Below are positions 1-11,692 of a stretch of 11,692 nt of DNA, piece by piece. The translations under genes and the position numbers were made by a program. The DNA lies in UHGV virus genome UHGV-0121323; one strand, given 5' to 3'. Numbering within the stretch: position 1 is the stretch's first letter; each line of letters begins with the position of its first letter. This DNA comes from a virus. The notes under the pieces were generated by a model. That model had not been told where the DNA came from. It did no database searches and saw only the letters and a program-made list of their open reading frames with translations.

Positions 1-27
1 CTTTCATATCCACCTCTGTTGTTTATG

Positions 28-56
28 CCAAAAATAAAGGCCGACTATGCGGCCTT
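28..56 (-). terminator. Intrinsic terminator closing the 55-aa ORF on the minus strand
   Basis: Inverted repeat AAGGCCG / CGGCCTT (37..43 and 50..56) with a 6-nt loop; on the minus strand the hairpin is followed by TATTTTTGG. It overlaps the stop codon of the 55..222 ORF. Confidence 0.5.
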
Positions 57-222
57 AAAATCCTGAATATTCGCGAAGAGATTCGATAATTTCCTCGCAG
101 TCGATAAGTAGTTCGTCAGGTTCATCTTCTCGATTTTTAAGTGCCTCAATGTTCCCAGCTAACTGGCGAAGCATCATTGCTTGCCATTCAGGGTCGAAGC
201 TGTCTGGTATTTCAATTTCCAT
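55..222 (-). CDS. Hypothetical acidic small protein (55 aa), pL-operon accessory gene
   Basis: ATG at 222 preceded by GAGGTG (revcomp of 226..231); translation MEIEIPDSFDPEWQAMMLRQLAGNIEALKNREDEPDELLIDCEEIIESLREYSGF; stop at 55..57, then the terminator. Below the 60-aa cut-off of the supplied ORF track. No family recognised. Confidence 0.45.
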   Translation of the reverse strand: MEIEIPDSFDPEWQAMMLRQLAGNIEALKNREDEPDELLIDCEEIIESLREYSGF

Positions 223-284
223 ATTTCACCTCAAATAAGTGGTTTGCTGCCAAAACAATGAACCATCAGGAAATTCCAGATAGT

Positions 285-509
285 TCATAATTCACTCTTC
301 AATACTTCCAACTTACTAATCGCCGATAGATATCCGCGCTGATAGGGCATCATCATTCCTTCGAGCTTGCCACTTCTTAACTCCTCCCTGAGCAATTGTA
401 TTGCTTGATCAATAACCTCTGCCTTAGCTTCCTTTATGGCTTGCTTGCGGGGCTTTGCTTTCTGCTTTGGCAGATTTCTCAAGCATGATGGAATGTATGT
501 CTGATTCAT
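285..509 (-). CDS. Hypothetical small protein (74 aa), pL-operon accessory gene
   Basis: Track ORF 285..512; the ATG at 509 sits 5 nt downstream of GAGGT, with an in-frame GTG immediately upstream. Lys/Glu-rich, helical-looking sequence. No family recognised. Confidence 0.5.
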   Translation of the reverse strand: MNQTYIPSCLRNLPKQKAKPRKQAIKEAKAEVIDQAIQLLREELRSGKLEGMMMPYQRGYLSAISKLEVLKSEL

Positions 510-692
510 CACTTACCTCGCTGTCAGTTGTTTTGATTTCCGGTAGCCTGCCGCGTAAATGGCTACGTTTGGCAGGCAAATACTTCCACTGCATTCATCT
601 GCCTTCTTGCAGCGAAGGCTTCCGAGTGATGCTGCTTTATCTGCTCTGACGCAACCAGAGAGCTTTAGCGCAATTTTTCGCGCCAGTCGCTG

Positions 693-785
693 CTATTGCA
701 TTGCCTGCTCACGTTGAGCCTGTCTGCGTGCTCTGCGGCGATTTCTGGCGTTATCGTCAGCCAGATATGTAATGACTACTGTCAT
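693..785 (-). CDS. Putative arginine-rich micro-protein (30 aa)
   Basis: ATG at 785 preceded by GGAGG (revcomp of 791..795) at 5-nt spacing; translation MTVVITYLADDNARNRRRARRQAQREQAMQ. The longer 65-aa track ORF (693..890) would overlap the upstream gene and lacks an RBS. Confidence 0.3.
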   Translation of the reverse strand: MTVVITYLADDNARNRRRARRQAQREQAMQ

Positions 786-840
786 GTTGACCTCCGATGA
801 TTGACTTTGGCGGTGTACTGCTTGCCGTTGTGGGTGACTG

Positions 841-1116
841 TCATGAGGCCTCCAAGCCAATGGCATCAGAGATAATCTGGAGCTTCTCAACTGAAACGCC
901 TTTTCCGTTGCCTACTGGCTTTTCCATCCAGTCGAGCGACACTAGTCGGCCGTCGGCGATAACACCGATATTGAAATCATCACAACCTGCTACTTCAAAT
1001 CCGTGAGAAATTGCCACTTCCCGCTTATCAAATCTTTCCAAATCTGAGGAATAACCAATGCCGTAACCGTGGTCGTTTGACCAAGCGTGCTGCTGGATAA
1101 CGATAAATTTTTGCAT
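841..1116 (-). CDS. Hypothetical protein (91 aa), pL-operon accessory gene
   Basis: Track ORF 841..1200, but the internal ATG at 1116 has a GGAGTGA Shine-Dalgarno (revcomp of 1119..1125) whereas the 1200 start follows a terminator with no RBS. Translation begins MQKFIVIQQHAWSNDHGYGIGY. No family recognised. Confidence 0.55.
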   Translation of the reverse strand: MQKFIVIQQHAWSNDHGYGIGYSSDLERFDKREVAISHGFEVAGCDDFNIGVIADGRLVSLDWMEKPVGNGKGVSVEKLQIISDAIGLEAS

Positions 1117-1239
1117 AATCACTCCGCCCGTAAGCTGGGCTTCTGAACGTTGAAACAAGACTTCTGCGCTATTGGGCGGTGGATGGCCGCCGGTTGTCAT
1201 AACTCACGCTCACTCGTTGGAATGAGCTGAGGTATGGCC

Positions 1240-1264
1240 GATAAAAAACCCGCCGGAGCGGGTT
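1240..1264 (-). terminator. Intrinsic terminator inside the pL operon (tL-like)
   Basis: Stem AACCCGC (1247..1253) / GCGGGTT (1258..1264), loop CGGA; on the minus strand it is followed by TTTTTTATC. It overlaps the stop codon of the 80-aa ORF. N-mediated antitermination would be expected to override it. Confidence 0.5.
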
Positions 1265-1505
1265 ATTCACACTTTGCATGCCTGACCGGCTTTAATTTCC
1301 ACTCAGTGGCCTTAAGCTCAATTTCCTTCCTGATTTCCTGATACGTTTTCACGGAGCCATCAGCGTTTTTATTGAACGGATTGAGCGTTTGATAAAACTT
1401 TTCCCGTCGTTTGCAGGCTTTACCGCATACGTCACACTTCCCTGATTTCTCAGCAAAAGTTGAGATCTCATCGAACCGAGTTGTTGTAATTCCACCCCAT
1501 CCCAT
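1263..1505 (-). CDS. Hypothetical Cys-containing small protein (80 aa)
   Basis: Track ORF; AGAGGGTAAGG lies upstream of the ATG at 1505; contains C-x2-C-x3-C (CDVCGKAC) and a C-terminal Cys, so a small metal-binding fold is possible. No family recognised. Confidence 0.55.
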   Translation of the reverse strand: MGWGGITTTRFDEISTFAEKSGKCDVCGKACKRREKFYQTLNPFNKNADGSVKTYQEIRKEIELKATEWKLKPVRHAKCE

Positions 1506-1548
1506 CGCCTTACCCTCTGTTTGTATCGTGAGCTAATAAAAAGGCCGC

Positions 1549-1812
1549 CTAAGCGACCAGTCCATCAATTACCTTTTCAACAACTCCAACCGCATCAATC
1601 AACTTCACAAGCCTCTCGTGCATCTCGTTTCTTTTCGATTTGAGTGCTTCAATTAGAAACTCCTGATCGGCGGCGCCTCTCCATTGGGTATTGTTAGCTG
1701 CAACAACAATCAAGTTAAATCCATGCAGCCCATGCGCTCCCAATAAGTTGTCTATGTCTCTTATGTTTGATTCCAAGTTTTCAATTTCTTGGAGTAATTT
1801 TTTAATATCCAT
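1549..1812 (-). CDS. Hypothetical protein (87 aa) immediately downstream of N
   Basis: Track ORF; GAGGTGAGG precedes the ATG at 1812; N-terminus is coiled-coil-like (MDIKKLLQEIENLESNIRDIDNLL). No family recognised. Confidence 0.55.
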   Translation of the reverse strand: MDIKKLLQEIENLESNIRDIDNLLGAHGLHGFNLIVVAANNTQWRGAADQEFLIEALKSKRNEMHERLVKLIDAVGVVEKVIDGLVA

Positions 1813-1850
1813 TGCCTCACCTCATAAGTTAATTAACGCGCCGTAACCGA

Positions 1851-2174
1851 TTAAATCAGCGGCGTCGATTTACCGCGGGATTTCTGCACCGCATGGATTT
1901 TGTTTCCGAACGGGTTAGCATCTTTGTACCAGGTGCGATGATTCTTGCGCTCAACAGCTTCAGCGCGTTTTTCCATCTCTTCCCGATACTCAGCCAGCAC
2001 CGTTAAATCAATCGGGTTCAGAGCGCTTTCTACGCGTGATTTCGGTTTGCGATTCAGCGAGAGAATAGGGCGGTTAACTGGTTTTGCGCTTACCCCAACC
2101 AACAGGGGATTTGCTGCTTTCCATTGAGCCTGTTTCTCTGCGCGACGTTCGCGGCGGCGTGTTTGTGCATCCAT
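1851..2174 (-). CDS. N: Antitermination protein N (lambda-type)
   Basis: Translation begins MDAQTRRRERRAEKQAQWKAANPLLVGVSAKPVNRPILSLNRKPKSRVESALNPIDLTVLAEY, which is the lambda N arginine-rich boxB-binding motif and N-terminal two-thirds as I remember them; the C-terminal ~45 aa differ from my memory of lambda N. AGGAGAA RBS; lies downstream of nutL and pL. Confidence 0.9.
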   Translation of the reverse strand: MDAQTRRRERRAEKQAQWKAANPLLVGVSAKPVNRPILSLNRKPKSRVESALNPIDLTVLAEYREEMEKRAEAVERKNHRTWYKDANPFGNKIHAVQKSRGKSTPLI

Positions 2175-2442
2175 CTGGATTCTCCTGCCAGTTAGCTTTG
2201 GTGGTGTGGTGGCTGGTAGTCTAGCTCCAGCTTGTTGAGTCTCATTCGGAGGGGTATAACCGGCACCCCAGCGATTTTTCCATGCGACAACGTGCGCGTT
2301 ATGGCGGCCTTATCGCCCGCGACTCCCCATCTCGTCCACGCTATTGCTAGCGTTGGGAGCGCTTCACCGCTCAACAGTAGGTAAGCACTTGCCAGTGACT
2401 AGCTGGCTTCACCACACCCCAAAGCCTTCTGCTTTGAATGCT

Positions 2443-2473
2443 GCCCTTCTTCAGGGCTAAATTTTTAAGAGCC
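2443..2473 (-). promoter_or_regulatory. nutL (boxA-like GGCTCTTA plus boxB GCCCTGAAGAAGGGC)
   Basis: Minus-strand sequence GGCTCTTAAAAATTTAGCCCTGAAGAAGGGCAGC; the boxB hairpin is GCCCTGAAGAAGGGC (2443..2457), matching the lambda nutL boxB as I remember it. Confidence 0.8.
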
Positions 2474-2512
2474 TCACCTTCATGGTGGTCAGTGCGTCCT
2501 GCTGATGGCTTA

Positions 2513-2541
2513 AAGATAACTTAGGTTATAGGTGTGGTCAA
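2513..2541 (-). promoter_or_regulatory. pL-type promoter (-35 TTGACC, 17-bp spacer, -10 TATCTT)
   Basis: On the minus strand TTGACC (2536..2541) and TATCTT (2513..2518) are separated by 17 bp; the downstream transcript start region CCATCAGCAGGACGCACTGACCACCATGAAGGTGA resembles the lambda pL leader from memory. Confidence 0.6.
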
Positions 2542-2554
2542 TAACCTAATTTAT
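2516..2554. promoter_or_regulatory. OL operators: two 14-bp sites of form ATAAC-N4-GTTAT overlapping pL
   Basis: ATAACTTAGGTTAT (2516..2529) and ATAACCTAATTTAT (2541..2554), centres 25 bp apart; a degenerate third copy ATAACAAAGGTAT lies at 2585..2597. Same motif as the OR sites. Confidence 0.5.
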
Positions 2555-2728
2555 ATTTTATGGTAAATAAGTTATAAGTGATGGATAACAAAGGTATTTT
2601 ATTTTTGTAAATGTTGCTGATTGATTGGTGTTTGAGGGCTTGCGTGCGGGGTGAAGGTGTTACCTTTGGCTTGATGCTTGTCTATGATGAGGATGGTTGA
2701 TTGGGTGGTGAACGGCAGGAAAAGAAAA

Positions 2729-2753
2729 CCCGGCGCTGAGGCCGGGTGTTTTT
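2729..2753. terminator. Hairpin terminator at the end of the cI transcription unit (tImm-like), potentially bidirectional
   Basis: CCCGGC (2729..2734) / GCCGGG (2741..2746) stem with a 6-nt loop; T-rich tract on both sides (TGTTTTT on plus, TTTTCTTTTCC on minus). Confidence 0.6.
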
Positions 2754-3048
2754 AGTCTTTTCTTTTGCTTAGCATTTCGTCGATTTCTAAGTCAATACGA
2801 TATTGATCTATTGCTTTTCTCTCGTTTGGGGTTGGTATTTTATACTGTTCAATTAGATCTGTTGTGTATTTTATTTCATCTAATGTGATTTTTATATCAG
2901 AGAGAATCTCTTTTATATCAATTATATGCTCTTCTTATTTTGCGCGATTAGAGCTATGTTCAATCATTTGAGATAGCTTTTTGCTAATGCTTAGCAAAAC
3001 AAAAAGAATGATGACCAAAACAACAACAAAAACTATCAGAAATTCCAT
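2752..3048 (-). pseudogene. Small membrane-protein gene at the cI-downstream (rexAB-equivalent) position, interrupted by an in-frame TAA; a 37-aa N-terminal transmembrane peptide (2935..3048) remains translatable
   Basis: ATG at 3048 with GGAGGG just upstream; translation MEFLIVFVVVLVIILFVLLSISKKLSQMIEHSSNRAK then TAA (plus 2935..2937), then 59 further open in-frame codons (EEHIIDIKEILSDIKITLDEIKYTTDLIEQYKIPTPNERKAIDQYRIDLEIDEMLSKRKD) with no ATG/GTG/TTG until near the end, finishing at TAA 2752..2754 directly before the terminator. The region is markedly AT-rich compared with its flanks. Confidence 0.4.
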
Positions 3049-3088
3049 TATCCCTCCGCACTTCCGTAAGTCTTCTTCTGATTATCGG

Positions 3089-3796
3089 TTACCAACTATG
3101 AGACGACCAGAATACTCTGCCAATAATCCTTACGGTTTCATGAAATTCATCTCTATCCATTACTTCATCCGGGTACTCTTCGCGATTTATTGATCTGATT
3201 ATCACCGATGTAGGGGTGGCGATTAATGTTTTTACTCGTAACAAATCAGACTGGCAAATAGCGTAGGTTTTACCATCTCTGATTGTGGTATCTTGCGTGT
3301 TAACACCAACAACATCGCCATCGTGAAGGGTTGGTTCCATGCTTTGCCCTACAACCCTAACTAGCTTGGCTGATCTTTCAGATACTCCCATCTTTTTCAG
3401 ATAGTGCTTTCTGAAAACCAAAGAGAACTCCGATGATTCCTCTAGCTCGCAGCTACCGCTTCCAGCTGAAAGCGAAACGTTAAGAAGAGGCAACGCAACA
3501 AACTCGTCATCGTTTCTTTTAATGTCTTCCCATACCACAGCTTTTAAAGATGACTCACGGACATTGGATGGTTCTTCATGTGCACCATCCCTCATTTCAC
3601 CAATACCAGAACTAAGCCATTCAGGACGCACTTTTAAAGCATTGGCTAATTCAACCATCTTGCGAGATCCGTTTGTTTTACCGGACGACATCTTCTGTAT
3701 GGCTGGCTGAGATATTCCAACCATGTCAGCAAGCTGTGATTGTGATACCCCTGCTGAGCTCATGGCTGCATTTAGTCTTTCTGCGAATGTTTTCAT
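3089..3796 (-). CDS. cI: CI-type prophage repressor (N-terminal HTH, C-terminal LexA/S24-like autocleavage domain)
   Basis: Translation from the ATG at 3796: MKTFAERLNAAMSSAGVSQSQLADMVGISQPAIQKMSSGK... (HTH), with a C-terminal region containing GQSMEPTLHDGDVV (Ser nucleophile context) and a downstream Lys (LLRVKTLI). Divergent from the cro gene across an operator cluster. The track start at 3826 is a TTG inside the operators and is rejected. Confidence 0.85.
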   Translation of the reverse strand: MKTFAERLNAAMSSAGVSQSQLADMVGISQPAIQKMSSGKTNGSRKMVELANALKVRPEWLSSGIGEMRDGAHEEPSNVRESSLKAVVWEDIKRNDDEFVALPLLNVSLSAGSGSCELEESSEFSLVFRKHYLKKMGVSERSAKLVRVVGQSMEPTLHDGDVVGVNTQDTTIRDGKTYAICQSDLLRVKTLIATPTSVIIRSINREEYPDEVMDRDEFHETVRIIGRVFWSSHSW

Positions 3797-3808
3797 ACCC
3801 ACAAATCT

Positions 3809-3871
3809 ATAACTACGGTTATCCAAAGTAAAATAACAAAGGTTATTGCTATTTTTTATAACTTGAGTTAT
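3809..3871. promoter_or_regulatory. OR operators: three 14-bp sites ATAAC-N4-GTTAT
   Basis: ATAACTACGGTTAT (3809..3822), ATAACAAAGGTTAT (3833..3846), ATAACTTGAGTTAT (3858..3871); centre-to-centre spacing 24 and 25 bp, between the divergent cI and cro genes. An abutting inverted pair GTTATAAC sits at 3878..3885. Confidence 0.6.
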
Positions 3872-3874
3872 CTT
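3846..3874 (+). promoter_or_regulatory. pR-type promoter (-35 TTGCTA, 17-bp spacer, -10 TATCTT)
   Basis: TTGCTA 3846..3851 and TATCTT 3869..3874 overlap operator sites 2 and 3; the -10 hexamer is the same as in the pL call. Confidence 0.45.
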
Positions 3875-3907
3875 TGGTTATAACTAATGACCACAAGAGG
3901 TATGCTC

Positions 3908-4132
3908 ATGAATTTAGTAATTCAACGAGCCTTGAAAATTGTCGGTAGCCAAAAGCGCCTTGCCGACAAGTGTGGTGTAACGCAGCCAGCAGTACACAAA
4001 TGGCTGAAAGGCGGGTTGGTCTCTCCAGAGAAAGTTACCGCCATCGTTAACGCCACTGGAGGGCAGATCAAGGCTTACGAAATTCGCCCCGATTTGCCAC
4101 ACCTGTTTCCAAAACCGAATCAGGCAGCATAA
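3908..4132 (+). CDS. cro: Cro-like small HTH repressor (74 aa)
   Basis: AAGAGG (3895..3900) lies 7 nt upstream of the ATG at 3908; translation MNLVIQRALKIVGSQKRLADKCGVTQPAVHKWLKGG... carries an HTH; first rightward gene after OR/pR. The track start at 3887 has no RBS. Confidence 0.75.
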   Translation: MNLVIQRALKIVGSQKRLADKCGVTQPAVHKWLKGGLVSPEKVTAIVNATGGQIKAYEIRPDLPHLFPKPNQAA

Positions 4133-4139
4133 ATAACCC

Positions 4140-4171
4140 CGCTCTTACACATCCCAGCCCTGAAAAAGGGC
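4140..4171 (+). promoter_or_regulatory. nutR (boxA CGCTCTTA plus boxB GCCCTGAAAAAGGGC)
   Basis: CGCTCTTACACATCCCAGCCCTGAAAAAGGGC; boxA 4140..4147 and boxB hairpin 4157..4171, followed by a tR1/cII-leader-like segment that matches lambda as I remember it. Confidence 0.8.
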
Positions 4172-4250
4172 ATCAAATTAAACCACACCTATGGTGTATG
4201 CATTTATTTGCATACATTCAATCAATTGTTATCTAAGGAAATACTTACAT

Positions 4251-4544
4251 ATGGTTCGTGCAAACAAACGCAACGAGGCTCTACGAATCGAGAGTGCGTT
4301 GCTTAACAAAATCGCAATGCTTGGAACTGAGAAGACAGCGGAAGCTGTGGGAGTTGATAAGTCGCAGATCAGCAGGTGGAAGAGGGACTGGATTCCAAAG
4401 TTCTCAATGCTGCTTGCTGTTCTTGAATGGGGCGTCGTTGACGACGATATGGCTCGATTGGCACGACAAGTTGCTTCGATTCTCACCAATAAAAAACGCC
4501 CGGCGGCAACCGAGCGTTCTGAACAAATCCAGATGGAATTCTGA
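4251..4544 (+). CDS. cII: Transcriptional activator CII (lambda-type)
   Basis: Translation MVRANKRNEALRIESALLNKIAMLGTEKTAEAVGVDKSQISRWKRDWIPKFSMLLAVLEWGVVDDDMARLARQVASILTNKKRPAATERSEQIQMEF is lambda CII essentially residue for residue from memory. The track start at 4191 is an upstream extension into the leader. Confidence 0.92.
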   Translation: MVRANKRNEALRIESALLNKIAMLGTEKTAEAVGVDKSQISRWKRDWIPKFSMLLAVLEWGVVDDDMARLARQVASILTNKKRPAATERSEQIQMEF

Positions 4545-4570
4545 GGTCATTACTGGATCAATCCACAGGA
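4490..4570 (-). ncRNA. OOP-like antisense RNA region overlapping the 3' end of cII (boundaries approximate)
   Basis: The cII 3' end and downstream sequence match the lambda arrangement from memory: on the minus strand a CATAAT -10-like hexamer (revcomp of 4574..4579), then the hairpin/T-run GCCGCCGGGCGTTTTTTATTGG (revcomp of about 4483..4506). The -35 region is not lambda-like, so expression is uncertain. Confidence 0.4.
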
Positions 4571-4576
4571 GTCATT

Positions 4577-4738
4577 ATGACAAAACGTCGTAAGAAATAC
4601 CAGGAAAAAGAAGAGATTCGACACCCTGATTCACCTGAGGGATTAGTGGTAGCCGCAGCAAATAACAGGGCGTTCGCAGAGCGCCTTGTTGGTGTTTACA
4701 GACTAGCCAAAGCAGGAGTGAAACATGGGCGTCGTTAA
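4577..4738 (+). CDS. Small basic ORF (53 aa) using the lambda O-type start site; possible chimeric junction ORF
   Basis: AGGAG (4567..4571) lies 5 nt before the ATG at 4577; the start context CAGGAGTCATTATGACAAA is the lambda O initiation region from memory, after which the sequence diverges. Translation MTKRRKKYQEKEEIRHPDSPEGLVVAAANNRAFAERLVGVYRLAKAGVKHGRR; the stop at 4736..4738 overlaps the start of the next gene. Confidence 0.4.
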   Translation: MTKRRKKYQEKEEIRHPDSPEGLVVAAANNRAFAERLVGVYRLAKAGVKHGRR

Positions 4739-5615
4739 GTTAGCTGATTACAGGCATAACCCTGTACAACATCAGGAGGCATCCAGTATGGGGTATGTCT
4801 CTATACACCGCCAGTTTATGGACAGCAGGCTCTATAAGGACTCTCAGGCAGTACATCTTTGGCTTCACTTAATCCTCAAGGCTAATCACGAATCTACTGT
4901 CGTCAATACGGATATCGGGCCGATAACTGTTGATCGCGGTCAGATGATAACTGGACGCCCGTCGCTGGTCAGAGAAACATTCATCCCCGACAACAAAGTT
5001 CGGAGCTTATTACGGACTTTTGAGTCGAAAGGGATGCTTAATATTTGCTCGATGGGGAAGAAATTTAGCCTGTTTACAATCGTTAAATATGACGATTTTC
5101 AGGCAAAAAATTGTCCAACGGTTGTCCAACGGTTGTCCAACGCAAACACCAGTAATGGCGCGGCTCTCAGCGGAGATTGTCCAACGGTTGTCCAACGGTT
5201 GTCCATAAACAATAATATAAATAATATCTCTAATACTGACGTATTAGAGAGTACCGCAGCAGACAAAAAGTCTGACAAGAAAAAACCTTCCGTTAGCTGT
5301 CAGGATGTTGTCGATGCTTACCACGAAATCCTTCCTGAAGCGCCAAAAATCCGCGCACTGAATGACAAGCGTAAAAACCAGATCCGAACGTTCTGGCGCA
5401 AAGCCGGAGTGATAACCCGCCAGCTTGACGGGCATGGGTTCACGATGCAGGACTGGAGAAATTATTTGAGCTACGTAGGCGAAAATTGCCGATGGATGTT
5501 CGAAGAGCGCCAAAACCATCAACGCGGAACCGTCTGGCACAAAAAGGGATTTGATTTCCTGCTTAACGATAATACCTACCTGAAAGTTCGTGAGGGTGAA
5601 CACGATGACCGATAA
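4725..5615 (+). CDS. Replication initiator (O-like) with origin iterons inside the gene
   Basis: AGGAG 6 nt upstream of the ATG at 4725; 296 aa; the middle of the gene contains the iteron array, which encodes the repeated peptide CPTVVQRLS; the stop overlaps the start of the helicase gene. Position and architecture match lambdoid O / P22 gene 18-type initiators. Confidence 0.8.
   Translation: MGVVKLADYRHNPVQHQEASSMGYVSIHRQFMDSRLYKDSQAVHLWLHLILKANHESTVVNTDIGPITVDRGQMITGRPSLVRETFIPDNKVRSLLRTFESKGMLNICSMGKKFSLFTIVKYDDFQAKNCPTVVQRLSNANTSNGAALSGDCPTVVQRLSINNNINNISNTDVLESTAADKKSDKKKPSVSCQDVVDAYHEILPEAPKIRALNDKRKNQIRTFWRKAGVITRQLDGHGFTMQDWRNYLSYVGENCRWMFEERQNHQRGTVWHKKGFDFLLNDNTYLKVREGEHDDR
5111..5209. 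repeat. ori iterons: two blocks of three direct 11-bp repeats TTGTCCAACGG followed by an AT-rich tract
   Basis: TTGTCCAACGG at 5111, 5122, 5133 (third copy ends in C) and at 5177, 5188, 5199 (last copy degenerate TTGTCCATAAA), then ATAAACAATAATATAAATAATATCTCTAATA (about 5205..5235). Confidence 0.8.

Positions 5616-11692: not shown

Follow-up and report, generated by a model that had tools for sequence, protein, structure and literature searches.

The six small open reading frames (ORFs) that follow the N antiterminator gene in the virus genome UHGV-0121323 raise the question of what kind of genes this phage carries at the start of its leftward early transcript. The original prediction described them as six uncharacterised genes (87, 80, 91, 30, 74 and 55 aa) and proposed them as candidates for counter-defence or host takeover. 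The 11,692-nucleotide stretch of DNA in which they lie is referred to here as the window. All six ORFs were found on the minus strand at the predicted sizes, each with its own Shine-Dalgarno sequence of the GGAG/GAGG type 5–10 nt upstream. The interval forms the promoter-proximal stretch of the pL delayed-early operon. The phage is temperate and P22/lambda-like and comes from human gut metagenomes, the window being contig ERZ651884 NODE_2684. The interval probably consists of exchangeable single-gene cassettes joined by recombination, together with a decayed second N gene, and would encode five dispensable accessory proteins, made early and directed at targets in the host or its defences.

Transcription signals of the early left operon

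The signals located in the window were as follows.

2513..2541, minus strand: pL-like promoter, TTGACC-17-TATCTT (promoter prediction)
2443..2473, minus strand: nutL, with a boxA-like element GGCTCTTA at 2466..2473 and a lambda-type boxB GCCCTGAAGAAGGGC at 2443..2457
4157..4171, plus strand: boxB of nutR, lambda-type, matching that of nutL
1851..2174, minus strand: N antiterminator gene, 107 aa, lambda-type arginine-rich motif (Pfam N36, 3.7e-26; PHROG 271)
1535..1558, minus strand: intrinsic terminator across the stop codon of the 87-aa gene (terminator scan)
1240..1264, minus strand: intrinsic terminator 3' of the 80-aa gene (terminator scan)
28..56, minus strand: intrinsic terminator at the end of the block (terminator scan)

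Read leftward, the order is pL, lambda-type nutL, N and then the three intrinsic terminators. The N gene at 1851..2174 is the cognate N for the nut sites of the window. A terminator scan of positions 1..3000 on both strands gave 7 sites against 4.0 ± 2.4 expected from shuffled sequences, and the three minus-strand terminators listed above, which the scan placed at 1558..1543, 1264..1247 and 56..37, each have a G+C-rich hairpin with a run of U after it on the transcribed strand. Those at 1240..1264 and 28..56 had been predicted and were confirmed, whereas the one at 1535..1558 had been overlooked. The gene beyond the closing terminator starts at position 7 and is also directed leftward. An Rfam scan of 1..3000 gave no match above threshold.

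Apart from the pL-like promoter, no sigma-70-like site was predicted in 1..3000. As no internal promoter was predicted among the N-distal genes, they should need pL and N to be expressed, which also fits lytic-phase functions. Their proposed position on the pL transcript, distal to N and behind terminators, was borne out. N-modified RNA polymerase reading through the terminators would be the sole route to expression of these genes, which would then be on after infection or induction and off in a lysogen.

The arrangement resembles the accessory region between N and cIII in lambda (ral, ea10/ssb, sieB, git) and P22 (ral, gene 17) in position, orientation and N antitermination through intrinsic terminators. 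The genes of that region are small, non-essential and exchangeable, and those of the window can be likened to them; ral itself (PF11058, 2.2e-48) occupies the slot of the 55-aa gene in two sibling phages, L019 and L074.

Conserved genes and exchangeable slots

The coding features other than N, and the leader of one of them, are listed below from the N-proximal end.

1549..1812, minus strand: 87-aa gene, acidic (pI 5.3), directly 3' of N
1263..1505, minus strand: 80-aa cassette gene, basic (pI 9.3)
1117..1239, minus strand: conserved structured non-coding leader
841..1116, minus strand: 91-aa cassette gene (phrog_26897), acidic alpha/beta domain (model pLDDT 91)
285..509, minus strand: 74-aa gene (phrog_5305), basic, starting 3 nt past the stop of the second N gene (N')
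55..222, minus strand: 55-aa cassette gene (phrog_7393), very acidic (pI 4.05, net charge about −12.5)

Judged by their sequence conservation, these five ORFs are real genes. Their family alignments contain invariant motifs, pN/pS values lie between 0.08 and 0.32, and PHROG matches range from 1e-11 to 5e-38. Four of the five matched PHROG families, all of unknown function; the 87-aa gene matched none. None of the five proteins had a match in Pfam, NCBIfam, PADLOC or PDB sequences, and scans of all ORFs against Pfam, NCBIfam, PADLOC and PHROG returned nothing beyond unknown-function PHROGs and N-like matches. Single-sequence searches of the PDB with all five proteins gave nothing significant. 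Nor did profile searches with the 87-, 80- and 91-aa families, save for a local zinc-knuckle resemblance in the 80-aa family, and no PDB fold relative was found for the predicted models of the 80- and 91-aa proteins. The five genes were uncharacterised in every library tried, and unlike the lambda and P22 genes they encode proteins without homology to Ral, Ea10, CIII, Kil or Gam (no Pfam match), as had been predicted. The exception is the 30-aa ORF, the one of the six that proved homologous to a known lambdoid early protein, being a piece of an N gene.

Two of the genes are conserved anchors: the 87-aa gene beside the lambda-type N, and the 74-aa gene beside the HK620-type N. The 87-aa gene adjoins N in every locus and has pN/pS of 0.14–0.32. 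Its family is narrow, occurring in prophages of Citrobacter, Enterobacter and E. coli, and all 35 of its clusters are named 'hypothetical'; among 50,697 isolated phages there were only two matches, both distant. The protein had no match in PHROG, Pfam or PDB. The 74-aa gene is the conserved partner of the HK620-type N in mEpX2, phi296 and mEp213.

The 80-, 91- and 55-aa genes are occupants of hypervariable single-gene slots. We found 14 unrelated families in the slot 3' of the 87-aa gene (27 loci), 13 families, ral included, in that 3' of the 74-aa gene (35 loci), and 6 families in that 3' of the 80-aa gene (14 loci). The linkers that open the slots, each composed of a terminator or spacer, a Shine-Dalgarno sequence and the ATG, are identical up to the ATG, and the sequence diverges from the second codon on; the slot after the 87-aa gene is opened by a conserved 43-nt linker with terminator, Shine-Dalgarno sequence and ATG. 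Variable genes between conserved flanks define accessory regions, one of which contains ral (Silas et al., 10.1101/2023.04.06.535777; PMC12373910). The window shares this variable content between conserved flanks, with unrelated genes alternating at one locus. This locus is a hotspot for the swapping of genes, in the manner of ordinary lambdoid mosaicism.

The 80-aa protein was predicted to form a beta-hairpin with a CxxC knuckle at its turn and a C-terminal HxxC. The original prediction had pointed to a CxxCxxxC cluster, which mis-specified the ligands: only 8 of 19 homologues retain C31, and the conserved set is C24-x2-C27 with H/C76-x2-C79, all four positions being present in 15 of the 19 and jointly lost in the other 4. 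The family also has the invariant motif FxQTLNPFNKxxDGxxK. Most likely it is a small binding protein stabilised by zinc. A relationship with Ral or Lar was rejected (hhalign probability 0.3% for Ral and 2.6% for Lar), and the Ral profile PF11058 gave no Pfam match with either the 80- or the 55-aa protein. The 80-aa gene was also found in another slot, 3' of a 70-aa paralogue of the 74-aa gene.

The 91-aa family is marked by the invariant motif DDFNIG, and pN/pS of the gene is 0.08–0.14. The longest reading of this ORF is 119 aa with a start at 1200. That reading was rejected, as homologues begin with MQKF or MMQKF and the extension overlaps the non-coding leader at 1117..1239, which accounts for the spurious 28 N-terminal codons. 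The leader is about 82% identical to the sequence upstream of kil in Bievrevirus phages and is related to a terminator-bearing region of HK639. The RNA fold of 1100..1270, a stretch that includes the terminator at 1240..1264, gave z = −3.8.

Candidate functions of the cassette proteins

A counter-defence or host-takeover role for the cassette proteins is plausible. Several occupants of the ral-containing accessory region counter defence or trigger cell death (Silas et al., 10.1101/2023.04.06.535777; PMC12373910). The five proteins of the window would be dispensable accessory early proteins acting on host or defence targets. No ORF showed a direct tie to a defence system, so the suggestion is drawn from position. 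The best leads would be the 55-aa protein, very acidic and in the ral slot, whose other occupants in sibling phages include DUF7446 and Nmad5, and the DDFNIG domain of the 91-aa protein, which in another protein is joined to a Lar-like restriction-alleviation domain. The fusion was seen in the protein P0161, where a Lar-like domain (Lar, the Rac prophage restriction alleviation protein; PF14354, PHROG 599) is followed by a coiled coil and the DDFNIG domain; it is encoded in a prophage early-left operon, where a separate, stand-alone Lar gene lies next to it. Unlike Lar, the 91-aa protein of the window has no Lar domain.

A search for homologues on plasmids, used as a stand-in for the anti-defence islands of leading regions, gave one for the 91-aa protein, on a non-mobilisable E. 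coli plasmid of 40.9 kb, and one for the 80-aa protein, on a plasmid of Tsukamurella; the 55-aa protein had none. No peptide of the window occurred in the supplements of two accessory-gene screen papers by Silas et al.

It is possible, if less probable, that the five proteins regulate phage development or host physiology instead, in the manner of CIII, Kil or Ea8.5 (lysis-lysogeny, division, recombination). In sibling phages cIII, kil/kilR, gam, erf and abc2 lie slightly farther downstream in the same operon, YdaE-like and KilR genes normally lie just downstream of the 91-aa gene, and the 87- and 74-aa genes are conserved N-adjoining anchors rather than swappable cassettes. Against this, none of the proteins is homologous to a known regulator such as CIII, Kil, KilR or Gam, and the extreme turnover in the slots of the 80-, 91- and 55-aa genes fits arms-race genes better than core regulators.

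For the 91-aa protein, the NCBI product name of its entire 90%-identity cluster is 'antitoxin', and the toxic FtsZ inhibitor KilR is encoded two genes downstream of the 91-aa gene in many phages. Membership of a toxin-antitoxin pair is nevertheless quite improbable. The protein had no Pfam or NCBIfam match at E ≤ 1 and no sequence or fold relative among antitoxins in the PDB. No toxin gene adjoins it in the window, its neighbours being the terminator with leader on one side and a 13-codon stub followed by N' on the other, and no kil or kilR was called downstream in the phage lineage of the window (L020). Elsewhere the gene has varied neighbours, and its domain often forms the C-terminal module of prophage proteins of 190–360 aa, unlike classical antitoxins. 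With no family model, fold match or partner gene, we rejected the label.

Very improbable, too, is that the genes are lysogen-expressed morons for prophage defence or superinfection exclusion, comparable to sieB or rexAB. Such genes do occur in immunity-proximal regions of lambdoid phages, and sibling loci carry BstA, a Panacea-domain protein and YafO in the slot between cI and pL. That known defence slot, however, is on the opposite side of pL, downstream of cI. Every ORF considered here is co-oriented with pL behind N and three terminators, with no internal promoter predicted, and PADLOC gave no significant match for any ORF (best E = 0.015, over 14 residues).

The second N gene and the recombination scar

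The remaining ORF of the original six lies within a second N gene, beside a recombination junction.

513..785, minus strand: N' pseudogene, HK620-type N, 90 aa when intact (98% nucleotide identity)
693..782, minus strand: 30-aa arginine-rich ORF, codons 1–30 of N'
782..844, minus strand: recombination scar, the 13-codon front of a 52-aa YdaE-like gene (MTVTHNGKQYTAK) joined to sequence from upstream of an HK620-type N

The original prediction had taken the 30-aa ORF for an independent gene of an arginine-rich peptide. It is not a gene: it is the leftover RNA-binding motif of an inactivated second N. Residues 1–30 are identical to those of the N proteins of HK620 and mEp213 (PHROG 271 at 5.1e-9), and the DNA of N' is 98% identical to both N genes, with one GAG to TAG change, an amber at codon 31 (693..695), as the single interruption. 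N' belongs to the HK620/mEp213 gp47/H19B-21 group (Pfam N_peptide PF25694, PHROG 271; intact 90-aa sibling proteins match N_peptide), and shares with HK620 N the arginine-rich motif and the C-terminal tail LPNVAIYAAGYRKSKQLTAR. Unlike members of that group, it is the second N of its operon, lies behind two terminators, has no cognate boxB and is cut short, so that the region that engages NusA and RNA polymerase is lost and N' does not qualify as a full-length N. A search of the window for HK620-type boxB that tolerated up to 3 mismatches gave none; lambda-type boxB was present at nutL and nutR only, which leaves N' without a cognate nut site.

The amber allele was present in three independent assemblies of one phage, on which ground sequencing error was rejected despite the approximately 4x coverage of the contig. 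Of 5,426 complete E. coli genomes, 279 matched a 61-nt probe across the site, and none of these had the allele. The other 59 codons of N' are in frame and unchanged, which indicates that the mutation is recent. Short N peptides (lambda N residues 1–22) bind boxB RNA in vitro. That the 30-aa ORF might itself act as an RNA-binding decoy or modulator, for which this binding and the retention of the Shine-Dalgarno sequence, ATG and full arginine-rich motif can be cited, is barely credible, as a cognate boxB is missing from the window, the stop arose by one private substitution confined to a single phage lineage, and the intact 90-aa protein is kept by the nearest siblings (99.6% identity) and more than 80 other phages.

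The scar junction was placed at about 806..815, at the microhomology CACCGCCAAAG. The exact junction between the 91-aa gene and N' gave 0 matches in IMG/VR, and none of 5,426 complete E. coli genomes contained the junction. Recombination between two different pL operons left both scars, the YdaE-like stub and the second N.

Siblings sharing the pL/OL sequence of the window also share most of its immunity region, at 97% identity. Two siblings, L021 and L023, have both N genes intact and an HK620-type nut cassette at the nutL position. A more ambitious reading is that tandem N and N' form a working 'two-key' antitermination module and that at least one cassette protein is a new restriction-alleviation or counter-defence factor; we consider this unlikely. 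If it were true, a phage with both N types would accept either nut cassette of about 80 bp, which would widen the range of recombinant immunity regions open to it. L021 and L023, with the pL/OL of the window and HK620-type nutL and nutR, would illustrate such exchange, and under the two-key arrangement an unused N would decay, as in the window.

Returning to the reading that we prefer, of exchangeable cassettes and a decayed second N, the locus is mainly a well-documented case of ordinary lambdoid mosaicism. It brings two corrections: what had been taken for one of the genes is part of a pseudogene, and 'antitoxin' as an NCBI product name found no support in our analysis. The tandem-N lineage can be regarded as a small natural experiment on the exchange of N and nut specificity, in which a shared pL/OL is combined with two N genes and either type of nut site, and the non-cognate N has been caught decaying.

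Organization of the leftward early operon

The sequence of the window belongs to a lambdoid temperate phage and comprises its immunity and early region; exact protein matching assigned it to metagenome contig ERZ651884 NODE_2684_length_11692 (L027). A cI-like repressor gene is followed on the minus strand by a pL-like promoter, a lambda-type nutL and N.

3089..3826, minus strand, cI-like repressor gene
2541..2513, minus strand, pL-like promoter (promoter prediction)
2443..2457, minus strand, boxB GCCCTGAAGAAGGGC of the lambda-type nutL, which also has a boxA-like GGCTCTTA
1851..2174, minus strand, N (Pfam N36, 3.7e-26)

All six small ORFs of the original prediction were found with the expected sizes (87, 80, 91, 30, 74 and 55 aa), each preceded by a Shine-Dalgarno sequence, and the two hairpin terminators proposed with them were confirmed on the minus strand. 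An additional intrinsic terminator, at 1558..1543 on the same strand, overlaps the 87-aa ORF at its stop codon. Prediction of sigma-70-like promoters over 1..3000 returned nothing besides pL; no promoter was predicted for the 87-, 80-, 91-, 74- and 55-aa genes themselves, which are placed beyond N and three intrinsic terminators. These five would be delayed-early genes, produced only when RNA polymerase is taken past the terminators by lambda-type N that has loaded at nutL.

The 91-aa gene is separated from the second terminator by a conserved non-coding leader (1117..1239, minus strand). Many Bievrevirus phages and prophages have DNA about 82% identical to 1114..1236 upstream of their kil gene, and the region next to this stretch matched HK639 DNA that bears a terminator. 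Folding of the 171 nt at 1100..1270, terminator included, gave z = -3.8, and the leader 1117..1239 had no match in Rfam.

A 37-aa strongly hydrophobic ORF (MEFLIVFVVVLVIILFVLLSISKK...; 2935..3048, minus strand) was located between cI, which it directly follows, and a bidirectional terminator (2728..2747), in lambda's rex slot. This slot appears to be a hot spot of lysogen-expressed defence, because sibling loci carry BstA_C, SocA_Panacea, YafO, DUF6932 or P63C genes there.

Families, slots and possible functions of the five genes

All five genes have conserved homologues.

Families and conservation of the five small genes
87 aa: no PHROG; 35 clusters in Citrobacter, Enterobacter and E. coli, all 'hypothetical'; pN/pS 0.14-0.32
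80 aa: phrog_35236 (8e-11); 24 clusters; invariant FxQTLNPFNKxxDGxxK motif
91 aa: phrog_26897 (1e-30); 27 clusters; pN/pS 0.08-0.14
74 aa: phrog_5305 (5e-38); too few substitutions for pN/pS
55 aa: phrog_7393 (5e-24); pI 4.05, net charge about -12.5

Two distant matches to the 87-aa gene were present among 50,697 isolated phages. None of the five proteins matched Pfam, NCBIfam, PADLOC or PDB sequences at a meaningful level, and the cysteine motif ascribed earlier to the 80-aa protein had to be corrected.

After the 87-aa gene, the next ORF begins 43 nt past the stop codon in 22 of 27 loci. This 43-nt linker, made up of terminator, Shine-Dalgarno and ATG, does not vary in most of these loci, and the sequences begin to differ at the second codon, creating a slot that holds 14 unrelated families in the 27 loci, the 80-aa gene among them. 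In 14 loci, the slot after the 80-aa gene was occupied by 6 families, with the 91-aa gene as one of them; this slot lies beyond the second terminator and a conserved, structured leader. A conserved 62-nt linker follows the 74-aa gene and leads to a slot with 13 unrelated families in 35 loci, whose occupants are the 55-aa gene, Ral (PF11058, 2e-48), DUF7446, Nmad5 and several unknowns. Unlike these slot genes, the 87- and 74-aa genes are anchors, each bound to its own N type. The five genes constitute a new set of members of the lambdoid pL accessory-region cassettes.

Many unrelated slot proteins in L001, L005, L007, L008, L019, L031 and L064 end in ...KAA or ...RAA. These shared ends suggest a right-hand cassette boundary in the last codons, overlapping the shared terminator stem AAGGCGGCC....

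A 70-aa paralogue of the 74-aa protein (50% identity) is encoded in the early-left operon of L012-L014, L017 (3719..3943) and L005 (4657..4869), loci in which no N gene was called. In L005 it precedes the 91-aa gene by about 350 nt; in the other loci it lies directly upstream of the 80-aa gene, which there occupies another slot. The 74-/70-aa family may have a core early role.

The five proteins would be dispensable, often exchanged accessory proteins with host or defence targets. Their proposal as counter-defence or host-takeover candidates was a reasonable positional inference and is backed by the slot analysis and one domain fusion, except that one of the six ORFs is a fragment of an N pseudogene. 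The extremely acidic 55-aa protein occupies the slot shared with ral. When a profile of the 91-aa family was searched exhaustively, 337 clusters were found at E <= 0.001, and the domain is often the C-terminal module of 190-360-aa fusion proteins, several with coiled-coil-like linker repeats. In the fusion protein P0161, a Lar-like restriction-alleviation domain (PF14354, 6e-10; PHROG 599, 1e-10) forms the N-terminal part; the P0161 gene lies in prophage early-left operons, where it adjoins erf, dam and a stand-alone Lar gene. The shared ral slot and the Lar fusion are hints by association. The plasmid collection contained no homologue of the 55-aa protein and one each of the 91- and 80-aa proteins. 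The peptides are not in the supplements of a published accessory-gene screen covering the ral region (PMC12373910; 10.1101/2023.04.06.535777).

Counter-defence or host-takeover activity in at least one of the five has close to an even chance. Regulation of phage development or host physiology, of the CIII or Kil kind, is the main alternative and is rather less probable; a specific anti-restriction role of the 55-aa protein is doubtful. Lysogen-expressed defence is unlikely for genes at these positions beyond N, as is a true antitoxin.

A second N gene and its origin

The 30-aa arginine-rich ORF was expected to encode a nucleic-acid-binding peptide, and this fits an N motif, but it is not a separate gene. 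In a megablast search of isolated phages, 513..815 had about 98% identity with N of HK620, HK630 and mEp213 (gp47). Translation of 513..785 gave a complete 90-aa HK620-type N (N') interrupted by a single in-frame stop, and the arginine-rich stretch RNRRRARRQAQREQ is therefore the boxB-binding motif of an N protein. N is an already known early protein of lambdoid phages, and N' is a pseudogene. Codon 31 is TAG here versus GAG or GAA in HK620, mEp213 and all other relatives. The amber allele is common to L020, L025 and L027, three independent assemblies of the same phage (99.98-100% identical), so an assembly error was rejected; the closest siblings (L022, L024 and L026, 99.6% identical) have GAG. 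Of 5,426 complete E. coli genomes, 279 were matched by a 61-nt probe spanning this codon, and none of these had the amber (best identity 98.4%). N' lacks a cognate site in the window, because nutL and nutR alike have lambda-type boxB and no HK620-type boxB was found with up to 3 mismatches allowed. A functional 30-aa peptide is unlikely.

The block N-87-80-91-N'-74 is essentially identical throughout the lineage (L020-L027). Directly after the 91-aa gene, a 20-codon ORF (782..844, minus strand) encodes MTVTHNGKQYTAK|VNHRRST*. A 52-aa YdaE-like gene, the normal successor of the 91-aa gene, as in L013, supplies the first 13 codons of this ORF, which marks the recombination junction that brought in a second segment of pL operon after the 91-aa gene. 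Homology to the '91-aa, YdaE, KilR' operon stops at 806 and homology to the HK620-type N region starts at 815, the two overlapping in the microhomology CACCGCCAAAG; two different pL operons were thus fused about 30 nt ahead of the start of N'. This junction was found neither in the 5,426 complete E. coli genomes nor in IMG/VR. Of the 80 best-matching IMG/VR loci that carry HK620-type N, mEp213 alone has tandem N genes. Its junction is different and farther upstream, so tandem N genes have at least two independent origins.

In mEp213, a one-mismatch HK620-type boxB (CCCTCCGAAATGCGGG) lies about 370 nt upstream of the second N, within a 470-nt gap (alignment columns 108-126). In L043 (Escherichia sp. 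E1V33), N (1636..1920) is apparently chimeric: residues 1-66 are of HK620 type (92% identity), and the C-terminal part after them is of lambda type (56% identity to residues 67-105). This points to recombination within N genes.

Swapped nut cassettes in sibling phages

The siblings L021 and L023 have the same pL/OL sequence as the window and both N genes intact. Their nutL cassette of about 80 bp and their nutR are of HK620 type (CCGCCGAAATGCGG). Short linkers, AGCCATCAGCAGGACGC and GGCTTTGGGGTG.GTGAAG, border the nutL cassette and are kept in both nut types.

5719..5732 and 3979..3992, HK620-type nut sites of L021 and L023
2443..2473 and 4157..4171, lambda-type nut sites of the window

N' would be the working antiterminator in L021 and L023, and lambda-type N that of the window, in whose lineage the unused N' has decayed. 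N' is placed beyond two terminators in L021 and L023, and therefore its start-up would need leaky read-through; alternatively, the HK620 boxB may be cross-recognised there by lambda-type N. The lineage with tandem N genes and nut swaps, though no categorical novelty, is a side result of the analysis that is more unusual than the cassettes. The possession of two N genes may make nut swaps viable.

Follow-up and report, generated by a model that had tools for sequence, protein, structure and literature searches.

Which immunity specificity does the control region of this viral genome carry, and how far does its non-lambda part extend into lambda-like surroundings? The original prediction, made for a window of 11,692 bp (the whole stretch of DNA analysed here), placed a heteroimmune cassette with ATAAC-N4-GTTAT operators at 2510-3890. 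Briefly, the cassette is an ordinary lambda-style switch of a common specificity, and its biology is routine. From the comparative analysis we consider it highly probable that a complete immunity module of the lambdoid type, at 2508-4124, was recombined into a phage with lambda-type N, nut, cII and PRE elements and works in a lambda/434-like manner.

A non-lambda block in a lambda-type backbone

Compared with lambda, the non-lambda block spans 2508-4124, with the pL start site at one end and the closing cro codons at the other, and blastn against lambda found no match in this interval except a patch at t_imm. The module is ordered OL/pL, a small gene in the rex position, cI, PRM/OR/pR and cro. 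On its left, the nutL/pL leader of lambda is matched by 2413-2507 at 97.9% identity, and nutL boxB (2443..2457, minus strand; GCCCTGAAGAAGGGC) matches lambda nutL boxB exactly. The segment to its right (4125-4584), comprising the end of cro, nutR and cII, has 98% identity to lambda. The boxA (CGCTCTTA, 4140-4147) and boxB (GCCCTGAAAAAGGGC, 4157-4171) of nutR (4140..4171, plus strand) are exact lambda motifs, and the cII product (4251..4544, plus strand; Pfam Phage_CII, 1.7e-48) has 96 of 97 residues as in lambda. The minus strand carries a lambda-type PRE -35 element, TTGC-N6-TTGC, at 4260-4273. The gene for the N antiterminator (1851..2174, minus strand; 107 aa; Pfam N36, E 3.7e-26) also belongs to the backbone outside the cassette; residues 1-63 are exactly those of lambda N, and the C-terminal third is divergent. 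These comparisons bear out the earlier view that nutL, the pL leader, nutR, cII and the N-terminal part of N are lambda-derived and that cI, cro and both operator clusters differ.

Both edges of the block fall in short stretches common to the two sequence types. The left junction (21 bp, 2494..2514) covers the pL start and is common to the lambda/Sf6/HK633-type flank and the O26/Stx1a-type cassette, the match to the latter starting at 2494 and those to lambda and HK633/Sf6 stopping at 2507 and 2514, respectively. The right junction (22 bp, 4125..4146), made up of the last cro codons and nutR boxA, occurs in the cassette as well as in the lambda-type flank; lambda identity begins at 4125, and identity to the O26/Stx1a cassette extends to 4146. 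Collectively, these boundaries support the substitution of a heteroimmune module in a lambda-type N/nut/cII backbone. The substitution stands, but the block is larger than the 2510-3890 first proposed and takes in all of cro.

Operator sites and promoters

The pattern ATAACNNNNGTTAT, allowing at most one mismatch, has exactly five matches in the window. The chance level, set by 200 dinucleotide-preserving shuffles, was 0.21 sites, and none of the shuffles gave five. A position weight matrix trained on sites from four related phages scored the five predicted operators at 17.7-23.4 bits, and the next-highest position in the window reached 9.1. Three of these 14-bp dyads occupy the 111-bp gap between the divergent cI (minus strand) and cro (plus strand) genes, over pR and the predicted PRM hexamers, exactly where they had been placed before. 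The predicted OR3 (3809..3822; ATAACTACGGTTAT) lies inside the PRM spacer and -10, the predicted OR2 (3833..3846; ATAACAAAGGTTAT) adjoins the PRM -35 and has a single base in common with the pR -35, and the predicted OR1 (3858..3871; ATAACTTGAGTTAT) lies over the pR -10. Each was recovered by the pattern scan, the matrix and an alignment of six loci.

A second cluster of the same kind covers pL. The predicted OL1 (2516..2529; ATAACTTAGGTTAT) lies over the pL -10 and scores 23.4 bits, and the predicted OL2 (2541..2554; ATAACCTAATTTAT), found by both scan and matrix, adjoins the pL -35 and has one mismatch, a G-to-T imperfection common to all seven related loci. "Two or three" OL sites had been noted; two full ones are present and a third full site is absent. 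At 2562..2575, 21 bp from OL2, a candidate weak OL3 retains the right half-site GTTAT (2571-2575) alone; HK639, Enterobacter and Serratia have a full OL3 at the aligned position, and the GTTAT is invariant across the seven loci. A candidate fourth weak site (2585..2598; 6.3 bits) has a conserved ATAAC half (2585-2589) and a degenerate right half (GTATT), and its GATAAC is conserved in six of the seven loci. Since OL has no full third operator, lambda-style OL3-dependent looping may not apply. Site starts are 24 and 25 bp apart at OR and 25 bp apart at OL, in agreement with the 24-25 bp predicted, and this lambda-like spacing would be compatible with cooperative repressor binding.

The three-site layout recurs in HK639 and in prophages of Enterobacter, Serratia, Xenorhabdus and Symbiopectobacterium, and six loci from five genera have three OR sites at the identical 24/25-bp spacing. 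Across the six loci, mean pairwise identity is 96.9% in the half-sites, 51% in the central N4 and 50% in the remaining intergenic sequence.

The sites overlap two symmetric promoters, pL and pR. The promoter scan identified pL (2513..2541, minus strand) with -35 TTGACC (2541..2536), a 17-bp spacer and -10 TATCTT (2518..2513), and both hexamer positions are conserved in seven related loci. Read directly from the sequence, pR (3846..3874, plus strand) has -35 TTGCTA (3846-3851), a 17-bp spacer and -10 TATCTT (3869-3874), so that the two -10 hexamers are the same, as had been noted. It mirrors pL, the arms 2512-2530 and 3857-3875 being 89% complementary, and its -10 pattern TATNNT is retained in six loci. 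The predicted PRM (3804..3832, minus strand) has -35 TTTACT (3832..3827), a 17-bp spacer and -10 TAGATT (3809..3804); the pattern TANATT and its distance to the cI ATG are conserved in six loci. PRM transcription would start at approximately the cI ATG and give a leaderless mRNA. A simple promoter scan called neither PRM nor pR in the window. The HK639 record has a different putative pR annotated. At the end of the cI operon, the terminator scan found a t_imm-like intrinsic terminator (2728..2747, minus strand), and 2701-2747 resembles the lambda sequence that follows rexB (35780-35825; 87% identity).

Repressor, Cro and the gene in the rex position

The repressor encoded by cI (3089..3796, minus strand; 235 aa) combines an N-terminal HTH_3 domain (Pfam 7.8e-7) with a C-terminal self-cleaving S24 domain (Peptidase_S24, 1.4e-17). 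Aligned with lambda CI, it has Ala111-Gly112 at the cleavage site and Ser152 and Lys189 at the catalytic positions. The best solved-structure match of the N-terminal domain is the 434 repressor, gap-free and with E ~1e-7. The cro gene (3908..4132, plus strand; 74 aa) is preceded by the Shine-Dalgarno sequence AAGAGG at 3895-3900, and its product matches YdaS_toxin (Cro-like HTH, 1.1e-17) and, under the curated cut-off, P22_Cro (1.1e-5); the best PDB match is Xfaso1 Cro. The recognition helix of Cro (TQPAVHK) parallels that of CI (SQPAIQK), with QPA(I/V)xK as the common motif. The locus thereby has the marks of a lambdoid switch: divergent cI and cro genes separated by repeated dyads, a second like cluster over pL, and a repressor that joins a helix-turn-helix to an S24 domain. 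No tRNA was found by tRNA scan in the window, and Rfam at gathering thresholds gave no match in the whole window.

Downstream of cI, in the rex position, lies a small gene (2752..3048, minus strand; phrog_18389) whose product has 98 aa in relatives, an N-terminal membrane helix and no Pfam match above cut-off. In the window it is truncated by a stop codon through a base change at 2937, compared with strain H19 and Stx1a_10051, and this copy may therefore be decaying. Such a nonsense codon would fit a reading in which the whole module is a non-functional remnant in a decaying prophage, its sites conserved by recent common descent only; the limited coverage of the whole window, at most 57% by any record in the phage collection or the E. 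coli genomes, points the same way. We regard this reading as exceedingly improbable. The cI, cro, cII and N open reading frames are intact, and the exact CI and Cro proteins are each present on at least 1000 contigs, which argues for functional genes under selection. Furthermore, the sites are conserved in loci of other genera whose surrounding sequence is about 50% identical, so recent descent does not account for them. A working immunity module remains the preferred reading.

Binding specificity and distribution

Among the relatives, the recognition helices of CI and Cro vary together with the half-site. SQPAIQK and (T/S)QPAVHK occur with ATAAC, SQAAIQK and SQAAVQK with ACAAC, and AQPTIWR and KQPTVWR with ATACG. 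This covariation bears on whether the palindromes might be bound by Cro only, or by a third regulator, while CI recognises other sequences in OR and OL. The identity of a binding protein is not readable from sequence alone, and the sites demonstrated for the repressor of the Stx phage BAA2326 have little symmetry and are unlike one another (PMC5977221), both of which leave some room for that arrangement. However, CI and Cro have the QPA(I/V)xK motif in common and the half-site follows the helices of both; OR holds no other conserved repeat, its non-operator columns being about 50% identical; and the positions of the sites coincide exactly with the -10 and -35 hexamers, an arrangement also seen in lambda, 434 and phi80. 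We consider such an arrangement very unlikely, and CI is taken below as the predicted ligand of the 14-bp sites.

The cassette (2494-4146) is 99.4% identical in the Stx1a phage Stx1a_10051 and in O26:H11 prophages, and the cI-cro segment is 94% identical to that of SH2026Stx1 and 78% to that of PA28. CI is 84.8% identical to the PA28-type protein and differs at only a few residues from the full-length SH2026Stx1 open reading frame. The SQPAIQK helix and ATAAC-N4-GTTAT at OR1-3 and OL1-2 are common to the window, PA28 and HK639. Clade V is a CI clade of Stx phages (Fagerlund et al. 2022; PMC8951638), to which the PA28/JH2010-type and SH2026Stx1 (YP_009907967.1) CI proteins have been assigned (PMC10458857, PMC8951638); the JH2010-type CI, the clade V type, was studied in PMC10458857. 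As judged by sequence, the specificity is that of the Stx-phage CI clade V/HK639 type, represented by HK639, PA28, SH2026Stx1 and Stx1a_10051. Of 5,426 complete E. coli genomes, 99 carry the full cassette at ~99% identity. An operator description for the clade V/HK639 type was not found in the searchable literature or in HK639/PA28-type records, the same literature yielded no binding, footprint or transcription results on this repressor, and a literature search with the exact operator strings returned one unrelated primer match only.

Classical immunity types

The cassette might still be an already characterised classical immunity type, phage 21 in particular, in which case the specificity would not be new. 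The phage collection consists mostly of complete genomes, and partial classical records may be absent from it. Against this, cI at 60% identity or more occurs in only 20 of 50,697 phage records, those listed being Stx-converting (SH2026Stx1, PA28 and Stx1a phages), and the source names of the exact CI protein are all generic. Comparison with lambda, 434, P22, HK022, 933W and phi80 showed that the cassette is none of them. The 17-bp TATCACCGCCAGTGGTA-type operators of lambda are absent, and lambda 33000-46500 (OL through OR) is without ATAAC-N4-GTTAT. The 434 repressor matches at the N-terminal domain only, with helix TQQSIEQ versus SQPAIQK and different half-sites; P22 c2 matches CI only at E 0.0098. 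933W has operators of the CGTACTGAAAGTACG type, with 29% CI identity across 79 aa; phi80 operators measure 19 bp, with CI likewise at 29% identity; and neither phage has the motif. HK022, suggested by an "HK022-like" note for ST104, has no CI match at E<1e-3 and no motif. We therefore judge a classical type to be highly improbable, and the clade V/HK639 assignment stands.

Two further names were rejected. Cro of PA28 is annotated as "Cro of 933W", but the CI, Cro and operators of 933W are unrelated or very distant. The H-19B immunity region was suggested by the 99.4% match to strain H19, but the H19 locus is a stx-less P22-like prophage. As for a match to a well-known type, deposited sequences match almost exactly, which makes the cassette routine, but no biochemically characterised classical type among those compared does.

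Proposed mechanism

In the working model, a CI dimer with a 434-like helix-turn-helix domain would bind the 14-bp ATAAC-N4-GTTAT sites. Occupancy of OR1/OR2 and OL1/OL2 would mask pR and pL at their -10 and -35 hexamers, turning early transcription off. At OR2, against the weak PRM -35, CI probably activates leaderless cI transcription, and the position of OR3 inside PRM suggests that PRM is shut off at high CI. Cro, with its near-identical recognition helix, would bind the same sites and oppose CI. Establishment of cI expression may depend on lambda-type CII at PRE, and antitermination on lambda-type N at nutL and nutR. Prophage induction would follow RecA-stimulated self-cleavage of CI at Ala111-Gly112 by way of Ser152/Lys189.

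A more general proposal, which in our view is as open to doubt as to belief, is that specificity travels as a portable unit of CI N-terminal domain, Cro and operators, with 434-like docking on 14-bp sites and a simple, readable code. Under this code, helix Gln-Pro would read A-T at operator positions 1-2 and Gln-Ala would read A-C, and the C-terminal Gln-Lys or Trp-Arg of the helix would read positions 4-5 as A-C or C-G, respectively. The unit would recombine separately from the C-terminal part of CI: one N-terminal type is found joined to three or more C-terminal domains that are unrelated or distant. If specificity is independent of the C-terminal domain, phages of identical immunity could differ in cooperativity and in how sensitive they are to induction driven by RecA.

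Significance

The locus adds little to general biology, being another lambdoid module exchange at short conserved junctions. Its practical value is modest: for the clade V/HK639 immunity type, which is common in E. coli, it supplies the operator consensus ATAAC-N4-GTTAT together with a map of the promoters. This type is found on Stx1 and some Stx2a phages, in which repressor properties influence toxin release (PMC10458857, PMC5977221), and differences in cooperativity and induction would matter for Stx phages if the portable-unit proposal is true. Since the relatives differ by single half-site bases and single helix residues, they offer a clean natural series for helix-turn-helix specificity.

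Comparison with known systems

Lambda has the same gene order and operator-promoter geometry as the window and a leaderless PRM transcript like the one predicted here. Adjacent sites are 24-25 bp apart in the window, compared with 23-24 bp at OR and 24/20 bp at OL in the lambda annotation. In contrast, the lambda operators are 17 bp long, not 14 bp, and unrelated in sequence, and lambda CI and Cro have no useful sequence identity to the window proteins. One small gene replaces rexA/rexB, and two full OL sites stand in place of OL1-3. In lambda imm434 hybrids, the right boundary lies in the last cro codons, as in the window.

The operators of 434 have the form ACAA-N6-TTGT, and 434 residues are numbered here as in the co-crystal structures. 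Like the window, 434 (PDB 2OR1, 1PER, 1RPE, 3CRO) has 14-bp operators, A at positions 1 and 3-4, and three OR sites. The 434 repressor is ~40% identical to the CI N-terminal domain, as counted from the printed alignment, and the counterparts of its Gln17 and Gln28 are conserved as Q19 and Q30. The two differ in the half-site, ACAA versus ATAAC, where the window has T as the second base and a fifth base specified as C; in Gln29 and Gln33 of 434, which correspond to Pro31 and Lys35; and in the central spacer, which is 6 bp in 434 and 4 bp in the window. Cro falls in the YdaS/P22_Cro Pfam group with Xfaso1 Cro, not with 434 Cro. The fold and operator length are thus common to 434 and the window, and the specificity is not.

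HK639 has the identical recognition helix, an N-terminal domain 85% identical and a Cro 84% identical to those of the window, but the C-terminal domain of its CI is unrelated (23% identical) and it has a full OL3. PA28, SH2026Stx1, Stx1a_10051 and HK639 match the window in their three OR and two OL sites and in the spacing of these; unlike the lambda-type flanks of the window, theirs consist of other N/nut, replication and CII modules. The footprinted operators of BAA2326, an O104:H4 Stx2a phage, begin with ATAAC or contain GGTTAT and are not 5-N4-5 dyads (PMC5977221), a weak resemblance to the window sites. The sister phages UPF_BP1 (Salmonella), PhiR34_1 (coliphage), phiEt88 (Erwinia) and ST104 (Salmonella) have Cro proteins 56-59% identical to that of the window. 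Their OR sites are likewise of the 5-N4-5 form, with the outer sites 47-48 bp apart in the ACAAC group and the middle site and full ST104 layout read by eye only. With ACAAC or ATACG half-sites and matching helix changes, these sisters should be heteroimmune to the window phage.

Predicted operator sites and genes of the immunity cassette

Five matches to the pattern ATAACNNNNGTTAT, allowing at most one mismatch, and none elsewhere were identified in the whole 11,692-bp window. OR3 (3809-3822), OR2 (3833-3846) and OR1 (3858-3871) form the right operator cluster, and OL1 (2516-2529) and OL2 (2541-2554; ATAACCTAATTTAT, one mismatch) lie in the left one. Shuffled sequence gave 0.21 matches on average, with five in none of 200 shuffles, and a weight matrix trained on sites from four related phages scored the five sites at 17.7-23.4 bits versus 9.1 for the next best position. 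This position, the near-site TTATCTTTGGTTAT at 3868-3881, shares 4 bp with OR1, and its GGTTAT portion is present in PA28 and absent from HK639. Measured from start to start, the OR sites are 24 and 25 bp apart, which bears out the three evenly spaced OR palindromes originally predicted, and the OL sites 25 bp. For OL, where two or three such sites had been proposed, two were confirmed, and the third position holds a half-site only.

The left cluster was compared among seven loci: the window, L001 (SH2026Stx1), L006 (HK639) and the related loci L005, L016, L017 and L018. The imperfect right half of OL2 carries the same G-to-T change in all seven (TTTAT, or TTCAT in Xenorhabdus). Beyond OL2, GTTAT (2571-2575) and ATAAC (2585-2589) are conserved as outward-facing half-sites separated by around 9 bp, with a T-run after them. 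In the window these remain half-sites only, whereas the GTTAT position, 21 bp from OL2, is occupied by a fuller OL3 in HK639, Enterobacter and Serratia.

The three OR sites occupy the 111-bp gap between the divergent cI and cro genes. The leftward cI (3089-3796) encodes a 235-aa protein with HTH_3 and Peptidase_S24 domains, whose Ala111-Gly112 lines up with the lambda CI cleavage site, and Ser152 and Lys189 with the catalytic residues there. The rightward cro (3908-4132) encodes a 74-aa Cro-family HTH protein that matches YdaS_toxin at the Pfam cut-off and P22_Cro under it, with Xfaso1 Cro as its closest solved relative. Downstream of cI lies a rex-position gene on the minus strand (2752-3048; 98 aa, N-terminal membrane helix, phrog_18389), followed by an intrinsic terminator (2728-2747). 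The window copy of this small gene has a stop after residue 37 (base 2937); the gene is uninterrupted in strain H19 and phage Stx1a_10051. From OL to the terminator, about 130 bp rich in G and T (2600-2727) contain no ORF of at least 40 aa and no Rfam match.

The CI N-terminal domain is 85% identical to that of HK639 CI (L006 2201-2890), and the C-terminal domain 23%. A comparison of C-terminal domains that took in window 3089-3796, the HK639 gene, L016, L017 and L018 revealed a mosaic inside cI, one N-terminal domain and operator type occurring with three distinct C-terminal domain types across genera.

Promoters

The promoter scan identified pL on the minus strand (2541..2513; TTGACC-17-TATCTT), with its -10 under OL1 and its -35 touched by OL2. 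A putative pR (3846-3851 and 3869-3874; TTGCTA-17-TATCTT) was read straight off the sequence, with its -10 under OR1 and its -35 touched by OR2. The two share the -10 hexamer TATCTT, as had been noted, and their operator units mirror each other (2512-2530 and 3857-3875, 89% complementary). The predicted PRM (-35 3832..3827, -10 3809..3804; TTTACT-17-TAGATT) would have its -35 adjoining OR2, the activating geometry in lambda, and OR3 within its spacer and -10. Its start would fall on or beside the cI ATG (3796), so a leaderless cI mRNA is expected, as in lambda. All six divergent relatives examined keep TANATT as the -10 pattern, at the same distance from the ATG. A simple promoter scan of the window called neither PRM nor pR, and the HK639 record annotates a putative pR different from the one predicted here.

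Conservation of the sites

PA28 (78% DNA identity) and HK639 (Cro 84% identical) retain all three OR sites and both OL sites in position, with variable central four bases. A Cro-query scan covering one genome per species turned up further loci in Enterobacter, Serratia, Xenorhabdus and Symbiopectobacterium, all of which have three OR sites with identical 24/25-bp spacing. When six loci were aligned without gaps, mean pairwise identity was 96.9% over the 30 half-site columns (28 invariant), against 51% for the central N4 columns and 50% for the remaining intergenic ones. This comparative evidence indicates that the palindromes are the predicted operators of the cassette.

Boundaries with the lambda-like backbone

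Blastn of the window against lambda 33000-46500 matched lambda N (1925-2221, 89% identity), nutL and the pL leader as far as the pL start (2413-2507, 97.9%), a t_imm terminator patch (2701-2747, 87%), and the final cro codons, nutR, tR1, cII and the start of O (4125-4584, 98%). Residues 1-63 of N are the same as in lambda and the last 44 diverge (1851-1985), and 96 of the 97 cII residues match. The nutL boxB (2443-2457, minus), nutR boxA (4140-4147) and boxB (4157-4171), and the PRE -35 (TTGC-N6-TTGC; 4260-4273, minus) were also located. The lambda origin proposed for nutL, the pL leader, nutR, cII and the N-terminal part of N is thereby borne out. The non-lambda block, interrupted by the t_imm patch alone, therefore spans 2508-4124 and comprises cI, cro and both operator clusters, the parts that the original prediction had as differing from lambda.

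Furthermore, 2494-4146 is 99.4% identical to the Stx1a-converting phage Stx1a_10051, and is matched equally (99.4%) within a stx-less P22-like prophage of O26:H11 strain H19. Lambda-type and cassette-type identity overlap at 2494-2514 (the pL start) and 4125-4146 (the very end of cro), so the exchange must have occurred there; lambda/434 hybrids likewise join at the end of cro. These boundaries support the proposed heteroimmune substitution in a lambda-like control backbone. No record in the phage and E. coli genome collections searched joined this cassette to lambda-type N, nut and cII, which is unremarkable for lambdoid mosaics.

Outside the cassette, 191 bp of non-lambda sequence (2222-2412) between nutL and the N start codon replaces 81 bp in lambda, and the left flank overall resembles Sf6, HK633 and HK446. 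With lambda identity ending at 9845, the gene in the Q position (9843-10331) is something other than lambda Q. Unlike many relatives, 9843-10820 has no tRNA genes and no space for stx between the Q-position gene and holin.

Specificity and distribution

The repressor and half-sites, whose specificity the original prediction left unnamed, were compared with characterised lambdoid immunity types. Lambda was rejected by blastn and a motif search of lambda, 434 on comparison of the CI N-terminal domain, and HK022, 933W and phi80 each by direct comparison; P22 c2 matches the window CI weakly (E 0.0098). Deposited cassettes match near-exactly. CI at 60% identity or more occurs in 20 of 50,697 phage records, all Stx-converting phages among the matches listed, and of 5,426 complete E. 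coli genomes, 99 carry the full cassette at about 99% identity. The exact CI and the exact Cro each appear, generically named, on at least 1000 contigs.

The PA28-type (JH2010 type) CI has been assigned to Stx-phage CI "clade V" (PMC10458857), of which SH2026Stx1 YP_009907967.1 is a named member (PMC8951638). Operator sequences are absent from both papers, and a full-text literature search with the operator strings returned nothing relevant. The SH2026Stx1 CI (YP_009907967.1; L001 4003-4710 / L019 303-872) is annotated as 189 aa and was described as having no HTH domain (PMC8951638). Followed upstream, its frame reaches an ATG and encodes a complete 235-aa CI with the HTH, so the domain's absence is an annotation artefact. 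The footprinted operators of BAA2326, an O104:H4 Stx2a phage, have ATAAC at the start of OR1 and GGTTAT within OR3, but are not 5-N4-5 dyads (PMC5977221).

Collectively, the module looks functional, is widely distributed and has a known type of architecture. At the sequence level its specificity has already been catalogued and, as far as could be found in the literature searched, has no biochemical characterisation.

Recognition helices and the 434 repressor

CI and Cro have near-identical recognition helices, and helix and half-site vary in step among more distant relatives, which also speaks for the palindromes as operators. The window, PA28 and HK639 combine CI SQPAIQK and Cro (T/S)QPAVHK with ATAAC; UPF_BP1 combines SQAAIQK and SQAAVQK with ACAAC, with close variants in PhiR34_1 and phiEt88; and ST104 combines AQPTIWR and KQPTVWR with ATACG. 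Against the DNA-binding domain of the 434 repressor, the N-terminal domain of CI gives a gap-free alignment (E about 1e-7). Read through the 434 co-crystal literature, this alignment suggests a helix-residue-to-base correspondence. Gln17 and Gln28 of 434 are Q19 and Q30 of the window CI, and Gln29 and Gln33 are replaced by P31 and K35. Both operators are 14 bp with A at positions 1 and 3-4, but position 2 is T here and C in 434, and position 5 (C) is specified here.

Follow-up and report, generated by a model that had tools for sequence, protein, structure and literature searches.

A conserved 53-residue gene and the lambdoid boundary sequence at its start in the virus genome UHGV-0121323

The DNA analyzed here (the window, 11,692 nucleotides of the virus genome UHGV-0121323) very probably carries an ordinary lambdoid mosaic joint, located at a boundary sequence that recombines readily and owes its conservation to its functions. 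The 53-residue open reading frame (ORF) that starts within this boundary is a genuine, conserved small protein gene. Both the junction and the ORF were already known, and are annotated in Sf6, HK97, HK022, ST104 and many other records. An initial sequence-only reading had taken the ORF for a chimeric fusion left by the junction, and had allowed that finding it as an independent gene in unrelated backgrounds would argue to the contrary. This is what we found: the ORF is widespread, and occurs with several cII alleles, with unrelated upstream genes and with two initiator classes.

Lambda identity and the boundary sequence

We compared the window with lambda (NC_001416) in an ungapped register, with the O ATG set on window position 4577. 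Between 4133 and 4584, 443 of 452 positions match (98.0%), and the segment from 4125 to 4584, comprising nutR, cII, oop, the O ribosome site and ATGACAAA, shows 98% identity to lambda. Beyond 4584, identity drops to 25% over the next 40 bases, 28% over the next 100 and 29.5% over the next 200; values of around 25-30% from 4585 onward are at the random level. The remainder of the 53-residue ORF gave a top local nucleotide alignment score of 11 against lambda O. The right edge of the lambda-type segment is situated 8 nt into the ORF, and these 8 nt (ATGACAAA), which belong to the extended -10 region of pO, are the only overlap of the ORF with lambda O. The left end of lambda homology lies at approximately 4125, in the final codons of a non-lambda cro. 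The region as a whole has 99% identity to phage HK633. A lambda-like context followed by a break near the O start had been noticed from the sequence, and the alignment now places the last lambda-type base at 4584.

Table 1 Features around the junction and the replication module (window coordinates)
Feature	Position	Strand	Description
Lambda-type segment	4125..4584	+	nutR boxB, tR1, cII, oop, pO, O-type Shine-Dalgarno (SD)/ATG
nutR boxB	4157-4171		Within lambda-type segment
cII, lambda allele	4251..4544	+	Pfam Phage_CII 1.7e-48; 288/294 nt as lambda cII
oop-like antisense RNA (predicted)	4490..4566	-	Register with lambda oop 38675-38599
Boundary sequence ACTGGATCAATCCACAGGAGTCATTATGACAAA	4552..4584	.	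33 bp, Sf6 'bsq5' equivalent
SD AGGAG of 53-residue ORF	4567..4571	+	SD and spacing same as lambda O
Putative pO -10	4574..4582	-	CATAAT with upstream TG (TGtCATAAT), extended -10 form
53-residue ORF	4577..4738	+	HK97 gp53 / Sf6 gp42 / ST104 orf27 family; phrog_1331
SD AGGAG of initiator	4714..4718	+	Inside KAGVK codons of 53-residue ORF, 6 nt before ATG 4725
Initiator, first 31 nt	4725..4755	+	MGVVKLADYR, codons 1-10; right-hand part of cassette
Replication initiator	4725..5615	+	Sf6 gp43 / HK022 gp54 / P22 gp18 type; phrog_345 3.5e-85
Origin iterons TTGTCCAACGG	5111..5205	.	Two sets of about three copies, inside initiator gene
DnaB-family replicative helicase	5605..7041	+	P22 gp12 type; phrog_19 1.3e-134

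The last 33 bp of the lambda-type segment, where 31 of 33 positions agree with lambda, have a named counterpart. The GenBank record of Sf6 (AF547987) labels the homologous 33 bp, Sf6 27827-27859, as 'bsq5; boundary sequence'. The annotated bsq5 runs from -25 to +8 relative to the gene 42 ATG, and its equivalent in the window has the matching position, with 31 of 33 bases identical. Sf6 also resembles the window downstream, where it has initiator gene 43, origin repeats and the DnaB-type helicase gene 44. To the left of the boundary, however, Sf6 has the P22-c1-type gene 41 and the window has the lambda cII allele, which is reassortment of the kind that the boundary concept describes. Boundary sequences in lambdoid phages were annotated by the HK620/Sf6 authors.

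The same 33-mer precedes O in lambda, the 53-residue ORF in Sf6 and HK-type phages, and an unrelated 48-residue DUF2740 ORF in the P22-like phage ST160. At most 2-3 mismatches separate the copies in lambda, Sf6, ST160 and the window, and near-identical 33-mers were found in 84 of 99 loci. Its flanks vary, with lambda cII or a P22 c1-type gene on the left, and O, the 53-residue ORF or DUF2740 on the right. Positions 4552-4584 are thus conserved at a gene boundary between unrelated flanking genes, as a lambdoid boundary sequence is. The suggestion of a module exchange at the O start holds with respect to the break in lambda identity, but the junction is the annotated bsq5 of Sf6 and is not specific to this phage.

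Both strands of the 33 bp carry signals. The plus strand contains the SD and ATG, and the minus strand contains the 5' end of the oop RNA and the pO -10 (CATAAT, with TG before it). CATAAT reads ATTATG on the plus strand and so contains the ATG that opens the 53-residue ORF. The oop-like RNA, predicted to be approximately 77 nt long and assigned by identity to lambda oop, has 74 of 77 nt in common with it (mismatches at 4538, 4560 and 4564), overlaps the 3' end of cII and has a terminator, a hairpin followed by a T-run, at 4520-4493 on the minus strand. Its 5' end (4566) was taken from the lambda register. The annotation of HK633 reads 'similar to lambda oop' here, and a search of 4400-4800 for Rfam families, oop or other, gave no match.

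In lambda, pO is located at the 5' end of O, 2 bp separate the O ATG from a pO- mutation in the -10, and efficient replication from ori-lambda needs pO activity (PMC3985674). The window shares the terminator, and also the CATAAT -10 overlying the ATG with which the first replication gene begins. It has the arrangement of the lambda oop/pO unit, in which a leftward sigma-70 -10 at the start of the replication gene is combined with a Rho-independent terminator in the 3' end of cII. The lambda -35 (TTGAGT), in contrast, sits in O codons that are replaced in the window, where the -35 is poor (CTGGTA, 3/6, 18-bp spacing). The strength of pO in the window may consequently differ from that in lambda, and would depend on the extended -10 with its TG. 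Of 18 loci scanned, 17 have a -10-like hexamer that covers or adjoins the start codon, and this was accompanied by a terminator 46-70 nt downstream in 16 of the 18, several of which sit behind upstream genes unrelated to cII.

A conserved small gene in a shared cassette

The product of the 53-residue ORF matches the phrog_1331 profile (E 1.4e-37) over residues 1-53 of its 53 positions. It is 100% identical to Sf6 gp42, the product of gene 42, which the Sf6 record describes as 'HK97 53 protein homolog'. HK97 gp53, HK022 gp53, ST104 orf27 and Stx2 phage 1717 gp23 are conserved hypothetical proteins of phrog_1331, and the HK97 gp53-type genes are placed as in the window, between a cII-like gene and the initiator, with no substantive difference. 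The family is found in 97 phage records and in at least 466 IMG/VR contigs, with homologues in 17 species-representative genomes from at least 12 genera of Enterobacterales. Other members begin with MPK, MRK, MAK, MSK or MQK and have different upstream DNA. This divergence and the spread among genera exclude that all members descend from one junction with lambda.

The ORF is under purifying selection at the protein level, characterized by a dN/dS of approximately 0.15 over codons 5-43 in 23 distinct nucleotide versions (pooled pS 0.605 vs pN 0.161). Its indels stay in frame, residues L23, A27, F33, A34 and R36 are invariant, and the frame is open in every locus, while the other five frames mostly contain stops. 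The protein is basic, with 14 K/R vs 6 D/E. An AlphaFold2 model (pLDDT 70) contains helices at residues 21-29 and 31-49, preceded by 20 residues of predicted disorder. A Pfam search with the protein gave no match, including to DUF2740, a PDB sequence-profile search returned nothing at E up to 1, and a BFVD fold search with the model found no match. An HMM search of 1.84 billion representative proteins retrieved only 24 family members. No function was found in the literature on gp53, orf48 or gene 42.

Neighboring genes assort independently of the ORF. It lies behind 16 upstream-gene alleles, among them members of 5 protein families without relationship to cII, and is followed by initiators of two unrelated classes. 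Copies that are 100% identical occur with three cII alleles, a P22-c1-type allele among the contexts, and are split about evenly between the two initiator classes. A DnaB-type helicase follows in every complete locus. Co-variation of the ORF with helicase subtype or initiator class was considered and rejected, since identical copies precede both classes and different helicases.

The first 31 nt of the initiator gene are identical at every base between loci in which the rest of the initiator belongs to unrelated classes. The window and a second locus (L003), for example, are identical through the ORF and these 31 nt, up to ...GATTACAGGC, and then diverge; of the two, only L003 has the Pfam domain Phage_rep_O. 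The stretch from the boundary sequence to this point (4552-4755, 204 bp) was found in 1,237 of 5,426 complete E. coli genomes. The ORF and the first ten initiator codons form a portable cassette of approximately 205 bp with exchange points on both sides. It heads replication modules that combine an origin-binding initiator with a DnaB-type helicase, and the initiator may have an origin-binding domain of either lambda-O type or gp18/Sf6 type. The V-V-K-L of the shared decapeptide resembles the T-A-K-I core of the N-motif-1 ClpX degron of lambda O.

In P22-like phages the slot is taken by orf48 (ST160 Orf28, DUF2740), which has the same boundary sequence before it, is 48 residues long and overlaps the gp18 start, by 8 nt vs 14 nt for the ORF in the window. 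Homology between the two small proteins was rejected, with an hhalign probability of 0.05% against ST160 Orf28 and a different Pfam family.

The replication module and the overlap with the initiator

The initiator belongs to the gp18/gp43 type, with a full-length phrog_345 match and internal iterons. It shows 86% DNA identity to ST160 gp18 from 4786 onward, and its N-terminal domain clusters with that of ST160 gp18. It has no Phage_rep_O (PF04492) domain, which L003 and lambda O do match, and no similarity to lambda O in blastp (E 4.1). The iterons (TTGTCCAACGG) are present in 2.9 copies at 5111-5142 and 2.6 copies at 5177-5205, directly followed by an AT-rich tract (approximately 5206-5235), and the Sf6 record marks the homologous iteron stretch as rep_origin. 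The helicase contains both DnaB (PF00772, 5e-31) and DnaB_C (PF03796, 3e-60) domains. Its reading frame is open from GTG 5590, and ATG 5605, which overlaps the end of the initiator gene by 11 nt, agrees with the start of Sf6 gene 44. The sequence-only reading was thus accurate for this part of the window, where it had described a non-lambda initiator, iterons of a non-lambda type and a DnaB-family helicase in place of lambda P. The module resembles lambda O-P in its order (cII, initiator with internal iterons, helicase-related function) and in its ribosome site. It is unlike O-P in the iterons, in an initiator lacking Phage_rep_O, in a DnaB-family helicase where lambda has the loader P, and in the extra small gene before the initiator.

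The TAA of the 53-residue ORF (4736-4738) lies 9 nt past the initiator ATG at 4725, giving a 14-nt overlap with the initiator gene. An overlap is retained in all 17 divergent loci examined (14 nt in 15, 17 nt in 2). This is the conserved stop/start geometry of a translationally coupled pair. Since the stop follows the initiator ATG so closely and the initiator SD is embedded in the last codons of the ORF, ribosomes that translate the ORF from its lambda-O-type ribosome site and terminate there would be delivered to the initiator start. Translational coupling, which had been suggested from the sequence, is plausible on this evidence: the geometry is compatible and conserved, but no conserved masking of the initiator SD was found. 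This SD reads GGAG or GGGG in nearly all divergent loci. RNAalifold detected no conserved structure over the initiator SD or ATG, and only a small hairpin at 4668-4686, located in the codons for RAFAER; its one covarying pair is seen in a single clade and may stem from one event. With a good SD at the initiator itself and no conserved occluding structure, coupling may add little.

A programmed frameshift from the ORF into the initiator (+1 frame) was rejected, there being no slippery motif and the initiator having its own SD and ATG. ATG 4788 as the only initiator start was likewise rejected, given that the decapeptide is conserved across the two initiator classes and that a Met is missing from this position in P22-type gp18; ATG 4788, with SD AGGAGG at 4774-4779, may be a second initiator start.

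Origin of the joint and role of the small protein

With the boundary signals kept in many lambdoid phages, homologous recombination within 4552-4584 could join any nutR-cII-oop segment, in the window the one with the lambda allele, to any replication module. Lambda identity would stop right after ATGACAAA because the pO -10/TG element ends there, and the exchange point would fall exactly at the ATG because these bases double as a ribosome site and, on the opposite strand, as the pO -10 and the start of oop. PMC3233612 summarizes the boundary-sequence model of phage mosaicism, and also the view that junctions at gene starts can also come from illegitimate recombination filtered by selection. 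Because the latter route is also possible, the conserved boundary alone does not prove homologous exchange, and recombination is the mechanism that we infer. That the ORF is instead a chimeric by-product of joining modules at the O start, with accidental coding capacity, is barely credible. Its ribosome site and first 8 nt are indeed those of lambda O, and lambda homology runs out within it, but identical ORFs follow cII alleles of the P22-c1 type and others, and there are homologues behind non-cII genes. Homologues also differ in their starts (MPK, MRK, MAK or MQK) and in their upstream DNA. Its presence in 97 phage records, and of the cassette in 1,237 E. coli genomes, the dN/dS of 0.15 with in-frame indels, and the prior annotation as HK97 gp53 and Sf6 gp42 all argue against an accident.

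The ORF could also act solely as a translated leader whose peptide has no function of its own. The conserved 14-nt overlap, the initiator SD inside the ORF, the predicted disorder of the first 20 residues and the unrelated 48-residue DUF2740 ORF that fills the same slot in P22-like phages with an 8-nt overlap are all consistent with this. We nevertheless consider it quite unlikely: the low dN/dS was measured in codons 5-43, away from the overlap, with synonymous change near saturation, five residues are invariant, and the initiator has a strong SD without a conserved occluding structure. A DNA or RNA element within 4577-4738 (pO upstream sequence, a replication signal or a structured RNA) as the object of conservation is very improbable. 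The pO -35 and upstream sequence must fall in the first 40 nt or so of the ORF, and the hairpin at 4668-4686 has its covarying pair; against this, synonymous sites vary freely (pS 0.6), the frame is open in every locus, and that pair, confined to one clade, may reflect one event. It is possible, though doubtful, that the 53-residue protein is a trans-acting accessory factor of lambdoid replication modules with a DnaB-type helicase and, with MGVVKLADYR, makes up a portable expression-and-turnover cassette for unrelated origin-binding proteins. Acting in trans in replication or in cII/oop timing, such a protein might help to recruit the helicase, or set when initiation occurs with respect to cII/oop.

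The ordinary mosaic joint that we favor has little importance as a discovery, but illustrates lambdoid mosaicism in clean textbook form. Its modest value lies in the small gene. This gene is very common, with its cassette in approximately one quarter of complete E. coli genomes, it always heads DnaB-type phage replication modules, and together with initiator codons 1-10 it travels as one unit, with recombination at either side.

Window layout and the end of lambda similarity

The 11.7-kb window covers the early-right region of a lambdoid phage or prophage with a mosaic genome. The best single GenBank phage covers at most 45% of it, and phage HK633 is 99% identical over 4138-5700.

Features of the window around the O-start junction
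Feature	Position	Strand	Remark
cI-like repressor	3089-3826	-	
cro	3887-4132	+	non-lambda
cII	4251-4544	+	lambda allele
SD AGGAG, then ATG of the 53-aa ORF	4567-4571	+	
53-aa ORF	4577-4738	+	
Initiator with internal iterons	4725-5615	+	
DnaB-type helicase	5605-7041	+	Pfam DnaB and DnaB_C
nin-region genes, then Q-like gene, then lysis genes	beyond helicase	+	

For the alignment with lambda (NC_001416), window 4577 was set against the start codon of O. Between 4133 and 4584, 443 of 452 positions match (98%), and past 4584 the matches fall to 25% over the next 40 bases, 28% over the next 100 and 29.5% over the next 200. A local alignment of the rest of O with the window was sought and none was found. 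Thus, the lambda-type sequence stops 8 nt into the 53-aa ORF, directly after ATGACAAA, as the sequence-only reading had proposed. On the left, identity with lambda sets in at 4125-4132, within the final codons and stop codon of the non-lambda cro, where lambda and the window share CAGCATAA. This second junction, at the end of a gene, mirrors that at 4584.

The Sf6 GenBank record labels the homologous 33 bp, which run from -25 to +8 relative to the ATG, as "bsq5; boundary sequence", and the ORF that follows as gene 42, "HK97 53 protein homolog". Sf6 has a P22-c1-type gene upstream of the boundary, diverged from the window's lambda cII, whereas identity with the window begins at ACTGGATCAATCCAC and persists through the replication genes. 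The P22-like Salmonella phage ST160 (locus L101) carries the same 33-mer as the window, but there a 48-aa ORF of Pfam DUF2740, unrelated to the 53-aa ORF, comes next. Since the same 33-mer has differing flanks in Sf6 and ST160, the junction at 4584 is a recurrent, previously described exchange point, not specific to the window phage. Placing an exchange of modules at the start of O from the sequence alone was therefore correct, but the junction, being the annotated bsq5 of Sf6, is already known. Such joints have been modeled as homologous exchange at short conserved boundary sequences or, alternatively, as illegitimate recombination followed by selection (both summarized in PMC3233612). The ST160 ORF (L101 1292-1438) overlaps the gp18 start by 8 nt. 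One slot ahead of DnaB-type replication modules is filled by two non-homologous small genes, the 53-aa ORF and the DUF2740 ORF of P22-like phages.

The minus strand of ATTATGACA reads TGTCATAAT, containing a CATAAT -10 hexamer with TG ahead of it. The assignment of an extended -10 arrangement at the start codon is our own reading of the sequence, and we found no paper stating an extended -10 form of pO. In lambda, pO sits at the 5' end of O, an inactivating -10 mutation lies 2 bp from the O start codon, and efficient ori-lambda replication needs pO activity (PMC3985674); the CATAAT position fits this mutation site. The oop RNA is predicted, by register with lambda, to begin near 4566 and to end at a hairpin and T-run at 4520-4493 (minus strand), and the oop stretch is identical to lambda at 74 of 77 positions. 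The 33 bp thus hold the SD and ATG on the plus strand and the putative pO -10/TG element on the minus strand, which would explain their conservation, and identity with lambda stops together with this element. A -10-like hexamer over or beside the start codon (CATAAT with TG, TATAAT, TAGAAT or TAAAAT), with a strong terminator 46-70 nt downstream, was found in 16 of the 18 loci scanned, including lambda, ST160 and prophages of Serratia, Rahnella, Brenneria and Chimaeribacter. Some of the 16 have upstream genes unrelated to cII.

Elsewhere in the window, a structured element of ~120 nt (10509-10628, plus strand) lies downstream of the Q-like gene between two terminator-like hairpins. Besides a closing stem (GUGGUG/CACCAC) there are three hairpins (core hairpin 10540-10586); the middle one matches a portion of the SSU rRNA model of Rfam (E 7e-8) and resembles a 16S helix whose pairing is intact. 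The unrelated myophage ZCEC13 and Klebsiella phage SBP have a copy, 91% identical, in the intergenic gap that separates baseplate from tail-fibre genes, and lambdoid relatives match up to 10539 only. A mobile small-RNA element is a possible reading. At 1244-1352 (minus strand), Rfam gives a weak RsmY-like match, scoring 23.6 bits where the gathering score is 57 (E 0.022). It ends with a strong terminator hairpin, CCCGCUCCGGCGGG and then U5, and is probably due to chance, the terminator being what drives it.

The 53-aa ORF as a gene

The 53-aa ORF had been read as a chimera and a possible by-product of the exchange. This reading is wrong: the ORF is a conserved independent gene in unrelated backgrounds, the very finding that the sequence-only reading had named as refuting it. 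Its match to phrog_1331 is full-length (1.4e-37), and it is present in 97 phage records, at least 466 IMG/VR contigs and 17 species-representative genomes (Edwardsiella, Trabulsiella, Yokenella, Enterobacter, Citrobacter, Chimaeribacter, Serratia, Rahnella and Brenneria among them), while 1,237 of 5,426 complete E. coli genomes contain the 204-bp cassette holding it. Over codons 5-43, 23 distinct nucleotide versions gave a pooled pS of 0.605 and pN of 0.161, a dN/dS of 0.15. Indels are in frame, and most of the other frames contain stops. The N-termini differ among homologues (MTK, MPK, MRK, MAK, MSK, MQK), which rules out derivation from lambda O.

The AlphaFold2 model of the protein (pLDDT 70) has a basic, disordered N-terminal stretch of 20 residues and then two helices. 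Searches of Pfam, the PDB, 1.84 billion representatives and BFVD yielded neither a homologue nor a fold match that was informative. The RAFAER codons (4668-4686, plus strand) contain a small hairpin, GGGCGUUCGCAGAGCGCC. One of its pairs swaps G-C for C-G among homologues, through an Ala-to-Pro and a synonymous Arg codon change, probably as a single clade event.

Assortment with initiators and helicases

In 99 loci the 53-aa ORF is followed by an overlapping initiator and, wherever the locus is complete, by a DnaB-type helicase, with no exception. Of 17 divergent loci, 15 have an overlap of 14 nt and two an overlap of 17 nt. The upstream genes comprise 16 alleles (85% identity cut), including five protein families unrelated to cII, and a 100%-identical 53-aa ORF accompanies three cII alleles and both initiator classes. 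These N-terminal classes are mutually unrelated, one being lambda-O-type with Pfam Phage_rep_O (50 loci) and the other that of the window, Sf6 and P22 gp18 (47 loci); 91 of 97 initiators share a C-terminal domain different from that of lambda O. The sequence-only description of a non-lambda module holds for the window: the initiator is unrelated to lambda O (blastp E 4.1, no Phage_rep_O domain), the iterons TTGTCCAACGG are real (5111-5142 and 5177-5205), and the helicase belongs to the DnaB family. From 4786 onward the initiator has 86% DNA identity to P22-like gp18.

The window and L003, a locus with a lambda-O-type initiator, agree in every base across the boundary sequence, the ORF and the initiator's first 31 nt (MGVVKLADYR), after which they part ways. 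The ORF and these 31 nt thus make up a cassette of ~205 bp (4552-4755), bounded by an exchange point at either end. This fits a published observation on the initiators of epsilon34 and ES18, whose match to lambda gpO begins only at residue 17 (PMC2629481).

MGVVKLADYR, the first 10 initiator codons (4725-4755), is common to the two unrelated initiator classes. Lambda O carries an N-motif-1 ClpX degron (PMC12723719), and we speculate on a resemblance between V-V-K-L and its T-A-K-I core. Sf6/HK022-type initiators conserve an in-frame ATG at 4788, with AGGAGG (4774-4779) as a perfect SD, that P22-type gp18 lacks; a shorter isoform without MGVVKLADYR is therefore possible.

Expression and possible role of the 53-aa ORF

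The 53-aa ORF takes over the ribosome site of lambda O, which is known to work in lambda. The initiator SD, AGGAG (4714-4718), lies within the conserved KAGVK codons of the ORF, whose stop is 9 nt past the initiator ATG. Such an arrangement suits termination-reinitiation coupling from the ORF to the initiator. No conserved structure masking the initiator SD was found among homologues, and thus coupling may only modulate initiator translation. The constraint at the amino-acid level is an argument for an activity of the peptide itself as well. The 53-aa ORF is a very common small phage gene. Because its tie to DnaB-type helicase modules is invariable and independent of origin specificity, we infer that the association suggests a generic role for the protein in replication-module expression or timing.
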